Source: Escherichia phage PNJ-9
Direction: 5' to 3' (one strand)
DNA length: 64,000 bases
Sequence record: PQ100635.1
Position numbers and translations under genes: made by a program
Part shown: positions 1 through 64,000 of the stretch, one piece after another
Layout: the number at the start of each line of letters is the position of its first letter
Position numbering within the stretch: position 1 is the stretch's first letter
The notes under the pieces: model-generated
What the model saw: the letters and a program-made list of their open reading frames with translations, nothing else
Told to the model about the DNA's origin: nothing
Database searches by the model: none

Positions 1-14
1 ACTGAGAGTCTATA

Positions 15-239
15 ATGGCTAAATTGATTATAGAAGGGTCTGAAGATGTTTTAAAATGTTTTGCCGCCTGGTTTAGTTGCTCAGGCGAGCAATCATTCAT
101 TGAAGCATTTAGAATGGGTGATATTACTGGAAACTATCCGGCAACTGATATCACTGTACGTGGATATGGTATTAATGAGCCTATCCAATTGGTCGAATAT
201 GACCTTGCCACCGATGAGGAAATTCCTTATGTCGATTGA
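15..239 (+). CDS. hypothetical protein (74 aa)
   Basis: ORF with ATG start; stop overlaps next gene's start (ATGTCGATTGA). Confidence 0.45.
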   Translation: MAKLIIEGSEDVLKCFAAWFSCSGEQSFIEAFRMGDITGNYPATDITVRGYGINEPIQLVEYDLATDEEIPYVD

Positions 240-474
240 AGACATCAAAGGCTACAAGCCACATACCGATGATAAAATCAGTAAAGTGAACGCTATTAAA
301 GACGCAGAAGTTCGTTTAGGACTTATTCTGGACGCCCTGGCAGAAGAAGCATTATCAGCAAATACTCCTGAAGCTCTGACGGCTTTGTCCCAATTGAACT
401 GTGCTAAAGAACGCCTAAAGGAAGCTAGTATGTGGGCTTGTCGTGCGGTATTTCGACCAGAGGAAAAATACTAA
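229..474 (+). CDS. hypothetical protein (81 aa)
   Basis: Internal ATG of track ORF 61..474 preceded by GAGGAA RBS; upstream part overlaps previous gene. Confidence 0.45.
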
Positions 475-773
475 TGGCTCAAATCCTATCAGGCTTTGGA
501 ACTCATTATGAAGCATCTCGACGCATAACTGAAAGCAATCCTTTTGGCCTTGTTCCGAAGCACAAGAAAATTCAAAGCCTTGATGACTTTGAGAATCGCC
601 TATGGGCCCTCTTTAATGAGTACAAGGCATATCTGAAAGAAGACGCTGACGATTGTCTTGAAGAAGATGAGATTGCGTATTACGAACAACGCCTTGAACA
701 GCTCAAGAACTTCCACCAGGTTCGTGACGAAGTATCTAAAGCAGTTAAAAAGTTAATTCCTTTCAAAGAGTAG
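474..773 (+). CDS. hypothetical protein (99 aa)
   Basis: ATG in TAATG stop/start overlap with GAGGAA RBS; track ORF 432..773 same frame. Confidence 0.5.
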
Positions 774-801
774 TTTACTTCTCCTCTAGTTGTGTTACTA
801 T
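774..801 (+). promoter_or_regulatory. early sigma70-type promoter (TTTACT -35, 16-bp spacer, TACTAT -10) with dyad CTCCTCTAGTTG/CAACTAGAGGAG flanking the -10
   Basis: Hexamers and spacing read directly; same module repeated elsewhere in window. Confidence 0.55.
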
Positions 802-830
802 AGACCTGTCAACTAGAGGAGAAATCAAAA

Positions 831-1289
831 ATGACTATCAATTCTGACGTTTTTATCCGCCGTAATAAACTCCGTCGAATCTTTGAAACGGAGTTCCGCA
901 AAATAAATGCCGGTATAAAAGATGCTGCAAAGTCTCTTGGACTACCAGGCTTTCATATCAAGTATTCTCAACATCTCTTAGATCGTGCTATCCAGAGAGA
1001 AATAGATGAGAACTACGTTTTTGAATTATTTCGTAAAGTAAAAAATCATGTTAAAGAAGTTGCAGAATTTTTATCAATGCCGGCACGTCCAGATGTTGAT
1101 GAAGATTTTGTCGAAGGTGTCGAATATCGCCCAGGCCGTTTAGAAATAACTGATGGAAATCTTTGGTTAGGACTTACAGTTTGTCGCGAAAATCCAGCAT
1201 TCAAAATGAAGACTCTTCAATGCAGAATGGCTATTATTAACAATAAACGACTACCAGGAAAAGCTTCTAAAGCAGTGATTAAAATCTAG
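831..1289 (+). CDS. regB: RegB site-specific endoribonuclease
   Basis: 152 aa; N-terminus MTINSDVFIRRNKLRR and C-terminus RLPGKASKAVIK match T4 RegB from memory; GAGGAG RBS. Confidence 0.8.
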   Translation: MTINSDVFIRRNKLRRIFETEFRKINAGIKDAAKSLGLPGFHIKYSQHLLDRAIQREIDENYVFELFRKVKNHVKEVAEFLSMPARPDVDEDFVEGVEYRPGRLEITDGNLWLGLTVCRENPAFKMKTLQCRMAIINNKRLPGKASKAVIKI

Positions 1290-1297
1290 AGGTAAAC

Positions 1298-1840
1298 ATG
1301 AGAAAAGCACTACTCGCTGGTCTATTTGCTCTTTCATTATCAGCACATAGCTCCGAGCATACTTTTAGTAATGTCCAACTCGATAACTTGAATTATGCTT
1401 ATCAGTTTGGGGAACAGTTTTCTAAGGATGGAAAATTTAAAACGCATGAAAATATGCATAAGAAAGGACTTGGATACATAATGGCCGCAATACTATGGCA
1501 GGAATCATCTGCCGGTATTAATCTTAAAGATAAGAAAGGTCACCATGCGTATGGAATGTTCCAAAACTATCTACCAACAATGAGGGCAAGAATTAACCAG
1601 CTTGGTTATAATATGACTGATGCCCAAATTAAGAAAATGCTATCTAAGCGGTCTAATTCAACCAGATGGGCTTATATCGAATTTTCTTATTGGTTAAATA
1701 TACATAACGGGGATATAAGAAAAGCTATATCCTCATATAATGCGGGATGGAAGACAAGTGCTGGAAGTAAATATGCTTCTGAAGTCCTAGAAAAGGCTAA
1801 TTACCTTAAATCAAATAAACTACTGGAAATAAAAGAATGA
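1298..1840 (+). CDS. secreted lytic transglycosylase-like protein (SLT domain)
   Basis: N-terminal signal peptide; ES...GMFQ...SYNAG motifs typical of SLT domain; GAGGT RBS. Confidence 0.65.
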   Translation: MRKALLAGLFALSLSAHSSEHTFSNVQLDNLNYAYQFGEQFSKDGKFKTHENMHKKGLGYIMAAILWQESSAGINLKDKKGHHAYGMFQNYLPTMRARINQLGYNMTDAQIKKMLSKRSNSTRWAYIEFSYWLNIHNGDIRKAISSYNAGWKTSAGSKYASEVLEKANYLKSNKLLEIKE

Positions 1841-2184
1841 CCAAAGTGTTGGCTTTAATAGTTGGCTTGGTTTCATTTAACGCTCTTGCTAATACTACAT
1901 ATACTGATGTAACGGAGTATACAAATAGAACGGCGTCTGATTATTGTGGTAAAAGTCAAGAGTGTAAAGTAGATTTTTCACAAAAATTGTTATATGCGTA
2001 TAAAGACGGAGAAAAAGATGGGGCGTCTAGTAGGTTCAAGGCGTCTACCTTAATTAAAAGATACTATAAAAAATGGCAAATATTAGAATGCTCGGTGGCG
2101 GAACCTAAAGATAAGGCAGCATGCAATTCTATGGTGGACCGTCTAGTTGACTCTTATAATAGAGGACTTGCAGCAAGTGATTAA
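1837..2184 (+). CDS. secreted hypothetical protein (115 aa; possible Vs homolog by position and size)
   Basis: Signal peptide MTKVLALIVGLVSFNALA; ATGA overlap with upstream gene. Confidence 0.5.
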   Translation: MTKVLALIVGLVSFNALANTTYTDVTEYTNRTASDYCGKSQECKVDFSQKLLYAYKDGEKDGASSRFKASTLIKRYYKKWQILECSVAEPKDKAACNSMVDRLVDSYNRGLAASD

Positions 2185-2644
2185 AAACTATATCAAGGGC
2201 GATATTGTCGCCCTGTTTTCTAAAGGTAATAATATTGCTCATGGGTGTAATTGTTTTCATACAATGGGCGCTGGTGTGGCAGGACAATTAGCAAAGGCTT
2301 ATCCAAAAATTTTAGAAGCCGATAAACTTCAAACCGAATTCGGTGATGAGACTAAACTCGGGACTTATTCGGTTTATGAAAAATATTTTAAGACCCATAA
2401 AGCTTATTGCTTTAATCTTTATACACAGTTTGAGCCGGGACCTAATTTTGAGTACTCTGCTTTAATGAATTGTATAATAGAATTAAATGAATTCGGAAAG
2501 AATAAGATAACAAAGCCTGTAATTTATATGCCAAGAATTGGTGCAGGTATCGGTGGTGGAAACTGGGATGTCATCGAAGAGATTTTAGATACGTATTCCA
2601 CTAAACTAGAAATTGTGATTGTTGATTGGGAACCGTTATTATGA
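2147..2644 (+). CDS. macro-domain (ADP-ribose binding/processing) protein
   Basis: GDIV...HGCNCFHTMGAGVAGQL and PRIGAGIGGG resemble macro-domain motifs; start uncertain (TTG 2147 or GTG 2177 with GAGGA RBS). Confidence 0.55.
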   Translation: MTLIIEDLQQVIKNYIKGDIVALFSKGNNIAHGCNCFHTMGAGVAGQLAKAYPKILEADKLQTEFGDETKLGTYSVYEKYFKTHKAYCFNLYTQFEPGPNFEYSALMNCIIELNEFGKNKITKPVIYMPRIGAGIGGGNWDVIEEILDTYSTKLEIVIVDWEPLL

Positions 2645-2853
2645 ATATACATTATCCACATCCATATGACCCAAAGAATAAGGTAGTAATTATTCGTCAA
2701 TGGGAACGCATTTGTCGTACCAAATGTCCAATTAATAGTCCACATGATGTAGATAAAGACTACATCGGAACATTCGTTGAATATACCTTTATTGATAAGA
2801 AAGGTCGTAAACAGCATGTAGAAGAATACTGCTTAAAGGTGACATGGTTATGA
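2641..2853 (+). CDS. hypothetical protein (70 aa)
   Basis: ATG in ATGA overlap with upstream stop; in frame with track ORF 2626..2853. Confidence 0.45.
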   Translation: MNIHYPHPYDPKNKVVIIRQWERICRTKCPINSPHDVDKDYIGTFVEYTFIDKKGRKQHVEEYCLKVTWL

Positions 2854-3035
2854 GTTTAAGTAAAGAACAAAAAGACAAACTCTTTTCTCTTATCCACGAA
2901 GTTATGGATAAAAATAGTGAATTGGAAAAAGTTTGTAATGAATGCGGTCCTTTTAGTGCAAACGAGTACGAAGAACTTTCTAAAGAATTCGATAATAAAG
3001 AACAAGAACTTATTAATTATATAAATTCCTTATGA
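2850..3035 (+). CDS. small acidic protein, REQ-family paralog (61 aa)
   Basis: ATG after AAAGGTGA RBS; SKEQKDKLFSLIHEV N-terminus shared with 3032, 4460 and 5021 ORFs. Confidence 0.45.
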   Translation: MSLSKEQKDKLFSLIHEVMDKNSELEKVCNECGPFSANEYEELSKEFDNKEQELINYINSL

Positions 3036-3220
3036 TTACTCGCGAACAAAAGAACGAAATATTATTTTTAGTTGGTGAAATTATTAGTTTAGAAAAGGAT
3101 TTGTCTTTTGAAATATCTTCTGAATATGGAGATGCCGAAACATATTACGAATTAGTAAAATCTATCGATAAAGCTGAAAATGATTTAAAAACATATTTAG
3201 AAAATTTAACTAAGGATTAA
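3032..3220 (+). CDS. small acidic protein, REQ-family paralog (62 aa)
   Basis: ATGA overlap start; TREQKNEILFLVGEI N-terminus. Confidence 0.45.
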   Translation: MITREQKNEILFLVGEIISLEKDLSFEISSEYGDAETYYELVKSIDKAENDLKTYLENLTKD

Positions 3221-3221
3221 A

Positions 3222-3803
3222 ATGGCTAGTTTAATTTTTACATATGCCGCTATGAACGCTGGTAAGTCTGCTTCATTACTTACAGCCGCACATAACTATA
3301 AAGAACGTGGCATGGGTGTATTAGTTCTTAAACCGGCTATTGATACTCGCGATTCAAAAGGTGAAATAGTCTCTCGTATTGGTATTCGTCAGGACGCCAA
3401 TATAATTACAAAAGACATGGATATCTTTGAATTCTATAAATGGGCTGCAGCACAAAAGGATATTCATTGTGTATTTGTTGACGAAGCTCAATTCTTAACT
3501 ACTGAAAAGGTGTATCAACTTAGTCGTATTGTTGACGTATACAATGTGCCGGTAATGGCATATGGACTACGAACAGATTTTAAAGGTAATCTATTTGAAG
3601 GTTCTCAAGCATTAATGGCTATTGCCGATAAGCTTGTTGAACTTAAAGGTGTCTGTCATTGCGGTAAAAAGGCCACAATGGTAGCTAGAGTCACGGAAGA
3701 CGGACTTCCAATTACAGATGGCAGTCAAATTGAAATTGGTGATACTGATAGATATGTGTCATTATGCCGGAAGCATTGGAATGATTTGACAGGGTTGTTA
3801 TAA
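3222..3803 (+). CDS. tk: thymidine kinase
   Basis: 193 aa; P-loop AAMNAGKS, VDEAQF, zinc-ribbon CHCGKKA...C typical of TK; T4 tk is the same length. Confidence 0.9.
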   Translation: MASLIFTYAAMNAGKSASLLTAAHNYKERGMGVLVLKPAIDTRDSKGEIVSRIGIRQDANIITKDMDIFEFYKWAAAQKDIHCVFVDEAQFLTTEKVYQLSRIVDVYNVPVMAYGLRTDFKGNLFEGSQALMAIADKLVELKGVCHCGKKATMVARVTEDGLPITDGSQIEIGDTDRYVSLCRKHWNDLTGLL

Positions 3804-3806
3804 ATA
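3799..3806 (+). promoter_or_regulatory. T4-type late promoter candidate (TATAAATA)
   Basis: Exact TATAAATA overlapping tk stop, upstream of rI region. Confidence 0.4.
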
Positions 3807-3830
3807 CTAATATCTAACCAAGAGGTATAT

Positions 3831-4043
3831 ATGCAGCAATTAAACGAAAGACAACTTCGTAATCTTACTGTAACCCAACTGGATGAAATCCGAAGAGAAT
3901 TAGGACATTCTATTTCTCATTTAAACGAGGATATCCGTCAAACTGGTTCTAAAGCTGATTATACACGCAAGCGCAAGCTGGAAAAATACCTCACAGATGT
4001 TAAGGCCGTCCAAAGGCGAAAAATAAATACTGGCCAAAATTAA
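3831..4043 (+). CDS. hypothetical protein (70 aa; rI.-1 position)
   Basis: ORF with AGAGGT RBS between tk and rI. Confidence 0.5.
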
Positions 4044-4055
4044 CAGGAGGCCTAT

Positions 4056-4358
4056 ATGGCCTTAAGAGCGATAGCTGTCATGGCGATGCTGGGGTTTTTT
4101 GCAGCAACAACTCCTATCGTTGGTACTGCGTACACTGACCCATATTTTGATAACTTTATGGAATCAGGGATTAAAAACGTATATACTTTGTTTGAAATTC
4201 AAAATGTCGAGAATTCTGAAAAATTCTATAAGTATATGGTAAAGCATTACAAAAATAGCCCCTGTGATGATGCATTTGAATGTCATGAACAAGGCATAAA
4301 AACTGCCAGACAATTTGCCGAGTTCATGAAAATAAAATTAGAGCCTACATCTATCTAA
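4056..4358 (+). CDS. rI: lysis inhibition regulator RI
   Basis: 100 aa; signal-anchor N-terminus and DPYFDNFMESGIKNVY...KNSPCDDAFEC match T4 RI from memory. Confidence 0.8.
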   Translation: MALRAIAVMAMLGFFAATTPIVGTAYTDPYFDNFMESGIKNVYTLFEIQNVENSEKFYKYMVKHYKNSPCDDAFECHEQGIKTARQFAEFMKIKLEPTSI

Positions 4359-4363
4359 TTTAC

Positions 4364-4393
4364 TAGCCCCTTCCTTATGGTTGGGGCTTTTTG
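4364..4393 (+). terminator. rho-independent terminator
   Basis: AGCCCC...GGGGCT stem followed by TTTTT. Confidence 0.6.
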
Positions 4394-4404
4394 GCATCTA
4401 TCAG

Positions 4405-4432
4405 TTTACTTCTCCTCAGGTTGTGTTATAGT
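4405..4432 (+). promoter_or_regulatory. early promoter (GTTTAC, 17-bp spacer, TATAGT) with CTCCTC/GAGGAG dyad
   Basis: Read directly; member of repeated promoter module family. Confidence 0.55.
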
Positions 4433-4459
4433 AGTCCTTACTTACTAGAGGAGAACGTT

Positions 4460-4639
4460 ATGTCACGTAAAGAAAAAATTTCTAAGTTAATGTTTTTGAT
4501 TGAAGAGTACGCTAATGCGGTATCTGATTGGGAAAATGCTCATGGTTGCGAAGATGGAGACATCGACATTAACAGAGCTATGAAAAAGATGGCCGAAGCC
4601 CACTCCGAATTGCAAATGTATGTTAACGAGATTATGTGA
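4460..4639 (+). CDS. small protein, REQ-family-like (59 aa)
   Basis: ATG preceded by GAGGAG; upstream part of track ORF 4391..4639 overlaps promoter. Confidence 0.45.
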   Translation: MSRKEKISKLMFLIEEYANAVSDWENAHGCEDGDIDINRAMKKMAEAHSELQMYVNEIM

Positions 4640-4646
4640 GGATATT

Positions 4647-4856
4647 ATGCTTTACGATTATACTGGAAAATCTGAAGACGGTGTACTTGAACTTTTACCT
4701 GAAAGCGCTGAAGATGACGATATGACGACGGTGATGTTTTGTAAAAATGGTCCTGGGGATAAGGGATGGATTTATCTTCGTCAAGAAAATGACCTAATTG
4801 TTTTGGACCCTAAACAAGTTGAAGAACTTTATCAACATTTAAAACACAATCGGTAG
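4647..4856 (+). CDS. hypothetical protein (69 aa)
   Basis: ATG after GAGGA; in frame with track ORF 4620..4856. Confidence 0.45.
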   Translation: MLYDYTGKSEDGVLELLPESAEDDDMTTVMFCKNGPGDKGWIYLRQENDLIVLDPKQVEELYQHLKHNR

Positions 4857-4885
4857 TTTACATCTTGGTAGGACTATGTTATAGT
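4857..4885 (+). promoter_or_regulatory. early promoter (TTTACA -35, TATAGT -10) with TAGGACTA/TAGTCCTA dyad
   Basis: Read directly. Confidence 0.5.
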
Positions 4886-4913
4886 AGTCCTATCAAAACA
4901 AACGGAGAACAAA

Positions 4914-5024
4914 ATGAAACTTTTGCTTATCGCTTATGTTGTAGTACAATACAATTATCCGATGTTTACTTATAACATGGTAAACGGCATAGTGAATCTT
5001 ATTGAAACGAGTATGGTAAAATGA
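4914..5024 (+). CDS. small ORF (36 aa), below track threshold
   Basis: ATG after GGAGAA RBS downstream of early promoter; ATGA-coupled to next ORF. Confidence 0.3.
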   Translation: MKLLLIAYVVVQYNYPMFTYNMVNGIVNLIETSMVK

Positions 5025-5200
5025 CCCGTGAACAAGCTAATAAATTGATGGACCTTATCCATGACTTACGTGAAGCTGATTCAGATTTAAATGATGTAGC
5101 TTATCATGCAGTAAATGACTGTGGAGACTTTTATGAAAAACAAGTTGATTCTCGTCAGAATGATTTGGTGAATTTTGTTGAAACTTTAATTGGTGAATAA
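5021..5200 (+). CDS. small acidic protein, REQ-family paralog (59 aa), below track threshold
   Basis: MTREQANKLMDLIHDL N-terminus resembles 2850 and 3032 ORFs. Confidence 0.4.
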   Translation: MTREQANKLMDLIHDLREADSDLNDVAYHAVNDCGDFYEKQVDSRQNDLVNFVETLIGE

Positions 5201-5201
5201 T

Positions 5202-5732
5202 ATGAAAACTGTAATTGAAACAACCGAACTGTTCGGTGATTTGACTATCGAAAAACGTGGTAATGTATACGTTCTGACTCAGGAAGATGATGGTATTACT
5301 ATTTGTCCTATGGAACTAGACGAGATTTTGAAACTCAATCCGCCTGGTCATGCATCGGCAATTAATATTGGTGGAGACCTTCAGGCTCGTTTTTATCATG
5401 GGCTTTATAACGGTGCTAATATCGAAACTGAAGACAAATGCCTTTCTATCGATAACTGGAAAACATTCGTTGCTAAGGTGAAAGAATTCTTGGAATCCGA
5501 ACCACCTGAAAAGGCTAAACTTAAATGGGGTATCAGTCGTGGTGCTTACATTATTAATCCAATAGCTCCAAACTATACCACGACTTTGGCAGTCATGAAT
5601 TCTTATGAAGATGGTGATGTCGTAACTATTCGCCAAAATGATGATTTACGTTCACATGTTACTACATTTACCAAAGACGAAGCTGTAGCTCTTAAAGCTT
5701 ATCTTGATTCTATTATCCCGACTTTGAAATAA
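5202..5732 (+). CDS. hypothetical protein (176 aa)
   Basis: ATG immediately after upstream TAA; GGTGAATAAT leader as at 45692 and 50362. Confidence 0.5.
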   Translation: MKTVIETTELFGDLTIEKRGNVYVLTQEDDGITICPMELDEILKLNPPGHASAINIGGDLQARFYHGLYNGANIETEDKCLSIDNWKTFVAKVKEFLESEPPEKAKLKWGISRGAYIINPIAPNYTTTLAVMNSYEDGDVVTIRQNDDLRSHVTTFTKDEAVALKAYLDSIIPTLK

Positions 5733-5741
5733 GGAATTATT

Positions 5742-6215
5742 ATGATTATCAATGAAAACTCTTGGCACTTTAAAATTTATGCCGCGTTCAATAGTACATG
5801 GAATCGCCCTAAAACGTTGTGTGCTTATTTTTGGAAAACGTTAATCCCGGTATTGTCTGTTTCAATTATCGGATTTGCGATTTTAGCAGCAGTAACAATC
5901 ATTGGCCAGGAAATTTTAACTAGATTCTTTGTTTTTAGCAGTCTATGGACATTAGTTCCAGCCTCAATTGGCGTAGGCATTTTAATGGTAGCAGTCATGG
6001 CTTTTATTTCTGCCGGGTTGGTAATTGGTCCGTCTTGGTTGTTAGACAAATATAACGACAGAAAATATTATAAAGAAATTGAGTTCATTGCACAAAACCA
6101 AGAACGAATTAAAAATGGACTTGAACCTATTGAACGTAAGAAATCATTAATAGGTGAATACATTAAAGCTCGTAAAGAAAAAGTCTGTCCTACTCTTGAA
6201 TATAAGGCTAAATGA
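5742..6215 (+). CDS. predicted membrane protein (157 aa)
   Basis: Three hydrophobic segments; AAGGA RBS. Confidence 0.55.
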   Translation: MIINENSWHFKIYAAFNSTWNRPKTLCAYFWKTLIPVLSVSIIGFAILAAVTIIGQEILTRFFVFSSLWTLVPASIGVGILMVAVMAFISAGLVIGPSWLLDKYNDRKYYKEIEFIAQNQERIKNGLEPIERKKSLIGEYIKARKEKVCPTLEYKAK

Positions 6216-7201
6216 TGAAAACAATTATGAAAGGCTACTTTGGTAGCCACCTTTATGGAACGTCTACTCCTGAATCTGACGTCGATTTTAAAGAAATTTA
6301 TGTCCCTCATGCTCGTGATATCTTGACCGGTAACGTTAAAGAACACATGAGCAAGAACACGAATAACACATCTTCTAAGAACACAAAAGACGACGTGGAC
6401 CATGAGTTGTATAGTCTCAAATATTTCTTTAAACTAGCTGCGGACGGTGAAACAGTCGCATTAGATATGCTTCACACTCCACCAAGTTTAGTAGTTAAAT
6501 CTGATTTGCCTGATGTATGGAAGTATATTCAAGATAACAGGTCTCGTTTCTATACCACTAACATGAAATCTTATTTAGGGTATGTCCGTAAGCAAGCTTC
6601 TAAATATGGTGTCAAGGGTTCTCGACTAGCTGTTCTTCGTCAAGCCCTTAAACGTTCTAATGAATGGGGACAATACTTTGATAATGGTGCAGTAATTCGT
6701 TTATCACATATGAAGAATGTTCTGCCTGTAGGTGAATTTGCTTCGTGGGTTGAAACTGAAAACGAGAAAACAGGTAAGCAAACATTCTATAATCTGTTAG
6801 ACCGTAAATTCCAAGACACGTTAACCAATAAAGAGTTCAATGCCATCCTTGTTAAACTGGAAGAGAACTATGGCGAACGTGCTCGTAAGGCAGAAGCTAA
6901 CGAAGGTATTGACTGGAAAGCATTGAGTCATGCATGTCGTGGTGGACTTCAATTATTGGAAATTTACAAAACAGGCGACCTGGTTTACCCACTTCAGGAT
7001 GCTCCATTTATTCTCGATGTTAAGCTTGGTAAACATACGTTTAAAACTGTACAAGAATTCCTAGAAGATATCGTTGACCAAGTTGAACATGCGTCAGAAC
7101 AAGCTGCCAAGAACGGTATGCAACAAAAAGTAGATATGAGTTTCTGGGATGATTTCCTTGAGCAAGTCTATCTCGAAAATCATAATTCTTACTATAAATA
7201 A
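6212..7201 (+). CDS. nucleotidyltransferase-fold protein (329 aa)
   Basis: GSHLYGTSTPESDVDFKEIYV resembles pol-beta-type NTase motif; ATGA overlap start. Confidence 0.55.
   Translation: MMKTIMKGYFGSHLYGTSTPESDVDFKEIYVPHARDILTGNVKEHMSKNTNNTSSKNTKDDVDHELYSLKYFFKLAADGETVALDMLHTPPSLVVKSDLPDVWKYIQDNRSRFYTTNMKSYLGYVRKQASKYGVKGSRLAVLRQALKRSNEWGQYFDNGAVIRLSHMKNVLPVGEFASWVETENEKTGKQTFYNLLDRKFQDTLTNKEFNAILVKLEENYGERARKAEANEGIDWKALSHACRGGLQLLEIYKTGDLVYPLQDAPFILDVKLGKHTFKTVQEFLEDIVDQVEHASEQAAKNGMQQKVDMSFWDDFLEQVYLENHNSYYK
7193..7200 (+). promoter_or_regulatory. late promoter candidate (TATAAATA)
   Basis: Exact TATAAATA upstream of 7233 gene. Confidence 0.35.
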
Positions 7202-7232
7202 ATAGATAAATAACCATTCACTTGAGGTAAAT

Positions 7233-7502
7233 ATGAAAAAATTAGTAATTGGTTTATTCGCAGTAATGATTGCGTTCTCTGTTGGTGCAGCCAGCGGTAG
7301 TGCAGGAGCTGGTGGTAACCAAACTTCTGGGCCTTCTAATGGTTCGGTAAATGCATCACATTCTCAGGGTATTGAGAACATTAAATCAAGCTATATTAAT
7401 AGCACGGCCGGACAAGCAACTGAAGCATGGTCAAAGGGACGAGTAGTTACTCGCTCCGTATTCTGTGATATGCCTAATTATGTTGCTAAGTGCGATAAGT
7501 AA
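7233..7502 (+). CDS. secreted Gly/Ser-rich small protein (89 aa)
   Basis: Signal peptide; GAGGT RBS. Confidence 0.5.
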   Translation: MKKLVIGLFAVMIAFSVGAASGSAGAGGNQTSGPSNGSVNASHSQGIENIKSSYINSTAGQATEAWSKGRVVTRSVFCDMPNYVAKCDK

Positions 7503-7506
7503 ATGT

Positions 7507-7530
7507 GGGGACCTTCGGGTCCCTTTAGGG
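7507..7530 (+). terminator. hairpin terminator with TTCG tetraloop
   Basis: GGGGACC-TTCG-GGTCCC then T-rich tail. Confidence 0.5.
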
Positions 7531-7554
7531 GGTTAAAATATTTTTAAAAAGTAG

Positions 7555-7583
7555 TGTACATGCTTTTAGGATATGTTATTATA
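7555..7583 (+). promoter_or_regulatory. early promoter (TGTACA -35, TATTAT -10)
   Basis: Read directly; shares the TATAGACCTATCAA downstream motif of the module family. Confidence 0.45.
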
Positions 7584-7620
7584 GACCTATCAAAACGAAA
7601 TGAGTAAATTGGAGAATAAA

Positions 7621-8601
7621 ATGTTCAACGTTCAAATCAAAAAAGGTATCTATCGTAATAACGAAATCTCTGGTTCTTATGTTGCCACAAAGACCTGGTT
7701 CCCAGCAAAGCTTAATCCTGAATGTTCCCACTTAGGTGATGGTAAAATTTTCGTTATGATTGATGGTTCTGAACGCGGAGTATGGGTCTTCAAATCAGAC
7801 ATCGTAATGGAAGGAGTTGAGACGTCACCAGTTGCAGTTGTTGAAAGCACTGAAGATATGAAAACTCGTATCAACAAACGTTTTAAAGTAATGAACATGA
7901 TGACGAATGGCATTATCGATGGCAAAATTCGTTCACTCATTATTTCAGGTGCAGCTGGTATTGGTAAGACGTATTCTCTGGATAAAGCACTTAATAATGC
8001 TAATGATAACGGTTTCATCAAATACAAAAGCATTAATGGTAAAATCTCTGGTATTGGCCTTTACGAACAACTTTGGCTCAACCGTGATGCGGACAGCGTT
8101 CTCTTAATCGACGACGTTGACGTATTCTCAGATATGGACATCTTGAACCTTCTTAAAGCAGCATTAGATACTGGAGATAAACGCAAAGTTTGCTGGAGCA
8201 CTGCGTCATCTTATCTCGATGATAAGGGTATTGATAAAGAATTTGAGTTTGAAGGTACTATCGTTTTCATTACAAACGTTGATATCGATAAAGAGTTAGA
8301 ACGCGGTTCGAAACTTGCCCCACACCTTCAAGCTTTAGTATCTCGTTCAGTGTATCTCGACCTTGGAGTACACTCTAATGAAGAGATTATGGTTCGAGTT
8401 GAAGATGTAATATTATCTACTGACATGATGCAGAAACGTGGTCTGACAGATGCAGAAACGTATAAAGCCTTGTCCTGGATGAAGGCTAACGTATCTCGTC
8501 TTCGCAATGTATCATTACGTACGGCTCTTTACGTAGCAGATTTTATTTCAACTGATAAAGATGGTTGGGAAGAAATCTCGGAAGTTACTTTACTGAAATA
8601 A
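7621..8601 (+). CDS. AAA+/P-loop ATPase (326 aa)
   Basis: Walker A SGAAGIGKT and Walker B VLLIDDVD; ATG after GGAGA RBS. Confidence 0.6.
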   Translation: MFNVQIKKGIYRNNEISGSYVATKTWFPAKLNPECSHLGDGKIFVMIDGSERGVWVFKSDIVMEGVETSPVAVVESTEDMKTRINKRFKVMNMMTNGIIDGKIRSLIISGAAGIGKTYSLDKALNNANDNGFIKYKSINGKISGIGLYEQLWLNRDADSVLLIDDVDVFSDMDILNLLKAALDTGDKRKVCWSTASSYLDDKGIDKEFEFEGTIVFITNVDIDKELERGSKLAPHLQALVSRSVYLDLGVHSNEEIMVRVEDVILSTDMMQKRGLTDAETYKALSWMKANVSRLRNVSLRTALYVADFISTDKDGWEEISEVTLLK

Positions 8602-8739
8602 GCTTATAGGAAGTTCTGAGGTAACAAAAGCCATAAAGATGAATAATCATATGGCTTACCTCAAAGAAGGACACCAGGAACCTACTGAGGGCATAGAAAT
8701 ATTTAAAAATAATGATGTACAAATCAAAGAGGATATGTT

Positions 8740-9027
8740 ATGGATTTTATGCAAAAAATTAAAGCCGCAGTAGAACTCTATGCTCATCGTATGGTTAGTT
8801 CTACGATGCAATATAGCGAGGAGGTTCGCCAGGACTCTTCCTTGAAAGGAAAAACTAAAGCCTTAATTACCTTAGACCGTCTACAAAAGAATGCCCTAGA
8901 GTTGTTCCAGTACGACAAGGATGCATATAAGAAAGAACAGGAAGAGAAACTTAAATCCGAAAAATTACAGAAAATTCCGAAGTCGGTTTGGTTCAGTGGA
9001 AAAAATACCGAAAAAAGTTTCTTTTAG
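8740..9027 (+). CDS. hypothetical protein (95 aa)
   Basis: ORF with AAAGAGGA RBS. Confidence 0.5.
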   Translation: MDFMQKIKAAVELYAHRMVSSTMQYSEEVRQDSSLKGKTKALITLDRLQKNALELFQYDKDAYKKEQEEKLKSEKLQKIPKSVWFSGKNTEKSFF

Positions 9028-9029
9028 TT

Positions 9030-9059
9030 GTTTACAAGGTCTATGGTTGTGTTATTATA
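9030..9059 (+). promoter_or_regulatory. early promoter (GTTTAC, TATTAT) with GGTCTAT/ATAGACC dyad
   Basis: Read directly. Confidence 0.5.
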
Positions 9060-9085
9060 GACCTATCAACTACTGGAGGTAAAAC

Positions 9086-9613
9086 ATGAACGCTAAAGAT
9101 ATTTTCAACCTGGTAAATTATAACGACGGTAAATTTAAATCTGAAGCACAAAGCAAGTTCTTTAATGACGTTGCTTATGGTAACGAGATTACCGTGGACG
9201 GAGGTCAGATTTTCAAATCTCGCTGGAATTGGATTGCTATCATCGATTCAGTTGGAATTGTGGAAGTCTACAAAAACACTAACAAAAAACGTACATTATT
9301 CTGGTCTCGTGAAACTAACGAGCAGTACAAAAAGGATAAAGCATCTCGTTTATCTAAAGTAACCCAGGAAGATATCGAGTTTATCAAGAAAGATATCGAG
9401 ATGTACGAAAATTTAATCGCTGAAGACCAGGCAGTACTCGATAAGTTTGATGAAATTAAAGCTTCTCGTGAAATCCCTGACTTCATGAAAGAAACAGTAA
9501 ATGAACGATACGCTCTCACTTCAGAACGTATTGCAAACTATACAAAACAGAAAGCAGAACGTATTAGTACTCTTCGGAAATTTGAAGAACGTTTAAAGAC
9601 GGTTCACGCATAA
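9086..9613 (+). CDS. hypothetical protein (175 aa)
   Basis: ORF with GGAGGT RBS. Confidence 0.55.
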   Translation: MNAKDIFNLVNYNDGKFKSEAQSKFFNDVAYGNEITVDGGQIFKSRWNWIAIIDSVGIVEVYKNTNKKRTLFWSRETNEQYKKDKASRLSKVTQEDIEFIKKDIEMYENLIAEDQAVLDKFDEIKASREIPDFMKETVNERYALTSERIANYTKQKAERISTLRKFEERLKTVHA

Positions 9614-9640
9614 ACGCTTTACCCAAGGACGGGTTATAAT
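9614..9640 (+). promoter_or_regulatory. middle (MotA-type) promoter candidate: GCTTTA box, ~12 bp, TATAAT
   Basis: Spacing too short for a -35/-10 promoter but fits the T4 MotA-box arrangement. Confidence 0.4.
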
Positions 9641-9675
9641 GGTTTTGAGTTCCAATTCAATCTGAGGAAATAGTT

Positions 9676-10671
9676 ATGAGCATTACATCTGATGCGGTAA
9701 AACATGAAATTAACGGTTTATGTGCTTCACAGATTAAAGTGTGGTTTAAAGACCATAATGATCGCAGAGCACTTAATTATGAGCAAATTGCTATCCAAGT
9801 TCATCAATTACTGACTAGTAAATTTGATTTTCATATGCCGTCTGAAATCTATACTAATCTACCGCGAGCGCTTATTAAAGCGTGTAAAGGTTACGGAAAA
9901 TCAATGGCCGATGGAATCTTCAGCGCGCTGAATAAACTTAACGTTCTGTCGATGATTAACTCTAACAACATCCTGCGTAATCTAGGACGTACTGATTTGT
10001 TCGGTCGGGAACAGTGTAAAATGCCTTTGAAATGGATTGTTGCTCATCTTAACGAGAACCAAACACGTTTTATGGCCGTATCAGCACGCTTACAAATGGG
10101 CCTAGATCGTCAGATGAACTTTAAAACTCATCCACGTTATTCAGGTTCAACAGACTTTTATAAATGTGAGCTTCAAAAGGTTGCAGGTAAAACTGTCTTA
10201 GTAGTTCGTGTAACGTTTGAAGGACGACGACAAGGATATTTTGACCTAATCGGCTCTGGTCTTAAACATTGCGGATTTATTGACGAAGTTGATATCAAGC
10301 GAGACAGCATTGGATACCGTATTGGATATGTTTGTACTCTTAAAGAAGAGATTTCAGGACCAGTACCAGGACTAAAAGACGTTAGATATAAAGACGAGCT
10401 CGTTGAAGAAATAAAAGAAGTTGAATATGATATCAACCAAGAAGATGCTCTTAAAGACCTTATTGATGAACTGAACCAAGACGTTATTCCGGTTCAGAAA
10501 TTTGAATCAAAACATGCTGAGCAAATCAAATACTTTGAAGCTTTGATTAACGAACTTAATGTAACTATTCAACAGACTGACGATGAAATCTCGCGATTAG
10601 CAGGCTTAAACGGTAAAAATAAAACAGAACGAGCTAATCTTATTCAGGTAGTAAAACTTCTTAAGGAATGA
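9676..10671 (+). CDS. hypothetical protein (331 aa) with C-terminal coiled coil
   Basis: ORF with GAGGAA RBS. Confidence 0.55.
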   Translation: MSITSDAVKHEINGLCASQIKVWFKDHNDRRALNYEQIAIQVHQLLTSKFDFHMPSEIYTNLPRALIKACKGYGKSMADGIFSALNKLNVLSMINSNNILRNLGRTDLFGREQCKMPLKWIVAHLNENQTRFMAVSARLQMGLDRQMNFKTHPRYSGSTDFYKCELQKVAGKTVLVVRVTFEGRRQGYFDLIGSGLKHCGFIDEVDIKRDSIGYRIGYVCTLKEEISGPVPGLKDVRYKDELVEEIKEVEYDINQEDALKDLIDELNQDVIPVQKFESKHAEQIKYFEALINELNVTIQQTDDEISRLAGLNGKNKTERANLIQVVKLLKE

Positions 10672-10700
10672 TGTACAACCAAGGATGGTTGGAGTATAAT
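10672..10700 (+). promoter_or_regulatory. early promoter (TGTACA, 17 bp, TATAAT) with CAACCA/TGGTTG dyad in spacer
   Basis: Read directly; near-identical copies at 11691 and 54713. Confidence 0.55.
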
Positions 10701-10726
10701 AAATTTTTCAACATGAGGAATATAAA

Positions 10727-11686
10727 ATGGCTTCTATTACACGTAGAGAACTTATCAAAGAATTTACCTCGAACGCATATACCCCAGGACCTAATCCTAT
10801 CCGTATGCCTGTAAAGACTCCTGAAGAGATTGAGGAAATCTGTTCATATTATGGGATTAATTCTCGTAAGTTTACTCAATTTGAATGCGTTACTAACACA
10901 CCCGTTAAAGAGTTCATTAAAAATGGTGAGTTCAGCCGTTTATTGGCCAAACAGAAACTTCGTAATTTTTGTATCGGCGGCAACGGACAATATTTTGCTA
11001 AACAGTTCAGAAATAACCTTAACAATCTGATGGCCATTGCTTCTCGTATTCGTCCTCAAGCAATTAACATGAAACATTTGAAATATACTTACGATAAGTT
11101 AGAAATCATGGTTATCAGTGAGAACGAGTTCACTCTTACGTATAAACCTAAGAATGATAACGTTGCTCGTGTATTCCACCAAGCGTTGGAAGTTTTAGGT
11201 GATAATATCCACCAGATTAAAGCAATTTATTCTCGTGAGCTTAATATTATCAACCCTATCAAGAATAAGGGCCATATCGCTATCCAGGCTCGTGTATCTG
11301 TTGGTAAAAAGGTTCCTGCGCCATGGTGGCACAAAGACTCTGAATACTATCAAAATCTTAAAAAGGAAAATGCAACGTTCGAAGCATCGCTTACTGGGAC
11401 CCCAATTGAACAGGCCGAAGTCCTAAGTGCTTATTCTACTTCGGGTAAATCAATGTTTAAAGGTTTGCCAAATGTGTGCAAACTGTCTGCAGTAAAACTA
11501 AATGTTTCTAATGACCTTCTTCCGGCCGAAGATTACCATTACAATCAAATCAAGGCCACTATGGACCAACTGTCTGTTGAACTTGACAAAGCACAAGCTA
11601 AGCTTCGTGATGCTCAAAGTGTTGTAACGAATCTCCAGTTGCAGTATTCTAAACTTTTTAACGCAATGAATGCATTAAAATCATAA
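10727..11686 (+). CDS. hypothetical protein (319 aa) with C-terminal coiled coil
   Basis: ORF with GAGGAA RBS. Confidence 0.55.
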   Translation: MASITRRELIKEFTSNAYTPGPNPIRMPVKTPEEIEEICSYYGINSRKFTQFECVTNTPVKEFIKNGEFSRLLAKQKLRNFCIGGNGQYFAKQFRNNLNNLMAIASRIRPQAINMKHLKYTYDKLEIMVISENEFTLTYKPKNDNVARVFHQALEVLGDNIHQIKAIYSRELNIINPIKNKGHIAIQARVSVGKKVPAPWWHKDSEYYQNLKKENATFEASLTGTPIEQAEVLSAYSTSGKSMFKGLPNVCKLSAVKLNVSNDLLPAEDYHYNQIKATMDQLSVELDKAQAKLRDAQSVVTNLQLQYSKLFNAMNALKS

Positions 11687-11690
11687 ATCA

Positions 11691-11720
11691 GTTTACAACC
11701 AAGGATGGTTGGAGTATAAT
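11691..11720 (+). promoter_or_regulatory. early promoter (GTTTAC, 17 bp, TATAAT)
   Basis: Same module as 10672 and 54713. Confidence 0.55.
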
Positions 11721-11748
11721 GAATCTATCTTAACGAGAGGAAAATATT

Positions 11749-12699
11749 ATGACACGTTCACATTACATTGATTATTTTGCAGGTCTTATCGCTAATGTTC
11801 ATGCCCAACGTGCTTCTGGTTCATTAGGATTTGATGTTCCACACCGAGATGTAGTAAGTGGTATTCTTCGCGATTTTGGTACATATACCGGCCAAGAAAA
11901 TCATATCTGTAAAGATACTCAAAATGCGTATTCTCATTCATTAGGGACACTGCTTCAATGGTTCAAACGTTCTCGTTTATTATCTTCTACTGTAGCTCGC
12001 GATAACATTAAAAACTTTATGAAGCCGAGCTTTATTAAATCTGTGACATCTAAAACCGATTTGGTTGAATTCACTATTGTTAATGATGTTAAAAAGACTC
12101 ATTTGGCTGATTGGTTATCTACCATTCCTGAAACTAAATTTGCTGATAAATTTGCTTGTGAATTCAATAACCAAGTGAATATGCTTTTTAAACATTCTCG
12201 TAAATTATTCACAGGTGGCGATGATCGTACAAATACAGTTCATGTTAAAGATTGGGTTACTGCAGTATTCAAACCAACCGGTAATGGTAACGCATCATTA
12301 TCAATTGATATCCAGGTTCCTTATTACTACTCACGTAATCTCGGTACCATGAAAGCCGAAGAAATTAATAAGCACAACAAAACCATTCGTTCGCTGTCTT
12401 ATAAACTTCGCATGATGTTAAGAATCATGGACGTGGTAGAAATGTATGATGAAACCGAAGATAACGGTTCGATGTTATTCAGTTCTCGTATTCAAATTAA
12501 GCTGAAGAATCCTAACGAGTATAAGCCTAAGCCTATTAAAGAACCTAAAGCAGAAAAGGTTGATATCATGGCTGAAGAACGTGAGTACCTCAAATCTCGT
12601 CTGAAAGAAGTCGAAGCCCAGATTGCAGAACAAACTAAATCGTTAAAAGCTCTGAATGCGAAAGCGGACGGTTTACGAAATGCCATTGAGGTTTTATAA
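11749..12699 (+). CDS. hypothetical protein (316 aa) with C-terminal coiled coil
   Basis: ORF with GAGAGGAAA RBS. Confidence 0.55.
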   Translation: MTRSHYIDYFAGLIANVHAQRASGSLGFDVPHRDVVSGILRDFGTYTGQENHICKDTQNAYSHSLGTLLQWFKRSRLLSSTVARDNIKNFMKPSFIKSVTSKTDLVEFTIVNDVKKTHLADWLSTIPETKFADKFACEFNNQVNMLFKHSRKLFTGGDDRTNTVHVKDWVTAVFKPTGNGNASLSIDIQVPYYYSRNLGTMKAEEINKHNKTIRSLSYKLRMMLRIMDVVEMYDETEDNGSMLFSSRIQIKLKNPNEYKPKPIKEPKAEKVDIMAEEREYLKSRLKEVEAQIAEQTKSLKALNAKADGLRNAIEVL

Positions 12700-13004
12700 T
12701 GAAACTACGTCTTTTAGAGGATATTGATATGAGCACTAATCACGGCTTGGTTAAGTTTATTGACGATAGTTCAAAGATTGAATTTGTTCAGCGAGATAAA
12801 ATCCACGGTGAAGAAGAGTTCGTTCCTCCAGCATGGAACGAAATCATGAAAATGGTTGAACGACGTGAAAATGCTGCCAAATCGGCAGCAAAACATCCAT
12901 GTCCGGAATGTGGAACTATCCAAGTCCAACTGGTTAACTGGACCACTGATAACTTGAAATTGAAATGCCGTAAATGCTTCCACAAATTTGAGAGAACATT
13001 ATAA
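12699..13004 (+). CDS. zinc-ribbon protein (101 aa)
   Basis: CPECG...CRKC motif; TAATG overlap start. Confidence 0.5.
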   Translation: MKLRLLEDIDMSTNHGLVKFIDDSSKIEFVQRDKIHGEEEFVPPAWNEIMKMVERRENAAKSAAKHPCPECGTIQVQLVNWTTDNLKLKCRKCFHKFERTL

Positions 13005-13417
13005 TGAGATATAGCCTTCGTTGTTTTATCGCAGCTTTAGTTTTTGCTATTATTCCATTCATTTGGAACAGCCAGAATACTTACATGGAAACTAAAGTAA
13101 TTCCTGTGGAGGTAGTGGAATTAATCTCAGGCCAATCTACAGGAAAATATTCTAAATTGGAATTTATTGCAGTTTATAAAGATGAACAAGGTCGAGTTTT
13201 TGACAGGCATGTATCACCGTCGTTTTATACGCTTCTGAATAAAGGTGATACGATAGCTATAGAAATTCGTGAGATGGATATCAAACAAACTACTAAAGAT
13301 AACTTGATTTGGTTCTTTGGTACAGTGTTGTTGGTTTCTATCTGTATCACAGGTTTTATTACATGTATTGTATTTGGCATTGCATATTTAATCGATGAAA
13401 GGAAAAATAATGTTTAA
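13004..13417 (+). CDS. predicted membrane protein (137 aa)
   Basis: N- and C-terminal hydrophobic segments; overlap start. Confidence 0.5.
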   Translation: MRYSLRCFIAALVFAIIPFIWNSQNTYMETKVIPVEVVELISGQSTGKYSKLEFIAVYKDEQGRVFDRHVSPSFYTLLNKGDTIAIEIREMDIKQTTKDNLIWFFGTVLLVSICITGFITCIVFGIAYLIDERKNNV

Positions 13418-13673
13418 AGTGTACGGGTACGACTCTACTATTCATAAATGCATTTATTGCGATAATGCGAAACGATTGCTGACTGTTAAGAAACAGCCAT
13501 TCGAATTCATTAATGTTATGCCAGAAAAAGGTGTTTTTGATGATGAGAAAATTGCTGAGCTTCTGGTTAAGCTTGGACGTGAATCACAAGTCGGATTGAC
13601 TATGCCTCAAGTGTTTGCTCCTGATGGAACTTCGATCGGTGGCTTTGACCAACTACGAGAATATTTTAAATGA
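13410..13673 (+). CDS. nrdC: NrdC thioredoxin (glutaredoxin-like)
   Basis: 87 aa from ATG after GAAAGGAAAAATA RBS; MFKVYGYDS..CIYCDNAK matches T4 NrdC from memory. Confidence 0.85.
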   Translation: MFKVYGYDSTIHKCIYCDNAKRLLTVKKQPFEFINVMPEKGVFDDEKIAELLVKLGRESQVGLTMPQVFAPDGTSIGGFDQLREYFK

Positions 13674-14026
13674 CATATTCATTAAATCTTAAAGATTTCC
13701 AAGATGTATACGAAGTTTGTGCCAATGAACTTGGTCCTGATGCTCCAACTATTATTGAAGTTTTAAATGTGCTCCCTTCATCATTAGCTTACGAAGCCAA
13801 ATCATGGGGTTGGAACGACACTGTCGTTCGTGATGACCTTTACGTCCTGATGAACGATATGATGCTTAAAAAGGCAGAACCGGTTGCACCAATGGTTACC
13901 ATTACCGTTGAAGAATATAATCGCCTGCAAGCCATTGAAGAGCTTCTGTGGAACATTGAATGTGACCTGCCATCCGGACTAGAATCCTGGATTGATTATG
14001 AAGAGCTCAATAAACTCCGGGGTTAA
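13670..14026 (+). CDS. hypothetical protein (118 aa)
   Basis: ATGA overlap start. Confidence 0.5.
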   Translation: MTYSLNLKDFQDVYEVCANELGPDAPTIIEVLNVLPSSLAYEAKSWGWNDTVVRDDLYVLMNDMMLKKAEPVAPMVTITVEEYNRLQAIEELLWNIECDLPSGLESWIDYEELNKLRG

Positions 14027-14154
14027 ACCGTGGTATTCGGCTCGATGGGAGACAGTCGAGCCAGACGTCGAAACAGTTTACAATGACGAAGAAACGTGTT
14101 ATGATGAACCTTCAATAAATGAATTAATTGATATGGAAATGGGAAGAGATTATT

Positions 14155-14325
14155 ATGCAAGTTAAATTATTGTACCGTTTATTAAAAAATGGCAAGCATG
14201 ATTGGTATTTGCTTATTAAAACCGATCCGAATTTTTTCTCTGGACAACCATTTACAGTTCGTCCTACTAAACGTCAGCTTCGCAAAGCTAAACGTTCCCA
14301 TCGTAACTTTTATAGAGAATATTGA
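14155..14325 (+). CDS. small basic protein, RPTKRQ-motif family (56 aa)
   Basis: ATG after GGGAAGAG RBS; C-terminal TVRPTKRQLRKAKRSHRNFY shared with 14750 and 44383 ORFs. Confidence 0.45.
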   Translation: MQVKLLYRLLKNGKHDWYLLIKTDPNFFSGQPFTVRPTKRQLRKAKRSHRNFYREY

Positions 14326-14326
14326 T

Positions 14327-14740
14327 ATGAATATTTCTGAAACTCGCGGTAAATGGTTCAAGATTGTTAAAGAAGACGAAGAACTCCAAGATAAGTTTCC
14401 TGAATTAAAGAAAGATACGATCATCAAGGTAATTGGTACTACTACCGAAGATGGTTATGGCGACCATGGCATTATCGAAGTGATGTTGAACACAGGTGAG
14501 AAACTTTGCATCTATGACCGTGATACTTCTCTTTGGTGCTTCTGGGAATCCCATTCAATAGATGAACTCGAAGAAATTGACCAAGTAGTTTGTGATGGTG
14601 GACTTGGCGAATTCGAAGGTGAACGTATTTCTTATGCTTTAGCTAAATTAGCCGCCCAAGAAAATAATGACGGTTATGAAGGTAATCTGATGCAAGCCGC
14701 AGCGGAATACATTGAATATTTAGAAAGACGTTTAAGTTAA
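14327..14740 (+). CDS. hypothetical protein (137 aa; pin-region)
   Basis: Internal ATG immediately after upstream stop; in frame with track ORF 14189..14740. Confidence 0.45.
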   Translation: MNISETRGKWFKIVKEDEELQDKFPELKKDTIIKVIGTTTEDGYGDHGIIEVMLNTGEKLCIYDRDTSLWCFWESHSIDELEEIDQVVCDGGLGEFEGERISYALAKLAAQENNDGYEGNLMQAAAEYIEYLERRLS

Positions 14741-14749
14741 GGGCTTATT

Positions 14750-14929
14750 ATGAAAACTGCATTATTTTTTGGCGAAAGAACAAACGGTCAAAAATCTTGG
14801 AAATTTGTTATAATTGGTGCTCCAAACAATCCGAACATGAGGACTTCAATCATTTCGGTAACACGTCCTACTAAAAGAATGATTCGCCAATACAAACGTT
14901 TCCATCGTGACTTTTATAACATTTATTAA
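14750..14929 (+). CDS. small basic protein, RPTKRQ-motif family (59 aa), below track threshold
   Basis: C-terminal VTRPTKRMIRQYKRFHRDFY. Confidence 0.4.
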   Translation: MKTALFFGERTNGQKSWKFVIIGAPNNPNMRTSIISVTRPTKRMIRQYKRFHRDFYNIY

Positions 14930-14931
14930 AT

Positions 14932-14939
14932 TATAAATA
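14932..14939 (+). promoter_or_regulatory. late promoter (TATAAATA) upstream of gene 49
   Basis: Exact T4 late consensus directly 5' of the hairpin. Confidence 0.5.
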
Positions 14940-14962
14940 CCCTTATCTAATATGGTAAGGGT
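14939..14962 (+). promoter_or_regulatory. hairpin sequestering gene 49 Shine-Dalgarno
   Basis: ACCCTTA...TAAGGGT 7-bp stem; right arm contains the SD, 5 nt before the ATG. Confidence 0.5.
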
Positions 14963-14967
14963 TTATT

Positions 14968-15441
14968 ATGTTATTATCTGGCAAATTATACAAAGAAGAA
15001 AAACAAAAATTTTATGATGCACAGAATGGTAAGTGTCCTATTTGCCACCGTGAATTAGACCCTGATGTTCAAGGTAACCATCTTGACCACGACCACGAAT
15101 TAAACGGGCCAAAAGCAGGTAGAGTTCGTGGGTTACTCTGTAATCTGTGCAACGCAGCAGAAGGCCAAATGAAGCATAAGTTCAACCGTTCCGGTCTTAA
15201 AGGACGTGATGTCGACTACCTCGAATGGCTTGAAGCTCTTCTTGCTTATTTGAAACAAGATTATTCTGATAATAATATCCATCCTAATTTTGTTCCAGAC
15301 AAAACTAAAGAGTTCTCAAGACTAGGTAAAGAGGAAATGATGGCTGAGATGCTTCAAAGAGGATTTGAATATAATGAATCTGATACCAAAACACAATTAA
15401 TAGCTTCATTCAAAAAGCAGCTTAGAAAGAGTTTAAAATGA
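14968..15441 (+). CDS. 49: endonuclease VII (Holliday-junction resolvase)
   Basis: 157 aa; MLLSGKLYKEEKQKFYDAQNGKC and HLDHDHELNGPKAG match T4 gp49 from memory. Confidence 0.85.
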   Translation: MLLSGKLYKEEKQKFYDAQNGKCPICHRELDPDVQGNHLDHDHELNGPKAGRVRGLLCNLCNAAEGQMKHKFNRSGLKGRDVDYLEWLEALLAYLKQDYSDNNIHPNFVPDKTKEFSRLGKEEMMAEMLQRGFEYNESDTKTQLIASFKKQLRKSLK

Positions 15442-15980
15442 AAATTGAAAAAGAAATTGAAGGATTAATTCATAAAACTAATAAAGATCTTTTGAACGAG
15501 AATGCTAATAAAGATTCTCGTGTTTTTCCAACTCAACGGGACCTTATGGCTGGTATTGTGTCTAAGCACATTGCCAAAAATACGGTCCCGTCTTTTATTA
15601 TGAAAGCACATGAAAGCGGAATTATCCATTTCCATGATATTGATTATTCTCCTGCTCTTCCATTTACTAATTGCTGTTTAGTCGATTTAAAGGGGATGCT
15701 TGAGAATGGATTTAAATTAGGCAATGCTCAAATTGAAACGCCTAAATCGATTGGTGTTGCTACTGCAATTATGGCACAAATTACTGCGCAGGTTGCTTCC
15801 CATCAATACGGTGGAACTACATTTGCGAATGTAGATAAAGTCCTTTCTCCTTATGTTAAACGCACCTACGCAAAACATATTGAAGATGCAGAAAAATGGC
15901 AAATCTCTGATGCGTTGAATTATGCCCAATCTAAAACAGAAAAAGATGTCTATGACGCGTTCCAGGCGTATGAGTTAATT
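15438..15980 (+). CDS. nrdD: anaerobic ribonucleotide reductase NrdD, exon 1
   Basis: N-terminal NrdD-like sequence; reading frame hits TAA at the start of the intron; boundary +/- a few nt. Confidence 0.75.
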
Positions 15981-16989
15981 TAATTCAGGCTCATGTAAAA
16001 CCGGTCTAAACGGGGAACCTCTCTAGTAGACAATCCCGTGCTAAATGTTCTTTTGAACTAAATGCCTAACGACTAACCGTGATGAATGTAGCGGTGTAGA
16101 ATAGAAGCTAATGCTATTCGAAACGGCCGGCATCGAAAGATGAAGATATAGTCTAATCTGCATGGCGACATGCAGCAGTCATCTTGTATAAATAAGATTA
16201 TCTTATGAATACGAGGTGAAACAATGAAATGGATAAAAAGACGTTGTACTAAAATAAAAGATAAAGACGCATTTACATACTTAGTTAAGTTTTCTAATGG
16301 TGACATTTATATCGGTTATAAAAAATTTAGAACAATTAAAAACAAGCCCACAAACTGGAAAACTTACACAACGTCATCTAAGTATATAAATGAACGCTTA
16401 AAAACTGATACACCTACTAAATGGATAATTTTAAAAACATTTGATAGTTATAAAGATGCATTAAAACATGAAGAAGAGGTCATACGTAAATATTTTTATA
16501 GCAAAAAATGTTTAAATAAATCCATAGGCGGTAAAAAGTTTTATAAGCATCCGGATACTGAAGAACATATTCAAAAATTAAGAGATGCTCATAAGGGTAA
16601 AGTGTTATCCGAATCTCATAAAAACAATATAAAATCTTCTGTAGCTGAATATTATGCTAAAAACGGAAGATCTAAGGAACATGTGCAAAATAATATCAAT
16701 AGTCGAAAAAGTAAAAAACAAGTATCGATAAAGCTTAAAAATAAAACTTTTAGAAGTTTTAAAAAAGCAGCGGAATATTTAAATTGCACTGAAAGTGAAG
16801 TCGAAACTCATCCTCTTGTTTTGAGTATTAAGACTACTATTCATAAAGTTCCTGAATATGTGGTTGTTGACGGTATTAAGTATACGTCTTATATAGAAGC
16901 AGCTAAAGCGCTAAATTTTCATCCTAGCACTATAAAAGAACGTTGCATATCTATGGACTATCCAAATTTTGTTGTTTCATATAAACGGG
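15981..16989 (+). mobile_element. group I self-splicing intron in nrdD
   Basis: Begins TAATTCAGGCTC and contains TCTAAACGGGGAACCTCTCTAGTAGACAATCCCGTGCTAAAT, near-identical to the T4 td-type intron core from memory; ends on G; boundaries approximate. Confidence 0.75.
16187..16194 (+). promoter_or_regulatory. late promoter (TATAAATA) inside intron
   Basis: Exact consensus 30 nt upstream of the intron ORF. Confidence 0.5.
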
Positions 16990-16994
16990 CATGA
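16224..16994 (+). CDS. intron-encoded homing endonuclease (GIY-YIG-like)
   Basis: 256 aa; Y..NGDIYIGY N-terminal motif; located in intron 3' region like T4 I-TevII; GAGGTGA RBS. Confidence 0.65.
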   Translation: MKWIKRRCTKIKDKDAFTYLVKFSNGDIYIGYKKFRTIKNKPTNWKTYTTSSKYINERLKTDTPTKWIILKTFDSYKDALKHEEEVIRKYFYSKKCLNKSIGGKKFYKHPDTEEHIQKLRDAHKGKVLSESHKNNIKSSVAEYYAKNGRSKEHVQNNINSRKSKKQVSIKLKNKTFRSFKKAAEYLNCTESEVETHPLVLSIKTTIHKVPEYVVVDGIKYTSYIEAAKALNFHPSTIKERCISMDYPNFVVSYKRA

Positions 16995-18300
16995 ATTTGC
17001 GACTCATGCTGAATATAATGATGAAGTAAATACACTTTTCAGCTCTAATGGACAAACGCCTTTTGTAACAATTACATTTGGCACGGGAACTGACTGGACT
17101 GAACGAATGATTCAGAAAGCAATTCTGAAAAATCGTATTAAAGGTCTTGGCCGTGACGGGATAACTCCTATTTTCCCTAAACTTGTTATGTTCGTTGAAG
17201 AGGGTGTCAATCTTTATAAAGACGACCCGAACTACGATATTAAGCAGCTTGCTTTAGAATGCGCAAGCAAAAGAATGTATCCTGATATTATTTCAGTTAA
17301 GAACAATAAAGCTATTACTGGTTCTTCAGTTCCTGTTTCTCCGATGGGCTGTCGTAGTTTCTTGAGCGTATGGAAAGATTCGACTGGTAATGAAATTCTT
17401 GATGGACGTAATAATCTTGGTGTTGTAACACTGAATCTTCCTCGTATTGCATTAGATTCTTATATTGGAACACAATTCAATGAACAGAAATTTGTTGAGC
17501 TATTTAATGAACGAATGGATCTGTGTTTTGAAGCTTTGATGTGTAGAATTAGTTCTTTAAAGGGTGTTAAAGCAACTGTAGCTCCTATTCTTTACCAAGA
17601 AGGTGCATTCGGGGTTCGTCTTAAACCTGATGACGATATAATTGAGTTATTTAAAAATGGTAGAAGTTCAGTGTCCCTAGGATACATTGGTATTCACGAA
17701 TTGAATATTCTTGTCGGACGTGATATTGGACAGGAAATTTTAACTAAAATGAATGCTCGTCTTAAGCAGTGGACTGAAAGAACCGGTTTTGCTTTTAGTT
17801 TATATTCTACTCCTGCTGAAAACCTTTGTTATCGCTTCTGTAAACTTGATACAGAAAAATATGGAAGTGTAAAAGATGTCACCGATAAAGGCTGGTACAC
17901 TAACAGTTTCCACGTTTCAGTAGAAGAAAATATTACTCCATTTGAAAAGATTTCTCGTGAAGCCCCATATCATTTCATTGCAACAGGCGGTCACATTTCT
18001 TATGTTGAACTTCCAGATATGAAAAATAACTTAAAAGGTCTTGAGGCTGTCTGGGATTATGCTGCACAACATTTAGATTATTTTGGTGTTAATATGCCAG
18101 TAGATAAATGTTTTACATGTGGAAGTACTCATGAAATGACTCCTACTGAAAACGGATTTGTTTGTTCAGTTTGTGGAGAAAGTGATCCTAAAAAGATGAA
18201 CACCATAAGAAGAACATGTGGTTATTTGGGAAATCCGAACGAACGCGGATTTAATCTCGGTAAAAATAAAGAAATCATGCATAGGGTTAAACACCAATGA
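16990..18300 (+). CDS. nrdD: anaerobic ribonucleotide reductase NrdD, exon 2
   Basis: C-terminal glycyl-radical motif RRTCGYLGN and Zn-site CFTCGS...CSVCG; frame continuous with exon 1 after splicing. Confidence 0.8.
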   Translation, partial: HEFATHAEYNDEVNTLFSSNGQTPFVTITFGTGTDWTERMIQKAILKNRIKGLGRDGITPIFPKLVMFVEEGVNLYKDDPNYDIKQLALECASKRMYPDIISVKNNKAITGSSVPVSPMGCRSFLSVWKDSTGNEILDGRNNLGVVTLNLPRIALDSYIGTQFNEQKFVELFNERMDLCFEALMCRISSLKGVKATVAPILYQEGAFGVRLKPDDDIIELFKNGRSSVSLGYIGIHELNILVGRDIGQEILTKMNARLKQWTERTGFAFSLYSTPAENLCYRFCKLDTEKYGSVKDVTDKGWYTNSFHVSVEENITPFEKISREAPYHFIATGGHISYVELPDMKNNLKGLEAVWDYAAQHLDYFGVNMPVDKCFTCGSTHEMTPTENGFVCSVCGESDPKKMNTIRRTCGYLGNPNERGFNLGKNKEIMHRVKHQ

Positions 18301-18767
18301 ATTATGATAGATTTTATCCTTGCGATTTTGTGAATGGCCCTGGTTGCAGGGTCGTTCTTTTCGTTACAGGTTGTTTGCATAAATGCGAAGGGTGTTATAA
18401 TAAATCAACATGGAACGCTAGAAATGGTATTCCATTCACTGGTGAAACACTAGAACAATTGATTGAATGTTTGAATAATGATTATATAGAAGGATTAACT
18501 ATAACCGGAGGAGATCCTCTCTATCCTGATAACCGAGATGTTATTCATCGCATTGCTCAAACAGTAAAAAATCTTTATCCCAATAAAAGCATTTGGTTGT
18601 GGACAGGATATAAGTTTGAAGATATTAAACAACTAGAAATGCTTAAATATGTTGATGTTATTATTGATGGGAAGTATGAGAAAAATCTTCCGACTAAAAA
18701 GATGTGGCGAGGATCAGATAATCAGCGACTTTGGTCAAATACCGATGGGGTGTGGAAACATGATTAA
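18297..18767 (+). CDS. nrdG: anaerobic RNR activating enzyme NrdG (radical SAM)
   Basis: 156 aa; CLHKCEGCYN CxxxCxxC motif; ATGA overlap with nrdD. Confidence 0.85.
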   Translation: MNYDRFYPCDFVNGPGCRVVLFVTGCLHKCEGCYNKSTWNARNGIPFTGETLEQLIECLNNDYIEGLTITGGDPLYPDNRDVIHRIAQTVKNLYPNKSIWLWTGYKFEDIKQLEMLKYVDVIIDGKYEKNLPTKKMWRGSDNQRLWSNTDGVWKHD

Positions 18768-18877
18768 ATTGAATTACATTATGGATACTATAAATGATAT
18801 GATTTTTCGTTTTGGTCCAGAATTTTATTCGCAGTATAGTTTGGTGTTTATCAATGCTTAGTTAATTAAGGGTAAAT

Positions 18878-19093
18878 ATGTATAAATTTCGTAAAGGTTT
18901 AGCTGATTTTCTTACAACTGTAACGTTCTTTTTGTTTATGGCAGTTGGAGCTATTTTTCTTATTCCTTTTACTGTTGTATTTTTCTTGATTAGTTTAATT
19001 TCTCCGGAAAAGGGTTTATCCTCCAGCGAATTCAATGAACGTTTGGACAAAATTACTAATAAACTGAATTCTGTTCTTGATAAAAAGGCTTAA
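18878..19093 (+). CDS. small membrane protein (71 aa)
   Basis: Hydrophobic core; AAGGGT RBS. Confidence 0.5.
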   Translation: MYKFRKGLADFLTTVTFFLFMAVGAIFLIPFTVVFFLISLISPEKGLSSSEFNERLDKITNKLNSVLDKKA

Positions 19094-19095
19094 TT

Positions 19096-19413
19096 ATGAT
19101 TAGTTTTGAGCGGTATGTGGTAGAGAGTTGGAAAGGTTTTGATATGTTCGGTAATGACTATTATTTTTACGAATGTAATCTAAATCCTAGTTTTTGGGCT
19201 GGACGTGAACGAGATCTCGAAGAAATTAGTGTTCGCGCCGAATTGTTAGGTGAACTGCCTACGGTTTATTTTACCTTTGATGAATCTGGATTTGTTATCC
19301 AGGTTTATTTTCCTGAAGAAAACTCTGGTGAGGATTCTGTTAATCCTCCTTATTGGGCTTACCAAGGAATTATTTCTCGTGGAACAAAACTCGAACTTAA
19401 AGAACAAGATTGA
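19096..19413 (+). CDS. hypothetical protein (105 aa)
   Basis: ORF with AAGG RBS. Confidence 0.5.
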   Translation: MISFERYVVESWKGFDMFGNDYYFYECNLNPSFWAGRERDLEEISVRAELLGELPTVYFTFDESGFVIQVYFPEENSGEDSVNPPYWAYQGIISRGTKLELKEQD

Positions 19414-19702
19414 AATTTATGGCATCCCTGAAGAAGTAGGACGTTGTCCCGGATGTTATACTGTTACAAAACTTTTAAAGGAGCTCAATGCTCCTTATAC
19501 ATTTTATAAAGTCCTCACTAATAATGGTAAGATTGAATATGACCGTCCTTTAATCGTATCTCTTGCTAAACGTGCAGGATTCACTTCACTTAATATTCGT
19601 TATCCTGTCATATTTTTAAATGATAAGAAACAAAGGAATATTGCAGAGTTTAAAAAGTCCTTGATTTCATTAGGATACGACTCTGATATCATAGAAGATT
19701 GA
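19409..19702 (+). CDS. NrdH/glutaredoxin-like protein; start codon unresolved
   Basis: IEIYGIPEEVGRCPGCY thioredoxin-fold active site; no ATG/GTG near domain start; nearest candidates are ATT 19409 or ATG 19280 with a long overlap. Confidence 0.4.
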   Translation: MEIYGIPEEVGRCPGCYTVTKLLKELNAPYTFYKVLTNNGKIEYDRPLIVSLAKRAGFTSLNIRYPVIFLNDKKQRNIAEFKKSLISLGYDSDIIED

Positions 19703-19810
19703 CCAGGTGCCGCCTGGTCTTCTTTATCTCATTTCTAATATAATCCATTGGAATCTTCACTTCACTATCTCCTTGTGCCCCTCTCAAATCGAAAATATTT
19801 TCATAAAACA

Positions 19811-19840
19811 GTTTACATCCTCAATAGATGTGTTAAGATT
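19811..19840 (+). promoter_or_regulatory. early promoter (GTTTAC, TAAGAT-type -10)
   Basis: Read directly; same variant at 49221. Confidence 0.45.
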
Positions 19841-19867
19841 AAACCATCTACTATAGAGGAAAATAAA

Positions 19868-20050
19868 ATGACAATTGAAGATAAAGAAATTAAGGTCGAC
19901 CAGTACTATTCTGTCAATGGTAATGCAATACAGATAACCAGAGTTTCAAGCCTGGATGTTTGGTACCGTTCAATCAAATATCCAGAAATTGGTGAAATGC
20001 TTTGTGACCGTGGTATCTTCTGTTCAATTGCGAAGGAAATTAAGCCATGA
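19868..20050 (+). CDS. hypothetical protein (60 aa)
   Basis: ATG after AGAGGAAAA RBS. Confidence 0.5.
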   Translation: MTIEDKEIKVDQYYSVNGNAIQITRVSSLDVWYRSIKYPEIGEMLCDRGIFCSIAKEIKP

Positions 20051-20295
20051 TTAGTTTAGATTCAAAGAAAGTTGTTCTAACTCTTAATGTAAACAACGAA
20101 CGTCCAGTATTCGTTACCATTTCCGATTTGCATGTTGAAATTGCTAATGGCGTCCGTACTTATCAAACGTCTAAAACACATTGGGACTATATCCCAATGT
20201 TGACGCTTACTCAGCGTTTAGAATCAATCGGTCTTAAAGACCTTTCAGTAAGTGAAATGAATTTTATCAAACGCATTGTATCAATCAACCTCTGA
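20047..20295 (+). CDS. hypothetical protein (82 aa)
   Basis: ATGA overlap start. Confidence 0.5.
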   Translation: MISLDSKKVVLTLNVNNERPVFVTISDLHVEIANGVRTYQTSKTHWDYIPMLTLTQRLESIGLKDLSVSEMNFIKRIVSINL

Positions 20296-20302
20296 GGTAC
20301 TT

Positions 20303-20596
20303 ATGGGTAAAACGTATCGTCGTAAAGATTTGAAAGTTCGTGATTACGACTATTTTGGTAAACGTAAAGCTCCTGACGGTGTTAGCCACAAAGACATGGT
20401 TGAAAACATTTTCCGCTCAGATAAATGGAAACGTATGAAAGGCGTTGATTCTGAAGTCAAGAACGAAATGAATCGACAACTCCGCAAAGAAGTTCGTAAG
20501 TTGAAAAAAGATGTTTACAGTAAAGAAGATTATGATTATAATACTTCTCATACTGAAGCCAAACGTAAAGCTAATGAATGTTATCGTTACAGTTGA
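20303..20596 (+). CDS. highly basic hypothetical protein (97 aa)
   Basis: ATG after TGAGGT RBS. Confidence 0.5.
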   Translation: MGKTYRRKDLKVRDYDYFGKRKAPDGVSHKDMVENIFRSDKWKRMKGVDSEVKNEMNRQLRKEVRKLKKDVYSKEDYDYNTSHTEAKRKANECYRYS

Positions 20597-20603
20597 GGAA
20601 ATT

Positions 20604-20738
20604 ATGAATATCAAACGAATGCTTTTTAAGCAGGGATTATATACTTTAAATGCTAATCCAAAGGGTGATACAACTAAATGGTCTGTAAATGACTGGATTA
20701 AGTTCATCGATGAAAATGGGGCGTGGAACACAAAATGA
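20604..20738 (+). CDS. small hypothetical protein (44 aa)
   Basis: ATG after GAGGAA RBS; in frame with track ORF 20511..20738. Confidence 0.4.
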   Translation: MNIKRMLFKQGLYTLNANPKGDTTKWSVNDWIKFIDENGAWNTK

Positions 20739-20935
20739 ATCCTGAAAATATTGTGTCATGGCAACTTCGTGAAGAACGTGCCGAATTCTTTGCCAATATG
20801 AAACTCAACGGCGTTGAGGATGAAGACTTTTTACGTTGGTTCTGGATTTACAAATACAAAGAATGTCAACATGCTGTGCTATTGACTTGCGCAACTATGT
20901 ACGAAGGCTGGAAAGGCGCTAAAAAGTTCGGTTAA
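20735..20935 (+). CDS. hypothetical protein (66 aa)
   Basis: ATGA-coupled start. Confidence 0.45.
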   Translation: MNPENIVSWQLREERAEFFANMKLNGVEDEDFLRWFWIYKYKECQHAVLLTCATMYEGWKGAKKFG

Positions 20936-20944
20936 TAATATACA

Positions 20945-20980
20945 ACGATAGGAAGACGAATGTTATTATCTTCCTATCGT
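20945..20980 (+). repeat. perfect 12-bp inverted repeat (ACGATAGGAAGA / TCTTCCTATCGT) with 12-nt loop
   Basis: Read directly; intergenic; no strong T-tract. Confidence 0.6.
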
Positions 20981-21000
20981 CTTAAAATGAGGAAAATATC

Positions 21001-21240
21001 ATGGCCCAAGAATTAGATTTTATCAAATTCAAAAAACACCTCGACGTTAAAATTGGGGATTCAATTGTTAGGATTGAGTATGACATTTTAACAGATGCTA
21101 TTACTGTTAGTTGTGATGGAAATAGTTTCAGCTTCGATACAACCGAAAATAAATACCCAATCTATAAAGGCATCTTTGATATGGGTGTTGATATTACTCC
21201 ACGTGATACAAATTACTTACTTTTCATGCTTAAAAAATAG
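21001..21240 (+). CDS. hypothetical protein (79 aa)
   Basis: GAGGAA RBS. Confidence 0.5.
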   Translation: MAQELDFIKFKKHLDVKIGDSIVRIEYDILTDAITVSCDGNSFSFDTTENKYPIYKGIFDMGVDITPRDTNYLLFMLKK

Positions 21241-21306
21241 TATATAAACTCTTGAGAGCAGAGTATAATTCTCTCATTGGATAATAAAATAACCGAGGAA
21301 AATAAT

Positions 21307-21639
21307 ATGTCTACTAAAATCAAAAACGTAGTTAATTCTTTCGCTTTCGATAAAGTTGTTGCTCTTCTGGAATCCGGCAATATTGTTACTCCTCAAGTCC
21401 TTGACGCGTGGGAATTCCGTCTTTATGAAATTATGCAAAAACACGACCAGAAAATTGGACGTAATTCTATTCGTGAAATTCTAGTACAATATATTCTTTC
21501 TGAATTTGACGTTGCTGCATTTGGTGTTGAATCTAAAGCTTATCAGAAACATGAAATCTCTGAAAAGACTATCCGTCGTATGAAAAATCAACGTAAGAAA
21601 AAATTCGTTGACCTGAAAATTGTTAAGGCGGTAAAATGA
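21307..21639 (+). CDS. hypothetical protein (110 aa)
   Basis: ATG after GAGGAAAAT RBS; in frame with track ORF 21277..21639. Confidence 0.5.
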   Translation: MSTKIKNVVNSFAFDKVVALLESGNIVTPQVLDAWEFRLYEIMQKHDQKIGRNSIREILVQYILSEFDVAAFGVESKAYQKHEISEKTIRRMKNQRKKKFVDLKIVKAVK

Positions 21640-21863
21640 GCGTATTAACAGAAACTTTGATTAATGACCTGCGTCTAGCTGGTTATGAAGTTGGTACAAA
21701 TAGTCTAGGTCTTTCTCAGATTGAAGGGCTTGGATTTATCCTAGAATATGAATTCAAACAATGGTGGCTATATACTACGGCTGACGATGCGTTGAATATC
21801 GATTTCGTTGACCAATTTGATTCGTTGGATGATGCTCTTGAAGCAGCAAAGGAACTAGAATGA
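21636..21863 (+). CDS. hypothetical acidic protein (75 aa)
   Basis: ATGA overlap start. Confidence 0.5.
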   Translation: MSVLTETLINDLRLAGYEVGTNSLGLSQIEGLGFILEYEFKQWWLYTTADDALNIDFVDQFDSLDDALEAAKELE

Positions 21864-22129
21864 AATTAACTCGAATCAGTATAACTGAAGAAAAGCTGGG
21901 CGAATTTTATGTTGACGAATATATGAAAGTCACGTATTTTCCATTCGTTAAAGGTGTTGGTTTTTGGGAAACTCATGTATCTCAATTAAACGAAGGCGAC
22001 TATAACGAAACACATGAGAACTTTTTAGATTTTCTTTATAATGCCGGTCTTACTGAGCTTTATATCGATATCCATGAGTTCAAACGTTTAATGGAAAAAG
22101 TGTTTCAGGCTTATTGTTTGCTCCGATAG
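21860..22129 (+). CDS. hypothetical protein (89 aa)
   Basis: ATGA overlap start. Confidence 0.5.
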   Translation: MKLTRISITEEKLGEFYVDEYMKVTYFPFVKGVGFWETHVSQLNEGDYNETHENFLDFLYNAGLTELYIDIHEFKRLMEKVFQAYCLLR

Positions 22130-22137
22130 TATCTCGT

Positions 22138-22172
22138 GCTTTAAGATAGGTCTCTAAATATTATGATATAAT
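22138..22172 (+). promoter_or_regulatory. promoter region upstream of gene 55 (TGCTTTA box; TATAAT and TATAGACCTAT module)
   Basis: Motifs read directly; exact architecture unclear. Confidence 0.35.
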
Positions 22173-22201
22173 AGACCTATGAATTGAGCTAAGAGGTACT
22201 T

Positions 22202-22759
22202 ATGACTGAACAAAAACCTAAAAATAACTATGTGAATAATAAAGAGCTTCTCGCCGCTATAATCGAGTGGAAAAAGGAGCTCTTAAATAATAAAGACCCA
22301 AACAAAATTATTCGTCAGAATGATACCATCGGTTTAGCAATTATGCTTATCGCCGAAGGCCTGTCCAAACGTTTCAACTTTTCAGGATATACCCAGTCTT
22401 GGAAGCAGGAGATGATTGCAGATGGGATTGAAGCCTCTATTAAGGGACTTCATAATTTCGACGAAACTAAGTACAATAACCCACATGCATACATAACTCG
22501 AGCTTGTTTTAATGCTTTTGTCCAACGTATCAAAAAAGAGCGTAAGGAAGTTGCAAAGAAATATAGTTACTTCGTTCATAACGTCTACGACAGTCATGAC
22601 GATGATATGGTAGCGTTGGTAGATGAAACGTTTATTCAAGACATCTACGATAAAATGACGCATTATGAAGAATCCGCTTATAAAGCTCCTGGGGCTGAAA
22701 AGAAGGAAGTTGTTAGCGATTCGCCTAGTTTGGATTTTTTATATGAGGATGACAATTGA
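22202..22759 (+). CDS. 55: late-transcription sigma factor gp55
   Basis: 185 aa; NYVNNKELL...[50 protein letters not shown] matches T4 gp55 from memory. Confidence 0.9.
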
Positions 22760-22958
22760 CATCTCTAACTACTTAGAAGAACCTTTTGACGAAGCAATCC
22801 CTTATTTGGTAAAACTGTTGGGTCGTGAATTTAAAATTAATTTTGACATCGACCCTTTGAACCCACATGACGTGTCATTTTCGATAAATGGGACTCCGGT
22901 TGAGTATGAGTTCTGTATTGAAGAGGATGGACGTTTTTATTTTAATTTAATGAGATAA
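22743..22958 (+). CDS. hypothetical protein (71 aa)
   Basis: ATG overlapping gp55 3' end; start 22743 or 22749. Confidence 0.4.
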
Positions 22959-22959
22959 T

Positions 22960-23283
22960 ATGACTACCGAGATTATTGAAAATAAAGAAGCAGAAGATGC
23001 AGTAGCTAAAATGCTACAAGAAATCCAAAAGAAAAATGAAGCTGAAGCACGTAAAAAATCCGAAAAGATTCTTAAAAAGAATCGTTTTGAGCTAAACCGT
23101 CTTTATGCTCATGCTCAAGAAGCAGCAATTCAAAACAACTTCGAAGCTTACGAATATGCTATTAAGAAATCTCGGGATATTCTACGACAACCATATAATG
23201 ACAAGTTAATTAAAATCCAGTGGGTTACTACTCGTCAGGCTATTGAGGACATCATTAATGGCGCTAGTTCAAACAAAGTTTAA
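22960..23283 (+). CDS. hypothetical protein (107 aa)
   Basis: ORF; ATG directly after upstream stop. Confidence 0.5.
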   Translation: MTTEIIENKEAEDAVAKMLQEIQKKNEAEARKKSEKILKKNRFELNRLYAHAQEAAIQNNFEAYEYAIKKSRDILRQPYNDKLIKIQWVTTRQAIEDIINGASSNKV

Positions 23284-23464
23284 ACGTCTTAATCTGAACG
23301 CAGGATTCACCCTTAAATTGGGAGGTCCTCTTTGTGTTAAAATTTCCGAAAAGGAATATCACGACGGTTCTATTACAGAAATTTGTCCGCCTATTGTAAA
23401 GGCAGACCCAAAACAACTCGTGTGGGTCGATTCATTTCAAGTTAAGAAATGGTGGAAACGATGA
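23258..23464 (+). CDS. hypothetical protein (68 aa)
   Basis: ATG after GAGGA RBS; overlaps upstream 3' end. Confidence 0.45.
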   Translation: MALVQTKFKRLNLNAGFTLKLGGPLCVKISEKEYHDGSITEICPPIVKADPKQLVWVDSFQVKKWWKR

Positions 23465-23503
23465 GAGAAATCGATTTAGGCATTTTCTGAGAGGTGCTTA
23501 TGC

Positions 23504-23677
23504 ATGACGAACATCCCGACTTCTGAAAATTTCGATAAAATCCGTAAAGGCAAAGCAGAAAGAATGAGACGTTTTAAAGAGTCTTATGATAAAGCTAAAG
23601 CCGAAGGAACTATTACATACAAGCCCATTCGATTTAAAAGTTCAAATGAGCCTCTGTACGGTGTACTATGTGGATAG
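23504..23677 (+). CDS. small basic protein (57 aa), below track threshold
   Basis: ATG after GAGAGGTG RBS; followed directly by terminator. Confidence 0.4.
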   Translation: MTNIPTSENFDKIRKGKAERMRRFKESYDKAKAEGTITYKPIRFKSSNEPLYGVLCG

Positions 23678-23700
23678 GAACTCTTCGGAGTTCCTTTTTT
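23677..23700 (+). terminator. rho-independent terminator (TTCG tetraloop)
   Basis: GGAACTC-TTCG-GAGTTCC followed by TTTTTT. Confidence 0.65.
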
Positions 23701-23723
23701 GCTTTATAAACGGATGATAGAAT
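23700..23723 (+). promoter_or_regulatory. middle promoter (MotA box TGCTTTA, 11 bp, TAGAAT) upstream of gene 47
   Basis: Matches T4 MotA-dependent promoter architecture. Confidence 0.5.
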
Positions 23724-23746
23724 GAATTAACTAATGAGGAAATAAT

Positions 23747-24766
23747 ATGAAAATTTTAAATTTAGGTGATTGGCATTTAGGCGTTAAAGCTGATGATGAG
23801 TGGGTTCAATCAATCCAGTTGGATGGAATTAAGCAGGCGATAGAATATTCTAAGAAAAATGGAATTACTACATGGATTCAATACGGCGATATTTTTGATG
23901 TGCGAAAAGCAATCACGCATAAAACTATGGAGTTCGCACGTGAAATAGTTCAAATGCTTGATGATGCTGGTATTACCCTACATACTGTTGTAGGAAACCA
24001 TGATATGCACTTTAAAAATACTTTAACTCCAAACGCTTCTACTGAGCTTTTAGCTAAATATCCTAATGTTAAAGTATATGATAAGCCTACTACAGTAGAT
24101 TTTGACGGATGTTTGATTGATTTAATTCCTTGGATGTGCGAAGAAAATACTGGTGAAATTCTTGAACATATCAAAACTTCATCTGCTTCTTTTTGTGTTG
24201 GGCACTGGGAACTGAATGGTTTTTATTTCTATAAAGGAATGAAGTCTCATGGGCTTGAACCTGATTTTTTAAAGACCTATAAACAAGTCTGGTCCGGCCA
24301 CTTCCACACAATCTCTGAAGCTGCTAACGTCAAGTATATTGGGACACCATGGACCCTTACTGCAGGTGATGAAAACGACCCGCGCGGATTCTGGGTATTT
24401 GACACTGATGTTGAACGTATGGAATTTATTCCTAATGAAACAACATGGCATCGACGAATCACTTATCCGTTTAAAGGCAAAATCAATTATTCTGATTATA
24501 CTAATCTAGCCTTACGTGTTATAGTATCAGAAATTGATTCAGAGTTGACTAAGTTTGAATCTGAACTTGAAAAAGTAGTTCACTCTCTTCGTATGGTTTC
24601 TAAAGTTGATAACAGTGTTGAATCTGATGACGACCAGGAAATCGAGATTAAATCACTTCAAGATATCATTAAAGAATATATTGACGCGATTCCAGATATC
24701 TCAGACGAAGACAGAGAAGCGCTGGTCAAATATTCCAACGAACTTTATATTGAGGCAACACAATGA
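23747..24766 (+). CDS. 47: recombination endonuclease subunit gp47 (Mre11-like)
   Basis: 339 aa; calcineurin-like phosphoesterase motif LGDWHLG; synteny with gene 46. Confidence 0.9.
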   Translation: MKILNLGDWHLGVKADDEWVQSIQLDGIKQAIEYSKKNGITTWIQYGDIFDVRKAITHKTMEFAREIVQMLDDAGITLHTVVGNHDMHFKNTLTPNASTELLAKYPNVKVYDKPTTVDFDGCLIDLIPWMCEENTGEILEHIKTSSASFCVGHWELNGFYFYKGMKSHGLEPDFLKTYKQVWSGHFHTISEAANVKYIGTPWTLTAGDENDPRGFWVFDTDVERMEFIPNETTWHRRITYPFKGKINYSDYTNLALRVIVSEIDSELTKFESELEKVVHSLRMVSKVDNSVESDDDQEIEIKSLQDIIKEYIDAIPDISDEDREALVKYSNELYIEATQ

Positions 24767-25014
24767 CTTTAGATGAATTTAACAATGCTGGACTCAGGCT
24801 TGAAGTTGAAATGGACGTTAAAGATGATGATGGATTCGAGAACACTATCAAGTATTGGATTGAGCCATTACGCGTTGAAGGCAATGAAGTTAAAGCAGTT
24901 CATGTCTGCACTGACTGGGCTATTGAATTTAGCTTTAATATAATGGACAACGATACTCCTGGCTCTATTCTTAAAATGGCTGAAGCGTGTATTGAGGATG
25001 CATATAATGACTAA
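24763..25014 (+). CDS. hypothetical acidic protein (83 aa)
   Basis: ATGA overlap with gene 47. Confidence 0.5.
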   Translation: MTLDEFNNAGLRLEVEMDVKDDDGFENTIKYWIEPLRVEGNEVKAVHVCTDWAIEFSFNIMDNDTPGSILKMAEACIEDAYND

Positions 25015-25867
25015 GACTGATTATGAAACTCAAATTTATAAAATTCTTAAAACCTCCTTCCCTTCGTGGGAAGGACTTGATGAGTATTTAAACTTTATAA
25101 AAACTAATTCCACTAATAAAGTAAAAGGACTGACTCAGGTTCACCATATACTACCAAAATCTATTTTTCCAGATTTTAAAACATGTAAATGGAACTTGTG
25201 TCATTTAAGTCATTATAACCATTTTATTGCACATAGCATTTTGGCAAAAACTGGCAACCACAAGATGATTAACGCGCTTCAAAGAATGTATACCGGGCGA
25301 TTTAATTTAAATTGTACAACGCATGAACTAAATAATATAGCCGAGGCGTATTCTTTAGAATTCGAAAATGTTTGTAAAGTTAATTCTATAAAAATGACAT
25401 TATACTATTCCAATCAGGATAATAGAATTAAGATTAGTCAAGCTTTAAAAGCATGGTTTAAAAATCCGGAAAATTTAAAGAAACACAGAATTATGACAAG
25501 TTCAAAGGAATTTAAAGAAACCGTCTCTATTATGACCCAAAAGTGGTTTAGTGACCCTATTAATAAACAAAAACATTTGGATGCTTGTCGTAAAATATCT
25601 AAAACAGCCGAATATAGAGAATCATTATCGGCTGGAGTTTCACGCAGTTGGAAAAATCCTAAAGTTAGAGACACTCATTTGAAATCTAGAAGAAAAGGAT
25701 ATCATTGGGAAAATTTTGATATGCTTTACGTTGAATGGGTTAAAATGAACAAACCTAAATATGTGACTTTTTCTAAAAATTTAGTCAATTTAGGATATCC
25801 TATACAAAGTTCTTTACAGGCTTTAGTTTCTGAATTCATGAGGAAAAATTTAAGTGAAAACATTTAA
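25007..25867 (+). CDS. free-standing HNH homing endonuclease
   Basis: QVHHILPKS...NLCHLSHYNHFIAH HNH motif; inserted between genes 47 and 46; ATG after GAGGA. Confidence 0.65.
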   Translation: MTKTDYETQIYKILKTSFPSWEGLDEYLNFIKTNSTNKVKGLTQVHHILPKSIFPDFKTCKWNLCHLSHYNHFIAHSILAKTGNHKMINALQRMYTGRFNLNCTTHELNNIAEAYSLEFENVCKVNSIKMTLYYSNQDNRIKISQALKAWFKNPENLKKHRIMTSSKEFKETVSIMTQKWFSDPINKQKHLDACRKISKTAEYRESLSAGVSRSWKNPKVRDTHLKSRRKGYHWENFDMLYVEWVKMNKPKYVTFSKNLVNLGYPIQSSLQALVSEFMRKNLSENI

Positions 25868-27542
25868 ATTAAATCGTGTTCGTTATAAAAATATAATGTC
25901 TGTTGGGCAAAATTTTATCGATATCCAATTAGATAAAGTCCAAAAGACCTTAATCACAGGTAAAAATGGTGGTGGTAAATCTACGATGTTAGAAGCCATT
26001 ACTTTCGGACTTTTCGGTAAACCATTTCGTGATGTTAAGAAAGGGCAAATCGTTAACAGCACGAACAAGAAAGAGCTCTTAGTTGAGCTTTGGATGGAAT
26101 TCGATGGTAAAAAATACTTCATTAAACGTGGCCAAAAGCCCAATATTTTCGAAATCTCCGTTGACGGTGTTCGTCTTGATGAATCTGCCAGCAGTCGTGA
26201 CTTCCAAGAAGAATTTGAACGCAGCATCGGAATGTCATACGCGTCTTTTAAACAAATCGTTGTGCTTGGGACGGCAGGGTATACCCCTTTCATGGCTCTT
26301 AGCACCCCTGCTCGTAGAAAACTTGTCGAAGACCTTTTAGAAGTCGGCACACTCGCTGAAATGGATAAAATCAATAAGTCTCAAGTTCGAGAACTTAATT
26401 CCCAGGGACAAGTTCTCGATGCCAAGAAAGATGGCGTTATCCAACAAATTAAGATTTATAACGAGAATATCGAACGTCAAAAGAAATTATCTGGTGATAA
26501 TGTAGCGCGCCTACAGAATATGTATGACGACCTAGCCAAAGAAGCTCGTTCATTAAAAGCAGAAATCGAAGAAGCTAATGAGCGACTACTTAATATCGTT
26601 CTTGATGAAGACCCTACTGAGGCATTCAACAAGATAGGACAAGAAGCATTCTTGATTAAATCTAAAATTGACTCGTATAACAAAGTTATTAAGATGTATC
26701 ATGACGGTGGTACATGTCCTACTTGTGCGTCGCAATTGCACCAGGGTGATCCTATTGTCTCTAAGATTACCGATAAGCTTCACGAATGTAATCACTCATT
26801 CGAGCAACTTACATGTCACAGAGATAATCTGAGTGTCCTAGTGGACGAATATAGAGCTAATGTTAAGACTAAACAGGACCTTGCATCTGATATTCGTACC
26901 AAGAAACAAGCAATGATTGCCACTATTGATAAAGCTAAGAAAGTTAAAGCTGCAATAGAGCAAGCCTCAGCAGAATTTATCGACCATGCCGATGAGATAG
27001 CTTTGCTTCAAAAAGAACTTGATAAAATCATTAAAACAAAATCTGATATCGTTCTTGAAAAATACCATCGTGGTATTATCACAGATATGTTAAAAGATTC
27101 TGGTATTAAAGGTGCTATCATTAAAAAATATGTGCCTCTGTTCAACAAGCAGATTAACTATTATCTTAAAATCATGGAAGCTGATTACGTGTTTTCTATT
27201 GACGAAGAATTCAATGAATCTATAAAATCACGTGGTCGTGAAGATTTTAGTTATGCTTCATTTAGTCAAGGTGAAAAGGCACGTATCGATATCGCATTGT
27301 TGTTTACATGGCGAGATATTGCTGAAAAAGTCTCCGGTGTTAAAATCAACACTCTGATTCTTGATGAGGTTTTTGATGGTGCTGTCGATTCTGAGGCTGT
27401 TAAGGCTATAGATACCATTCTTGGAAGTTTACAAAATACTAATGTGTTCATTATCTCTCATCGAGACCATGACCCTCAGCGGTATGGACAACATCTTCAG
27501 ATGAGCAAAGTTGGACGATTTACGGTAATGACTGTTTCATAA
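25854..27542 (+). CDS. 46: recombination endonuclease subunit gp46 (Rad50/SbcC-like ATPase)
   Basis: 562 aa; Walker A GKNGGGKST; conserved N-terminus MKTFKLNRV requires GTG start overlapping HNH gene 3' end. Confidence 0.9.
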   Translation: MKTFKLNRVRYKNIMSVGQNFIDIQLDKVQKTLITGKNGGGKSTMLEAITFGLFGKPFRDVKKGQIVNSTNKKELLVELWMEFDGKKYFIKRGQKPNIFEISVDGVRLDESASSRDFQEEFERSIGMSYASFKQIVVLGTAGYTPFMALSTPARRKLVEDLLEVGTLAEMDKINKSQVRELNSQGQVLDAKKDGVIQQIKIYNENIERQKKLSGDNVARLQNMYDDLAKEARSLKAEIEEANERLLNIVLDEDPTEAFNKIGQEAFLIKSKIDSYNKVIKMYHDGGTCPTCASQLHQGDPIVSKITDKLHECNHSFEQLTCHRDNLSVLVDEYRANVKTKQDLASDIRTKKQAMIATIDKAKKVKAAIEQASAEFIDHADEIALLQKELDKIIKTKSDIVLEKYHRGIITDMLKDSGIKGAIIKKYVPLFNKQINYYLKIMEADYVFSIDEEFNESIKSRGREDFSYASFSQGEKARIDIALLFTWRDIAEKVSGVKINTLILDEVFDGAVDSEAVKAIDTILGSLQNTNVFIISHRDHDPQRYGQHLQMSKVGRFTVMTVS

Positions 27543-27543
27543 A

Positions 27544-27568
27544 CGCTTTAACATGATGTGGTTATAAT
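27544..27568 (+). promoter_or_regulatory. middle promoter candidate (GCTTTAA box, TATAAT) with 8-bp palindrome GATGTGGT/ACCACATC flanking -10
   Basis: Read directly. Confidence 0.45.
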
Positions 27569-27596
27569 GACCACATCAAATTAAATGGAGAACAAC

Positions 27597-27785
27597 ATGG
27601 AGTATTCAACCGGGCAACATCTTCTCGTTGTCCCTGAAATTAAAAAATATGTTTTGACCAATACGTTTTCAGGTGAAGAACATATTGTTACCGAACAAAT
27701 GCTCAAATCTGCTTTTAAAGATGAGTATAATAAAATAATGTCTAATCGCAATTCCGCATGGACAGTTACCGACTTCTACGAATAA
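27597..27785 (+). CDS. hypothetical protein (62 aa)
   Basis: ATG after GGAGA; alternative start 27585. Confidence 0.45.
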   Translation: MEYSTGQHLLVVPEIKKYVLTNTFSGEEHIVTEQMLKSAFKDEYNKIMSNRNSAWTVTDFYE

Positions 27786-27797
27786 GAGAGAAATAAT

Positions 27798-28214
27798 ATG
27801 TTTACTACTGCTAAAGGTTTCACTGCTGCTGATCTGAAAGTTACTTCTATCCGTACTGACGCTAACCCACATAACCATAATCGTGTTCGTAAAGCATGGG
27901 TCCTGCATTGTGATGACGCAAGTGCTAAAAAACTCCAATCTTTGCCACAAGAAACTCGTTTTATGATTTATGGTTTTATTGATAATGATGTATCTGATAT
28001 GTGGATTCATCTGATGCGTAAGCACTATAAAGATTCTATTGAAGCCGGCGGAAAAATCGTTCTTGATAAAGATGGTTCTGAACGTCTGGAAGATTTCTAT
28101 TGTGTTGATGCCGACGAACAACTAATTGCAGCTGGCGAAATTGTTGCTTCTAAAATTCCAGAATATATTGAATCACTGCCTGAAGCTATTAAAAAGCAAA
28201 TGGTTGCTGCATAA
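27798..28214 (+). CDS. rpbA: RNA polymerase-binding protein RpbA-like (138 aa)
   Basis: Position immediately upstream of gene 45 as in T4; assignment by synteny only. Confidence 0.5.
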   Translation: MFTTAKGFTAADLKVTSIRTDANPHNHNRVRKAWVLHCDDASAKKLQSLPQETRFMIYGFIDNDVSDMWIHLMRKHYKDSIEAGGKIVLDKDGSERLEDFYCVDADEQLIAAGEIVASKIPEYIESLPEAIKKQMVAA

Positions 28215-28254
28215 TAAATTTGTTAAACTTTGAATTGTCTTGAAAGGAAATAAA

Positions 28255-28941
28255 ATGAAACTGTCTAAAGATACTATCGCTATTCTGAAAAACTTTGCCT
28301 CTATTAACTCTGGCATTCTGCTGAGTCAAGGTAAATTTATTATGACTCGTGCAGTTAATGGTACCACTTATGCGGAAGCAAATATCTCTGATGAAATTGA
28401 TTTTGACGTAGCACTTTATGATTTGAATAGCTTCTTAAGCATTTTGAGTCTAGTGTCTGATGATGCTGAAATTTCAATGCACACCGATGGCAATATTAAA
28501 ATTGCAGATACACGTTCCACGGTTTATTGGCCTGCCGCTGACAAGAGCACCATTGTTTTTCCTAATAAGCCAATTCAATTCCCAGTGGCTTCTGTGATTA
28601 CTGAAATTAAAGCTGAAGACCTTCAACAATTGCTTCGAGTTTCACGTGGTCTTCAGATTGATACAATTGCTATTACAAATAAAGATGGTAAAATTGTTAT
28701 CAATGGCTATAATAAAGTTGAAGATTCCGGACTAACTCGTCCTAAGTATTCTTTGACTCTTACCGATTATGATGGTTCTAACAACTTTAACTTCGTAATC
28801 AATATGGCTAATATGAAAATTCAGCCGGGTAATTATAAAGTAATGTTGTGGGGAGCTGGTGATAAAGTTGCAGCCAAGTTTGAAAGCCCTCAAGTAAGTT
28901 ATGTTATTGCGATGGAAGCCGATTCTACTCACGACTTCTAA
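28255..28941 (+). CDS. 45: sliding clamp gp45
   Basis: 228 aa from ATG after GAAAGGAAA RBS; MKLSKDT...NFASINSGI matches T4 gp45 from memory. Confidence 0.9.
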   Translation: MKLSKDTIAILKNFASINSGILLSQGKFIMTRAVNGTTYAEANISDEIDFDVALYDLNSFLSILSLVSDDAEISMHTDGNIKIADTRSTVYWPAADKSTIVFPNKPIQFPVASVITEIKAEDLQQLLRVSRGLQIDTIAITNKDGKIVINGYNKVEDSGLTRPKYSLTLTDYDGSNNFNFVINMANMKIQPGNYKVMLWGAGDKVAAKFESPQVSYVIAMEADSTHDF

Positions 28942-29016
28942 GTCAAAGCTTTACGTTTATTGTGATACGATTATGGAGGAGAAATCCTCCAGTTTAATGA
29001 TAATGAGGAAAATTAC

Positions 29017-29979
29017 ATGATTACTATCAATCCCAAAGAACACATTCTAGAACAGAAATATCGTCCTTCTTCCATTGACGAATGTATTCTGCCTGCGTAT
29101 GACCATGAAACATTCAAGTCTTTAGTATCTAAAGGAAAACTTCCTCATATTATTTTGCACTCTCCTTCTCCTGGTACAGGTAAAACAACTGTAGCAAAAG
29201 CATTATGTAATGATATCAACGCTGAAATGATGTTCGTCAACGGTTCCGATTGTAAAATTGATTTTGTACGCGGTCCGTTAACCGCATTCGCTCGTTCAGT
29301 CTCAATGGAAGGCAAGCCTAAAGTTATTGTTATTGATGAATTTGACCGTAGTGGTCTCGCCGAATCACAACGTCACCTTCGTACGTTTATGGAAGAATTC
29401 TCTAGTAACTGTTCTATTATTATTACTGCTAACAACATCGATGGAATTATTGAACCATTACGTAGTCGTTGTCGAGTTATCGAATTCGGACGTCCAACCG
29501 AAGAAGATAAAATCTCGATGATGAAGAAAATGATTCATCGTATGGTTGAAATCTGTAAGAACGAAAATATCGAAATCGCTGATATGAAAGTTGTTGCAGC
29601 TCTGGTTAAAAAGAACTTCCCGGACTTTCGTCGTACAATTGGTCAATTAGACCAGTACTCGTCTAAAGGTGTTCTTGATGCGGGTATTTTGTCTATCGTA
29701 ACTAATGACCGTGGCACAGTCTCTGATGTTATTGAAGCAATGAAGAACAAAGATATCAAACAGCTTCGTGCATTAGCTCCAAAATATGCTGCTGATTATT
29801 CATGGTTCATCGATAAATTAGTTTCAGAATGTTATGACCAAGTTGCACCTGGTAAAAGTATTATTTCGCTTTATGAAATTGCAGGCGAAAACAATAAGTT
29901 TCATGGATTAGCAAGTAATATTGAATTACATGTTATGTATATGCTTCTTCAACTGACCTGCGAACTGACTTGGAAATAA
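29017..29979 (+). CDS. 44: clamp loader large subunit gp44 (AAA+)
   Basis: 320 aa; Walker [11 protein letters not shown], Walker B VIVIDEFD. Confidence 0.9.
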
Positions 29980-29980
29980 T

Positions 29981-30544
29981 ATGAACTTATTCGATGATGA
30001 CGTCCGGCTTAACGAGCACCAAATTGCATGGAAGTCTAATGACGCTGATGCGATTCAAAAATGTGCTGATATGTTTAAAGAAAAACCTGAGAATGAATTC
30101 TTTAAAATCATTAATGCTATTAATGAAAAGAAATCTATGTCAATTGCTCAGGTCGACTACTCAAAATTTATGGTTGAGAACTCATTATCCCAGTTCCCAG
30201 AATGTATGCCAGCTGTTTACATGATGAACTTAGTCGGTTCTGAATTAAGTGATGAAGCGCACTTCAACTATATGATGGCGGCAATTCCGCGTGGTCGTCG
30301 ATTCTCTAAATGGGCTAAACTAGTCGAAGACACTTCAGAGTTACTAGTTATCAAACTGTTGATGAAACATTACACAATCAACATGAATGATGCTACTGAG
30401 TATAAGCGGCTCCTTGAAAAAAATAACAAGTTGCCAATAGTCCTTAAAGAACTGAAGGCCATGGTCACTGATGAGTTTCTCAAAGAAGTTACAAAAAATG
30501 TGAAAGAACAAAAACAATTTAAAAAATTAGCATTGGAATGGTAA
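29981..30544 (+). CDS. 62: clamp loader small subunit gp62
   Basis: 187 aa; position between 44 and regA as in T4. Confidence 0.8.
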
Positions 30545-30546
30545 AA

Positions 30547-30915
30547 ATGATTGAAATTAAATTGAAGAACCCTGAAGATTTTCTGAAAGTCAAAGAGACT
30601 TTGACCCGTATGGGCATCGCTAATAACAAGGATAAAGTCCTTTACCAGTCTTGTCATATCCTCCAAAAGCAGGGTAAATATTACATCGTCCACTTTAAAG
30701 AAATGTTGCGTATGGACGGACGTCAGGTTGATATTGATGGTGAAGACTATCAGCGACGTGATTCGATTGCTCAGTTGCTTGAAGACTGGGGATTGATTGT
30801 TATTGAAGACTCTGCTCGTGAAGATCTGTTTGGCCTGACTAATAACTTCCGTGTTATCTCTTTTAAACAGAAAGATGACTGGACTTTGAAAGCAAAATAT
30901 ACAATTGGTAATTAA
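30547..30915 (+). CDS. regA: translational repressor RegA
   Basis: 122 aa; MIEIKLKNPEDFLKVKETLTRMGIANNKDKVLYQSCHILQK matches T4 RegA from memory. Confidence 0.85.
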   Translation: MIEIKLKNPEDFLKVKETLTRMGIANNKDKVLYQSCHILQKQGKYYIVHFKEMLRMDGRQVDIDGEDYQRRDSIAQLLEDWGLIVIEDSAREDLFGLTNNFRVISFKQKDDWTLKAKYTIGN

Positions 30916-30920
30916 AGCAA

Positions 30921-30949
30921 TGGGACTTCGGTCCCATTTGGAGTATAAT
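30921..30949 (+). promoter_or_regulatory. TTCG-tetraloop hairpin plus TATAAT upstream of gene 43 (terminator and/or gene-43 control region)
   Basis: TGGGAC-TTCG-GTCCCA then TTTGGAGTATAAT. Confidence 0.4.
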
Positions 30950-30996
30950 AAGTTCATCAACAAACAAAAGACAATAACTCGTCTAAAGGAAATTAA

Positions 30997-33708
30997 ATGA
31001 AAGAATTTTACTTAACGGTTGAACAGATTGGTGATTCAATTTTTGAACGTTACATCGATTCTAACGGCCGTGAACGTACTCGTGAAGTAGAATATAAACC
31101 ATCACTGTTTGCTCATTGTCCAGAAAGTCAGGCCACGAAATATTTTGATATCTATGGTAAGCCGTGCACTCGTAAGTTGTTCGCTAATATGCGTGATGCC
31201 TCCCAATGGATTAAACGCATGGAAGATATCGGACTTGAAGCACTTGGCATGGACGATTTCAAATTGGCGTATTTGTCTGACACTTATAACTATGAAATCA
31301 AATACGACCATACAAAAATTCGTGTGGCTAACTTCGACATCGAAGTAACATCTCCGGACGGGTTCCCTGAGCCGTCACAAGCAAAACATCCGATTGATGC
31401 TATCACCCATTATGACTCAATTGATGACAGGTTTTATGTATTTGACCTTTTGAATTCTCCATATGGTAATGTAGAAGAATGGTCTATTGAAATCGCTGCT
31501 AAGCTTCAAGAACAAGGCGGTGATGAAGTTCCATCCGAAATTATCGATAAAATCATTTATATGCCGTTCGATAACGAAAAAGAATTGTTGATGGAATATC
31601 TCAACTTCTGGCAGCAGAAAACTCCTGTCATTTTGACTGGATGGAACGTTGAGTCATTTGATATTCCATATGTGTATAACCGAATCAAGAATATTTTTGG
31701 CGAATCTACTGCGAAACGTTTATCACCACATCGCAAGACTCGTGTTAAAGTTATCGAAAACATGTATGGTTCTCGTGAAATCATTACATTGTTCGGTATC
31801 TCTGTTCTTGATTACATTGACCTTTACAAAAAATTCTCTTTTACCAATCAACCATCGTATTCTCTGGATTATATTTCAGAATTTGAATTGAACGTTGGTA
31901 AACTGAAATATGACGGCCCTATTTCTAAGCTTCGTGAAAGCAATCATCAACGATATATTTCTTATAACATCATCGACGTATATCGGGTATTGCAAATTGA
32001 TGCTAAACGTCAGTTCATCAACTTGAGTTTAGACATGGGTTATTATGCTAAGATACAGATTCAATCTGTGTTTAGCCCAATTAAAACATGGGATGCTATT
32101 ATTTTTAATAGCCTTAAAGAGCAGAACAAGGTGATTCCACAAGGTCGTTCTCATCCGGTTCAACCTTATCCCGGCGCTTTTGTTAAGGAACCTATTCCAA
32201 ATCGATACAAATATGTAATGAGTTTCGACCTTACATCTCTGTATCCAAGTATTATTCGCCAAGTGAATATTAGCCCAGAAACAATAGCAGGAACGTTTAA
32301 AGTAGCTCCATTGCATGATTATATTAACGCTGTTGCTGAACGTCCTTCTGATGTGTACAGTTGTTCTCCTAACGGCATGATGTATTATAAAGACCGTGAC
32401 GGTGTTGTTCCAACTGAAATCACTAAAGTCTTTAATCAACGTAAAGAACATAAAGGTTACATGCTTGCAGCTCAACGTAACGGTGAAATAATTAAAGAGG
32501 CATTGCATAATCCTAATCTTTCTGTTGATGAACCATTAGATGTTGATTATCGTTTCGACTTCAGTGATGAGATTAAAGAAAAGATTAAAAAGTTGTCTGC
32601 TAAATCTCTTAATGAAATGTTGTTTAGAGCTCAACGTACTGAAGTTGCAGGTATGACTGCCCAAATTAACCGTAAATTGCTTATCAACTCACTTTATGGT
32701 GCGCTTGGCAACGTTTGGTTCCGTTATTATGATTTGCGTAATGCTACTGCAATCACAACATTTGGTCAAATGGCTTTACAGTGGATTGAACGTAAAGTTA
32801 ATGAATATCTGAATGAAGTTTGTGGTACAGAAGGTGAAGCTTTCGTTCTTTATGGTGATACAGACTCTATTTACGTATCTGCTGATAAAATTATCGATAA
32901 GGTTGGTGAATCTAAATTCCGTGATACCAACCATTGGGTAGACTTCTTAGATAAGTTTGCACGTGAACGTATGGAACCAGCTATTGATAGGGGTTTCCGT
33001 GAAATGTGTGAATACATGAACAATAAACAACACTTAATGTTCATGGACCGAGAAGCTATCGCTGGGCCTCCACTCGGTTCTAAAGGTATTGGTGGATTCT
33101 GGACTGGTAAGAAACGTTATGCATTAAACGTGTGGGATATGGAAGGTACTCGTTACGCTGAGCCTAAACTCAAAATTATGGGTCTAGAGACTCAGAAATC
33201 TTCGACTCCTAAAGCAGTACAGAAAGCTCTTAAAGAATGTATTCGTCGTATGCTTCAAGAAGGTGAAGAATCATTACAAGAATATTTTAAAGAGTTTGAA
33301 AAAGAATTCCGTCAATTGAATTATATTAGCATCGCGTCGGTATCTTCTGCGAATAACATTGCTAAATATGATGTAGGTGGATTCCCTGGTCCCAAATGCC
33401 CGTTCCATATTCGTGGAATTCTGACGTATAACCGGGCTATCAAAGGTAATATCGATGCACCGCAAGTTGTAGAAGGTGAAAAAGTATATGTTCTGCCTTT
33501 ACGTGAAGGAAACCCATTCGGTGATAAATGTATCGCATGGCCTTCTGGTACTGAAATCACAGATTTAATTAAAGACGACGTACTTCATTGGATGGACTAC
33601 ACTGTTCTCCTTGAGAAGACATTTATTAAACCACTTGAAGGATTCACATCAGCAGCGAAACTCGATTACGAGAAGAAAGCATCTCTTTTCGATATGTTCG
33701 ATTTTTGA
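30997..33708 (+). CDS. 43: DNA polymerase gp43 (family B)
   Basis: 903 aa; exonuclease and polymerase motifs (FDIE, YGDTDS); sequence matches RB69 gp43 as I recall it. Confidence 0.95.
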   Translation: MKEFYLTVEQIGDSIFERYIDSNGRERTREVEYKPSLFAHCPESQATKYFDIYGKPCTRKLFANMRDASQWIKRMEDIGLEALGMDDFKLAYLSDTYNYEIKYDHTKIRVANFDIEVTSPDGFPEPSQAKHPIDAITHYDSIDDRFYVFDLLNSPYGNVEEWSIEIAAKLQEQGGDEVPSEIIDKIIYMPFDNEKELLMEYLNFWQQKTPVILTGWNVESFDIPYVYNRIKNIFGESTAKRLSPHRKTRVKVIENMYGSREIITLFGISVLDYIDLYKKFSFTNQPSYSLDYISEFELNVGKLKYDGPISKLRESNHQRYISYNIIDVYRVLQIDAKRQFINLSLDMGYYAKIQIQSVFSPIKTWDAIIFNSLKEQNKVIPQGRSHPVQPYPGAFVKEPIPNRYKYVMSFDLTSLYPSIIRQVNISPETIAGTFKVAPLHDYINAVAERPSDVYSCSPNGMMYYKDRDGVVPTEITKVFNQRKEHKGYMLAAQRNGEIIKEALHNPNLSVDEPLDVDYRFDFSDEIKEKIKKLSAKSLNEMLFRAQRTEVAGMTAQINRKLLINSLYGALGNVWFRYYDLRNATAITTFGQMALQWIERKVNEYLNEVCGTEGEAFVLYGDTDSIYVSADKIIDKVGESKFRDTNHWVDFLDKFARERMEPAIDRGFREMCEYMNNKQHLMFMDREAIAGPPLGSKGIGGFWTGKKRYALNVWDMEGTRYAEPKLKIMGLETQKSSTPKAVQKALKECIRRMLQEGEESLQEYFKEFEKEFRQLNYISIASVSSANNIAKYDVGGFPGPKCPFHIRGILTYNRAIKGNIDAPQVVEGEKVYVLPLREGNPFGDKCIAWPSGTEITDLIKDDVLHWMDYTVLLEKTFIKPLEGFTSAAKLDYEKKASLFDMFDF

Positions 33709-33714
33709 TATAAT
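33686..33714 (+). promoter_or_regulatory. extended -10 promoter candidate (TGATATAAT) overlapping gene 43 stop
   Basis: TG-n-TATAAT read directly; weak -35. Confidence 0.3.
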
Positions 33715-33748
33715 GTCATGGACGGTAAACTAATTAAACGAGAGAAAT

Positions 33749-34384
33749 ATGAAAACTACTCCTATTACTATCGCTATTGACGCAATCATAAAACAATCTT
33801 CTTCTTTGGCCGCTATGGCCAAAGTAATTAGTCAAAACCCTGCTCGTTATAATGCTATTCTAGAAACTCTTCGACGCCCGGGACTTAGTAATTATGAAAG
33901 CCGAGTAATTATTACAGGTGTTGGTAAGAATGCTAATATTGCAACTAAAGCTTCTGAGACATTTGCTTCACTCGGTATCCCGAGTATGTACTTGAACACT
34001 GGGCATTATTCTCACGGTGATGCAGGATTCATTGCGCCTAATGATGTGTTGATTCATATTAGTCGTTCTGGTAAAACTGAAGAAATGATAGGCGTGGCTA
34101 AGCATCTTAAAATGATTCGTCCGAACGTCAAACAGATTCTGTTGCATTGTAACCCAGACATTCCACAAGAATACGAAGCTCTTTTTGATTATACGTTCTG
34201 TACAGGCATCGCAGTAGAGGTTGATGAGAATTCTCTGGCTCCGACCATGTCCACTACATTGTTGTTAGCGCTTATCGATACGTTTGCTATCAACCTTTCG
34301 TCTGAACGTGGATTTACCTCTAATGACTTCCTTAAGTTCCACCCTGGCGGTGCACTAGGTGCCATGTTACGAGGCGAACAATGA
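33749..34384 (+). CDS. SIS-domain sugar-phosphate isomerase (arabinose-5-P isomerase / phosphoheptose isomerase-like)
   Basis: 211 aa; RVIITGVGKNANIATK...HISRSGKTEE typical SIS motifs; GAGAGAAAT RBS. Confidence 0.7.
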   Translation: MKTTPITIAIDAIIKQSSSLAAMAKVISQNPARYNAILETLRRPGLSNYESRVIITGVGKNANIATKASETFASLGIPSMYLNTGHYSHGDAGFIAPNDVLIHISRSGKTEEMIGVAKHLKMIRPNVKQILLHCNPDIPQEYEALFDYTFCTGIAVEVDENSLAPTMSTTLLLALIDTFAINLSSERGFTSNDFLKFHPGGALGAMLRGEQ

Positions 34385-34524
34385 AAGCAATAACAATAGG
34401 ACTTTTACTATTGATGCTTGTCATGACTATCTACTGGAGCTTAACGGCTCCAGTAATGATTCCGACTCTTATAATCGGATGGATTATGATTGGACTACAA
34501 GCAAAGTATGAATGCTTTAACTAG
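34381..34524 (+). CDS. small hydrophobic membrane protein (47 aa), below track threshold
   Basis: ATGA-coupled to SIS gene, GAGG RBS; two predicted TM helices. Confidence 0.4.
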   Translation: MKAITIGLLLLMLVMTIYWSLTAPVMIPTLIIGWIMIGLQAKYECFN

Positions 34525-34565
34525 AATAGTGTACAATACTCCTACTTACCAATGAGGACCACAAC

Positions 34566-36254
34566 ATGAAAAAAGCTGTTATTCTTGGTGCTGGACTGGC
34601 AACTCGTTTGTATCCAATAACGCATCATATTCCTAAGGTGCTTGTTAACTATAAACAAGACACTATTCTGAGCAATTTGTATACAATTTATTCTGACCTT
34701 GGCGCAGATGAAATTATTGTAGTAGTTCATTCAAAATTTGCTGAAACTGTTCGAGCTTATTGTGAGCAAGAAGGGTTCAATGTGACTATTCGTACAGTTG
34801 ATGAAGCGTATGGTTCTGCTTATGCTCTTGCTAAATTGCACAAAGATTTAGACGGCCATAATGTAATTGTTAACTGGTGTGATATTATTCCTGATTTTGG
34901 TTCGTGGTCTTGGAATGTTAACGCAATCTATGTTAAGGGTGACGAATGTCGATATAATTTCGACGGTGAAAATATCACTAATGTAGGTTCAACAGGTGGT
35001 AATGTTGTAGGAATTTATCAGTTCAAAGACTGGGAATTCTATATGGGTTCTACTGATGAGGAAATTCATGAATACTGCAAAGGACGTGATTTCGTAGAAT
35101 TCCTTTACGGCAGCGCATTCAATAAATCAGAGCTTATGAATATCATCGACCTTGGTGATATGCCTAAACTTGAAAAAGCTCATGAAGTTCGTGAACTTAA
35201 TCGTAGTTTTAATGCAGTTGAAATTGGCGAAGAAACGGTAACAAAGATTGCTTTAACAGAACAGGGCGTTGCACTTCAAAAAGATGAAGTCAATTGGTAT
35301 AAGAAAGTTAAATCAGATTCAGTTCCACGGATTGTAAGTTATCATCCTGGCGGCCACTTTATTATGGAACGTATTAAAGGTAAGCCAGCATTTGAATATA
35401 TTAAATCCAAATCAAGTCTTGCTCGTCCACAAATTGTTGATGCAATTTTAGATGCACTGAAATTCAGCACAGACACTTATTTTGTAAGTCCTGAAACTGT
35501 TCGTCGTGATTTCACTAAAGAATTCTATACTAAAGTTATTGATCGTTGTGAAAGTATTCAACCATTGATTGATTCATTTGGTAAAATCACACATGTGAAC
35601 TACACTAAGATTGGGCGTCTGAAGCCAATGTTGAAACAAGCTTTAGAACACCTTATTCGTTATCATAACCGTTCTCAGGGACAGTACTCTGTTATTCATG
35701 GTGACCCGAACTTCAGTAATACTATGATTACTGATAATGGTGAAGTCAAGTTTATCGACCCTCGTGGATATTTTGGTGAAACCAAGATTTATGGGCCAAA
35801 ATTGTATGATGAAGCTAAAGTGCTTTACGCTGTTTCAGGTTATGATGAATTCAACGCTAATCCGACTTGGGGACAGTTTACTATTGATGAAACAACTTGT
35901 AATGTGACTATTAACATCAATCCGTTAGTTTACAAATATGGAAAGATGAGTTCGTTTAATGAGTATCATCATTTGGCTGTAGCAATTATCTGGATTGCAT
36001 TAGGTGGTTATTTCAAGAATAATCCACTTAAAGCGGTAGCCGCATATTATAAAGGTATGGAACTTCTGACTAAGCAATTACGTAATATGGGCCGTGTACT
36101 TCAAGACGGCTCTATTAGTTATGATGTAGCAGAACCTGTAACGGCTACTCTGATTACAAAAAATCCTGGTAAATGGGTACTAACTGATAAAGAAACTGGT
36201 GTTTCTTATCGTCCAATCGGTGGCGATATCACTCATCAATGGGAACGAATCTAA
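34566..36254 (+). CDS. bifunctional sugar-1-phosphate nucleotidyltransferase / kinase-fold protein
   Basis: 562 aa; N-terminal ILGAGLATRLYPIT..PK motif; C-terminal HGDPNFSN...IDPRG aminoglycoside-phosphotransferase-like kinase motif. Confidence 0.7.
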   Translation: MKKAVILGAGLATRLYPITHHIPKVLVNYKQDTILSNLYTIYSDLGADEIIVVVHSKFAETVRAYCEQEGFNVTIRTVDEAYGSAYALAKLHKDLDGHNVIVNWCDIIPDFGSWSWNVNAIYVKGDECRYNFDGENITNVGSTGGNVVGIYQFKDWEFYMGSTDEEIHEYCKGRDFVEFLYGSAFNKSELMNIIDLGDMPKLEKAHEVRELNRSFNAVEIGEETVTKIALTEQGVALQKDEVNWYKKVKSDSVPRIVSYHPGGHFIMERIKGKPAFEYIKSKSSLARPQIVDAILDALKFSTDTYFVSPETVRRDFTKEFYTKVIDRCESIQPLIDSFGKITHVNYTKIGRLKPMLKQALEHLIRYHNRSQGQYSVIHGDPNFSNTMITDNGEVKFIDPRGYFGETKIYGPKLYDEAKVLYAVSGYDEFNANPTWGQFTIDETTCNVTININPLVYKYGKMSSFNEYHHLAVAIIWIALGGYFKNNPLKAVAAYYKGMELLTKQLRNMGRVLQDGSISYDVAEPVTATLITKNPGKWVLTDKETGVSYRPIGGDITHQWERI

Positions 36255-36640
36255 TGCACCGTGTAAAAAACATGCTTAATCTTTGTTTTGATGTCGATGA
36301 TTGCATCACGGAATGGAATAACAATCGTGATTACGTGAACTTCAAACCAGACGTCGAAATGGTGTCTGCCATTAATGCCCTATATGATGCAGGGCATACA
36401 ATAACGCTTTACACTGCTCGCGGTATGAAGTCAGTCGGTCCTGGTCGTATAGCAATTGACATTCTCCCAAGTCTGATTCAGAACTTGGCAAACATTGGAT
36501 TGAAGTACCATAATTTGCTAACACATAAACCAGTATATGATTGGATTATCGACGACAAAGCTATGCGTCCTGACGAATTCAAAGCTCTTATGAATAAAGG
36601 CGAATTCGAAACATTTAAATCATATAAACCGAATCTATAA
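36254..36640 (+). CDS. HAD-superfamily phosphatase-like protein
   Basis: 128 aa from ATG in TAATG overlap; FDVDDCIT motif I-like; track ORF begins 36239. Confidence 0.6.
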   Translation: MHRVKNMLNLCFDVDDCITEWNNNRDYVNFKPDVEMVSAINALYDAGHTITLYTARGMKSVGPGRIAIDILPSLIQNLANIGLKYHNLLTHKPVYDWIIDDKAMRPDEFKALMNKGEFETFKSYKPNL

Positions 36641-36694
36641 TAATTTAAGTAAGACCTGCAAAAACCATCGCAACAATTAACGCGAGATGCAAAA

Positions 36695-37855
36695 ATGAAT
36701 ACCTTTAAAATCGGAACGAATTTTGATTTAGCTCTTCTTGATAAAATCGTAGAGCTCAATAAAACTTATCCTAATAGCTTGATAAACGAAGTATACGGCT
36801 CTACCAGAGAAATGGCTTTTGTAGCAGCCAGACCTGATTTTAGGCTTCCTGACGTTGACAAAAAGATGTTAGAAGATTACGTTAAACGTTGTAACGAATT
36901 AGGTATTTGCTTTAACTATACACTCAACACGATAAATCCTGGTTCAAAAAGAGAACTAGTTGAGTGGAAGAAGAAAGCTATTCAGGATTATGTTCAGTAT
37001 CTTTGGTCAATAGGCGTATGGCGTATTACTATCGCTAACCCTGTTGTTATGGAAATTGTTCGTGAAGTCAATAAAGACATTGAGATTGAAGTTTCAACAA
37101 TTCTACATGTCGATGCTGTAACTCAAATCAAATACTTGCATGACCAATATAATATCAAAAAGGTCTGCTGTGGAATTCATAAGAACCGTTCAGTTTCTTT
37201 CCTGAAGCGTGCAGCAGAGTTTTGTAATAAGAACAATATAATATTTGAAGTTCTTGTAAATGAGTTCTGTTCTAATGCTGGTAAAGGGTATACAACACAT
37301 TGTAGCTATCGTGACTCTTGCTATATTTTCCATAGCACCGATGTTACAGTAGATGATGCTAAATCCTTAAACGGATATCCAATGCAGCACTGTATTAAAG
37401 CTCGTGATACAGACCCATTTAACTGGTTGAGAACTCGTTTTGTTCGTCCTCAAGATTTGAAACTTTATAATGATATTGGTATCACTCAATTCAAAGTTTC
37501 AGGACGTACAGGTAGCACAGACTACATTTTGAAAGTTCTTGAAGCTTATGCTTCCGAAAAATTTGAAGGTAATTTGTTGGAATTGTGGAAGCCTTTAGAG
37601 ACCATTTTCACTCTTGAAAATGAGACCGAGTTTTCACATACGGTAAATATTGAAACCTCTTTGTTAGATGGCTTTTTAGAAAAAAGGTGGTTCAGACATC
37701 CAGATTTCGATTGTGCTAATGAAATCTGCGGGACGACGTGTACATATTGTGAAAGATATTATAAACGTCAATTATCTAAAAACGGGTTAGCAGAAAACTC
37801 TATATCTATTATTGATATAACTAACTCTGATGACGCTTTGAGGTACCCGGAATGA
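36695..37855 (+). CDS. TIM-barrel-like protein with C-terminal Cys cluster (possible peptidase-U32-family Fe-S enzyme)
   Basis: 386 aa; CANEICGTTCTYC (C-x4-C-x3-C-x2-C); loose resemblance to U32 family; function unassigned. Confidence 0.55.
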   Translation: MNTFKIGTNFDLALLDKIVELNKTYPNSLINEVYGSTREMAFVAARPDFRLPDVDKKMLEDYVKRCNELGICFNYTLNTINPGSKRELVEWKKKAIQDYVQYLWSIGVWRITIANPVVMEIVREVNKDIEIEVSTILHVDAVTQIKYLHDQYNIKKVCCGIHKNRSVSFLKRAAEFCNKNNIIFEVLVNEFCSNAGKGYTTHCSYRDSCYIFHSTDVTVDDAKSLNGYPMQHCIKARDTDPFNWLRTRFVRPQDLKLYNDIGITQFKVSGRTGSTDYILKVLEAYASEKFEGNLLELWKPLETIFTLENETEFSHTVNIETSLLDGFLEKRWFRHPDFDCANEICGTTCTYCERYYKRQLSKNGLAENSISIIDITNSDDALRYPE

Positions 37856-37936
37856 TTTCTAGAAAAACTTTTAACCACCAACTTAACGAAGAGATTTTGA
37901 CTATGAAAATTAACAGCAACGAACAAATTCTTAAAA

Positions 37937-37956
37937 AGGCCCTGATGGGCCTTTTT
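37937..37956 (+). terminator. rho-independent terminator
   Basis: AGGCCC-TGAT-GGGCCT stem-loop followed by TTTTT. Confidence 0.65.
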
Positions 37957-38091
37957 AAAACTAAAGCGGCTAAAGTGATTAAAGAACCTGTTTAATTGGA
38001 ATACTACGCTGATGCATTTCTTCATAGTGTTCTTGGAAGTATCGATGCTGAAGCTTTACGTTATATCAACATTGTCAAGAAATTCAAATAA

Positions 38092-38114
38092 GCTTTACGA
38101 ATTGAGTATATAAT
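38092..38114 (+). promoter_or_regulatory. middle promoter candidate (GCTTTA box, 11 bp, TATAAT) upstream of gene 42
   Basis: Read directly. Confidence 0.45.
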
Positions 38115-38133
38115 AAATTGTATTGAGGTAAAC

Positions 38134-38850
38134 ATGGGAAAACATAACACAATGAAATATATCAAAGCCGCAGATTTTCAAACCGCATTTAAAGCAGTCA
38201 ATCGTGAAATTTTAGAAAACCCGGAATTCGTAACTGATTCTCGTATTGGACGTTGTAATGAAATTGGGTCTATGACAGTAGTTGTTGATACCCCTTCATC
38301 ATTCAAAATGACCGACCCACGTATTAACCGCATCTCTTATGAATATGCCGAAGACTTCTGGAAATTTATGATTTCTGGTGGTACTGATGCAGAAGAAGCA
38401 TTTAAGGCATATCCTAATGTCGCTAAATTTATTTCTAAACCAAAATCAGATGCTTTGCCTGCGAACTTCAACACTTTCTATGGTCCTCGCATTGCGGCCC
38501 AATTACCAACTCTTCTAAAAGAACTTAAAGAGAAACCTAACTCTCGAAGAGTTGTGTTCCAAATTCTAGAAAGTTCTGATCAGGCTTTGCTTGATTCGGA
38601 TGAAACGCTTGAATATCCATGTACTGACTCAGTGACTTATTATATTCGTGATGGTAAGCTTTATACCCACTGTCATATGCGTTCTCAGAACTGTGCTGTT
38701 GTTATGCAGTTGGATTTTTATCTCCAAGGAAAATTACTTCATTATATCGCTAACGAATGTGGTGTAGAAGTTGGTGATTATACTCATACCATGGTAAGTG
38801 CCCATGTGTTTGAACGTGATTTTGATTATGTTAAAGGATTCCTTGACTAA
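38134..38850 (+). CDS. 42: dCMP hydroxymethylase gp42 (thymidylate-synthase fold)
   Basis: 238 aa; CTDSVTYYIRDGKLYTHCHMRSQNCAVVMQLDF aligns with T4 gp42 active-site region from memory. Confidence 0.8.
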   Translation: MGKHNTMKYIKAADFQTAFKAVNREILENPEFVTDSRIGRCNEIGSMTVVVDTPSSFKMTDPRINRISYEYAEDFWKFMISGGTDAEEAFKAYPNVAKFISKPKSDALPANFNTFYGPRIAAQLPTLLKELKEKPNSRRVVFQILESSDQALLDSDETLEYPCTDSVTYYIRDGKLYTHCHMRSQNCAVVMQLDFYLQGKLLHYIANECGVEVGDYTHTMVSAHVFERDFDYVKGFLD

Positions 38851-39749
38851 TGGCTATTTTCCGCGTACCTATCTTGAGTATGCGGTCTTATGAAACTGGT
38901 CAGTATGCTATCCTTAAGGATGGCAACTTCCAACTTCATTTGCACCGTGCTAATCCAGGTGATGTAATTACATATCCACGTAATGCATCTGATATTAAAG
39001 AATGTGAACGTCTTTTCCCAGAATTTAAGTTTGTTCCATTATGGTATAAAGATAACGCATATAACACTCGTAAATATTTCTGGTCTGAAAATGAATTTGT
39101 GGTTGATTCATTAATTGCTTATTATGATTGTGATTTTCTAATCACAGATATCACTGGATATGACGGCGCTTTTGATGTGGAATTCAATTTCAATATCACT
39201 GCAGACCCTAATAAACCACGTTTTTATATTGACGAATTCTTAAAAACCGATATGTTGTCGGTTAATCGTTCACTTCAAACTACTGTGTTGAATAAACGTC
39301 AAAAGGAAGTGCTGGTTAACGCTGGTGCCGATGGTAATAAGATTATCGTAACCCAGAAAGTTATACGTCCTTCCATCATGCAGCGTCTTGTAGGTGATTT
39401 GGCTCCTATTCATCTAGATGGTATTTTTCATCCATTTCGAATTAGTGACCCGTGCTATCGTTTTGAACAAGTGGTTGAATGTGCAATTCAATTAGGTCAA
39501 CCGCTTTATATAACCGATCCAAATAATAGCTTCGACAGAAATAAGTATCCTGAAGAAGCGCTGATTCGAATTTTTAAACCAACTAAAACTGAGTACTATC
39601 AAATTCTTAAAGGACGTCCGAAGATTCAATATTTCGAAAATCCTGAAGAAGTATTTCATCCAGGTCTTGGCGAGTTCATCTACTTTAACGCTTTAATTTC
39701 TTCGCCGTATAATATACCTAAATATGAAGATGTTGTAATCGAGGAATAA
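38850..39749 (+). CDS. hypothetical protein (299 aa) in the position occupied by beta-glucosyltransferase in T4; candidate DNA sugar-transferase
   Basis: TAATG-coupled to gene 42; no recognisable motif; functional call by synteny only. Confidence 0.55.
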   Translation: MAIFRVPILSMRSYETGQYAILKDGNFQLHLHRANPGDVITYPRNASDIKECERLFPEFKFVPLWYKDNAYNTRKYFWSENEFVVDSLIAYYDCDFLITDITGYDGAFDVEFNFNITADPNKPRFYIDEFLKTDMLSVNRSLQTTVLNKRQKEVLVNAGADGNKIIVTQKVIRPSIMQRLVGDLAPIHLDGIFHPFRISDPCYRFEQVVECAIQLGQPLYITDPNNSFDRNKYPEEALIRIFKPTKTEYYQILKGRPKIQYFENPEEVFHPGLGEFIYFNALISSPYNIPKYEDVVIEE

Positions 39750-39750
39750 A

Positions 39751-40299
39751 ATGGCTAAAATTATTTTAGTAGATGGCCCGGATAATGCTGGTAAAACAAC
39801 TTTCATTAATGACATAATGGAAATTAGTGAAAGATATGTAAAGATTGATTTCCCTAAACGAACAGTTGATGGACGTTTCGATGTTAAGTCTCGAAATGAA
39901 GTTGGCTGTTTCGAAACGATGTTGAATTATTTAGACCCTACTAAGATTTATCTGTTAGACCGTGGATATATTAGTAACTGGGTTTATGGACGTATTCGAC
40001 AAGATGCGGACTCGGTTCTTGACGTTTATGAACAGGATTATGTTCGTCTTTGCCAAAACCATGATGTGTTCACAATTATTTTAACACGTAACGAAATGAC
40101 TGAAAGTTTTGAAGACGACCTTATTACTTTGTCTTCGTTCGGTTTTAATACAGTCATTTCATATTTTGAAGAGTTTGCAATTCATAACGAAATCCAAACG
40201 TATCAATTACTTAATCATGATGGTGCTAACAAAGTTATAGGATTTAATGCAAGCGAACGTAATAATTTGATTACAGAAATTATCAAATGGGCTCGTTAA
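39751..40299 (+). CDS. P-loop kinase (thymidylate/deoxynucleoside-kinase-like)
   Basis: 182 aa; Walker A VDGPDNAGKTT and LLDRGY motif. Confidence 0.6.
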   Translation: MAKIILVDGPDNAGKTTFINDIMEISERYVKIDFPKRTVDGRFDVKSRNEVGCFETMLNYLDPTKIYLLDRGYISNWVYGRIRQDADSVLDVYEQDYVRLCQNHDVFTIILTRNEMTESFEDDLITLSSFGFNTVISYFEEFAIHNEIQTYQLLNHDGANKVIGFNASERNNLITEIIKWAR

Positions 40300-40320
40300 G
40301 AGCCTGTTTAAAGTTTTAAA

Positions 40321-40345
40321 TGCTGTATAACCCTTAGTATATAAT
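40321..40345 (+). promoter_or_regulatory. middle promoter candidate (TGCTGTA box, 12 bp, TATAAT) upstream of uvsX
   Basis: Read directly. Confidence 0.4.
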
Positions 40346-40398
40346 CGTCTTATCTTTTAAACATGAGTAAAATATAATGATGCCTATGGAAAAATACA

Positions 40399-41571
40399 AT
40401 GTCTGATTTAAAATCTCGTCTGATTAAAGCTTCTACTTCTAAAATGACTGCAGACTTGACTAAGTCTAAGCTGTTTAATAATCGTGATGAAGTCCCTACT
40501 CGTATTCCGATGTTGAATATTGCATTAGGTGGTGCACTGAATGCCGGGTTGCAATCAGGCTTAACTATTTTTGCTGCTCCTTCTAAACACTTTAAAACGT
40601 TGTTTGGACTGACCATGGTTGCAGCATATATGAAGAAATATAAAGATGCAATCTGTTTGTTCTATGATTCAGAATTTGGTGCTTCAGAATCTTATTTTCG
40701 TTCAATGGGTGTTGATTTAGACCGTGTAGTTCATACACCAATTCAGTCAGTCGAACAACTTAAAGTTGATATGACTAATCAGCTTGACGCGATTGAACGC
40801 GGTGATAAAGTTATTATCTTTATCGATTCAATCGGTAATACTGCATCTAAGAAAGAAACTGAAGATGCATTGAACGAGAAAGTTGTAGGTGATATGTCTC
40901 GTGCTAAGGCACTTAAATCTCTTTTCCGTATTGTGACCCCGTATCTGACTATTAAAGATATTCCGTGTGTTGCAATTAACCATACCGCAATGGAAATTGG
41001 CGGATTGTATCCTAAAGAGATTATGGGCGGTGGTACAGGTATTCTTTATTCTGCTAACACTGTATTCTTTATCTCTAAACGTCAGGTTAAAGAAGGTACA
41101 GAATTGACCGGTTACGACTTCACGTTGAAAGCAGAAAAATCTCGTACAGTTAAAGAGAAATCTACTTTCCCGATCACGGTTAATTTCGATGGTGGTATCG
41201 ACCCATTCAGTGGCTTGTTAGAAATGGCAACTGAAATTGGTTTTGTAGTTAAGCCTAAAGCTGGTTGGTATGCTCGTGAATTCCTTGACGAAGAAACAGG
41301 TGAAATGATTCGTGAAGAAAAATCATGGCGTGCTAAAGCTACTGATTGTGTAGAATTCTGGGGACCGTTGTTTAAACACAAACCTTTCCGAGATGCAATT
41401 GAAACTAAATATAAACTAGGTGCTATCTCTTCTATTAAAGAAGTTGATGACGCTGTTAACGACCTTATTAATTGCAAAGCAACAACTAAAGTTCCGGTTA
41501 AAACTTCTGATGCTCCGTCTGCAGCAGATATAGAAAACGACCTTGACGAAATGGAAGATTTCGATGAATAA
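40399..41571 (+). CDS. uvsX: RecA-like recombinase UvsX
   Basis: 390 aa; RecA-fold ATPase; position between 42 and 40; T4 UvsX is 391 aa. Confidence 0.9.
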   Translation: MSDLKSRLIKASTSKMTADLTKSKLFNNRDEVPTRIPMLNIALGGALNAGLQSGLTIFAAPSKHFKTLFGLTMVAAYMKKYKDAICLFYDSEFGASESYFRSMGVDLDRVVHTPIQSVEQLKVDMTNQLDAIERGDKVIIFIDSIGNTASKKETEDALNEKVVGDMSRAKALKSLFRIVTPYLTIKDIPCVAINHTAMEIGGLYPKEIMGGGTGILYSANTVFFISKRQVKEGTELTGYDFTLKAEKSRTVKEKSTFPITVNFDGGIDPFSGLLEMATEIGFVVKPKAGWYAREFLDEETGEMIREEKSWRAKATDCVEFWGPLFKHKPFRDAIETKYKLGAISSIKEVDDAVNDLINCKATTKVPVKTSDAPSAADIENDLDEMEDFDE

Positions 41572-41905
41572 TCTCGATGATTTAAATCTAGAAATCGTTG
41601 ATGAATCCCCTTCTTCGGAAGGGGAAGACATTCGCAAAGAACGAGTGTTTAATGAATCTCTTAAAATTATCCGTTCAGCAATGGAAAATGTCATTCAAGA
41701 GATTCTGATTACGCTTGAAGATGGTTCTCATCATATAGTCTATATTACAAAACTAGACTGGGTTGATGGTAAAATCGTAATGGACTTTGCAGTTCTTGAC
41801 CAGGACAGAAAAGCAGAACTTGCACCGCATGTTGAAAAATGTGTTACAATGCAAGTACAACAAGCTTTTAATGAACGGACCAAGAAAAAATTTAAATTCT
41901 TTTAA
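41564..41905 (+). CDS. 40: head vertex assembly chaperone gp40
   Basis: 113 aa from ATG overlapping uvsX 3' end; position between uvsX and 41 as in T4. Confidence 0.65.
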   Translation: MNNLDDLNLEIVDESPSSEGEDIRKERVFNESLKIIRSAMENVIQEILITLEDGSHHIVYITKLDWVDGKIVMDFAVLDQDRKAELAPHVEKCVTMQVQQAFNERTKKKFKFF

Positions 41906-41914
41906 GGAGTTATC

Positions 41915-43357
41915 GTGGTAGAAATTATTTTGTCTCATCTAGTATATGACCAGGCTTATTTTTCTAAGGTCTGGCCTTATATGGATTCTGAGTATTTTGA
42001 GCGTGGACCGGCAAAAAACGTCTTTAAAATTATAAAGAGCCACGTTAACGAATATAATGCAATGCCGTCTATCAACGCATTAAAGGTGGCTTTAGATAAC
42101 AGTTCTTTAACTGAAGCCGAATATAAAGGAACTTCAGATCTAATTGAAAAATTGGCTGATACTCCTGAAGACCACGAATGGTTGGTTAAAGAAACTGAGA
42201 AATATGTCCAGCAAAAAGCGATGTATAATGCTACATCCAAAATCATTGAGATTCAGTCTAATGCTGAACTACCTCCAGAACAACGTAACAAGAAAATGCC
42301 TGACGTAGGAGCTATTCCTGATATTATGCGTCAAGCACTTTCAATTTCGTTTGATAGTTATGTTGGGCATGACTGGATGGAAGACTATGAAGCACGCTGG
42401 CTTTCTTATCTGAACAAAGCACGTAAGGTCCCGTTCAAATTAAACATTCTGAATAAAATCACTAAAGGTGGTGCTGAAACCGGTACACTGAATGTTTTAA
42501 TGGCTGGTGTTAACGTTGGTAAATCTTTAGGCCTTTGTTCACTTGCTGCAGATTATCTTCAAACAGGTCATAATGTTCTTTATATTTCCATGGAAATGGC
42601 TGAAGAAGTTTGTGCTAAGCGTATAGATGCAAACATGCTTGACGTATCACTTGATGATATCGATGATGGTAACGTATCTTATGCCGAATATAAAGCCAAG
42701 ATGGAAAAATGGCGTTCAAAATCCACATTAGGACGTTTAGTAGTTAAACAGTATCCTACTGGTGGAGCTAATGCTAATACATTCCGTGCATTGCTTAATG
42801 AATTGAAACTCAAGAAGAACTTTGTGCCATCTGTAATCATGGTTGATTACTTAGGTATTTGTGGGTCTTGTCGTATCAGAGTTTACACTGAAAATAGCTA
42901 CACATTAGTTAAAGCTATCGCAGAAGAACTTCGTGCATTAGCAGTAGAATCTGAAACAGTTCTATGGACTGCAGCTCAAGTAGGACGTGCAGCATGGGAT
43001 GCTTCGGATATGAACATGAGCGATATTGCAGAATCAGCAGGTTTACCAGCAACGGCAGATTTCATGTTGGCCGTAATTGAAACCGAAGAACTTGCACAAG
43101 CTGAACAACAACTTATCAAACAAATCAAATCACGATACGGTGATAAGAATAAGTGGAATAAATTCCTGATGGGTGTACGTAAAGGCAACCAGAAATGGGT
43201 TGAGATTGAGCAAGAAGGCATGAACACACCTAACACAGTAAATGAAAACGCAGGTGCTCAGATGCGTCAGGCAGAGGTGAATCGTACGGAACGCGTAGGT
43301 AAAGCCAAAACAACCCGTGCTGACCTAGATAGCTTAGCCAATGAGTTAAAATTTTAA
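41915..43357 (+). CDS. 41: replicative DNA helicase gp41 (DnaB-like)
   Basis: 480 aa; Walker A GVNVGKS; GTG start after AAGGAG RBS. Confidence 0.9.
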   Translation: MVEIILSHLVYDQAYFSKVWPYMDSEYFERGPAKNVFKIIKSHVNEYNAMPSINALKVALDNSSLTEAEYKGTSDLIEKLADTPEDHEWLVKETEKYVQQKAMYNATSKIIEIQSNAELPPEQRNKKMPDVGAIPDIMRQALSISFDSYVGHDWMEDYEARWLSYLNKARKVPFKLNILNKITKGGAETGTLNVLMAGVNVGKSLGLCSLAADYLQTGHNVLYISMEMAEEVCAKRIDANMLDVSLDDIDDGNVSYAEYKAKMEKWRSKSTLGRLVVKQYPTGGANANTFRALLNELKLKKNFVPSVIMVDYLGICGSCRIRVYTENSYTLVKAIAEELRALAVESETVLWTAAQVGRAAWDASDMNMSDIAESAGLPATADFMLAVIETEELAQAEQQLIKQIKSRYGDKNKWNKFLMGVRKGNQKWVEIEQEGMNTPNTVNENAGAQMRQAEVNRTERVGKAKTTRADLDSLANELKF

Positions 43358-43363
43358 TAAAAA

Positions 43364-43383
43364 GGAGACTTCGGTCTCCTTTC
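43364..43383 (+). terminator. hairpin terminator (TTCG tetraloop)
   Basis: GGAGAC-TTCG-GTCTCC followed by TTT. Confidence 0.5.
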
Positions 43384-43386
43384 GGG

Positions 43387-43416
43387 GTTTACATCTCCCT
43401 CTAGGCATGATATGAT
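43387..43416 (+). promoter_or_regulatory. early promoter (GTTTAC, 17 bp, TATGAT)
   Basis: Read directly. Confidence 0.5.
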
Positions 43417-43445
43417 GTACTTACACTAACCGAGAGGAAAACATT

Positions 43446-43820
43446 ATGAATATGTCTCAAGCAATTTTTACTGCAATCACCGAAAACACAACTGTTGAAG
43501 TAGTTTCTCCGCTGGCAACCTACGTTATTCTTGCTCCTAAAACTATTGTATCTCGTATGGAAAACATGGGCAAACGTATCGTACAAATTGTTGGAGCCGG
43601 AAATCAAAAACTTGATTATCTGCGAACCATCAAAGCTTATGAACATTTCCAACTCGAAAAAGGTTCTCCTATCCAGGTAGAACTCGTAAATGGTGATATC
43701 GTTCGAGCAATGTTCCATCATTTCTATGCATTGAATGACCCATCTAAAGCAGTTCGTTTAATTGCATACGACGCAAACCAAAACGAAATCAACGCAGATG
43801 TATCTAAATTACGTTTTTAA
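43446..43820 (+). CDS. hypothetical protein (124 aa)
   Basis: GAGAGGAAAA RBS. Confidence 0.5.
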   Translation: MNMSQAIFTAITENTTVEVVSPLATYVILAPKTIVSRMENMGKRIVQIVGAGNQKLDYLRTIKAYEHFQLEKGSPIQVELVNGDIVRAMFHHFYALNDPSKAVRLIAYDANQNEINADVSKLRF

Positions 43821-43849
43821 GTTTACTTCTCCAGTAGTTGTGTTATTAT
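43821..43849 (+). promoter_or_regulatory. early promoter (GTTTAC, TATTAT) with perfect 12-bp dyad CTCCAGTAGTTG/CAACTACTGGAG
   Basis: Read directly; right arm overlaps the SD of the next gene. Confidence 0.55.
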
Positions 43850-43875
43850 AGACTTATCAACTACTGGAGAACAAA

Positions 43876-44193
43876 ATGAAAACCATCGATTGTAAAGCAG
43901 AATTTAAGATTTTTTATCACGGTTCAAGTAGTTCAGCTAACATCGAAAACATGCTTTGTCCTCCTGAGGAAACAGGAGTTCTGTCTGAAACTGGACGTAA
44001 GAAAAACTTGGATCGTGTATTCTTTACTGAAGATATCGGTTTAGCAAAGATTTATGCAGGACGAGCAGCACGCTCTTATGGAGGTGAACCACGTCTCTAT
44101 CGAGTAATTTCTCCGGTAGACGTAGTTCAAATGAATAATACTAAAGGTGCTACAGTTTATCACGCTGAATGGGCATTTTGCGAGGAAATATGA
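43876..44193 (+). CDS. Arr-like (rifampin-ADP-ribosyltransferase family) small ADP-ribosyltransferase
   Basis: 105 aa; FYHGSSSSANI and RVFFTEDIGLAKIYAG...EPRLYRVISP align with Arr motifs from memory. Confidence 0.5.
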   Translation: MKTIDCKAEFKIFYHGSSSSANIENMLCPPEETGVLSETGRKKNLDRVFFTEDIGLAKIYAGRAARSYGGEPRLYRVISPVDVVQMNNTKGATVYHAEWAFCEEI

Positions 44194-44381
44194 GCAAATT
44201 AACTAAAGTTACTTTTATCGGTTGGTTTAAAAGCGGCGAGATGTTCACTAAAGATATCATGTTATCAGGTGACCGTGAAGAAATCGAGTGGGTTACGGTA
44301 CAACTTGCTGAAGTGAACAAAGCATTAGTTAAAGCATTTGTTAATGACGAGAAAGTTTTTGAAGCTGATTTCAGAGGATAA
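44190..44381 (+). CDS. hypothetical protein (63 aa)
   Basis: ATGA-coupled start after GAGGAA. Confidence 0.45.
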   Translation: MSKLTKVTFIGWFKSGEMFTKDIMLSGDREEIEWVTVQLAEVNKALVKAFVNDEKVFEADFRG

Positions 44382-44382
44382 T

Positions 44383-44595
44383 ATGTATTCAACTGTGTTT
44401 AAACCATCAACATACGAATTTGCATCAACTACACAATGGAAAGCTCTTATTCTGGAAGGATGGGAACTAATGATGGACTGTGAAGCATCTGAAAAGTTTC
44501 CACACGGCAAAGTGGACTTCGTTAAATTTGCTGTACGTCCGACTAAACGACAGATTCGTCAAGAAAAACGCAAATTTCGCAAAAGTTTAAAATAG
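44383..44595 (+). CDS. small basic protein, RPTKRQ-motif family (70 aa)
   Basis: C-terminal FAVRPTKRQIRQEKRKFRKSLK; ATG after AGAGGATAAT. Confidence 0.45.
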   Translation: MYSTVFKPSTYEFASTTQWKALILEGWELMMDCEASEKFPHGKVDFVKFAVRPTKRQIRQEKRKFRKSLK

Positions 44596-44597
44596 AT

Positions 44598-44627
44598 GTT
44601 TACAAGCATCGCATACTGTGTTACTAT
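44598..44627 (+). promoter_or_regulatory. early promoter (GTTTAC, 17 bp, TACTAT)
   Basis: Read directly. Confidence 0.5.
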
Positions 44628-44655
44628 CTTTCTATCAACTACAGAGGAAATTGAA

Positions 44656-45024
44656 ATGAAAAAATTAATCGCTTTAGCAATGGTATTTGGATTAACCGGA
44701 TGTGGTGCCCACGGCTTTATCCCTAATAACGTTGGCCAACTGATTTACAATCCGAATGTTAAACAGTATGACCAACCTAAAGTTGAAGTGGAAGACCCGG
44801 TTACTGTAGGTAATCGAATGATTCAAGCTGATGCCCATGCTCAACGTTATCGTGACTCTGATACTGTAGCATTATCAAAAGAACAACGCGTTAAAGAACA
44901 TTGTCTACAGGCTACTGAAATCGCATTCATTCGCTATGTTGAAACAACTGGTAAAGAGCCTACCCAGAAACAAATCGCGAATAACTACGTCCGGTGTATT
45001 GAACGTTTAAACAAATTTAATTAA
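44656..45024 (+). CDS. predicted lipoprotein (122 aa)
   Basis: Signal peptide with lipobox LTGC; AGAGGAAA RBS. Confidence 0.55.
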   Translation: MKKLIALAMVFGLTGCGAHGFIPNNVGQLIYNPNVKQYDQPKVEVEDPVTVGNRMIQADAHAQRYRDSDTVALSKEQRVKEHCLQATEIAFIRYVETTGKEPTQKQIANNYVRCIERLNKFN

Positions 45025-45084
45025 TTGGTTACACCAAAGTTAAAACAAGATATTATAAACATAACAAATCAAGAGGAAATTAAC

Positions 45085-45333
45085 ATGGAATTATTCGTAG
45101 CTAGTTCAGTAGCAGTTTTAATCGCAGGTATTGGTTCAATCGTCATTTATATGTTGCCTTGGGTAATCGCACTTATTCGTGGCACAAAAAGCACAACAGC
45201 AATCTTCTTTGTATCTTTACTCTTTAACTGGACGATGATTGGTTGGATTGGAACTTTAATTTGGTCTATCGTTGCCGAAAAGAAATCTGCTCAGCAGCCT
45301 CAACAAGTAATTATTATTCGCGAAAAAGAATAA
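45085..45333 (+). CDS. Imm-like superinfection immunity membrane protein (82 aa)
   Basis: Two TM helices; LPWVIALIRG...MIGWIGTLIWSIV resembles the superinfection-immunity family signature. Confidence 0.55.
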   Translation: MELFVASSVAVLIAGIGSIVIYMLPWVIALIRGTKSTTAIFFVSLLFNWTMIGWIGTLIWSIVAEKKSAQQPQQVIIIREKE

Positions 45334-45337
45334 AGTT

Positions 45338-45367
45338 GTTTACATTATAGATGGACTATGGTATAGT
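45338..45367 (+). promoter_or_regulatory. early promoter (GTTTAC, 17 bp, TATAGT) with GGACTAT/ATAGTCC dyad
   Basis: Read directly. Confidence 0.5.
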
Positions 45368-45396
45368 AGTCCTATCAAATCAACTAAGGAGTTAAA

Positions 45397-45690
45397 ATGA
45401 AAAAGTTATCATTGGCAGCAATCTTACTTGCGGTATCATGTGCACCAGCTCCAGTTACAGCAGGTTATGATAAAGACCTCTGTGAGTGGTCAATGACTGC
45501 AAATCAAGAAGATGTTGAACAACAAATCTTCTCTGATATCATGAACATCACTAAACGAGACCGTCCTAATATGGTTAATAAAGTTGTTGAACAACTTAAG
45601 TCTGGTGGTATTATGCAGTACAATTATGTTTTGTATTGTGACCCTAATTTCGATAACAAAGATATCGTAACCGAAATCACAGGTGAATAA
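45397..45690 (+). CDS. predicted lipoprotein (97 aa)
   Basis: Signal peptide with lipobox LAVSC; AAGGAG RBS. Confidence 0.55.
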   Translation: MKKLSLAAILLAVSCAPAPVTAGYDKDLCEWSMTANQEDVEQQIFSDIMNITKRDRPNMVNKVVEQLKSGGIMQYNYVLYCDPNFDNKDIVTEITGE

Positions 45691-45691
45691 T

Positions 45692-46342
45692 ATGATTTAT
45701 TACATGCACAAAAACGCACCATTTAAATATGGTAAATTTCCTAATGCACAATGTTATAATATAACGCCGAATGAAAATAATAACGGATACCATATTGGTG
45801 TAATTTTTGTAATTGTTAAAGATAACGAAATCGTTGCCTGGGCAGATTTTAAAGGTACAACATATGATGTTAATCCTGTGCCTTTCACATATTACAATAT
45901 AATGGATTTGGCATATGATTATAATTGGTTTACTCATGACACGTTGGCTCATATTGAAGGTGTAGGATTTGACATCTCTTATTCTAGCTATTCATTATGT
46001 CCTATGAGCCGAGCTCACGGTAAAGATGTATCATATCTTTCAATTCGGAAACGTGTAAACTTCAAACGTAGTACAGAGTATGTTGGTGGACTCTTTGTTA
46101 AAGATAATAAAATAACCCGTATTAGTTATCCTTTAAGTGTAGGTCAAAAAGATGTTGATGTTGATTTAGACTTAACTGAAAGTAACATTAATCGTATTGC
46201 TTCTGTATATTTTGATATCGATGAAAAAATTGTAGTGTGTGGATACGAATTACCACCTGAAGAAAAGGCTGAAACAATTGAAGTCGAATTAGAAATTTCT
46301 GTTGATGACCAAATATTTAATGCATTTATGAATCGAGGTTAA
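45692..46342 (+). CDS. hypothetical protein (216 aa)
   Basis: ATG after AGGTGAATAAT leader. Confidence 0.5.
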   Translation: MIYYMHKNAPFKYGKFPNAQCYNITPNENNNGYHIGVIFVIVKDNEIVAWADFKGTTYDVNPVPFTYYNIMDLAYDYNWFTHDTLAHIEGVGFDISYSSYSLCPMSRAHGKDVSYLSIRKRVNFKRSTEYVGGLFVKDNKITRISYPLSVGQKDVDVDLDLTESNINRIASVYFDIDEKIVVCGYELPPEEKAETIEVELEISVDDQIFNAFMNRG

Positions 46343-46343
46343 A

Positions 46344-46541
46344 ATGACTACTGCAATTTGCACTGGTTCTAAAATTAGTGTTTTTACAAGTTTTGAAGAT
46401 TATGAAGTTGTTTCAAAACACCAATGCCATATTAGCGTAAAAGCTAATGATGGTGTAATTTGGAATATTCCACAGTATGAAGGCACTACATATGAAGTCA
46501 CAGATGTAAATGGTGACAAAGCAATCTTTGTAATTGATTAA
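46344..46541 (+). CDS. hypothetical protein (65 aa)
   Basis: GAGGT RBS. Confidence 0.5.
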   Translation: MTTAICTGSKISVFTSFEDYEVVSKHQCHISVKANDGVIWNIPQYEGTTYEVTDVNGDKAIFVID

Positions 46542-46560
46542 ATATACTCAGGAGGTACCT

Positions 46561-47028
46561 ATGGGTATTATTAACACTGCAATAGATTCTGTTTACGCAT
46601 ATAAGTTTATTCGACTAATGCAAAAACCTTTTACCGAATGGAAAGCATACGAAGCCAAAATCATCGATGAACGTGGAAGTGTTCTTAAACGTCCTTCTAC
46701 TCCCGAAGAGAAAGCTGCGTATACACCTTTTCATGCTTCAGTTCGTTCAATGAAGCGAATGATGAGCACCGTTCCAGGTCTTAATGGAATGGCCTCAATG
46801 ATGTCTGCCTGGAGTGCTGTAGCTTCACGCTATAACATTACTGAAGAACAACAGAAAGAAATATTTAAAGAACTCCCTTTATTTGAGGATATGGTTGCTG
46901 GTGATTCAGGCGGTAGTCCTCAAGCTATTGCATCAGGAACAACTACAGGTGCAGTCGTAAATAAAGGTCCAGAACAAATTCCTTCCAAGAAAAGAAAGCG
47001 AATTAAAGTAAATATTAATAAGTTGTGA
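46561..47028 (+). CDS. hypothetical protein (155 aa)
   Basis: ATG after GGAGGT RBS. Confidence 0.5.
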   Translation: MGIINTAIDSVYAYKFIRLMQKPFTEWKAYEAKIIDERGSVLKRPSTPEEKAAYTPFHASVRSMKRMMSTVPGLNGMASMMSAWSAVASRYNITEEQQKEIFKELPLFEDMVAGDSGGSPQAIASGTTTGAVVNKGPEQIPSKKRKRIKVNINKL

Positions 47029-47067
47029 TATGATGGCCTTATTAATTTAAGGCCTCTGGAGAATACT

Positions 47068-48090
47068 ATGGCTGAATGGATAGATAATGAATTTGCTTAT
47101 CGTGCGTTTTCTCACCTACCTCGTTTTAGACAAATCAATAATTCAAGCACATTTAAATTAACATTTCGTTGTCCAGTTTGTGGCGACTCCCAGACAGATG
47201 CAATGAAAGCTCGCGGTTGGTATTATGGCGGTACTCCTGGTAATGTACATTGCTATAACTGCCAATACCACAATACAATTTCCGGATACTTAAAAGAGTA
47301 TGATGAAGAGCTTTACCGCGAATATCTAATGGAAGTTCGTAAAGAAAAAGCTAGAATGGAACCAAAGATTGAAAAGGTTCCTGAAGCTAAGCCGGAGCCA
47401 GAGAAAAAGACTATAAATTCTTTGCCGTCTTGTTCTCGTCTGGACAAGCTGCCTGAAGAGCATCCTATTGTGAAATATGTTAAGTCTCGATGCATTCCTA
47501 AAGAATCATGGAACAGATTATGGTTCACATTAGAATGGCCTAAATTGGTCAACAAGATTCAACCTGGTACGTATAAGAAAGAGATTCCCGAACCACGTTT
47601 AGTGATTCCTATTTTTAATAAAGACGGGAAGGCTGAGTCATTCCAAGGACGTGCACTTCGTAAAGATGCTCCTCAGAAATATATCACTATTAAAGCGTTT
47701 GAGTCTGCAACAAAAATTTATGGTGTTGAACGTGTTAAGGAAGGAGACGTCTGGGTAATGGAAGGCCCTATTGATAGTTTATTCATACCCAATGCAATCG
47801 CTATTACAGGCGGCTCAATAGATTTAGATGTGGTACCATTTAAAGAACGTCGGGTATGGGTAATGGATAATGAACCTAGGCATCCGGATACTATAGCTCG
47901 CATGAAGCGATTAGTTGATGCAGGCGAACGTGTCATGTTCTGGGACCGAGCTCCATGGAGATCAAAGGATGTGAATGATATGGTAATGAAAGAAAATGCA
48001 ACACCACAAGAAATTTTAGAATATATGAAACAGAATATTTCAAGTGGGTTGCATGCTAAAATGAGATTATCTCGTTATTCTAAGATTTAA
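47068..48090 (+). CDS. 61: DNA primase gp61
   Basis: 340 aa; N-terminal zinc ribbon CPVCGD...CYNC and TOPRIM-like core; T4 gp61 is 342 aa. Confidence 0.9.
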   Translation: MAEWIDNEFAYRAFSHLPRFRQINNSSTFKLTFRCPVCGDSQTDAMKARGWYYGGTPGNVHCYNCQYHNTISGYLKEYDEELYREYLMEVRKEKARMEPKIEKVPEAKPEPEKKTINSLPSCSRLDKLPEEHPIVKYVKSRCIPKESWNRLWFTLEWPKLVNKIQPGTYKKEIPEPRLVIPIFNKDGKAESFQGRALRKDAPQKYITIKAFESATKIYGVERVKEGDVWVMEGPIDSLFIPNAIAITGGSIDLDVVPFKERRVWVMDNEPRHPDTIARMKRLVDAGERVMFWDRAPWRSKDVNDMVMKENATPQEILEYMKQNISSGLHAKMRLSRYSKI

Positions 48091-48284
48091 ACAAGCCCTA
48101 TAATAGCAAAGGCCAAATCAACTACAGTATCTAATGGAACAGAAGGAACCATAACACCATGGGCAACTAACAATGGCGCAATACCGAAGTTCCATGAAAT
48201 AATGCCACCTACAACTATTGCAGCGATAGCAGTTTTCTTTTTATTGCCTTTAATAGCGTTGATTAACGATGGAAGTTTAAACAT
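48087..48284 (-). CDS. small membrane protein (65 aa) encoded antisense between genes 61 and 56
   Basis: Strong SD (TAACTAAGGAGATATT-ATG on minus strand); two hydrophobic segments; region has no + strand ORF. Confidence 0.5.
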   Translation of the reverse strand: MFKLPSLINAIKGNKKKTAIAAIVVGGIISWNFGIAPLLVAHGVMVPSVPLDTVVDLAFAIIGLV

Positions 48285-48316
48285 AATATCTCCTTAGTTA
48301 CCTTATTATTTATTAC

Positions 48317-48340
48317 GCTTTATAAAATTAATGTTAGAAT
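48317..48340 (+). promoter_or_regulatory. middle promoter candidate (GCTTTA box, 12 bp, TAGAAT) upstream of gene 56
   Basis: Read directly. Confidence 0.45.
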
Positions 48341-48374
48341 TAACTTCTCTTATACTGAATTGAAAGGAAAAATA

Positions 48375-48896
48375 ATGGCACACTTTAACGAATGTTCACA
48401 ACTTATTTCTGGTGTTGATAAAGCAGAAGAAGCTTATTTTAATGCTCTGATTCACGAAGATAAAGACCCTCTGCAGGTAATGCTTGATATGCAGAAATCT
48501 TTACAGGTTCGTCTGGCAAATGACAAGCCTGAACATAACAAACATCCTGATGAATTGGCTACTGCTGGTGATGTTGTTGATTGGCTGCGTAATCAGAAAG
48601 ATTATATTGATGATGAATTCCGTGAACTGCTGACTTCACTTGGTGGTATGAGCAATGGTGAAAAAGCCGCTAGCTCTGTATGGAAGCCGTGGAAGGCACA
48701 ACATGCTGAATATCGAAATCGTCGTATCGATGAACTGTCTCCTGAAGACCAGCTTGAAATTAAATTTGAAATGATTGATATTCTGCATTTCGTTCTAAAT
48801 ATGTTCCAAGGTCTAGGACTTTCTGCTGAAGAAATCTTCAAACTGTATTACCTGAAAAACCAACACAACTTTGAACGCCAGGATAATGGTTACTAA
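48375..48896 (+). CDS. 56: dCTPase/dUTPase gp56 (MazG-like)
   Basis: 173 aa from ATG after GAAAGGAAAAATA RBS; position as T4 gene 56. Confidence 0.8.
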   Translation: MAHFNECSQLISGVDKAEEAYFNALIHEDKDPLQVMLDMQKSLQVRLANDKPEHNKHPDELATAGDVVDWLRNQKDYIDDEFRELLTSLGGMSNGEKAASSVWKPWKAQHAEYRNRRIDELSPEDQLEIKFEMIDILHFVLNMFQGLGLSAEEIFKLYYLKNQHNFERQDNGY

Positions 48897-48941
48897 TTAA
48901 GTTATAAATACACCTGTAATTAAACAACAAAGGAGTTAATT

Positions 48942-49178
48942 ATGGGTGGTTATGTAAACATCAAAACCTTTACGCATCCTGCAGGTGAAGGCAAAGAAGT
49001 TAAAGGTATGGAAGTTTCTGTACCGTTTGAGATTTATTCAAACGAACATCGGATTGCAGATTCTCATTATCAGACTTTCCCGTCTGAAAAAGCTGCTTAT
49101 ACAACGGTAGTAACTGATGCCGCTGATTGGAAAACTAAGAACGCTGCAATGTTTACCCCTACACCAGTAAGTGGTTAA
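48942..49178 (+). CDS. soc: small outer capsid protein Soc
   Basis: 78 aa; GYVNIKTF...HYQTFPSEKAAY matches T4 Soc from memory. Confidence 0.8.
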   Translation: MGGYVNIKTFTHPAGEGKEVKGMEVSVPFEIYSNEHRIADSHYQTFPSEKAAYTTVVTDAADWKTKNAAMFTPTPVSG

Positions 49179-49186
49179 TAATTCAA

Positions 49187-49211
49187 GGAATCCTTCGGGA
49201 TTCCTTTTTTT
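49187..49211 (+). terminator. rho-independent terminator (TTCG tetraloop)
   Basis: GGAATCC-TTCG-GGATTCC followed by TTTTTTT. Confidence 0.7.
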
Positions 49212-49220
49212 GTTTCTACA

Positions 49221-49250
49221 GTTTACAACCACTAAAAACTGTGTTAAGAT
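49221..49250 (+). promoter_or_regulatory. early promoter (GTTTAC, 17 bp, TAAGAT)
   Basis: Read directly. Confidence 0.45.
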
Positions 49251-49278
49251 ATTCTTACTTACTCAAGAGGAGAACAAT

Positions 49279-49506
49279 ATGTTAAATCGTTGGATTAAAC
49301 CTAATAACACATTAGGTGCTTTGATTGCTCAAGAAGTTTCATTGAAATACGGCCTTGGATATTATGATGATGTAGTCGTACACTCGTTCATGATGGATGG
49401 TGAAGACGTCAAATTTAATGCCGAAATCCGTTGGGATGACGGTGGTGTTCGTTTTGTTCGAGGAACAATTAATGCTTACGATGCTGAAGAAGTTGTTTGC
49501 TGTTAA
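49279..49506 (+). CDS. hypothetical protein (75 aa)
   Basis: ATG after AGAGGAGAA RBS. Confidence 0.5.
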   Translation: MLNRWIKPNNTLGALIAQEVSLKYGLGYYDDVVVHSFMMDGEDVKFNAEIRWDDGGVRFVRGTINAYDAEEVVCC

Positions 49507-49720
49507 ACCAGGCGAAGGTATGATGCCTATTCCTGATACACACGAAAAAAGTTGGGAATATATCGGTGATGGAATGATGGAAGAAGTTGTTCGTCCAAAA
49601 ACAAAACAGGTTAATGCTTCAAGCTCTTCCGATTATAATCATTCATACGTATCGTCTTGGCCTGGTGATTCCGGGTCAAGTTATTCTGATTGTGGTTCAA
49701 GCTCAGGGAGCTGTGAATGA
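49472..49720 (+). CDS. Ser-rich hypothetical protein (82 aa); start uncertain
   Basis: ATG 49472 after AGGAA RBS; alternative ATG 49523. Confidence 0.4.
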   Translation: MLTMLKKLFAVKPGEGMMPIPDTHEKSWEYIGDGMMEEVVRPKTKQVNASSSSDYNHSYVSSWPGDSGSSYSDCGSSSGSCE

Positions 49721-49896
49721 ACAAAATAGTAAAATGGTTTAAAAGCTTGAATGATGGAGTCGAACCAGAAGATTGGCTGGATGTTCTTGAAGAGAATATG
49801 GCTAAAGAATTCCAGAAACACGAAGAGAAACTCATCGAAGATGAAGGCGAACGTATTGTAAAACTTTATATGGGTGAACCATCGAGGAAATTATAA
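49717..49896 (+). CDS. small acidic protein (59 aa), below track threshold
   Basis: ATGA-coupled on both ends. Confidence 0.4.
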   Translation: MNKIVKWFKSLNDGVEPEDWLDVLEENMAKEFQKHEEKLIEDEGERIVKLYMGEPSRKL

Positions 49897-50360
49897 TGGA
49901 TGCTATGTTATTTAAAATGTATTTGCTTGAAGCCAAATCGTTTAAACATATACCAGTAGAAGATAAGACTCCACTAGAAATAGCTATTCTCATTAACAAA
50001 AGTCTAAATAATCCGCAATATATCGTAGAAGAATTCTGTAAATTGCAGATTCCTAAAGGTTACAAAATTCGTGTAGAGCGAGTTGGAGCTATTACTCATT
50101 CTAAAAATTCTCCGTTTAGTCTTGAAGAAGGCATAAAGGACTTAGGTTATGAATCTACGGAAAATGCAGTTTATGTGAATCCTGAAAAGCGTTTAGACTT
50201 GTTTGAAAAGCGAGACCATAAGTATTTTGCCAAAAAATACTTTATTACATCATTAGCAGATTTAACCCATTTGCAACGAGCTATTTGGAAATTTTTTAAG
50301 ACAAAAGGTGTAGCGCTAGAAACATTCTCTGAACCTGCTAGTTTTTATCTCGGTGAATAA
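49896..50360 (+). CDS. hypothetical protein (154 aa)
   Basis: TAATG overlap start after GAGGAAA. Confidence 0.5.
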   Translation: MDAMLFKMYLLEAKSFKHIPVEDKTPLEIAILINKSLNNPQYIVEEFCKLQIPKGYKIRVERVGAITHSKNSPFSLEEGIKDLGYESTENAVYVNPEKRLDLFEKRDHKYFAKKYFITSLADLTHLQRAIWKFFKTKGVALETFSEPASFYLGE

Positions 50361-50361
50361 T

Positions 50362-50541
50362 ATGGACTTGATGAGTATGTTTGATGAGCCTGAAGTTGAG
50401 GCTCCTAAAGTGCATCGTAGTGAACTTGTTGATGAACTAGATAGTATTATACAACGACACGGCTTTAGTTTACCTGTTGAAGCCCTGAAAGACCTTGCCT
50501 CTTATTATGACGACCCTCCACCATGGAGTCCTTGGAAATGA
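50362..50541 (+). CDS. hypothetical protein (59 aa)
   Basis: ATG after GGTGAATAAT leader. Confidence 0.45.
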   Translation: MDLMSMFDEPEVEAPKVHRSELVDELDSIIQRHGFSLPVEALKDLASYYDDPPPWSPWK

Positions 50542-50702
50542 AAGAGAAATTTAAAGAGAAATTCTTACTAGAAATCAAGGAAAAAGACTTTGAGACATGG
50601 TATCGAATGGTGAAAGGGTTGACGTTGCTTTTTAAAGCATCCTTATTCATGTTAGAACAACCTGGCCCTGATGGTCCTTTAGTAGGAAAGCTTAAAAAGT
50701 AG
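50538..50702 (+). CDS. small hypothetical protein (54 aa), below track threshold
   Basis: ATGA-coupled start. Confidence 0.35.
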   Translation: MKEKFKEKFLLEIKEKDFETWYRMVKGLTLLFKASLFMLEQPGPDGPLVGKLKK

Positions 50703-50730
50703 TTTACATTCCCTCCTCTCGTGTTATGAT
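50702..50730 (+). promoter_or_regulatory. early promoter (GTTTAC, 16 bp, TATGAT)
   Basis: Read directly. Confidence 0.5.
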
Positions 50731-50831
50731 AGGCTTATCTTTAAATGGAGGTCTATCATGACATGTCAATCTGAACTTCAAGAACGCGAATACCTAACAA
50801 AATCATTCATTTAAAAATGTTGAATTTTTAG

Positions 50832-50860
50832 TGTACAAACTCTTCCGATGATGATACTAT
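50832..50860 (+). promoter_or_regulatory. early promoter (TGTACA, 17 bp, TACTAT)
   Basis: Read directly; tandem with promoter at 50702. Confidence 0.5.
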
Positions 50861-50888
50861 ACCTTTATCAACCACAGGAGAAACCTAA

Positions 50889-51497
50889 ATGTTTATGCCG
50901 TATAACGAGTGTGAAATTGAAGAAATGGTTCGTCGTGCTCAATGCCCAGACTATCAGGATGAACTTCAGTACAAAATCGATGAGCAATTCAGCGACATTG
51001 AACAAAGTGTACTATGGCAATGTATGGAAAACAAGCCAGACAGCATCCAACAAGATTTAAGTGCAATTGTTCGTAGAAATTGGACGTCTTCTGTTCCTGA
51101 GACAATGTATCGTGGAATCTCTAAGAAAACTATGGCCACACTCGATGATAAAGGCGTTGGTAGTATTATTAAATTTGATAGAGTAATGAGCTTTAGTCCG
51201 GTGTTTGGTGTAGCACGTAACTTCGCTTCGTATAATTTTTACGGAACATTTAATATGTTCTGCATCAAAGATGCACCATTTGCTTTCAACTTCCGTGAAC
51301 ATATGCTTAACATGATTCTGGCTGCGCCATCTTGTGAGTTCAATGGAGCTTTCCCTGAAGCGACAAGACGGTCTAATGCTAGACTTATATCTGACGAATG
51401 TGAATTTATGCTCCCTATAGGGACTACACTGCGTGTAGATTCTATTATTCAAGATGGACGTTATACAATCTGGAATCTGACTATTGTCAGTTACTGA
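50889..51497 (+). CDS. ModA/ModB-like ADP-ribosyltransferase (R-S-E type)
   Basis: 202 aa; YRG, SFS and DECEF motifs in R-S-E order; position between soc and srd/dda as T4 modA/modB. Confidence 0.55.
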   Translation: MFMPYNECEIEEMVRRAQCPDYQDELQYKIDEQFSDIEQSVLWQCMENKPDSIQQDLSAIVRRNWTSSVPETMYRGISKKTMATLDDKGVGSIIKFDRVMSFSPVFGVARNFASYNFYGTFNMFCIKDAPFAFNFREHMLNMILAAPSCEFNGAFPEATRRSNARLISDECEFMLPIGTTLRVDSIIQDGRYTIWNLTIVSY

Positions 51498-51571
51498 CTG
51501 AATTGGAATAACCGGATGGAACTCAGAACCATTATAACACATAAAAAATTAAAGCATTTTATGAAAAAGAG

Positions 51572-51600
51572 TGTACACTACCTGAGGGCATGATATTATA
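51572..51600 (+). promoter_or_regulatory. early promoter (TGTACA, TATTAT)
   Basis: Read directly. Confidence 0.4.
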
Positions 51601-51649
51601 GGACATATCAGCTAAATGACCTAACGTCCGTAAGACAGAGGAAAATATT

Positions 51650-52396
51650 ATGTTATCAAATAATAAAATTAACAAAATCAATCGTCGTCTTGACCACACC
51701 AGAGCTTCTGCGAAGAGACGCTCTAAGGATTTTAACTTAGACTTTAATTACCTTAAAAACATTCTTGATCAAAAGGTCTGCGCTTACTCAGGTGAATCTT
51801 TCAATAACTCTGTTGAAGGTGAGAAATTATCCTTAGAACGTTTTAATAACGATATCGGCTACATTAAAGGTAATGTTATCCCAGTTAAGAAAAAATATAA
51901 CACAGCTCGTTCTGATTTAACATTAGAAGAACTTATTGAGAAACGTGATGCCATTGCAAGACGTATCGCTAATCCTTCTGCTCGTAAAGTAGAGAAACTT
52001 AATCTCGACGAGAAGAAATGGGCCCAAATTAAAAAGGTTTATGATACTATTTTAAAAATCCGAGCAAAACGTGAAAATCGTGTTAAGCATATGGCGAACA
52101 TGATGAAAAATCAACCTTTATCTGACGAAGCTAAACTTAGAATTGTTGCTTTGAAAGCACGCATTAATGGCTCGCATCAAGCAGAAGGCCATGAACTTAC
52201 TAAACTCAACGTTCTTCTTAAAGGCTCTGACTGGAAAACTAAAACTAAATTAACTGACGCTGAATCGCTTTTCGATACATATGATAAAGTTATCAAAGGT
52301 CTGCAACGGTTTGAAAAGATTGGTTTCATTGGTAAATTAAAATTGAAACGTGGCTTACCACTTAGCGCATCATTATTCCAACTGATTAAAGGTTAA
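51650..52396 (+). CDS. srd: Srd-like protein (248 aa)
   Basis: Size and position upstream of dda match T4 srd; assignment by synteny. Confidence 0.5.
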   Translation: MLSNNKINKINRRLDHTRASAKRRSKDFNLDFNYLKNILDQKVCAYSGESFNNSVEGEKLSLERFNNDIGYIKGNVIPVKKKYNTARSDLTLEELIEKRDAIARRIANPSARKVEKLNLDEKKWAQIKKVYDTILKIRAKRENRVKHMANMMKNQPLSDEAKLRIVALKARINGSHQAEGHELTKLNVLLKGSDWKTKTKLTDAESLFDTYDKVIKGLQRFEKIGFIGKLKLKRGLPLSASLFQLIKG

Positions 52397-52398
52397 TT

Positions 52399-52710
52399 AT
52401 GGTTTATGTATATGCAATAGTTTATCGAGATATGGAAGGATTTACTGTCCCGGTTCCACTTGATGAGCATCGTCCTGCAGTATTTTTTAGAAAGGATATT
52501 GCAGATAAAGTTTTCGATACTTTGAAAACACAGTATAAAACAGATTTAAAAATGGGAGTTCTAAGAATGGTCGAAACTCCGCGTAAGTTCTGGTTTAATA
52601 AGCTTGAAATGAAACACGTTAAACTAGATGCGGAGACGCAAAAATTGTATCAACGAATCCTGGACACAGGCCGTATTGTTAGTATTCCAATTGCAGGGAC
52701 TTTACGATGA
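52399..52710 (+). CDS. hypothetical protein (103 aa; dda.1 position)
   Basis: ATGA overlap with dda. Confidence 0.5.
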   Translation: MVYVYAIVYRDMEGFTVPVPLDEHRPAVFFRKDIADKVFDTLKTQYKTDLKMGVLRMVETPRKFWFNKLEMKHVKLDAETQKLYQRILDTGRIVSIPIAGTLR

Positions 52711-54020
52711 CATTTGATGATTTGACTGAAGGCCAGAAAAACGCCTTCAACGTTGTTATGAACGCTATTAAAGAAAAGAAACATCACGTAACTATTAATG
52801 GGCCTGCCGGTACAGGTAAAACAACCCTTACTAGATTCATCGTTGAAGCCCTTATTTCTTCTGGAGAATCAGGTATTATTTTAGCAGCCCCTACACATGC
52901 TGCTAAAAAGGTTCTAAGCAAACTTGCCGGTCAAGAAGCATCGACTATTCATAGCATTCTTAAAATCAACCCAACTACATACGAAGAAAACGTATTGTTT
53001 GAACAGAAAAAGGTTCCCGACTTAGCCTTGTGTCGTGTACTGTTATTTGATGAAGCGTCAATGTGCGACCGTTCTCTGTTTAAAATAATGTTAGCTAGTA
53101 TCCCTAAATGGTGTACAGTAATTGGAATCGGCGACCGTTGCCAGATTCGTCCGGTAGACCCAGGCGAATCAACTGCGTATCTAAGTCCTTTCTTCACTCA
53201 CAAAGACTTCGTGCAATGCAACCTTACAGAAGTTAAACGTAGCAATGCACCAATTATTGATGTTGCGACTGATATTCGTAATGGCAAATGGATTTATGAT
53301 AAAGTAGTTGATGGACATGGTGTTCACGGATATACAGACCTTAAATCGTATATGATGAACTATTTTAACGTCGTTAAAACTCCTGAAGACCTTTTCGAAA
53401 ATCGAATGATGGCATTCACAAATAAGTCGGTGGACAAGTTAAATTCAATTATTCGCCGAAAACTTCTTGAAACAGAAAAACCATTTATTAAAGACGAAGT
53501 CATTGTTCTACAAGAGCCGTTTACTAAGACATATAAGCTAGATGGTAAAAATATGACCGAAATGCTTTTCAATAACGGTCAATTCGTTCGTATTCGAGAT
53601 GCTGTAGAAACGTCTACATTCGTTAAAGCACGTGGTGTTTCAGGCGAATATATGATACGATACTGGAATCTTACAGTAGAAACGTATGGGGATGATGAAG
53701 AATACATCCGCGAAGATATAAAGGTTATTTCTTCTGAAGAAGAGCTTTATAAATTCAATTTGTTTTTGGCTAAGACCGCAGAAACATACAAATTTTGGAA
53801 TAAAGGTGGTAAAGCTCCATGGAGCGAATTCTGGGATGCTAAACGTATGTTCACTAAGGTGAAGGCACTACCAGTATCAACCTTCCATAAGGCCCAGGGT
53901 ATGTCTGTTGACACGGCCTTTGTTTATACACCGTGTATCCATTACGCCGATTCAGAATTAGCTAAACAGTTATTGTATGTCGGCACAACTCGTGGTCGGT
54001 TTGACGTCCATTTTATTTGA
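52707..54020 (+). CDS. dda: Dda SF1 DNA helicase
   Basis: 437 aa; Walker A GPAGTGKTT; T4 Dda is 439 aa. Confidence 0.9.
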   Translation: MTFDDLTEGQKNAFNVVMNAIKEKKHHVTINGPAGTGKTTLTRFIVEALISSGESGIILAAPTHAAKKVLSKLAGQEASTIHSILKINPTTYEENVLFEQKKVPDLALCRVLLFDEASMCDRSLFKIMLASIPKWCTVIGIGDRCQIRPVDPGESTAYLSPFFTHKDFVQCNLTEVKRSNAPIIDVATDIRNGKWIYDKVVDGHGVHGYTDLKSYMMNYFNVVKTPEDLFENRMMAFTNKSVDKLNSIIRRKLLETEKPFIKDEVIVLQEPFTKTYKLDGKNMTEMLFNNGQFVRIRDAVETSTFVKARGVSGEYMIRYWNLTVETYGDDEEYIREDIKVISSEEELYKFNLFLAKTAETYKFWNKGGKAPWSEFWDAKRMFTKVKALPVSTFHKAQGMSVDTAFVYTPCIHYADSELAKQLLYVGTTRGRFDVHFI

Positions 54021-54029
54021 GAGAAAATT

Positions 54030-54707
54030 ATGAGCACTGATGTTATTATAGATTTTGAAACATTCGGCAATACATCAAAAGCGGCTGTTATTGACCTTGC
54101 GGTTATTGCATATAATTCCGACCCTGAAGTTGTTGAATCATTTGAAGAACTTGTTCAACGAGGTAAGCGAATTAAATTTAATTTGGCTTCTCAGAAAGGG
54201 AAGCGAGTTTTCGCTAAATCCACTATGAAATGGTGGAAAGAACAATCGGCTGAAGCACGTAAAAACTTGGCTCCATCTGAAGACGATGTCACTACGCTTG
54301 AAGGCATTAAAATCTTTTTAGACTATTGCCGAGCTAATAAAGTTGACCAATGGAAATCACAGATGTGGTGCCGTGGTATGAGCTTTGACTTCCCGATCTT
54401 GGTCGATTTGATTCGTGACCTCTATCGTGATGAAGGTGTTCTTGAACCAGATATTGATACTGATAAATTAGAACCGGTTAAATTCTGGGCTCAACGCGAT
54501 ATTCGTACTGCAATCGAAGCTTACTCGTTGACACGAGGATTAAGTATGTGTCCATTACCGATGGGTACGCTAAAAGGATTCGTTGCCCATGATAGTATTC
54601 ATGATTGTGCTAAAGATATTTTGATGTTAAAATATGCTCAGCGTTATGCGCTTGGCCTTGAAGATGTCCCTGAGAATCCTGATCCGTTAAGTGTAAAACA
54701 GCGATAA
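54030..54707 (+). CDS. dexA: exonuclease A (DnaQ-like 3'-5' exonuclease)
   Basis: 225 aa; N-terminal VIIDFETFG exo motif; position after dda as in T4. Confidence 0.8.
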   Translation: MSTDVIIDFETFGNTSKAAVIDLAVIAYNSDPEVVESFEELVQRGKRIKFNLASQKGKRVFAKSTMKWWKEQSAEARKNLAPSEDDVTTLEGIKIFLDYCRANKVDQWKSQMWCRGMSFDFPILVDLIRDLYRDEGVLEPDIDTDKLEPVKFWAQRDIRTAIEAYSLTRGLSMCPLPMGTLKGFVAHDSIHDCAKDILMLKYAQRYALGLEDVPENPDPLSVKQR

Positions 54708-54712
54708 AACCA

Positions 54713-54742
54713 GTTTACAACCAAGGATGGTTGGAGTATAAT
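54713..54742 (+). promoter_or_regulatory. early promoter (GTTTAC, 17 bp, TATAAT)
   Basis: Third copy of the CAACCAAGGATGGTTGGAGTATAAT module. Confidence 0.55.
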
Positions 54743-54772
54743 GAATTCAACTTAAACAAAGAGAGAAAAAAT

Positions 54773-55270
54773 ATGATTACTATTGGTGAAATCCTTCGTG
54801 TATCTCCTGCTTCTCGTTCTAAAGCTGCAGGTCGTCTGGTTGAAGTCGCAGGGCTTCGTACTAACGGCATGGGACGTGTTAAAGAAGTTAAAGTTCGAAT
54901 CATGCCCAGTTTTGGCGGACAAGAGGCCCAGTATGCTTACGTAAGTCCTAAATTCCTGGAAAAACATATACGAGTCCAATTTGCTTCAAGCGAAGAAGTT
55001 GCACCTGCACACTTTGCTTCAAGCGATATCGTTGAGCCTAATGTACAGTTCAAATGGGCCTTGTGTAAAGGCGTTGAATTTGTAACCGATAAAGAATTTG
55101 ATTACATCGACGAATACGGTTATCCAAGCAAAACTGATACTATGTGTGGCTTCATTAGTGACCAATGGGTTGAAGATGGTGAAAAGTTATACAATATCGT
55201 ATTCTTAGGTGACTTCCGAGTTGTTAAAGAATCTGAAATCACTCGCTATGTGTCTCCTCGTAAAGCTTAA
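54773..55270 (+). CDS. hypothetical protein (165 aa), tandem paralog A
   Basis: ATG after GAGAGAAAAAAT; ASRSKAAGRLVEV and GFISDQWVEDGEKLYNIVF shared with 55280 ORF. Confidence 0.5.
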   Translation: MITIGEILRVSPASRSKAAGRLVEVAGLRTNGMGRVKEVKVRIMPSFGGQEAQYAYVSPKFLEKHIRVQFASSEEVAPAHFASSDIVEPNVQFKWALCKGVEFVTDKEFDYIDEYGYPSKTDTMCGFISDQWVEDGEKLYNIVFLGDFRVVKESEITRYVSPRKA

Positions 55271-55279
55271 GGAATTATT

Positions 55280-55699
55280 ATGAATATTGTAAATCTCTCT
55301 ACAGGTGATTACGTATATGTATCTGTTGCTTCTCGCTCTAAAGTTGCAGGAAAGCTGGTTGAAGTTCTTTCTGTGAGTGATCCGGTTTTTGGACGTAACG
55401 AAGTTAAAGTTCGTGATGCTGATGGTAACATTGGTTATGTTAAAAGCCAATTCATTGAGCCAGAAGAACGTGTGTTCAAATGGAAACTGTGCAGGTCTGT
55501 TTTAGTTGTAAAAGACCGTGAATTCACTATTGCTGCGGCAACCGATGGAACGCCGTGGAAAACTAAGCAAATCGCCGGATTTATTAGCGACCGTTGGGTA
55601 GAAGATGGTGTTAAGCTTTATAACATCGTTTTCGCCGGACAGTTCATGGTAGTTCCTGAGTTCCAAATCAAAAAATATTGTCCAGCATCTTTTGCATAA
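55280..55699 (+). CDS. hypothetical protein (139 aa), tandem paralog B
   Basis: ASRSKVAGKLVEV and GFISDRWVEDGVKLYNIVF shared with 54773 ORF. Confidence 0.5.
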   Translation: MNIVNLSTGDYVYVSVASRSKVAGKLVEVLSVSDPVFGRNEVKVRDADGNIGYVKSQFIEPEERVFKWKLCRSVLVVKDREFTIAAATDGTPWKTKQIAGFISDRWVEDGVKLYNIVFAGQFMVVPEFQIKKYCPASFA

Positions 55700-55703
55700 A
55701 GTA

Positions 55704-55732
55704 GTTTACTTCTCCTCTAGATGTGTTACTAT
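55704..55732 (+). promoter_or_regulatory. early promoter (GTTTAC, 16 bp, TACTAT) with CTCCTCT/AGAGGAG dyad
   Basis: Near-identical to the module at 774. Confidence 0.55.
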
Positions 55733-55760
55733 AGACCTATCAAAACAAGAGGAGAATATT

Positions 55761-55988
55761 ATGAAACGTCAAATCATTAAAAACGTAACTACTGATTCAA
55801 ACATCGATGAGTTTGAAGATGTTCTGTTTAATCCTGATTTAGTTGTTGTACAGAAAAACTGGACCGAATTTTTATGCTACACCGAAGTGGTTTACGTTTA
55901 CGAAAAACTCGGTGATGAAATGCCTATCTATGGCATCTTCCGTGAAATCACTGAAAACGGTACAACTTATTGGAAGGAAACTTACTAA
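55761..55988 (+). CDS. hypothetical protein (75 aa)
   Basis: ATG after AGAGGAGAA RBS. Confidence 0.5.
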
Positions 55989-56398
55989 TGGCTAATAAAT
56001 TCCGCGTTAACTCATGGTACCAATTTATAGATAAACGTGCCCAAGAAGAGTTTATTAAAGACCACACTGATAATGGGATTTATGCACGACGTCTTGGCAT
56101 GGAACCATTTAAAGTATTAGATGTTGACCATCTTGGTCGTCCTACTAAAATTTTAACATCTACTGGCACGGTTGGATACGCAACAGGCGGTGATATCCTT
56201 GATGAAAACTTTATCTGGCTCTCCACGAATGAAGCAGAGTTCTTTGACGAAGTTGAAAATCCATATCAAGCGTCTGAAGAGCAAGATTCTGGTGAACTTG
56301 GTGAATTGTCTGAATTTCCTGTGATGACGATTACTATCGAAAATAATGACCAGGCATGGTCTTTGTATCAAATGTTGAAAGCACATTTTAAGGAATAA
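55988..56398 (+). CDS. hypothetical protein (136 aa)
   Basis: TAATG overlap start after GGAAGGAA. Confidence 0.5.
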
Positions 56399-56400
56399 TA

Positions 56401-56580
56401 ATGCCATTATACGACTATAAATGTCAATCTGAAGATTGTGCCCATGAATATGAAAAAATTAAAAGAATTTCTGAACGAGAAAACGATGTTTGCCCTGAAT
56501 GTCATCGTCTGTCTACTCGTCGGGTTTCTGCTCCTAAACATGTGAACGGTGGTTTTTACGACTTACTTAAGAAGGGTTAA
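56401..56580 (+). CDS. FmdB-like zinc-ribbon protein (59 aa), below track threshold
   Basis: MPLYDYKCQSEDCAHEYE...CPECH two CxxC pairs; AAGGAA RBS. Confidence 0.45.
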   Translation: MPLYDYKCQSEDCAHEYEKIKRISERENDVCPECHRLSTRRVSAPKHVNGGFYDLLKKG

Positions 56581-56582
56581 TT

Positions 56583-57008
56583 ATGGCTTTTAAAGGTTTT
56601 GAAGTTGGTAAGAAATATCGTATTATCAAAGGACAGGAAGATAATTTCTTGAGAATTCTTAATACGACTGGTAAACGTCTTAATACTAATCTGCATACTA
56701 CTTTATTGTCCAAAGATTTTATTGTGGAAGAGATGATTGGTTACGGCGTTTCGGTTATTGCCGTAGAAGCCGTAGGCGATTATGGCCGAACTATTCATAG
56801 TATGCAAGGTGATATTCTGCTTTATGGTGCAGAATTTAAATTCTTTGAAGAAGTTCCGGAACCAGATACAGCTATCGATTTCAAAAAAGGCTCTATAGAA
56901 TTTGTTGATGGTTCGGTGATCGTATCAGGCGATGTGGTCATTACAGTTAAAAGTGAACAAGGGCGTCTGGCTGCAATTGATGCACTTCAGAAAATTAAAT
57001 TTAAATAA
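56583..57008 (+). CDS. hypothetical protein (141 aa)
   Basis: AGAAGGGT RBS. Confidence 0.5.
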   Translation: MAFKGFEVGKKYRIIKGQEDNFLRILNTTGKRLNTNLHTTLLSKDFIVEEMIGYGVSVIAVEAVGDYGRTIHSMQGDILLYGAEFKFFEEVPEPDTAIDFKKGSIEFVDGSVIVSGDVVITVKSEQGRLAAIDALQKIKFK

Positions 57009-57025
57009 GGGCTTCGGCCCTTTTT
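57009..57025 (+). terminator. rho-independent terminator (TTCG tetraloop)
   Basis: GGGC-TTCG-GCCC followed by TTTTT. Confidence 0.6.
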
Positions 57026-57049
57026 GCTTTAGATTTCGGATGATAGAAT
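57025..57049 (+). promoter_or_regulatory. middle promoter (TGCTTTA box, 12 bp, TAGAAT) upstream of gene 39
   Basis: Same architecture as the gene 47 promoter at 23700. Confidence 0.5.
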
Positions 57050-57071
57050 ACCTTCATAACGAGGAGACAAC

Positions 57072-58889
57072 ATGATTAAAAATGAAATTAAGGTATTGTC
57101 AGATGTAGAACATATTAAGAAACGAAGTGGCATGTATATTGGTTCTTCGGCCAAAGAAGCCCACGAGCGTTTTTTGTTTGGTAAATATCAACAAGTTGAA
57201 TATGTTCCTGGTCTGGTTAAATTAATCGATGAGATTATTGACAACTCGGTTGATGAAGCTATTCGTACATCATTTAAGTTTGCAAATAAAATTGATGTGC
57301 AAATTAAAAATAATCAAGTTTCGGTGGAAGATAACGGACGTGGTATTCCTCAAGGTTTAGTTACCGACCAAACAGGTGAACAAATTCCTGGGCCTGTAGC
57401 AGCCTGGACTATTCCAAAGGCTGGTGGTAACTTTGGTGATGACTCTGAACGCAAGACTGGTGGTATGAACGGCGTCGGGAGTAGTTTAACTAATATCTTC
57501 TCTACGTTGTTTACAGGCATCACGTCAGATGGCGAAAATGAAATCACTGTTAACTGTTCAAACGGAATGGAAAACAAATCATGGTCTTCTAAGAAATCTA
57601 AAGGTAAAGGCACTAAAGTAATCTTCACTCCCGATTTCTCTTCATTTGAAGAGCATAATTTATCTCAAATTTATTTAGATATTACTTTAGACCGACTTCA
57701 AACATTGGCAGTCGTTTATCCTGATATCAAGTTCACATTTAATGGTAAAAAGGTTGATGGTAATTTTAAACGATTTGCTAAACAATTTGGTGAAGATAAC
57801 ATCATTCAAGAAAATGATAAAGTCTCTATAGCATTCACAACATCACCAGACGGCTTCCGTCATTTAACTTATGTGAATAACATTCATACTAAAAATGGTG
57901 GTCATCATGTTGAATGTGTAATGGATGATATCTGCGAACATCTTTTGCCCGGCATTAAAAAGAAATATAAGGGTATTGAAGTCACTAAAGCTCGTGTTAA
58001 AGAATGTCTCACAATGTTGATGTTTATTAGAGACATGAGCAACATGCGTTTTGATTCTCAGACTAAAGAACGTTTAACGTCAACGTATGGTGATATTCGT
58101 AATCATATCCAATTAGATGCTAAGAAAATTGCTCAGGCACTTCTTAAAAATGAAGCTTTGATTATGCCTATTGTTGAAGCAGCATTAGCTCGTAAATTGG
58201 CAGCAGAAAAGGCTGCAGAAACTAAAGCAGCTAAAAAGGCAACTAAAGCTAAGGTTCATAAGCATATTAAAGCTAACCAATGTGGTAAAGATGCGGATAC
58301 GACATTGTTTTTAACAGAAGGTGATTCGGCAATTGGTTATCTCATTGATGTTCGTGACCGTGAACTACACGGCGGATTCCCATTACGTGGTAAGGTGATG
58401 AATAGCTGGGGTATGTCATATGCTGATATGATGAAGAACAAAGAGCTCTTTGATATCTGTGCTATCACAGGTCTTATTCTTGGTGAAAAGGCAGAGAACA
58501 CGAACTATCGTAATATTGCGATTATGACCGATGCCGATCATGACGGTCTTGGAAGTATTTATCCGGCTTTGCTTGCTTTCTTTAGTAATTGGCCTGAATT
58601 GTTTGAACAAGGACGTATTCGCTTTGTTAAAACGCCTGTAATTATTGCACAAATTGGCAAAACTCAAAAATGGTTTTATACTGTAGCTGAGTACGAAGAA
58701 GCTAAAGATACACTGCCTAAGCATAGTATTCGATACATCAAAGGATTGGGCTCCCTTGAAAAGTCAGAATATCGTGAAATGATTCAGAACCCTGTGTACG
58801 ACGTAGTTAAACTTCCTGAAAATTGGAAAGAACTCTTTGAAATGTTGTTGGGTGATGATTCAGAACTTCGTAAAGAATGGATGTCCTAA
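57072..58889 (+). CDS. 39: DNA topoisomerase II large subunit gp39 (GyrB-like ATPase)
   Basis: 605 aa; GHKL ATPase motifs (EDNGRGIP) and TOPRIM; unsplit form (no separate gene 60). Confidence 0.9.
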   Translation: MIKNEIKVLSDVEHIKKRSGMYIGSSAKEAHERFLFGKYQQVEYVPGLVKLIDEIIDNSVDEAIRTSFKFANKIDVQIKNNQVSVEDNGRGIPQGLVTDQTGEQIPGPVAAWTIPKAGGNFGDDSERKTGGMNGVGSSLTNIFSTLFTGITSDGENEITVNCSNGMENKSWSSKKSKGKGTKVIFTPDFSSFEEHNLSQIYLDITLDRLQTLAVVYPDIKFTFNGKKVDGNFKRFAKQFGEDNIIQENDKVSIAFTTSPDGFRHLTYVNNIHTKNGGHHVECVMDDICEHLLPGIKKKYKGIEVTKARVKECLTMLMFIRDMSNMRFDSQTKERLTSTYGDIRNHIQLDAKKIAQALLKNEALIMPIVEAALARKLAAEKAAETKAAKKATKAKVHKHIKANQCGKDADTTLFLTEGDSAIGYLIDVRDRELHGGFPLRGKVMNSWGMSYADMMKNKELFDICAITGLILGEKAENTNYRNIAIMTDADHDGLGSIYPALLAFFSNWPELFEQGRIRFVKTPVIIAQIGKTQKWFYTVAEYEEAKDTLPKHSIRYIKGLGSLEKSEYREMIQNPVYDVVKLPENWKELFEMLLGDDSELRKEWMS

Positions 58890-58912
58890 GCTCCTTAGGG
58901 AGCTTCATTTTA
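58888..58912 (+). terminator. hairpin terminator candidate
   Basis: AAGCTCC-TTAG-GGAGCTT then T-rich tail; overlaps gene 39 stop. Confidence 0.4.
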
Positions 58913-58931
58913 ATTTTAATAAGGCTTAATT

Positions 58932-60032
58932 ATGAAAGTTATGTTTATCCCATCTCGTGCAGTCCCATTTAATCCTGACCGTGTACAAGGTGGTCTTGAA
59001 GCAGTACATTTAAATGTGTTGAAATATCTTGTGTCCATCGGCGCTGATATTGATTATATCGGCTTTGATAATGACACGTTTGGTGATTGGAAAGTTACAC
59101 ACCATCCTGTTGGTCATCTGACTAAATTCAGTCTAGGTATGAGTTATACTATGGCTCGTAAGATTGTTGAACTAGCCGGCATCCATGAATACGATTTTGT
59201 TGTTACTATGGAACCGACTAAACTAACCGTTCAGGCAATTAAAGACGCAGGTCTCTCTAAAGTTCATAAGAATTTTATGGCAACACCATTTGAACCGGTA
59301 TCTCGTGGCATTGTTCAAATTTGGGACCAGACTATTCAAATTCATAAGAATGGTGGTAAGAGTTATGCTCCTACTAAAGCCTTCCGTGAATTTGAACGCA
59401 AATATTGTTATATGACTTCAGGTCTGACTGACAAAATTGATTATGATTATTGGCGAGCAAATCCGTTGTTTGAAGCCGAAGATTATCCGGTTATTTGTTT
59501 GAATGAGAAACCTGAAGTTCTTCCGGCGACTGATCTGATTATTAGTGCACAACGTTATGACACTAAAATGCGTCGCACTGATGTTGCTCTTGAAGCAATT
59601 AAAGCACTAGGCGAAAATGGTGTAGGATACTGTCCAAGCAAATGGGCACCACCAGCTAAATATCCTGTTATTATTGATGCTCCACACAGTGAAATCATGG
59701 AACGTCTTAAAACAGCTAAAGCACTTATTAATACTTGTCCTGACACAGGTACAGTAGAGAATAGTTCTATTGAAGCCATCTCTAAAGGTGTCCCTGTAAT
59801 CCAGTTAGTTTTTAAGGATTATCCTCATGCGACATTTGAATACGACCCAGATACTGTGCGTGTAGAAATTGATTCCTCTACTCCTAAGAAAGAAGTAGTT
59901 GCGCTTTACACAAAAGCTGTATTAGAATTCACTGACACATACGAAGCTCGAGTTAAACGTGCTGAAGCAGTATGGAAGAAGTATAATCGAGATGCAGTTG
60001 TTGCGATGTGGGATAAAATCTTCACAGCGTAA
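58932..60032 (+). CDS. GT-B-fold glycosyltransferase-like protein (366 aa)
   Basis: N-terminal MKVMFIPSRA...GGLE and C-terminal ENSSIEAISKGVPVI resemble GT1/GT4-type motifs; sits between 39 and rIIA. Confidence 0.6.
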   Translation: MKVMFIPSRAVPFNPDRVQGGLEAVHLNVLKYLVSIGADIDYIGFDNDTFGDWKVTHHPVGHLTKFSLGMSYTMARKIVELAGIHEYDFVVTMEPTKLTVQAIKDAGLSKVHKNFMATPFEPVSRGIVQIWDQTIQIHKNGGKSYAPTKAFREFERKYCYMTSGLTDKIDYDYWRANPLFEAEDYPVICLNEKPEVLPATDLIISAQRYDTKMRRTDVALEAIKALGENGVGYCPSKWAPPAKYPVIIDAPHSEIMERLKTAKALINTCPDTGTVENSSIEAISKGVPVIQLVFKDYPHATFEYDPDTVRVEIDSSTPKKEVVALYTKAVLEFTDTYEARVKRAEAVWKKYNRDAVVAMWDKIFTA

Positions 60033-60124
60033 ATCCTGAATAGCCTGAGGCACTATTACACATAAGATGATAGATTATACGGTCTTTAGTAATAGTGCCC
60101 TAGGAATCTACTGAAGAGAATATT

Positions 60125-60325
60125 ATGAGAACATATAACGTGGACTTGGAACTTTTTGATAAAGCTGTGCTCCGGGAATTCCGGCTTATCCAAAGATTTT
60201 TTGATATCGAGTCAGCAGAGTCCTTTAAAGAACGCTTTAAAGAAATTCGATATAAAATACAAACCGATACAGCTACTAAAGAAGAACTTCTTGAAGTAGC
60301 AGAAATTTTTAAACGTAACTTGTGA
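60125..60325 (+). CDS. hypothetical protein (66 aa; rIIA.1 position)
   Basis: GAAGAGAAT RBS. Confidence 0.5.
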   Translation: MRTYNVDLELFDKAVLREFRLIQRFFDIESAESFKERFKEIRYKIQTDTATKEELLEVAEIFKRNL

Positions 60326-60337
60326 TGAGAGAAAAAT

Positions 60338-62551
60338 ATGATTATTGAAACGGCTAAAGAAACGATTATTGGTTCAGGCGGTAAGAGCACAGCATTTACT
60401 ATTCAAGGCAATAGCAAAGTTTATAAGATTTTGTCTAATGACCTTTATACAAACAAAGAATTGGCTTGTGTACGTGAATTAATCACAAACTGTATCGATG
60501 GACAAATTCTTAATGGTTGCACTGATAAGTTTATTGTTCAGGCTCCAGGTCGTTTAGACCCACGTTTTGTAGTTCGAGACTTTGGTCCTGGTATGAGTGA
60601 TTTCACCATTCGAGGTAATGACGAAGAGCCAGGAATCTATAACTCATATTTTGCTTCAACTAAAACATCGAGTAACGATTTCATCGGTGGATTCGGACTC
60701 GGCTCTAAAGCTCCACTAGCATATACCGATACGTTTAACCTTACGTCTTATCACAACGGTGAAGTTCGTGGTTATGTAATTTATCAAGATGACACAGGCC
60801 CACAGATTAAGCCGACCTTCGTAGATAAGATGGGTCCTGATGACCGTACGGGTGTAGAAGTAGTTGTGCCTGTTAACCCAGAAGATTTTGAAAAGTTCGC
60901 ATCTGAAATTGCATATGTTATGCGTCCTCTAGGTGATATTGCAGAAGTTCGTGGTGTTAAAGATATCAAATACTTCCCGGAATTCGATGATGTTTATTTA
61001 GCCAAGGAAGCTCCATGGGGTGAACGTGGTAATATCATGGCTGTTTATGGCGGTATTGTATATCCAATCGGAAGTGTTATTAAAGAACAAACATGGATGA
61101 TGACGCGATGCACTACAGCTTATATTAAATTCCCTATGGGTGAACTAGATGTCGCCCCGTCTCGTGAAGCATTGTCATTTGATAAACGTACCGTAGCAAA
61201 TATCCATAAACGCGTTGCAGAAATCGATGCTAAACTGTTCGCTGAAGATTCTAAGAAATGGATTGATTGTAAATACCCACGTCATGTGTTCCGTGAAATT
61301 GATTCTCTTGGCTATACCGCTCGTAAATACATGGAAAAGGCTGGGTCTAATATTGAATCACTAAAATACTCTAAAGAACAACTAACTTATTCCGAGTTGT
61401 ACAAACGTTTTAAAATGGGACCTGAATGGTGCAACCTTGGCGTTGTATATGATATAGTTTCAGACCCACGACTTCGTCGTATTCGTGAAAGCGGAAGCTC
61501 GTCTGCAACTATTTCAATTAATAGCCTGCTAGGTATTAGTCGTAAGCATATTGATATTGTTATTGACGATGTGAAAGGCCGCGTACCAATGATGCGTGCT
61601 CTGAACGATGCTTTGACTTCCACCGATGCATCAACACTCGTTGATAAGGTTCCTTCCGGATGGGGTAGTAGCGTATTATTCGTTAATCCGGAAGATGAAG
61701 TTGCAATGAAACTTCTAGAACGATTAAAGGTTATTTTCGCTGGTGATAGCCTTAAATTTTATAAGACCTCTGAAATTCTTGCATTAGTTAAACCGTGGAT
61801 TGAAGTTAAAGAACGTTCATCGCAGCCTCGTCCTAAATCCCCAAGTGCTCATCGGTTCTTTAAGAATGAAAACGATGTTTGGGTATCAGAAGATCTCTTT
61901 ATTCCGGCCGGTAAAGCCGATGAGATTCAAGGTTATGTTGTAATTCGTAATCGTTCTAACGCCGAATGTCTTGACGCAGATAAAGGTTGGTTGAACTATG
62001 ATTCTAGTTTCTTGACTCGTATTGCTGATTTGTCAGGTATTAAAGAGTTCACTGTAGTCCGTCCACAGATTGCTAAGAAAGTTCGTAAACTTGGTGAAGT
62101 AGAATGCTTGTTCGAAAAATCAATTAATGACTATATTACGCTAATTGACAAAGTGGATTATGATGAGTATGTATCACCAAGTCGTAGAGCACAGCCTTAT
62201 TTGAATCATATTACTCGTAATGAAGAGCTTAACTTCCTTAGTAAGTATTTTAGCTCTAAGAACAAAGAAATCAGTAAAGATTTTGCAAAACTTTCAACAG
62301 TAAATAATCGTTGGGGATGGAATCGATTCGCAGGTGCTGATAACAGAGACCTGAACAGGAAGTTAGAATTGTGTGCTAAAATTTTCGATAAGCTTAAAGA
62401 TAATGCTTACGATAATGATGATAAAATGGTTATTGAATTTGAAACCAATTATCATATTGTGTCAGAATACATGGGACGACGTGGTACTCTTTCTAAAGAA
62501 CAGGTCGCTCAAATCGTTAAATTCATGAAGGCCGTGGAAGCGGCCAAATAA
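60338..62551 (+). CDS. rIIA: rIIA membrane-associated protein (GHKL ATPase-like)
   Basis: 737 aa; ELITNCIDG ATPase motif; followed by rIIB. Confidence 0.85.
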   Translation: MIIETAKETIIGSGGKSTAFTIQGNSKVYKILSNDLYTNKELACVRELITNCIDGQILNGCTDKFIVQAPGRLDPRFVVRDFGPGMSDFTIRGNDEEPGIYNSYFASTKTSSNDFIGGFGLGSKAPLAYTDTFNLTSYHNGEVRGYVIYQDDTGPQIKPTFVDKMGPDDRTGVEVVVPVNPEDFEKFASEIAYVMRPLGDIAEVRGVKDIKYFPEFDDVYLAKEAPWGERGNIMAVYGGIVYPIGSVIKEQTWMMTRCTTAYIKFPMGELDVAPSREALSFDKRTVANIHKRVAEIDAKLFAEDSKKWIDCKYPRHVFREIDSLGYTARKYMEKAGSNIESLKYSKEQLTYSELYKRFKMGPEWCNLGVVYDIVSDPRLRRIRESGSSSATISINSLLGISRKHIDIVIDDVKGRVPMMRALNDALTSTDASTLVDKVPSGWGSSVLFVNPEDEVAMKLLERLKVIFAGDSLKFYKTSEILALVKPWIEVKERSSQPRPKSPSAHRFFKNENDVWVSEDLFIPAGKADEIQGYVVIRNRSNAECLDADKGWLNYDSSFLTRIADLSGIKEFTVVRPQIAKKVRKLGEVECLFEKSINDYITLIDKVDYDEYVSPSRRAQPYLNHITRNEELNFLSKYFSSKNKEISKDFAKLSTVNNRWGWNRFAGADNRDLNRKLELCAKIFDKLKDNAYDNDDKMVIEFETNYHIVSEYMGRRGTLSKEQVAQIVKFMKAVEAAK

Positions 62552-62560
62552 GGAAACATT

Positions 62561-63508
62561 ATGTACAATATCAAATGCTTGTCCCAAGAAGAACAGTTAG
62601 AAGCTTACGGCCTGGTTGAATCAGGCAAATGGACTCGTAAAGAAATTGCCGATTACTTCGACATTTCAACAGATACTCTTCGTAAGATTGTTAAGAATTT
62701 TAAAGCAGAAGGCGTTGTCCCTGAAGCAAACGATGCCTCTTATGTAATCGAAGAAGTTCCAGAAAATGATGAACCTATTATCGGCGGACATCGTCCTGAA
62801 ATCGTATGGAACGCGTCATCTAAATTTATTTCAATTATTGAAGGACGCGTAGCATACAATGCGACTCCATCAAGTCATGCAAATTTTGAAGAAATTAAAG
62901 CTAATCTGGTCGCAGGAAACCTTAGTAAAGCTGTCGAACTTATTAACATCAAGAAAGCTATTAGTAAGTTTGTTGACGGTAATGTTGTTATTGAAGGTGG
63001 TAGTTTATTTTATCAAGGTATAGAGATTCGTTCAGGGCTGGTTAACCGTATTATTGATTCCATGGAAAAAGGCGAAGACTTTAAATTCTATCTACCGTTC
63101 CTTGAAAACCTGTTAGAAAACCCAAGCGAAAAAGCTGTACAACGTTTATTCGACTTCTTGGTTGCAAATGATATTGAAATCACTGAAGATGGGCATTTCT
63201 ACGCGTGGAAAGTAGTTCGTAAAGATTATTTAGATTGCTATAGCGGTACATTTGATAACTCACCAGGTAAAGTTGTTTCAATGCCTCGTACTCGTGTTAA
63301 CGATGATGATACTCAAACCTGTTCTCGCGGTCTCCACGTTTGTGCTAAATCTTATATTCGCCACTTTGGTTCAAGCTCAGATAAAGTTGTTAAGGTTAAA
63401 GTTCATCCACGTGATGTTGTATCCATCCCGGTTGACTATGGTGATGCTAAGATGCGTACTTGTCGTTATGAAGTAATTTCAGACGTTACTGAATTATTTG
63501 CAGAATAA
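62561..63508 (+). CDS. rIIB: rIIB protein
   Basis: 315 aa; directly downstream of rIIA; T4 rIIB is 312 aa. Confidence 0.8.
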   Translation: MYNIKCLSQEEQLEAYGLVESGKWTRKEIADYFDISTDTLRKIVKNFKAEGVVPEANDASYVIEEVPENDEPIIGGHRPEIVWNASSKFISIIEGRVAYNATPSSHANFEEIKANLVAGNLSKAVELINIKKAISKFVDGNVVIEGGSLFYQGIEIRSGLVNRIIDSMEKGEDFKFYLPFLENLLENPSEKAVQRLFDFLVANDIEITEDGHFYAWKVVRKDYLDCYSGTFDNSPGKVVSMPRTRVNDDDTQTCSRGLHVCAKSYIRHFGSSSDKVVKVKVHPRDVVSIPVDYGDAKMRTCRYEVISDVTELFAE

Positions 63509-63513
63509 TAATT

Positions 63514-63537
63514 GGGGACTTCGGTCCCCTTTTTTTC
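63514..63537 (+). terminator. rho-independent terminator (TTCG tetraloop)
   Basis: GGGGAC-TTCG-GTCCCC followed by TTTTTTT. Confidence 0.7.
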
Positions 63538-63550
63538 TTTAGGGGTAATT

Positions 63551-63838
63551 ATGATTCATCCATTTGACGTATCAGAATCCAAAATTGCTAATCTTCGTGG
63601 TCATCATAAGTGTAAATCAGTTTATTGTGCTAAATTGGTAAAACACCCAGGTGATGCACACTATGGCTGGTTAGAATGCGACGAAGTTGTTAATGAAATT
63701 CCACCTGTAGATGCTGAATATCTTGAAGAAGGTGACCGCATTTATTTTGGCGAACTACACATCAGAGGTATCTATGGTAAAGACGAACTTGGGATTGTTG
63801 AGACTGAAGAGTCTTCCGACATTTATCCTGTCGAATGA
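63551..63838 (+). CDS. hypothetical Cys/His-containing protein (95 aa)
   Basis: ATG after TAGGGGT; in frame with track ORF 63512..63838. Confidence 0.45.
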   Translation: MIHPFDVSESKIANLRGHHKCKSVYCAKLVKHPGDAHYGWLECDEVVNEIPPVDAEYLEEGDRIYFGELHIRGIYGKDELGIVETEESSDIYPVE

Positions 63839-63854
63839 GTTTTTGACTAGTGAA

Positions 63855-64000
63855 ATGAAGGTGAAGATTGCTGACACTGCTCGGTACTCATTGAAACAAG
63901 ATCCAGGCCAAAACAAAGAAGATGTAGTTCGACGTTGTAAGGTTGCGGTCTTTGCAGAGTATGTAGTAGCAAATTGGCTAGATGGATATGTTAATAAAGG
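63855..64000 (+). CDS. 5' fragment of a gene running off the window end
   Basis: Open frame from ATG 63855 to window edge; weak RBS. Confidence 0.25.
   Translation, partial: MKVKIADTARYSLKQDPGQNKEDVVRRCKVAVFAEYVVANWLDGYVNK

Follow-up and report, generated by a model that had tools for sequence, protein, structure and literature searches.

The closest described counterparts of the element analyzed here are two introns of bacteriophage T4, the nrdD (sunY) intron and the td intron. The T4 nrdD intron has a compact 5′ core made of helices P1 to P9, an open reading frame (ORF) located 3′ of P9, and a short terminal hairpin before its last base, the omega-G. I-TevII, which this intron encodes, is a characterized GIY-YIG endonuclease and introduces its double-strand break some way off the insertion site (PMC2988022; PMC1865063). 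In T4, the ribosome-binding sites of the I-TevI and I-TevII genes and of the I-TevIII gene are masked in read-through early and middle transcripts and exposed in late transcripts that start inside the hairpin (PMC2988022). The td intron, which carries the GIY-YIG endonuclease I-TevI, likewise has a late promoter and a ribosome-binding-site hairpin (PMC2988022). The window, that is, the whole 64,000-nt stretch of DNA that was analyzed, very probably contains a mobile self-splicing group I intron with an I-TevII-like GIY-YIG endonuclease in the nrdD gene of a T4-like (Mosigvirus-type) phage. The insertion site is identical to that of the T4 nrdD/sunY intron (AYE/YEV, with the slash marking the junction), and the architecture described above for the T4 nrdD intron is shared. 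For splicing, promoter use, and cleavage in this lineage, we infer the biochemical steps from the T4 system. All features described below are on the plus strand.

The local gene order, based on Pfam, is gene 49 (endonuclease VII; 14968-15441), followed by nrdD and then nrdG (18297-18767). The nrdD stop and the nrdG start overlap at 18297-18300 with no intervening gene, as they do in T2. Between nrdD and nrdG, T4 has the HNH gene mobC, and this place is taken by segH or another homing endonuclease in T6, SYGD1, and ZJUN4. An earlier note on this DNA had claimed that nrdD is interrupted, and Pfam bears this out: the NRDD profile is divided between an ORF at 15438-15983, which matches profile positions 1-141, and an ORF at 16969-18300, which matches positions 145-562 and also contains the glycyl-radical domain. 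The interruption is a group I intron of 1,045 nt (15976-17020) that is IA2-like in subgroup and has the sunY architecture. Exon 1 (15438-15975) comprises 179 codons and the first base of codon 180 (Pfam NRDD, 3.8e-40). Exon 2 (17021-18300) matches both Pfam NRDD (4.8e-123) and Gly_radical. An in-frame TAA (15981-15983), two codons inside the intron, ends the exon 1 frame and halts ribosomes on unspliced pre-mRNA.

In silico excision of 15976-17020 produced a 1,818-nt ORF that encodes a 605-aa NrdD. This spliced product aligned gap-free with T4 NrdD (spliced) and with the naturally intronless nrdD of T2, T6, and ZJUN4. In other words, precise removal of the intron restores nrdD to continuity. 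The spliced joint reads GCG UAU GAG U/AU GAA GUA, which is translated as AYE-Y-EV (AYE/YEVNTLF). The final base of exon 1 is U15975, the 5′ splice-site U, and the final base of the intron is G17020, the omega-G. The borders were set from an alignment to the T4 nrdD join (NC_000866) and to intronless alleles, and moving either border by 1 nt resulted in a loss of the match to intronless nrdD. The earlier note, which could not fix the junctions by eye, had proposed alignment to the T4 nrdD intron as a check; the junctions are 15975/15976 and 17020/17021. The same note had placed the element at 15981-16994. The intron is indeed there, but it extends 5 nt further to the left and 26 nt further to the right, over 15976-17020; the range 15981-16994 starts at the in-frame stop that follows exon 1 and closes with the endonuclease stop codon. 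A 3′ junction at 17008, as expected if the intron had the 1,033 nt of its T4 counterpart, was rejected because it leaves four surplus residues in NrdD compared with T4 (AYESEYNDEV...). A start of exon 2 at TTG 16969 was also rejected as an artefact, because the open frame extends backward into the intron. We conclude that nrdD is properly annotated as a single gene with a splice, join(15438..15975,17021..18300).

How well does the inserted RNA conform to a group I intron? The Rfam covariance model Intron_gpI (RF00028), which the earlier note had named as another check, matched 15944-16175 over the full model with 74 bits against a gathering score of 50. The E-value was 1.2e-18 on 1.2 kb and ~6e-17 (6.4e-17) on the whole window, and this was the sole Rfam match at E<=0.01 across the 64-kb window. 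The match was given by the 'evalue' mode, whereas the 'gathering' mode with fast filters listed nothing for either the whole window or the 1.2-kb region. The missed match is a filter loss, because the score itself passes. Therefore, a negative gathering scan is no proof that phage group I introns are absent. The Rfam alignment begins 32 nt within exon 1 and mis-assigns P1, which makes it unfit for setting the 5′ junction. Rfam matches of the snoRNA-like type at 17011-17099 (E=3-5) were dismissed as chance.

The catalytic core (16001-16175) was delineated using RF00028, a minimum free energy (MFE) fold, and a helix comparison with the T4 nrdD intron. The MFE fold of 15960-16180 yielded P1, P3, P4, P5, P6/P6a, P7.1, P7.2, P8, and P9. 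P1 (15969-15995) consists of 7 bp between the exon sequence UAUGAGU (15969-15975) and the internal guide GCUCAUG (15989-15995), and a pairing check placed U15975-G15989 as the wobble pair of P1 at the 5′ splice site. A P10 is possible between UUCA (15984-15987) and UGAA of exon 2 (17022-17025). The core helices are P3 (16001-16006/16125-16130), P4 (16010-16014/16035-16039), P5, P6/P6a (16047-16050/16055-16058), P7 (16071-16075/16149-16153), P7.1 (16076-16080/16091-16095), P7.2 (16099-16104/16114-16119), P8 (16131-16134/16139-16142), and P9 (16158-16164/16169-16175), with which the core ends. P7 is formed by GACUA/UAGUC and is the expected pseudoknotted helix. Far downstream, a 3′-terminal hairpin GCAUGA/UCAUGC (16989-17009) contains the endonuclease stop codon (16992-16994). 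The covariance score, the U-G wobble together with the omega-G, and the paired core helices are those of a group I intron.

A single blastn alignment spans the window intron (1-1045) and the T4 nrdD intron (1-1033). The two introns, 1,045 and 1,033 nt long, respectively, are ~66% identical in DNA sequence overall and ~72% identical in the core. The sequences of P6a, P7.1, P7.2, P8, and the 3′ hairpin are unlike those of the T4 nrdD intron and show compensatory changes. The exon 2 haplotype at +8 to +17 also differs from T4. The window intron is a diverged sister of the T4 nrdD intron, homologous to it from end to end and representing a distinct lineage at the same site.

The changes between the two introns bear on their folding. 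A helix-by-helix count found that all helices pair in both introns, and the P3-P9 core pairing, whose absence the earlier note had named as a refutation, is present with no helix broken relative to T4. In helices of equal length, 35 pairs were unchanged, 13 were compensatory, 3 were one-sided, and 0 were broken, in a comparison of two lineages only that is a tally of changes and not a statistical covariation test. Four of the six pairs of the 3′-terminal hairpin are compensatory with respect to T4 GUAGAG/CUCUAC. P7.2, P8, and the ribosome-binding-site hairpin have lengths unlike those in the T4 nrdD intron, yet they are hairpins in both introns. A MAFFT alignment of the ORF-deleted introns set P7.2, P8, and the hairpins out of register, and for this reason the pairs were counted helix by helix. 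The compensatory pattern would be hard to account for without selection on the fold.

The core also has a connection to the td intron. The likeness of the 5′ part of the insert to the T4 td core, which had been noticed earlier, agrees with the 74-bit Intron_gpI match and is complete over a 42-nt block (16005-16046) that runs from the 3′ part of P3 through the 5′ strand of P6. The block is identical to nt 43-84 of the T4 td intron (42/42; none of 100 shuffles gave a match), whereas ~10 of its positions are different in the T4 nrdD intron. Outside the block, the td core is only ~66% identical to that of the window. The td intron has an IA2-type core in common with the window intron but resides in another host gene at another insertion site. 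Furthermore, T4 td has a P2 helix and an ORF in the P6 loop, whereas the window ORF is located 3′ of P9, and I-TevI is ~24% identical to the window endonuclease. In the P7.1/P7.2/P8 region, the T4 nrdD intron is nearer to td than the window intron is.

Introns that Felixounavirus and Vequintavirus phages have at other codons of nrdD resemble further blocks of the window core. In these genera, with Salmonella phage D1-2 and Escherichia phage navn as examples, the cores are 70-80% identical to that of the window over ~130-140 nt; the nrdD introns reach 97.6% over one 42-nt block (megablast) and match Rfam Intron_gpI. The D1-2 and navn introns are found after ~aa 190 and ~aa 282-290 of NrdD, compared with aa 180 here. 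Some of the matching Felixounavirus and Vequintavirus records annotate HNH homing endonucleases at the match, but D1-2 and navn annotate none. At least one group I intron with a related core is present in the nrdD genes of D1-2 (L009 2267-2617) and navn (L010 1350-1606 and 2523-2628), and the annotation breaks the navn gene into four or more pieces. The reticulate pattern of core likeness could reflect an exchange among introns, or a strong constraint on a shared core. Bryk and Belfort reportedly obtained shuffling of td and sunY intron domains in laboratory T4 crosses in 1990. It is possible, though on balance doubtful, that the window intron is a natural chimera whose P3-P6 block came by gene conversion from a co-resident td intron, and that it encodes a second, functionally diverged I-TevII. 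As a part of this possibility, the target preference of the endonuclease may have shifted to match the exon 2 haplotype at +8 to +17. If true, the chimera would be evidence in nature for intron-domain shuffling.

The intron encodes a homing endonuclease of 256 aa (16224-16994) that is a homologue of I-TevII, with a GIY-YIG N-terminal domain and a NUMOD1 DNA-binding module. The ORF is intact and begins 48 nt past P9. The earlier note had described it as GIY-YIG-like, and Pfam concurs, with matches above the cut-offs to PF19835 SegE_GIY-YIG (26.6 bits, marginally above its cut-off of 25) and to NUMOD1 (25.3 bits against 22.8). The ORF also matched PHROG 314, 'homing endonuclease' (3.6e-29). Alignment with T4 I-TevII showed 144/257 identical residues (56%; E=1e-101) over residues 1-256 of both proteins. 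E83-E85 and N98 of the ORF align with the E75 and N90 region of I-TevI, in an alignment that is unreliable in its N-terminal part. A PDB sequence search with the endonuclease returned no match, an NCBIfam search found nothing, and a single-sequence AlphaFold model (pLDDT 49.8) was too poor for reading the fold.

The signals upstream of the endonuclease gene are arranged as in T4. A T4-type late-promoter motif, TATAAATA, is present at 16187-16194, 29 nt 5′ of the ATG, and overlaps the 5′ arm and loop of a hairpin. The late-promoter motif that the earlier note had seen before the ORF is therefore there, although the octamer alone is not rarer than chance (5 found in the window against 7.6 expected, with no enrichment). 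Because TATAAATA is not over-represented, the evidence for a promoter is positional. The motif and the hairpin occupy the same relative place as in the T4 nrdD intron with I-TevII, and the T4-like arrangement of late-promoter motif and endonuclease ORF that had been proposed is conserved in position. The ribosome-binding-site hairpin (16179-16219) has arms at 16179-16189 and 16209-16219 and an inner mini-hairpin at 16192-16206, and the Shine-Dalgarno sequence GAGG (16213-16216) lies within its 3′ arm. RNA folding gave the hairpin -17.8 kcal/mol (z=-4.3), and 1 in 200 shuffles was as good. The homologous hairpin of the T4 nrdD intron is CCUCGUAU/AUACGAGG, from which the window hairpin differs by an 11-nt loop insertion and by C-to-U changes that retain pairing as G-U. 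From this predicted layout, late transcripts would lack the 5′ arm of the hairpin that masks the Shine-Dalgarno sequence, as in T4.

Two stretches of the intron are invariant between the window and T4 nrdD-intron lineages. One is 16204-16222, 19 nt around the Shine-Dalgarno sequence, and the other is 16972-16989, 18 nt before the 3′ hairpin, with 0 differences. The ORF between these stretches has only ~62% DNA identity to T4. Such invariance at each end of the ORF hints at constraints on the RNA or on an operator. The homing site, TATGAGTATGAAGTAAATAC, was taken as the spliced junction (15969-15975 joined to 17021-17033), and TATGAATACGAGGTGAAACA (16204-16223), which lies upstream of the ribosome-binding site and overlaps it, resembles this homing site at 13/20 positions by eye in an ungapped comparison. 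A similar site has been proposed as the operator of I-TevII autorepression (PMC2988022). A second TATAAATA occurs at 14932-14939, directly followed by a hairpin of 9 bp (14939-14962), the end of which lies 5 nt ahead of the gene 49 ATG. This late-promoter and hairpin layout of gene 49 (endonuclease VII) matches that of the intron ORF.

Over its first 25 kb, the window best matches Escherichia phage PNJ-6 (Mosigvirus) at 98.6%. The intron differs at only 0-1 of 1,045 sites among the window, PNJ-6, SHSML-52-1 (both phages being Mosigvirus), and SYGD1 (Tequatrovirus). The nrdD exons of the same four differ at 86-138 of 1,818 sites (5-8%), and at the exon rate such likeness of the intron has P<=5e-22. 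The exons of the window and PNJ-6 differ at 101/1,818 sites around an identical intron. Since PNJ-6 is 98.6% identical over 25 kb yet differs this much in its nrdD exons, nrdD is a local mosaic patch.

The sequences that flank the intron are informative as well. From -2 to +55, a single exon haplotype is common to the window, PNJ-6, SHSML-52-1, and SYGD1. It differs from intronless alleles at -2, +14, +17, +20, +23, +26, and +29, in each case by a synonymous change. The shared tract varies in length within exon 1, where PNJ-6 returns to the common haplotype from -8, and in exon 2 it never falls short of 55 nt. This exon 2 tract fits with cleavage on the same side, which is where I-TevII is known to cut. 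Position -2 is G in both intron lineages, where it pairs with C in P1, and A in all intronless alleles that were examined. A near-identical intron across diverged exons, together with common flanking haplotypes, appears to be the footprint of recent homing. Common ancestry instead of co-conversion could account for part of the shared exon haplotype.

Among related records, ~615 have an uninterrupted junction, 44 have the window endonuclease, and ~24 have the T4 type. Because ~615 relatives have an uninterrupted junction, the intron is optional. A search of 50,697 phage records found the endonuclease in 44 at >=95% identity to the window and in ~24 at 55-57%, with nothing between. The 55-57% class consists of T4, T4T, RB59, PST, and fPS-2 and a truncated copy in U5. 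The exact window endonuclease is present on 144 public contigs, where it usually stands as 'homing endonuclease' between two nrdD fragments and is elsewhere named 'hypothetical protein' or even 'transposase'. Frameshifted or split copies of the ORF are found in some relatives, such as vB_EcoM_F1 (189+57 aa) and 236Ecol005PP (130+123 aa). Frameshifted relatives and an optional intron are the usual invade-and-decay cycle.

How would such an element work? As its structure suggests, the ribozyme core (P1-P9, the first 200 nt) would fold and take guanosine at P7, and it would then cut after U15975, which P1 holds in a U-G wobble. The 3′ terminal domain would place G17020 in the G site, and ligation of the exons would give the mRNA for the 605-aa NrdD. 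By analogy with T4, the hairpin would conceal the ribosome-binding site of the endonuclease in early and middle read-through transcripts. Late transcripts that start just past TATAAATA would be made without the 5′ arm of the hairpin and, again as in T4, would be translatable. The endonuclease would then cleave the intronless nrdD of co-infecting phages near the insertion site, probably on the side of exon 2. Repair templated by the intron-bearing genome would copy the intron along with flanking exon sequence, which is homing.

Two other explanations of the locus deserve consideration. The intron may splice but be passively inherited, with an endonuclease that is decaying or domesticated and is no longer an active homing enzyme. 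That the gene does decay is clear from the split and frameshifted copies in vB_EcoM_F1 and 236Ecol005PP, and the support for the GIY-YIG motif in the window copy is marginal. However, the copy in the window is of full length and aligns collinearly with the active enzyme I-TevII, and an identical protein is found on 144 contigs. Furthermore, a near-identical intron in two genera whose exons are 5-8% apart, together with shared haplotypes, needs recent transfer. We consider an inactive endonuclease improbable.

In the other explanation, the insert is a remnant that no longer splices or a free-standing cassette for an endonuclease, which would leave nrdD as a pseudogene or as a gene of two polypeptides. 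There is a precedent for the latter in nrdA of phage Aeh1, which is split by mobE. Most GenBank records imply this state, as they show two nrdD coding sequences (CDSs) and a separate endonuclease with no intron feature, and the exon 2 frame is open back to TTG 16969. But this TTG has no Shine-Dalgarno context and falls within the endonuclease gene. A complete group I core is present and exceeds the Rfam threshold, the compensatory changes show selection for pairing, and the U-G wobble and the omega-G occur exactly at the borders that restore an ungapped NrdD. The G at -2 in all intron-bearing alleles, as P1 pairing requires, also argues against loss of splicing. This explanation is the weaker of the two and has very little chance of being correct. 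A mobile, self-splicing intron with an I-TevII-like endonuclease is the preferred reading.

A search of the accessible literature found no paper on the window type as a second lineage of nrdD introns. The lineage is nevertheless already abundant in sequence databases, where it is usually mis-annotated. All four of the GenBank/RefSeq records with the intron that were inspected (4/4) give two nrdD CDSs and a separate endonuclease, with no intron or join. In three records, the second nrdD CDS begins inside the intron (L006 1001-3863, L007 1964-4826, and L008 15698-18560). The main importance of the finding is for annotation, in which nrdD is to be treated as a single spliced gene. The intron is a well-understood kind of element and does not challenge current understanding. 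Its scientific value is modest and lies in the availability, at one and the same site, of a naturally diverged counterpart to the T4 nrdD intron and to I-TevII. Studied side by side, the two could throw light on the co-evolution of a GIY-YIG endonuclease and its ribozyme with a fixed target, and also on whether the introns of one phage genome exchange core segments.

Follow-up and report, generated by a model that had tools for sequence, protein, structure and literature searches.

The open reading frame (ORF) at 25007-25867 of the Escherichia phage PNJ-9 window (sequence record PQ100635.1; the window is the whole stretch of 64,000 nucleotides that was analysed) is best explained as a free-standing Mob-type homing endonuclease gene that has taken the place of the small, dispensable gene 46.1 and whose target would lie in the first ~70 nt of the adjoining gene 46, a reading to which we assign a probability of about 0.7. 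Uncharacterised until now, this ORF is a member of the T4 Mob family and thus of a kind of element already known; a literature search returned no paper on an endonuclease gene at the 46.1/46 position.

The window belongs to a T4-like Mosigvirus (RB69/JS09 group) and, in the 47-46 region, is 94-98% identical to pEK20, AV112, JS09 and other phages. The endonuclease ORF is intact, and identical limits are annotated in eight related phages, in which its sequence is the same or almost the same. Its coordinates in the preliminary description are exact. That description had also placed the ORF directly between two normally adjacent recombination genes, 47 and 46, and here it has to be amended: gene 46.2 separates gene 47 from the ORF (Table 1), T4, RB69-like and JS09-like phages normally have both 46.2 and 46.1 at this place, and a direct 47-46 adjacency is found only in some Gelderlandviruses such as STML-198. 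The start of the ORF overlaps the end of gene 46.2 by 8 nt (stop at 25014) and, with the flanking genes 46.2 and 46 both intact, the endonuclease gene is free-standing. Genes 45.2, rpbA and 45, all on the + strand, come after gene 46.

No T4 late promoter (TATAAATA) was found within or close to the endonuclease ORF, and sigma-70-like promoters and terminators are no more numerous around it than in shuffled sequences. No promoter or terminator belonging to the endonuclease gene itself was thus found, and the gene is part of the 47-46.2-46 gene string. The sole good terminator found lies at 23676-23695, upstream of gene 47. A window-wide Rfam scan gave no family at the gathering score; it did not pick up the nrdD group I intron either, although a local scan recovered that intron.

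Table 1. Features of the gene 47-46 region and of the endonuclease cassette (positions in the window)
Feature	Position	Strand	Basis or remark
Gene 55	22202-22759	+	
Gene 47, Mre11/SbcD-like nuclease subunit	23747-24766	+	Pfam Metallophos; phrog_100 at 2.3e-140; gp47 annotation in relatives
Gene 46.2, 83-codon ORF, retained between gene 47 and the endonuclease ORF	24763-25014	+	Pfam PF25721 T4_Y03C, E 6e-43; gp46.2 annotation in JS09 and T4
Mob-type (MobD-like) HNH homing endonuclease ORF, 286 aa	25007-25867	+	ATG 25007, TAA 25865-25867
ATG and first 7 codons (MTKTDYE) inherited from 46.1	25007-25028	+	5' junction alignment
Whole segment differing from endonuclease-less Mosigviruses (cassette and co-inherited tract)	25029-25919	+	Fixed differences confined here
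Predicted HNH (beta-beta-alpha-metal) core, residues 43-80	25133-25246	+	H46, H47, N63, H72, H76
Long helical repeat region, residues 105-227, NUMOD3-like, presumed DNA-binding linker	25319-25687	+	Predicted helices
C-terminal three-helix domain, residues 232-285, presumed helix-turn-helix DNA-binding	25700-25861	+	
Shine-Dalgarno GAGG for gene 46, in the endonuclease ORF	25840-25843	+	10 nt before GTG; read from sequence
Gene 46, 562 codons, Rad50/SbcC-like ATPase subunit	25854-27542	+	GTG 25854-25856; phrog_77 at 2.9e-195; Pfam AAA_23/SMC_N
Endonuclease-linked allele B, gene 46 nt 34-66 (codons 12-22), proposed target/immunity site	25887-25919	+	Linkage

At the protein level, the product of the ORF matches two PHROG families, phrog_655 ('homing endonuclease', 4.5e-31) and phrog_12434 ('HNH endonuclease', 2.4e-12), and is related by tblastn to T4 MobD over residues 43-277 (E 6e-13, 29% identity). 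Ten residues are invariant in its alignment with MobD and MobB (T43, H46, H47, P50, N63, L67, H72, F73, A75 and H76). An exhaustive HMMER search recovered 769 relatives, and in the 97 homologues in which conservation was counted H46 and H72 are invariant and H47, I48, P50, N63, L67 and H76 are each at least 90% conserved; a word-indexed protein search found few relatives and missed the 45%-identical T6-type proteins. The HH...N...H pattern of an HNH motif (His as general base, Asn in a structural role, His as metal ligand) is thus present, and the motif residues also align with those of McrA and Cas8f-HNH.

The curated profiles respond poorly to this lineage. Scans of the 286-aa protein against Pfam (E<=0.1) and NCBIfam (E<=1) gave no HNH and no NUMOD family; among the 97 homologues, Pfam HNH or HNH_4 is matched by just two or three, I-HmuI_NUMOD-like by three and NUMOD3 by 28, the window protein not matching the last of these. 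T4 MobB passes the Pfam HNH profile (22.5 bits for a cutoff of 21.4) and T4 MobD remains sub-threshold. The ORF often carries the label 'hypothetical protein', since it escapes these curated HNH profiles; other GenBank labels are 'MobD-like homing endonuclease', 'HNH endonuclease' and 'mobile endonuclease'.

Regarding structure, the AlphaFold2 model of the protein has a pLDDT of 93.8 and forms, around the motif residues, a beta-beta-alpha arrangement made of two strands (residues 43-47 and 64-68) and a helix (69-80). A long helical stretch and then a C-terminal three-helix domain come after it in the model. The presumed architecture has three parts: an HNH nuclease domain at the N-terminus, a NUMOD3-like helical linker and a helix-turn-helix domain at the C-terminus. 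Against the PDB, a single-sequence phmmer search gave only a spurious interferon-gamma match, the full-length family profile only coiled-coil noise, and Foldseek with the full model no significant match, some of the sub-threshold chains containing HNH or Tox-GHH. The profile of the N-terminal domain retrieved just four PDB sequences at E<=10, all of them HNH proteins aligned on the motif, with weak values (McrA, 0.1; two Cas8f-HNH fusions, 0.21 and 0.34; a group II intron maturase, 1.2). From the homology to MobD and MobB, the conserved His/Asn/His residues, the confidently predicted beta-beta-alpha core and these weak but exclusively HNH matches, we conclude that the ORF encodes a divergent HNH protein of the Mob type, although in absolute terms its structural support is weak. 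Taken formally, the Pfam and NCBIfam searches returned no HNH motif, an outcome that the preliminary description had regarded as speaking against its designation of the ORF as an HNH endonuclease; the PHROG matches, the relationship to MobD, the motif and the predicted fold override it, and the designation stands on them. Likewise supported is its free-standing nature, as a homing-endonuclease-type gene that belongs to the Mob (HNH) family of T4.

The origin of the slot can be read from the relatives. In the endonuclease-less phages AV117, JS09, RPN187, DCP548, SSE1, PhAPEC2 and ST0, it is occupied by the 240-bp gene 46.1 (DUF5487), which starts at the same position as the endonuclease ORF and has an ATGA overlap with gene 46; the gene order of T4 is 47-46.2-46.1-46. 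Gene 46.1 was searched for elsewhere in the window and is absent. At the 5' junction, the window is the same as AV117, JS09 and five more endonuclease-less phages through 25028, the first fixed difference between carriers and non-carriers is at 25029, and homology to 46.1 stops at 25028/25029; the 3' junction of the replaced segment lies within gene 46. On these alignments, the ORF is a replacement of 46.1 and not an insertion into an adjacent 47-46 pair. Since the ORF shares the start and the first seven codons of 46.1, the endonuclease uses the ribosome-binding site and translation initiation region of 46.1, which is located in 46.2 and is common to endonuclease-less phages.

At the other end of the cassette, the GTG of gene 46 at 25854 lies 14 nt before the stop of the endonuclease ORF, and as the in-frame codon just upstream (25851-25853) is TAA, this GTG is the first possible start of gene 46. 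It aligns exactly with the ATG or GTG starts of the relatives, including T4. Moreover, codons 2-14 differ between genera in a mostly synonymous manner (9 synonymous and 3 non-synonymous codons between T4 and S16), so they are translated and the ATG at codon 15 is not the start. That gene 46 would instead begin at this downstream ATG (25896), the overlap then having no consequence for its expression, is thus very improbable. This start is used by one GenBank annotation, that of vB_EcoM-172859UKE1, which mis-starts gene 46 at the internal ATG; against it stand the seven other carrier annotations, which use GTG, the protein-level conservation of codons 2-14 in three genera, the alignment of the starts and the GAGG located upstream of the GTG. 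The view that gene 46 starts with GTG inside the 3' end of the ORF is consequently confirmed.

The related proposal, that the insertion remodelled the initiation region of gene 46, holds in part. The insert indeed supplies the sequence upstream of gene 46 and the GAGG, which replaces the GAAGAGAATACAT-ATG context (GAAGAG...ATG) of endonuclease-less relatives, and the ORF ends at a TAA made by the conserved codons 4-5 of gene 46 (TTT AAA). A GTG produced by the insertion was considered and rejected, as T4 and STML-198, both without the ORF, have a GTG start, T4 with a GTGA overlap between 46.1 and gene 46. Conversely, in Melville and the T6-type phages a homologous endonuclease gene stands beside an ATG-initiated gene 46. 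It is only within Mosigvirus that the start codon follows the endonuclease gene, with GTG in 8/8 carriers and ATG in 10/10 non-carriers examined. An RNA hairpin pairing the GTG region (25847-25870) is predicted, although no better than for shuffled sequence (z -1.1), and sequestration of the start codon is not proposed.

Evidence for mobility comes from the comparison of eight carriers with seven non-carriers in Mosigvirus. No fixed difference between the two groups was found in the 1300 nt upstream of 25007 (gene 47 and 46.2), nor past nt 66 of gene 46 in its remaining 1.6 kb, and outside 25029-25919 the between-group divergence equals the within-group diversity. Among the eight carriers, diversity amounts to 6.8% in gene 47, 3.0% in 46.2 and 3.7% in the rest of gene 46, compared with 0.30% in the endonuclease cassette (10 singletons in 825 nt) and 0 in nt 1-66 of gene 46. 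Within one and the same set of genomes, the cassette is 10-20 times less variable than the sequence on either side of it, which indicates a recent spread over diverged backgrounds. The ORF, intact in 8/8 carriers, is present or absent among phages that are 94-98% identical in the flanks, and its distribution over Mosigvirus records is sporadic (9 carriers vs ~120 non-carriers), with sharp boundaries at 25029 and in the first 66 nt of gene 46.

Within the co-inherited tract, nt 34-66 of gene 46 come in two discrete forms that differ at 10-11 of the 33 nt, the common allele A (CAAAACATCATGTCGGTAGGTGGGAATCCTATT) and allele B (AAAAATATAATGTCTGTTGGGCAAAATTTTATC). Of the 130 Mosigvirus records that a targeted search recovered, ~115 have allele A and 14-15 allele B, the latter being found in 9/9 carrier records vs 5 of the ~120 endonuclease-less ones (Fisher p ~1e-10, with related genomes treated as independent). 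Because of these five records, the patch, although fixed between the groups over the 15 genomes compared above, is a tightly linked rather than a strictly fixed difference. In the three that were checked (G2285, WFL6982 and PTE-Eco05), allele B is accompanied by an intact 46.1 and an ATG start, and the recombination breakpoints fall in nt 1-7 or nt 7-34 of gene 46. A parallel is seen in Gelderlandvirus, where Melville and a metagenomic carrier contig read AAT ATW ATG TCT GTT GGA CAA vs AAC ATT ATG TCA GTG GGC GGT in the endonuclease-less S16 and STML-198. T4, without the endonuclease gene, has a B-like sequence, and therefore the A/B rule is not extended to Tequatrovirus; the endonuclease of that genus is 45% identical and may differ in specificity. 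The pattern is the one that would be expected if the enzyme acted in the allele A stretch and B were a resistant form that is co-converted with the gene; it is also compatible with hitch-hiking of the allele carried by the first invaded genome. Taking linkage and recurrence together, the target of the endonuclease is probably in the 5' end of gene 46.

Homologues occupy a comparable position in two other genera. In Salmonella phage Melville, the gene for a protein with 56% identity occupies the 47-46 interval and likewise runs 14 nt into gene 46; in Gelderlandvirus, 5 of ~16 records are carriers. In the T6-type phage Aplg8, the homologue (45% identity) is directly 5' of gene 46 and 46.1 is retained, Tequatrovirus carriers amounting to 72/518 records. 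A homologue directly 5' of gene 46 is also present on a metagenomic contig. The T2 copy, frameshifted by a 2-nt deletion and thereby split into two ORFs, is a decaying one. More distant relatives, such as T4 mobD, are at other loci. From this distribution we infer that one endonuclease lineage sits just 5' of gene 46 in Mosigvirus, Gelderlandvirus and Tequatrovirus and passes through the usual cycle of invasion, spread and decay.

Among known systems, these Melville-type ('MobD-like homing endonuclease') and T6-type genes (Aplg8, T6, and the T2 pseudogene) are of the same lineage and at the same position as the window gene. The Melville-type gene shares with it the ...ENx* tail and the overlap, but differs by having neither 46.2 nor 46.1 beside it and an ATG-initiated gene 46; the T6-type gene differs in that 46.1 is kept and the endonuclease gene ends 15 nt before an ATG-started gene 46. 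Among the free-standing HNH proteins MobA-MobE of T4, MobD is homologous over 82% of the length and shares the HH...N...H..H motif and, on the predicted structure, the combination of an N-terminal HNH domain with a distinct C-terminal, presumed DNA-binding region, in line with the description of Mob proteins as an HNH domain plus a distinct C-terminal region (PMC2988022). Neither activity nor target has been established for MobD (PMC2988022). Like the T4 Mob genes, the window gene is free-standing, promoter-less, placed in an existing gene string and sporadic among relatives; unlike mobD, which is sited between nrdC.11 and mobD.1 and whose product is just 28-29% identical, it replaces a resident gene and borrows its first seven codons. 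It thereby behaves as a promoter-less cassette, as do several T4 seg and mob genes, and many free-standing endonuclease genes are such cassettes, which act at a distance and cause co-conversion (PMC2988022). The putative action on a neighbouring conserved gene, with co-conversion of the flank, would resemble the homing of the SegG/MobE type (PMC2988022). I-HmuI of the Bacillus phage SPO1, which nicks one strand (PMC2988022), is an elongated HNH nuclease with helical NUMOD-type modules and a C-terminal helix-turn-helix, as presumed for the window protein; it differs in being intron-encoded and gave no significant sequence or fold match. There are further parallels for the occupation of a place where relatives have another gene. 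Indeed, Sandegren and colleagues reportedly described in 2005 that SegH and Hef replace mobC and mobE in T4-related phages, these also being free-standing endonuclease genes, with the difference that the gene replaced in the window, 46.1, is not an endonuclease gene.

Two other explanations of the locus have to be weighed against an active enzyme with a target inside gene 46. If the protein were an inactive or domesticated relic, i.e., a DNA-binding protein or a decaying endonuclease, the gene would no longer move but pass on vertically or through ordinary homologous recombination, and the gene 46 patch would be a hitch-hiking polymorphism of the genome that first underwent the replacement. 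The failure of curated HNH profiles, the occurrence of allele B independently of the endonuclease in five records and the decay of lineage copies illustrated by T2 all agree with such a relic. We nevertheless consider it improbable, since the ORF is intact in every one of the eight carriers with only its ten singleton substitutions, the catalytic-motif residues are all conserved, the low diversity of the cassette relative to its flanks speaks for recent spread rather than old vertical inheritance, and the association with a B-like allele recurs in Gelderlandvirus.

Alternatively, the enzyme may be active and its site elsewhere, for instance at the 46.1-46 junction, which is disrupted in carriers much as for intron-encoded enzymes; the B patch would then be no more than a co-conversion tract from the donor. 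We regard this as rather unlikely while acknowledging what favours it, namely that the Tequatrovirus carriers of the Aplg8/T6 type have their differences from T4 chiefly upstream of gene 46 and in its codons 1-3 rather than in codons 12-19, and that the recombinant breakpoints are at the start of gene 46. In Mosigvirus, however, nt 8-33 of gene 46 are identical in both groups and the divergence is concentrated at nt 34-66, a parallel A/B contrast affects the same codons in Gelderlandvirus, and free-standing T4 endonucleases typically act away from their own gene (PMC2988022).

Under the preferred reading of an active endonuclease directed at gene 46, mixed infection would bring the enzyme in contact with genomes without the gene, which it would nick or cut in the first ~70 nt of gene 46, most likely within codons 12-22 of the common allele A. 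Recombinational repair from carrier copies would then introduce, by co-conversion, both the endonuclease gene and the resistant B allele next to it, and short repair tracts would yield endonuclease-less genomes with the B allele alone. Such a mechanism is standard for free-standing endonuclease genes, and nicking would be possible, as MobA and MobE nick their targets (PMC2988022). More tentatively, and with slightly less than even odds in our judgement, a Mob-like HNH lineage may have specialised on the 5' coding end of gene 46 in at least three T4-like genera, allele A being sensitive and B immune, and the endonuclease-less B phages would be short-tract escapees. If this is true, the element targets a gene whose product, as part of the gp46/47 nuclease complex, may itself resect breaks during homing.

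To our knowledge, targets are known for only a few of the free-standing endonucleases found in T4-like phages and, within the Mob (HNH) group, for MobA and MobE alone. What the present analysis adds is a testable prediction of the candidate target and immunity region. The locus moreover provides natural test material, with carriers, non-carriers having the sensitive allele, apparently resistant non-carriers that differ from these in a 33-nt patch, and the decayed copy of T2. Its study could reveal the site of action of a Mob enzyme and the way in which short conversion tracts give rise to immune, endonuclease-free alleles.

Regarding the surroundings of gene 46, several relatives carry between 46 and 45.2 a second homing endonuclease gene, located directly 3' of gene 46, which is 717 bp long, encoded on the opposite strand and annotated as 'similar to mobB'. 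Phages F2, G2469 and Aplg8 hence have mobile endonuclease genes on both sides of gene 46. This mobB-like gene is absent from the 46-45.2 interval of the window (27542-27585). Upstream of gene 46, phage T2 has a copy of the T6-type endonuclease gene (locus L007, 2432-3284) that, compared with Aplg8, lacks 2 nt at position 609-610 and is annotated as two ORFs; this copy is probably a pseudogene. Annotation of gene 46 itself also varies: the GenBank record of vB_EcoM-172859UKE1 (locus L011, 4197-5843) places its start at an internal ATG, codon 15, rather than at the GTG, so that 14 conserved N-terminal residues of gp46 are lost from the annotation.

Elsewhere in the window, the anaerobic ribonucleotide reductase gene nrdD (15438-18300) is split into two ORFs of 181 and 443 codons by an insert of ~1 kb, containing a group I intron core followed by an endonuclease ORF. 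The intron was detected by a local Rfam scan and missed by the window-wide Rfam scan at the gathering threshold, and the insert is present in only 64 of the 1160 matching phage records. A 248-aa ORF at 51650-52396 has matches to phrog_1400, the family of the Srd anti-sigma factor (2.3e-99), and also to families of HNH endonucleases and of endonuclease VII (phrog_3118, 1.7e-14; phrog_1035, 5.9e-11).

Coordinates of the nrdD insert features and of the 46-45.2 interval in related phages
Feature	Sequence	Position	Details
Group I intron core, nrdD insert	window	15944-16175	Rfam RF00028, 74 bits, E 1.3e-18
Homing endonuclease ORF, nrdD insert, 256 aa	window	16224-16994	phrog_314
Second endonuclease gene	F2 (L004)	4340-4832	
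Second endonuclease gene	G2469 (L013)	5840-6556	
Second endonuclease gene	Aplg8 (L006)	4983-5699	
46-45.2 interval	ST0 (L019)	about 5232-6023	unannotated gap of ~790 bp only

Phage F2 (NC_054913.1) is classified as a Tequatrovirus by RefSeq. Yet it shares 94% identity with the Mosigvirus window across 47-46, a region in which it has the Mosigvirus-type cassette; either its taxonomy is mislabelled or its genome is mosaic. Among Mosigviruses, the 5' half of gene 47 (window about 23707-24200) and the 3' end of gene 46 (about 27320-27540) exhibit 9-21% pairwise divergence, independently of the presence of the endonuclease gene, while the sequence between these two segments diverges by 0.5-3%. Such a contrast across 47-46 suggests a mosaic exchange of gene segments among these phages.

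Follow-up and report, generated by a model that had tools for sequence, protein, structure and literature searches.

A thymidylate-kinase-fold P-loop kinase in the base-modification cluster of an RB69-like phage, a candidate kinase for 5-substituted dCMP

Which molecule is phosphorylated by the small P-loop kinase that Escherichia phage PNJ-9 encodes directly behind a DNA glycosyltransferase gene? The window that we analysed, a stretch of 64,000 nucleotides (PQ100635.1), belongs to a Mosigvirus with 98-99% identity to RB69. A megablast search with positions 38000-40400 against the phage collection returned 153 records at 95-99% identity, all of them RB69-like Mosigvirus (top match 98.8%, RB69 98.0%). 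The modified base of RB69 DNA is 5-hydroxycytosine that bears one or two arabinose units, rather than hydroxymethylcytosine (Lee et al., NAR 2026, PMC13326640). This recently resolved hypermodification blocks many restriction enzymes and shapes the sensitivity of phages to defence systems. In the literature examined, the kinase and a U32-family protein are the two members of the gene cluster without an experimental role. The initial annotation had proposed an extra dNMP-type kinase that acts on a modified nucleotide or on a sugar intermediate. Our analysis partly supports this interpretation, which was right on the fold, on the extra copy and on the coupling to the neighbouring gene, and is outdated with respect to the base.

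The kinase gene and its neighbours

The kinase reading frame (39751-40299, plus strand) comprises 182 codons, begins with ATG and ends at a TAA stop codon (40297-40299). Its 182-residue product is a P-loop kinase of the thymidylate kinase (Tmk) fold and the ortholog of RB69p045 (NP_861735.1). RefSeq labels RB69p045 a 'thymidylate kinase', and several GenBank records use the same name for its orthologs. A single base separates the kinase ATG from the TAA stop codon (39747-39749) of the glycosyltransferase gene that precedes it, and a Shine-Dalgarno-like GAGGA run (39741-39745, plus strand) can be read within the 3' end of that gene. With this gap and the GAGGA inside the upstream gene, the coupling to the beta-gt-slot gene that had been proposed is real at the level of the sequence, and the two genes look translationally coupled. 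A promoter and terminator scan of positions 37800-40500 found no more sites than in shuffled sequence.

The local gene order is DNA polymerase, isomerase, nucleotidyltransferase/APH-kinase fusion, HAD phosphatase, U32 protein, a small ORF, ThyA homolog, glycosyltransferase, kinase and uvsX (40399-41571). The arabinose-5-phosphate isomerase (33749-34384, plus strand), taken from the ORF list, is the ortholog of RB69p055, with 98% identity. The bifunctional nucleotidyltransferase and APH-like kinase (34566-36254, plus strand; ortholog of RB69p052:53) matches Pfam NTP_transferase and, weakly, the APH and Fructosamin_kin models, while the HAD-type phosphatase (36239-36640, plus strand; ortholog of RB69p051) matches NCBIfam TIGR01689 at E 4e-13. 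Both are assigned by analogy (PMC13326640), as AfhE-like and AfhF-like proteins respectively. The sugar branch is modelled on phage HY126, where AfhE is reported as the arabinose-5-phosphate kinase/pyrophosphorylase and AfhF as the phosphatase (PMC13326640, citing He et al. 2026).

The ThyA homolog (38134-38850, plus strand) is the ortholog of RB69 gp48 and a putative 5-hydroxy-dCMP synthase. It matches Pfam Thymidylat_synt at E 1.9e-15 and carries the N169/D177 signature (RSQNCAVVMQLD), as in 5-hydroxy-dCMP synthases and not as in dCMP hydroxymethylase. RB69 gp48 itself makes 5-hydroxy-dCMP, with D169N as its signature (PMC13326640). The 299-residue glycosyltransferase (38850-39749, plus strand) occupies the beta-gt slot of T4, and is assigned through PHROG 3891 and the RB69 annotation as the ortholog of RB69p046:47, the predicted DNA arabinosyltransferase 1 (PMC13326640, Table 1). 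Given the N169/D177 ThyA homolog and the arabinosyl-5-hydroxycytosine chemistry of RB69-type DNA (PMC13326640), hm-dCMP, which had been named as a candidate substrate, is the wrong candidate, and 5-hydroxy-dCMP the right one. A tblastn search with a gp1 ortholog reached a best E of 0.39 in the window, which holds no dNMP kinase of the T4 gene 1 type. This agrees with the earlier claim that gene 1 lies elsewhere and that the kinase is an extra copy.

The kinase gene is real and conserved. Its protein matched 343 phage records in tblastn, at identities from 100% down to ~35%. A word-indexed protein search gave 27 close clusters, and a 20-member profile run against 1.84 billion representatives gave 310 matches at E<=1e-3, 45 of them at E<=1e-10. 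Together, these searches point to a small and coherent family. Between the Gualtarvirus orthologs of phages MP1 and Rgz1 (59% identity), dN/dS is ~0.19, at near-saturated synonymous sites. AlphaFold2 modelled the kinase from the family alignment with a mean pLDDT of 88.1 and a pTM of 0.84.

Fold and residue mapping

By curated thresholds, the kinase is not a bona fide member of the Tmk or the deoxynucleoside kinase family. The Pfam Tmk model PF02223 gave no match at E<=1, and the NCBIfam dTMP kinase model TIGR00041 scored 15.6 bits against a cut-off of 83.25, with an alignment confined to the P-loop. For deoxynucleoside kinases (PF01712, dCK/dNK), neither a profile match nor their Arg-rich LID was found in the kinase, and there is no sequence or structural similarity to T4 gp1 (1dek), the gene 1 dNMP kinase. 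Other Pfam and NCBIfam matches to P-loop families (AAA_14 at E 0.039, MMR_HSR1, IS4 transposase and ABC-F) were dismissed as noise; all matches to unrelated P-loop NTPase families were sub-threshold.

Family-level comparison points to the thymidylate kinases. PHROG 761 ('thymidylate kinase') matches the kinase at E 5.1e-45, and the protein carries the PHROG 761-type motifs FPK, DR..SN.VY and F.DD. A profile built from alignment A2, which holds 63 diverse family members, retrieved YorR at E 4e-13 and many Tmks at 1e-10 to 1e-8; Tmks are also the best structural matches. In the HMM comparison with the Tmk and deoxynucleoside kinase families that the initial annotation had suggested, Tmks match the family profile, and the curated PF02223, TIGR00041 and dNK cut-offs are not reached. 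The resemblance to dNMP-type kinases that had been read from the Walker A loop and LLDRGY holds up, as both motifs are present, the family profile finds YorR and the Tmks, and the AlphaFold2 model is confident. YorR, a structural-genomics protein of the B. subtilis SPbeta prophage (PDB 2axp/3kb2), gives no substrate information. Unlike the kinase, it has a degenerate P-loop (GPDCCFKS) and no known link to base modification.

With the Tmks (PF02223/TIGR00041; yeast 1tmk, vaccinia 2v54, human 1e2d), the kinase shares the fold, although it is ~30 residues shorter; its model has the predicted Tmk-type alpha/beta fold with a five-stranded core. Common to both are a Walker A motif of the form GxxxxGK[ST] whose loop contains an acidic residue, FP(E/K)R, the DR motif and S..(A/V)Y with its sugar-side Tyr. 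The DR(Y/H/F) and S..AY pattern is present in the kinase save for the third position of the former, which is G72 and not Y/H/F. By profile alignment, two further Tmk hallmarks are missing from the kinase: the catalytic Arg in the P-loop (class I) or the LID (class II), and the apparatus of thymine recognition, i.e. the Arg to O4 and the stacking Phe. The kinase is best explained as a small ATP-dependent phosphotransferase of the thymidylate kinase fold, with a predicted activity.

The residue correspondences given here come from a single HMM profile alignment to yeast Tmk (1tmk), not from a superposition. The Walker A loop spans G9-P-D-N-A-G-K-T16 (39775-39798, plus strand) in alignments A1 and A2 and in the alignment to 1tmk. 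Across the 63 members of A2, G9, G14, K15 and R71 are invariant, and D11 (61 of 63), D70 and Y79 nearly so. The motif F34-P-K-R37 (39850-39861, plus strand), with K36 in 53 of the 63, aligns with FPER of eukaryotic and poxviral Tmks (2v54, 1tmk) and its phosphate-binding acceptor-site Arg. The DR(Y)-type motif and S..VY lie together in L68-L-D-R-G-Y-I-S-N-W-V-Y79 (39952-39987, plus strand), in which LLDRGY makes up residues 68-73 (39952-39969); the segment aligns with DRYVYSGVAY of yeast Tmk, and S75 and Y79 are conserved in the family.

Conserved between the kinase and yeast Tmk are D11 (yeast D14, which contacts the sugar 3'-OH), K15 (K18, the P-loop lysine), R37 (R41, which binds the acceptor phosphate), D70-R71 (D93-R94, the DR motif) and Y79 (Y102, which lies against C2'). 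Three positions have changed. N12 stands at yeast R15, the catalytic P-loop Arg of class I; E50 stands at R73, which hydrogen-bonds thymine O4; and K46, which is variable, stands at F69, the base-stacking residue. E50 lies in the helix S47-R-N-E-V...F-E-T-M-L58 (39889-39924, plus strand; HMM alignment); it is invariant among close relatives, and E or D occupies the position in 41 of the 63 A2 members. The LID-equivalent loop bears an acidic, family-specific motif, F120-E-D-D-L-I125 (40108-40125, plus strand), which is invariant in A1 and aligns with the LID of C. albicans Tmk, WGDERYE. In A2, D122 is found in 52 and D123 in 54 of the 63 members, and the pLDDT of the model falls to 66 at this loop. 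Whereas the Tmk LID, (F/W)G.ERYE, contains an Arg, FEDDLI has none, and L124 takes the place of the LID Arg in the profile alignment.

By alignment, the kinase keeps the phosphate and deoxyribose framework of a dNMP kinase, but neither the contacts that are specific for thymine nor the arginines that usually stabilise the transition state. An acidic residue (E50) in place of R73 is what one would expect if the specificity had switched from thymine to cytosine. As both phosphate-stabilising arginines of Tmk are absent by alignment (N12, L124), the catalytic geometry of the kinase may differ.

Genomic company of the kinase

Across ~345 phage genomes, the co-occurrence of the kinase with the modification cluster is near perfect. 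There are 348 phage records with the cluster glycosyltransferase and 343 with the kinase (by tblastn). The genus counts of the two nearly coincide, and glycosyltransferase/kinase counts are equal in Escherichia (176/176), Acinetobacter (57/57), Shigella (15/15), Enterobacter (9/9), Proteus (7/7) and Yersinia (6/6). The kinase stays in the cluster even though the gene order is shuffled in JS98, in a Klebsiella phage and in IMG/VR contigs. JS98 has the order AfhE-like, phosphatase, kinase, ThyA homolog, glycosyltransferase, uvsX; in the Klebsiella phage it is AfhE-like, phosphatase, kinase, U32, chorismate mutase, ThyA homolog, glycosyltransferase. A cytosine-specific ThyA homolog belongs to the module in the window (two genes upstream of the kinase), in JS98, the Klebsiella phage and Rgz1, and at 16 of 18 IMG/VR loci: 14 have both the ThyA homolog and the glycosyltransferase, and two, on the distant contigs L022 and L023, have the kinase with a ThyA-like gene. 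Of the remaining loci, one (L007) is too short to judge and the other (L016) is Morganella phage MP1, the exception.

In the whole 163-kb genome of MP1, a kinase of 176 residues with all family-invariant residues lies between the polymerase and uvsX. The same genome encodes neither an N169 ThyA homolog nor a glycosyltransferase, and the AfhE-like enzyme, the phosphatase, the U32 protein and the isomerase are missing from it as well. In the sister phage Rgz1, the cluster is complete. The MP1 ortholog is intact and under purifying selection. This means that the kinase can persist alone.

Distant members of the family, matched by the A2 HMM at E 1e-11 to 1e-37, lie in pyrimidine-modification modules of unrelated viruses with family-A polymerases. 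In L022 the order is primase, kinase, MazG-like pyrophosphohydrolase, x, ThyA-like gene (RSCD...D, i.e. D169/D177), x, dCMP deaminase, PolA, with x for a further gene; in L023 it is ThyX, x, kinase, MazG-like, x, x, ThyA-like. On contig L031 the kinase is followed by a glycosyltransferase-like gene and a cytosine-type ThyA homolog. On L029 it is fused to an MBD4-type glycosylase domain, and a glycosyltransferase-like gene and PolA follow. No gp1-type kinase was detectable in the stretches of these four contigs that were examined, and no genes for arabinose activation were detected in distant modules such as L022 and L023. The order ThyA(N169)-glycosyltransferase-kinase-like recurs in Rhizobium phage RL38J1, whose DNA carries hexosyl-5-hydroxycytosine. 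The kinase-like protein of this phage, RL38J1_214, is only marginally related: hhalign gave a probability of 44% against A1, and the A2 HMM matched it at E 7.5e-6, in a search space that was tiny. We count it as an analog and not as an ortholog; any kinship is very distant. In the first 50 kb of Acinetobacter phage SH-Ab 15599, there is no member of the family. From the make-up of the modules in L022, L023, L029, L031 and RL38J1, the recurring partner of the kinase is a cytosine-specific ThyA homolog of the hydroxymethyl or hydroxy type, often together with a dNTP pyrophosphohydrolase.

The fusions to MBD4-type domains form a class of eight representatives of 314-357 residues, which matched solved MBD4 glycosylase domains at E ~1e-18; searches of IMG/VR with a single protein or with alignment A3 found no kinase::glycosylase fusions. 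MBD4 removes, opposite G, the bases that arise when cytosine or a 5-substituted cytosine is deaminated. A comparable architecture is known from SP10 gp186, a fusion of a kinase with an HhH-glycosylase-like domain (PMC5889632). The 5-hmdU DNA kinases (5-HMUDK) are likewise small phage P-loop kinases that travel with a ThyA-family pyrimidine C5-modifying enzyme. Some of them are fusions with an HhH glycosylase-like domain, just as some distant relatives of our kinase are fused to a glycosylase domain. We rejected homology to M6 gp54 and SP10 gp186, with which hhalign aligned only 23-25 P-loop columns. Moreover, 5-HMUDK acts on DNA and creates a leaving group, and the reported glycosylation of 5-hydroxycytosine needs no such step.

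A candidate acceptor and its alternatives

The kinase itself is already known as a predicted enzyme, as the gene is annotated and published work makes the same prediction: RB69p045, DLP3_078 and RL38J1_214 are catalogued as 'nucleotide kinase' of modification clusters, the RB69p045 entry as predicted (PMC13326640). RB69p045 and DLP3_078, whose clusters make arabinosyl-5-hydroxycytosine, show no gene-level difference from the kinase of the window, and they appear there as table entries only. The full Mosigvirus pathway has been described as yet to be characterised (2026 AEM paper). The literature that we searched, which excluded He et al. 2026 and Mahler et al. 2025, contained no assay of the kinase, and a phage Tn-seq preprint offered no essentiality data for the gene.

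We propose that the kinase accepts a 5-substituted dCMP, in this phage 5-hydroxy-dCMP, and give this proposal an even chance of being right. In the following scheme, the acceptor and all residue roles are what we infer. ATP would bind the Walker A loop (K15/T16), with Mg2+ positioned by D70, while R71 together with K36/R37 would hold the 5'-phosphate of the deoxynucleoside monophosphate and D11 and Y79 would contact its deoxyribose. The 5-hydroxy-dCMP would be supplied by the ThyA homolog two genes upstream. Its diphosphate, 5-hydroxy-dCDP, would be converted to the triphosphate by host NDP kinase, 5-hydroxy-dCTP would be incorporated by the phage polymerase, and the adjacent glycosyltransferase would then arabinosylate the base on the DNA. 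The kinase would be passed on together with the ThyA homolog, and often the glycosyltransferase, as a portable module. Viruses without a T4-type gene 1 would have no other enzyme to take the modified monophosphate to the next step; in Mosigvirus, the function of the kinase would overlap in part with that of gp159.

This proposal draws on the fold and motifs, the co-occurrence in Straboviridae, the association with ThyA homologs that modify C5 of cytosine in unrelated viruses, the MBD4-type fusions and the published listing (PMC13326640). Against it count the activity of gp159, the presence of the kinase in MP1 without the cluster, and the missing arginines. The T4 gene 1 dNMP kinase (1dek/1del) and its RB69 ortholog gp159 perform the very step proposed here, the phosphorylation of a 5-substituted dCMP, with hm-dCMP as the T4 substrate and 5-hydroxy-dCMP as that of gp159, which yields the diphosphate in vitro (PMC13326640). 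Co-expression of gp48 and gp159 alone leads to 5-hydroxy-dC in E. coli plasmid DNA (PMC13326640). Since these two proteins suffice, the kinase is not needed for the conversion of 5-hydroxy-dCMP to the diphosphate under those conditions.

A general thymidylate or dNMP kinase, which boosts the supply of dTTP or dNTPs and whose position in the cluster is historical, without a specific tie to the modified base, would fit the database name 'thymidylate kinase', the best structural matches and the retention of the kinase under purifying selection in MP1 without the modification cluster. We consider it unlikely, since the kinase falls short of the curated Tmk models, the Arg to thymine O4 is replaced by an acidic residue in the alignment, and the near-perfect co-occurrence with the cluster is joined by an association with cytosine-specific ThyA homologs in unrelated viruses. 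In addition, dTMP is already handled by the T4-type gene 1 kinase, which, as is established from T4 biochemistry, phosphorylates it. Less probable still is a service to the sugar or the glycosyltransferase, in which the kinase phosphorylates a pentose intermediate or re-phosphorylates UMP or UDP, and so sustains UTP and UDP-arabinose and eases product inhibition of the transferase. Such a role, the sugar part of which the initial annotation had also raised, would suit the translational coupling of the kinase to the glycosyltransferase gene and the neighbouring kinase and glycosyltransferase-like genes in L029, L031 and RL38J1. However, the kinase does not adjoin the glycosyltransferase in JS98 or the Klebsiella phage, it conserves the deoxyribose-contact residues of Tmk, and to our knowledge T4 glucosylates its DNA on a similar scale without a kinase of this type. 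The sugar intermediate is also the weaker option because an AfhE-type enzyme is reported for the arabinose-5-phosphate kinase and pyrophosphorylase steps, with AfhF for the dephosphorylation (PMC13326640, citing He et al. 2026), and because relatives occur where no sugar-activation genes were detected (L022, L023, MP1).

Two readings move the acceptor away from the free monophosphate pool. We give no more weight than to the sugar service to the idea that the kinase represents an uncharacterised Tmk-fold clade, with an acidic LID and no catalytic arginines, and not a redundant copy of gene 1. Here the acceptor would be the 5-hydroxyl of cytosine in DNA or the UDP released by the transferase, and action in tandem with the DNA glycosyltransferase would explain both the recurrent adjacency of the two genes and the MBD4-type fusions of distant relatives. 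More broadly, the kinase could phosphorylate or mark 5-hydroxycytosine in the polymer, as 5-hmdU DNA kinase does with its base, or bind and assist the DNA glycosyltransferase without catalysis. The absence of both typical Tmk arginines by alignment, the fusion of distant members to an MBD4-type DNA glycosylase domain, which resembles the SP10 gp186 fusion (PMC5889632), and the adjoining DNA glycosyltransferase gene would all be in line with this. Yet the profiles of M6 gp54 and SP10 gp186 share only the P-loop with the kinase, which has an intact Walker A loop, D70 and R71, all of them conserved. Furthermore, 5-hydroxycytosine is glycosylated directly from the NDP-sugar, so that no phosphate activation of the base is needed (PMC13326640). 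We regard this last reading as the least probable of all. Improbable, if not quite to the same degree, is an action at another nucleotide level, either as a deoxynucleoside kinase in the salvage of 5-hydroxy-dC or dC, or as a diphosphate kinase that makes 5-hydroxy-dCTP.

A dedicated 5-hydroxy-dCMP kinase would complete the pre-replicative branch of the pathway, would explain how the module can move among unrelated viruses without a T4-type gene 1, and would provide a compact enzyme for the synthesis of 5-hydroxy-dCTP in vitro or in engineered hosts. If the kinase is not such an enzyme, a conserved gene of the module has some other job.

A separate observation concerns the U32-family protein of the cluster (36695-37855, plus strand), the ortholog of RB69p050, which matches Pfam Peptidase_U32 at E 6e-11. 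A small ORF, RB69p049, sits where relatives encode a chorismate mutase; with no Pfam match and no BLASTP similarity, its identity as a chorismate mutase is not supported. The U32 protein itself weakly matches the NCBIfam UbiU model, and in two relatives the gene behind it encodes a type II chorismate mutase. The U32 enzymes RlhA, TrhP and UbiU/V are prephenate-dependent, oxygen-independent hydroxylases. The pairing of U32 protein and chorismate mutase suggests a possible anaerobic route to 5-hydroxycytosine.

Cytosine modification genes in the window

The ThyA homolog of the cluster (window 38134-38850) was probably taken for gene 42, the dCMP hydroxymethylase, in the initial annotation. The protein instead carries the N169/D177 signature (RSQNCAVVMQLD) of 5-hydroxy-dCMP synthases (Lee et al., NAR 2026; PMC13326640). 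Two further cluster genes are intact in PNJ-9. The glycosyltransferase (window 38850-39749; 299 aa) and the nucleotidyltransferase/kinase fusion (window 34566-36254; 562 aa) are each encoded by one unbroken ORF, whereas the RB69 reference has two in each case (p046/p047 and p052/p053, respectively). This agrees with PMC13326640, according to which the splits in both RB69 genes are sequencing errors.

The U32 protein and a possible anaerobic route

The cluster U32 'peptidase' (window 36695-37855) has a weak NCBIfam match to UbiU. Two relatives have a gene for a type II chorismate mutase no more than two genes after the U32 gene: a Klebsiella phage (L003:7688-7930; Pfam CM_2, 39.5 bits) and Morganella phage Rgz1 (L024:18023-18397; 46.1 bits). 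Members of the U32 family, RlhA, TrhP and UbiU/V among them, carry out hydroxylations that depend on prephenate and do not require O2. Together with the UbiU match and the chorismate mutase of the relatives, this suggests that the phage may possess an anaerobic route to 5-hydroxycytosine. In PMC13326640, the protein is listed only as a 'sugar or heterocycle reductase'.

In the window, the U32 gene is followed by a small ORF, the counterpart of RB69p049 (window 37852-38091). Here, a TAA stop (37993-37995) replaces the RB69 CAA codon, shortening the product to 47 aa, compared with 79 aa in RB69. Comparison of this ORF with the chorismate mutase that occupies the slot in relatives revealed no similarity.

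Kinase relatives in other genomic contexts

Morganella phage MP1 (NC_031020) encodes an intact kinase ortholog between polymerase and uvsX (L025:20500-21030). Examination of the whole MP1 genome revealed none of the other 5-hydroxycytosine/arabinose cluster genes; a dCTPase/dUTPase-like gene and a DenB-like endonuclease are retained.

Eight distant members of the kinase family (P0059, P0060, P0065 and five others) carry an MBD4-type mismatch glycosylase domain at their C-terminus as a fusion, which matches solved MBD4 with an E-value of about 1e-18. A fusion of this kind on metagenome contig L029 (L029:70-1092) is followed by a glycosyltransferase-like gene, the N-terminus of which (MRILMIPSFSMRSY) resembles that of the window glycosyltransferase (MAIFRVPILSMRSY; BLASTP E 0.003). 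Two unrelated viral contigs, L022 and L023, each with a distant kinase relative, share a conserved protein of 282 and 261 aa (L022:10902-11750 and L023:7382-8167), located between MazG-like and ThyA-like genes and without a match in a Pfam search.

The kinase 3' end

The stop codon of the kinase gene lies within the loop of a short hairpin, GGCTC-GTTAA-GAGCC (window 40290-40317), beyond which comes a T-rich stretch. The hairpin was not called by a consensus terminator scan; one GenBank entry, OL960577, has an annotated terminator beneath its match to the kinase. Ahead of uvsX, near window 40318-40345, we also observed a TATAAT and an upstream box containing TGCT.

Follow-up and report, generated by a model that had tools for sequence, protein, structure and literature searches.

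Does the group of ten open reading frames (ORFs) between genes 41 and 61 of Escherichia phage PNJ-9 represent an island acquired by the phage, or is it a regular component of the genome of such a phage? A preliminary description of this DNA had proposed an accessory island between two genes said to be adjacent in T4. Our analysis of the window, a stretch of 64,000 nucleotides from record PQ100635.1, gave a different answer. We consider it probable, at about 85%, that positions 43387-47028 hold no foreign insertion and correspond to the early-gene cluster normally found between genes 41 and 61 of T-even phages, in the version typical of Mosigvirus (RB69-type). The content of the cluster is already known from the 2003 RB69 annotation or later papers.

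The 41–61 interval is shared with RB69-type phages

The window came from an RB69-type phage of the genus Mosigvirus, with approximately 98% nucleotide identity. As the preliminary description had stated, ten ORFs separate the helicase and primase genes, and all of them lie on the + strand (Table 1). Their arrangement was identical to that of RB69 (NC_004928, RB69p031-p041; 98.1% nucleotide identity), whose reference record already names dmd, 61.4, imm.1, imm, sp, 61.2 and 61.1 at the same locus. The one difference was that the long 61.1 is split in the RB69 record (ORF032c and 61.1) and is a single intact ORF in the window and in HX01. Both RB69 and HX01 keep all ten ORFs with about 97-100% amino-acid identity, and the 3.8-kb region aligned over its full length with RB69, HX01 and JN02 at 98-98.6% nucleotide identity. 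This region was covered to at least 80% in 152 phage records, and its identity at the best place was 95-99% in 155 records.

Table 1. Genes, promoter-like elements and the intergenic relic, in positions of the window
Feature	Position	Strand	Description
T4 imm|42 intergenic relic	34402..34514	+	former imm site, behind gene 43 and the GutQ-like gene
gene 41	41915..43357	+	replicative helicase, left border; 99% identity to RB69 gp41, 86% to T4 gp41
41/o1 cassette	43361..43416	+	stem-loop GGAGAC-TTCG-GTCTCC (43361-43382), then early-promoter motif GTTTACA-N17-TATGAT (43387-43416)
o1 (RB69ORF041c)	43446..43820	+	124 aa; phrog_10668
second cassette copy	43821..43871	+	GTTTACT-N16-TATTAT
o2 (RB69ORF040c)	43876..44193	+	105 aa; minimal ADP-ribosyltransferase fold, Arr family
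dmd	44190..44381	+	antitoxin versus RnlA/LsoA RNases by orthology; PF17587, E 8.9e-22; 57-58% identity to T4 Dmd
61.4 (DUF7279)	44383..44595	+	PF23945, E 5e-20; 57-60% identity to T4 gp61.4
motif before imm.1	44598..44627	+	early-promoter motif GTTTACA-N17-TACTAT
imm.1 (DUF5481)	44656..45024	+	lipoprotein; PF17578, E 6.9e-9; 32-35% identity to T4 Imm.1
site before imm	45028..45056	+	looser promoter-like site GTTACA-N17-TATTAT
imm (ORF6)	45085..45333	+	inner-membrane superinfection-immunity protein by orthology; PF14373
motif before sp	45338..45367	+	early-promoter motif GTTTACA-N17-TATAGT
sp (Spackle)	45397..45690	+	periplasmic gp5 tail lysozyme inhibitor by orthology; PF25676, E 1.1e-42
adfA (gene 61.2, ORF8)	45692..46342	+	anti-DarT factor A; PF23813, E 3.3e-118
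o9 (RB69ORF033c)	46344..46541	+	65 aa; phrog_3249; 69% identity to JS98 orf28
61.1, long form	46561..47028	+	155 aa; immediately upstream of gene 61; phrog_2086
gene 61	47068..48090	+	primase, right border; 99.7% identity to RB69 gp61, 74% to T4 gp61

Comparison with T4 and other genera

The premise that genes 41 and 61 adjoin in T4 was false. The T4 order is 41-dmd-61.4-sp-61.2-61.1-61, and these five intervening genes (61.2 being adfA) were found in the window in the same order and direction, with 57-75% amino-acid identity. In comparison with T4, the window carries o1 and o2 behind gene 41, imm.1-imm between 61.4 and sp, and o9 ahead of 61.1. The 61.1 protein of the window has 155 aa and represents the long form; T4 gp61.1 has 54 residues, to which the C-terminus of the long form is 75% identical. 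Gene 61.1 was present in 1,473 phage records, in 588 of them as the long form, and is recorded as a conserved gene of T4 and five further genomes (PMC1524935). T4 orthologues account for seven of the ten ORFs, and six of these (Dmd, DUF7279, DUF5481, Imm, Spackle and AdfA) matched their Pfam families with scores above the threshold.

There is consequently hardly any chance that a recent accessory island was inserted between formerly adjacent 41 and 61: the idea fails because T4 itself carries five genes there, and the two genes are also non-adjacent in JS98 (nine genes between them), a Kanagawavirus (six) and Acinetobacter phage 133 (about 15). An island would agree with the length of the interval (3.7 kb versus 1.65 kb in T4), with the confinement of the full ten-gene set to Mosigvirus and with the restriction of o1 to some members of one lineage. 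However, base composition showed no anomaly across the interval (GC 0.32-0.43, matching the flanks), and domain and family searches revealed no integrase or homing endonuclease domain in the ten ORFs. What stands of the island proposal is that the 41–61 interval is a variable region with genus-dependent content. Universal occurrence of the same ten genes, which the preliminary description had named as speaking against an accessory status, is not what the genera show, and by this measure its proposal is not refuted.

Promoter cassettes and the position of o1

The motif GTTTAC-N17-18-TAYNRT occurred 15 times in the window versus 0.46 expected by chance, each time on the + strand, and four of the 15 fell inside the 3.6-kb interval. 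A general sigma-70 scan of the region, in contrast, found no enrichment (31 sites versus 27 expected). Matches to T4-type early promoter cassettes were detected in five intergenic gaps, the one upstream of imm being looser; half of the ten genes have a predicted promoter of their own. In the o1|o2 gap the -10 element lies in the loop of a 14-bp hairpin (43827-43840 with 43858-43871) whose 3' arm covers the o2 ribosome-binding site; the fold had a z-score of -5.07, and none of 200 shuffled sequences folded equally well.

Gene o1 was found in 134 records, with an identity of at least 95% in 132. It is restricted to Mosigvirus and patchy among its members, being absent from LF82-1, SQ17 and Mizar, as well as from JS98 and the examined T4 segment. 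Phage LF82-1 has in place of o1 a single cassette, the 5' half of which corresponds to the 41|o1 gap of the window and the 3' half to the o1|o2 gap. The breakpoint falls between the -35 and -10 elements. The outgroup JS98 showed the same pattern, its single 41|o2 cassette aligning with the 5' part of the 41/o1 cassette and the 3' part of the o1|o2 cassette. We suggest that o1 became inserted with a copy of the 41|o2 promoter cassette on either side, and that the differences from T4 may have arisen more generally through recombination between such cassettes.

Probable relocation of imm.1-imm

ORF6, described previously as Imm-like, proved to be a true Imm, matching PF14373 (E 2.5e-15; 56.5 bits, cutoff 27.9) and showing 62-64% identity to T4 Imm. 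R33 and W50, two residues important to T4 Imm function (bioRxiv 10.64898/2026.03.06.709160), are conserved. In T4, JS98 and STML-198 imm adjoins gene 43 on its downstream side. It is missing from that slot in the window, as had been noted; the slot was said to be occupied by the sugar cassette, but only one cassette gene, the GutQ-like gene (33749-34384), fills it. In JS98, despite the presence of a related sugar cassette, imm is still beside gene 43. Downstream of the GutQ-like gene we found a relic with 72% identity over 115 nt to the T4 imm|42 intergenic region; it is annotated as RB69ORF054c, "similar to T4 42-imm intercistronic region", and in JS98 lies directly behind imm. The intergenic region upstream of imm.1 had its closest counterpart in the 43|imm intergenic region of JS98 (score 46, z 15.8), and the sp promoter motif had 18 of 18 nt in common with the T4 41|dmd intergenic region, although such similarities are short (40-60 nt) and the cassettes are mutually alike, which makes the exact recombination partners uncertain. 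The imm.1-imm pair probably moved in, with its own promoter, from the older site beside gene 43, a direction indicated by parsimony over three outgroup genera.

The order 61.4-imm.1-imm-sp was contiguous in 154 of 950 records and is Mosigvirus-specific. Of the two lipoproteins proposed for the interval, Imm.1 holds up, with a signal peptide and the canonical lipobox L-T-G-C (L-A-G-C in T4 Imm.1), and is on sequence grounds the only true lipoprotein among the ten. The second is Spackle, a soluble periplasmic protein. We rejected it as a lipoprotein: its Cys15 is inside the signal peptide, the chain in PDB 7cn6 matches residues 23-97, and mature Spackle begins at Gly23 (PMC7677548).

Predicted functions of the early genes

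By orthology, several of these densely packed small early genes may serve to protect the newly infected cell. Imm in the inner membrane would bind the tape-measure protein of a second phage and thereby keep the DNA of that phage from entering (bioRxiv 10.64898/2026.03.06.709160). Spackle, with 66% identity to T4 Sp, conserved C29 and C81 and matches to PDB 6x6o and 7cn6, would inhibit the gp5 tail lysozyme of incoming phages in the periplasm (PMC7677548), and Dmd would neutralise the RNase toxins RnlA and LsoA (PMC5308261, PMC8266594). AdfA would bind the DarT1 toxin. It has a T4-like ATG at 45692 (the RefSeq start corresponds to 45704) and, at RefSeq position 164, the R of the RB69-type allele where T4 has H; the R164 allele does not neutralise the DarT1 tested (PMC11257639). 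Among the proteins of the cluster, AdfA alone has been the subject of work in RB69. A protective role would fit these four of the ten genes only.

A closer functional grouping, with imm.1-imm beside sp as an envelope superinfection-exclusion module and o2-dmd as a translationally coupled RNA-protection or counter-defence pair, appears unlikely to us. It is consistent with the contiguity of imm.1-imm-sp, with the pairing of an imm.1-like lipoprotein with imm at both genomic positions (in STML-198, where it precedes imm, in T4 and in the window) and with the overlap of the o2 stop codon by the dmd ATG (ATGA), two genes that also adjoin in JS98. An o2-like domain is moreover fused to a 2H/Acb1-like phosphoesterase within a portal protein. 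Nevertheless, adjacency of imm.1, imm and sp is not needed for co-expression because each has an apparent promoter of its own, a distance of 6 kb between imm and sp does not keep T4 from excluding superinfecting phages, and JS98 has imm without imm.1. In Pseudotevenvirus and Biquartavirus o2 is far from any dmd, and T4 has dmd with no o2 in the 17-kb segment examined. A further difference from T4 is the lack of a separate promoter for dmd in the window.

The o2 mini-transferase

The only open lead in the cluster is o2, which occurs in approximately 600 phage genomes. Its earlier description as Arr-like agrees with the Arr/Tpt1-like ADP-ribosyltransferase fold that we detected. Arr was the best PDB sequence match of the o2 family profile, with the HGT, E-x-G-R and VFFT/IYIT blocks aligned, and by fold o2 matched a 94-aa viral protein named "Rifampin ADP-ribosyl transferase" (E 7e-9). 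Related domains do match Pfam Arr-ms. These observations would suit a true rifamycin-inactivating Arr that shields the host RNA polymerase needed by the phage, a function that we nonetheless regard as quite improbable. The o2 protein itself gave no Pfam Arr-ms match at E up to 1 and falls short of the 143 residues of Arr by about 35, a position possibly matching Arr Asp84 is variable in its family, and Tpt1 and Arr scored equally by fold. The related domains are found in multidomain phage proteins beside NUDIX, ART-PolyVal, GNAT and 2H domains, neighbours that suggest a host-conflict context. In comparison with Tpt1/KptA, an RNA 2'-phosphotransferase, o2 is missing the N-terminal RNA-binding lobe.

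Comparison with PeSL cassettes

Published work on T4-like phages has described promoter-terminator cassettes termed PeSL as well as hyperplastic regions (Arbiol et al. 2010, PMC2839356; Comeau et al. 2014, PMC4122927). The PeSL consensus is TTTACW-N17-TAYWAT (PMC4122927), which the motif in the window matches. The window differs in that an upstream stem-loop is present only at 41|o1, while the o1|o2 hairpin instead spans the promoter and the ribosome-binding site. It resembles the PeSL system in the shared consensus, in the stem-loop at 41|o1, in cassettes that flank variable genes and in the o1 breakpoint inside a promoter. The location of the o1 breakpoints within the predicted cassette fits the published PeSL gene-shuffling model.

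The interval between genes 41 and 61 is an RB69-type version of the T-even early-gene cluster

Ten open reading frames, all on the plus strand, lie between the gene 41 helicase and the gene 61 primase of PNJ-9, as had been seen from the sequence alone. The left flank is formed by uvsX, 40 and 41 and the right flank by 61 and 56. Since RB69 and HX01 carry all ten ORFs at about 97–100% amino-acid identity, we regard them as real genes. At the nucleotide level RB69, HX01, JN02 and many Mosigvirus Escherichia phages were 98.0–98.6% identical to the window over 3.8 kb around the interval; at least 80% of these 3.8 kb was covered in 152 phage records, and the identity at the best place was 95–99% in 155 records. 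Seven of the genes (dmd, 61.4, imm.1, imm, sp, 61.2 and 61.1) are already labeled here in the RB69 reference record.

Features of the gene 41–gene 61 interval and of related sites in the window
Feature	Position	Strand	Family, match or description	Identity to T4
gp41	41915-43357			
o1	43446-43820	+		
Hairpin before o2	43827-43871		14 bp, z -5.07	
o2	43876-44193	+	105 aa	
dmd	44190-44381	+	PF17587, E 8.9e-22; T4 Dmd orthologue	57-58%
61.4	44383-44595	+	DUF7279	57-60%
imm.1	44656-45024	+	DUF5481; lipobox LTGC	
imm	45085-45333	+	PF14373, 56.5 bits (cutoff 27.9), E 2.5e-15	62-64%
sp (Spackle)	45397-45690	+	PF25676, E 1.1e-42	66%
adfA (61.2)	45692/45704-46342	+	PF23813 full length, E 3.3e-118, 393 bits	65-67%
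o9	46344-46541	+	common to JS98	
61.1	46561-47028	+	long form, 155 aa	75% (C-terminus)
Hairpin before gene 61	47035-47053		7 bp, GGCCTTA-N6-TAAGGCC, fold z-score -2.0	
gp61	47068-48090			
Small ORF	48087-48284	-	65 aa, hydrophobic	
GutQ-like gene	33749-34384		follows gene 43	
113-nt stretch	34402-34514		follows the GutQ-like gene	

The preliminary description took genes 41 and 61 to be neighbors in T4 and the DNA between them to be an accessory island. The first premise was wrong, as the T4 reference record gives the transcription order 41, dmd, 61.4, sp, 61.2, 61.1, 61, with five genes in a 1.65-kb interval, and the window keeps these five in the T4 order. The content of the interval was found to vary by genus, with nine genes in JS98 (Dhakavirus), six in a Kanagawavirus and about 15 in Acinetobacter phage 133. 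Because T4 and other genera have several genes here, the interval is a standing variable region and not an insertion between neighbors. The marks of a horizontally acquired genomic island (a shift in base composition, mobility genes, absence from relatives) were not found: the GC content of the interval (0.32–0.43) matched that of the flanks, domain searches of its ORFs detected no integrase or endonuclease domains, and T4 and JS98 hold most of its genes at the same locus. There was no match in tRNA and Rfam scans of 43000–48500, and no usable match in an NCBIfam search with all ten proteins. The earlier observation was thus partly right, but most of its interpretation did not hold. What lies here is the RB69-type form, already known, of the T-even 41–61 early-gene cluster; as judged from homology, its ten genes include two putative superinfection-exclusion genes and two known counter-defence genes. 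As the locus and its gene names have been published before, together with what four of the genes do, the finding carries little weight as a discovery; its chief value is corrective, with regard to the adjacency in T4, the nature of Spackle and the foreign island. Some RefSeq product names here appear to be spurious, namely "iduronate sulfatase" for Imm.1 in T4 (segment L003) and HX01 (segment L002) and "DNA polymerase" for gp61.4 in HX01.

The imm.1–imm pair lies beside sp in Mosigvirus

An Imm-like protein had been proposed for the interval, and the profile match above cutoff together with the end-to-end alignment to T4 Imm (82 versus 83 aa) bore this out. The Imm of the window retains R33 and W50, mutation of which weakens exclusion by T4, and a 2026 preprint reports that genome entry is blocked through binding of Imm to the tape-measure protein gp29 (bioRxiv 10.64898/2026.03.06.709160). 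We consider the window Imm a putative superinfection-exclusion protein. Its upstream neighbor Imm.1 has a signal peptide ending in a canonical lipobox ([LVI][ASTVI][GAS]C), with MKKLIALAMVFGLTGC in the window, LGLAGC in T4 Imm.1 and TLAGC in the homologue from STML-198. Searches for homologues of Imm.1 returned only three, later seven, clusters, and the AlphaFold2 model built from an eight-sequence alignment was poor (mean pLDDT of 59), with confidence confined to a C-terminal helical hairpin at residues 75–120. A smaller possibility is that this lipoprotein, whose gene would have moved along with imm, works as a partner of Imm when superinfecting phages are excluded.

The gene order is 43, imm.1, imm, 42 in T4 and 43, Imm.1-like lipoprotein gene, imm, 42 in STML-198 (Gelderlandvirus). 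In JS98 imm directly follows gene 43, and a small relic ORF and then a related sugar cassette separate it from 42. In the window and in RB69, gene 43 is followed by the GutQ-like gene, the 113-nt stretch and the sugar genes. The claim that imm is missing from its T4 site was therefore accurate for the window. As JS98 has both a sugar cassette and imm, the cassette alone did not displace imm. The 113-nt stretch is 72% identical to the non-coding gap between imm and 42 of T4 and is annotated as a small ORF in RB69 (RB69ORF054c) and JS98; rather than being a gene, it may represent a regulatory relic. Contiguous 61.4-imm.1-imm-sp was present in only 154 of the 950 records that contain at least one of these genes. 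By parsimony the site adjoining gene 43 would be the older one, and Mosigvirus would have shifted imm.1-imm into the gap between 61.4 and sp. What this adds to the existing annotation is the apparent relocation of the imm.1-imm pair with its promoter to a place beside sp, while imm of a sister genus stays at the old site despite a related sugar cassette.

Spackle, AdfA and the other T4-type genes

The preliminary description counted two lipoproteins in the interval. Imm.1 was one of them, but the second proved to be Spackle, with a profile match, a cleavable signal peptide (cleaved between VTA and GYDKD), a mature start at Gly23 and both C29 and C81 kept. In the apparent lipobox L-A-V-S-C an Ala occupies position -3 and Cys15 falls within the signal peptide, so that a lipoprotein was rejected. 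In its mature form Spackle extends from Gly23 to Glu97 and acts in the periplasm as a soluble inhibitor of the gp5 lysozyme (PMC7677548), and the chain in PDB entry 7cn6 comprises residues 23–97. Because the published mature T4 protein begins at Gly23, Cys15 is lost when the signal peptide is cleaved off, and the supposed pair therefore consists of one lipoprotein (Imm.1) and one secreted soluble protein (Spackle).

AdfA, the product of 61.2, is an anti-DarT factor first found in RB69 (PMC11257639). The window protein lacks His164, the DarT1-neutralising allele, and has R164 instead (NINRIASV, RefSeq numbering), which is the RB69-type allele that neither binds nor neutralises DarT1 (PMC11257639). 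A PDB sequence search with AdfA gave no match. Its final 14 residues (SVDDQIFNAFMNRG, window 46300–46342) shared 93% identity with the C-terminus of JS98 orf30 (JS98 segment L004, 6648–6689), a 144-aa protein that occupies the same slot after sp and is otherwise unrelated to AdfA. In T4, Dmd acts as an antitoxin that counters the RNases RnlA and LsoA (PMC5308261, PMC8266594).

Gene 61.1 is one of the ORFs that an earlier comparison listed as conserved across T4 and five further genomes (PMC1524935). It was detected in 1,473 phage records, in 588 of them as the long form, including phages of Aeromonas, Acinetobacter and Klebsiella; the T4 protein (54 aa) aligns solely with the C-terminal third of the window protein. 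The long form had no match in a PDB sequence search. A 7-bp hairpin follows 61.1 and precedes the gene 61 ribosome-binding site. The end of the small minus-strand ORF overlaps the end of gene 61; the annotations of RB69 (as ORF029w) and of a Kanagawavirus include this ORF, and the T4 gap between dam and 61 (L003, 2748–2936) contains an ORF 56% identical to it where the RefSeq table shows no feature. Three window ORFs (46534–47028, 34566–36254 and 38850–39749) are intact and are split in RB69 (segment L001) into ORF032c and 61.1, ORF053c and 052c, and ORF047c and 046c, respectively. The first is also intact in HX01 and the other two in JS98; errors in sequencing, or changes peculiar to the laboratory strain, may explain why RB69 has them split.

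o2 resembles Arr-family ADP-ribosyltransferases

The o2 product had been called Arr-like. By itself it matched no family in Pfam (E up to 1) or NCBIfam, Arr-ms (PF12120) included, and a PDB sequence search with it alone gave no match. The model built from a 30-sequence alignment was confident (pLDDT of 87) and showed an ADP-ribosyltransferase fold with the HG[ST] NAD-binding motif. When the o2 family profile was compared with the PDB, the best-scoring sequence was that of Arr (E 0.013), and the alignment brought the HGT, E-x-G-R and VFFT blocks into register; a viral structure library returned a 94-aa "rifampin ADP-ribosyl transferase" (E 7e-9), and more distant relatives of o2 matched Pfam Arr-ms at E 1e-5 to 1e-7. 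The label is thus supported at the level of predicted fold and distant sequence, although o2 itself does not match Arr-ms.

The catalytic residues of Arr are Tyr49 and Asp84. The position of Tyr49 aligns with a Phe of o2 (VFFT), and we could assign no invariant acidic residue to the position of Asp84; the candidate site has N in the window and differs among family members. Invariant in the wider family are H15, G16, P30, E38, R41, N44, V48, F49, T51, A57, I59, Y60, A61, G69 and G70; E103 is not. Tpt1 has an N-terminal RNA-binding lobe with catalytic Arg-His-Arg residues. A Tpt1/KptA enzyme with such a lobe was rejected for o2, which at 105 aa can be aligned with only 75 residues of the 179-residue Tpt1 chain.

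The o2 family is highly conserved, with identities of 60% or more, and was found in 609 phage records (about 600 Straboviridae genomes). Its gene comes directly after 41 in both JS98 and the Kanagawavirus, lies inside the 41–61 interval in phage 133, is located elsewhere in the genome in Pseudotevenvirus and Biquartavirus, and was not found in the 17-kb segment of T4 examined. A profile search of 1.8 billion proteins located the domain also at the termini or in the interior of long multidomain proteins, where it matches Arr-ms and adjoins ART-PolyVal, NUDIX, GNAT, Toprim and DUF7178. One protein of 954 aa (P0170) combines a lambda-family portal, a 2H/Acb1-like phosphoesterase and an o2-like ADP-ribosyltransferase domain, which suggests that an o2-like domain can be packaged in the head and injected. 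Multidomain architectures of this kind have been described for polyvalent phage proteins (PMC5512222); our literature search found no paper characterising the o2 family. In the window o2 is putatively translationally coupled to the antitoxin gene dmd, and this coupling together with the domain context points to counter-defence or RNA-end processing rather than antibiotic resistance. That o2 is an active NAD+-using Arr-family enzyme, acting on a target nobody has named, we consider possible but rather unlikely. The o2 protein is a reasonable candidate for work on phage counter-defence and the only lead here worth an experiment.

Promoter cassettes and the gain or loss of o1

Sequences of the T4 early-promoter type, followed by a common leader, TATCAACTAC-GAGGA, were found in five gaps, those between 41 and o1, o1 and o2, 61.4 and imm.1, imm.1 and imm, and imm and sp. 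The strict motif GTTTAC-N17-18-TAYNRT occurred 15 times in the window against 0.46 expected, always on the plus strand, and four of the 15 lie in the 3.6-kb interval. A general sigma-70 and terminator scan gave no enrichment over shuffles; the T4-specific motif alone was informative. TTCTCC directly after the -35 element recurs in other early promoters of the window (773, 4404 and 55704). In the strong hairpin before o2, the loop contains the -10 element of the putative o2 promoter and the 3' arm covers the ribosome-binding site of o2; RNA reading through from upstream would mask that site and locally started RNA would not.

The putative imm.1 promoter is closest to the promoter between 43 and imm of JS98 (z 15.8), and the putative sp promoter has 18 of 18 nt in common with the T4 gap between 41 and dmd. 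The exact recombination partners are tentative because the similarities are short and all the cassettes are alike.

The gene o1 was present in 134 records, in 132 of them with an identity of at least 95%; every record belongs to a phage of Escherichia, Shigella or a related host, and the identities are at the Mosigvirus level. About twenty Mosigvirus genomes, SQ17 and Mizar among them, lack the gene. A weak PDB match of o1 to phosphoheptose isomerase (E 0.08) was dropped, as o1 has no similarity to the two sugar-isomerase-like proteins of the window. In LF82-1, one of the genomes without o1, the single gap between 41 and o2 is a hybrid, matching the window 41–o1 gap up to the -35 element and the o1–o2 gap from the -10 element on; JS98 has the same single cassette. 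These gaps indicate that the promoter cassette has been duplicated, with one copy on either side of o1, and that the breakpoint falls within the promoter. The region would thus have been reshaped by promoter-cassette recombination, and o1 offers, beyond the annotation, a clean natural example of gain or loss by recombination within an early-promoter cassette. The window motif fits the published consensus of the T4-type promoter-early stem-loop (PeSL) cassette, TTTACW-N17-TAYWAT (PMC4122927; PMC2839356), and the 41–o1 gap, which adjoins the insertion/deletion, has the full PeSL set of stem-loop, TTTACW-N17-TAYWAT, Shine-Dalgarno sequence and start codon. A breakpoint inside the promoter is what the PeSL recombination model predicts.
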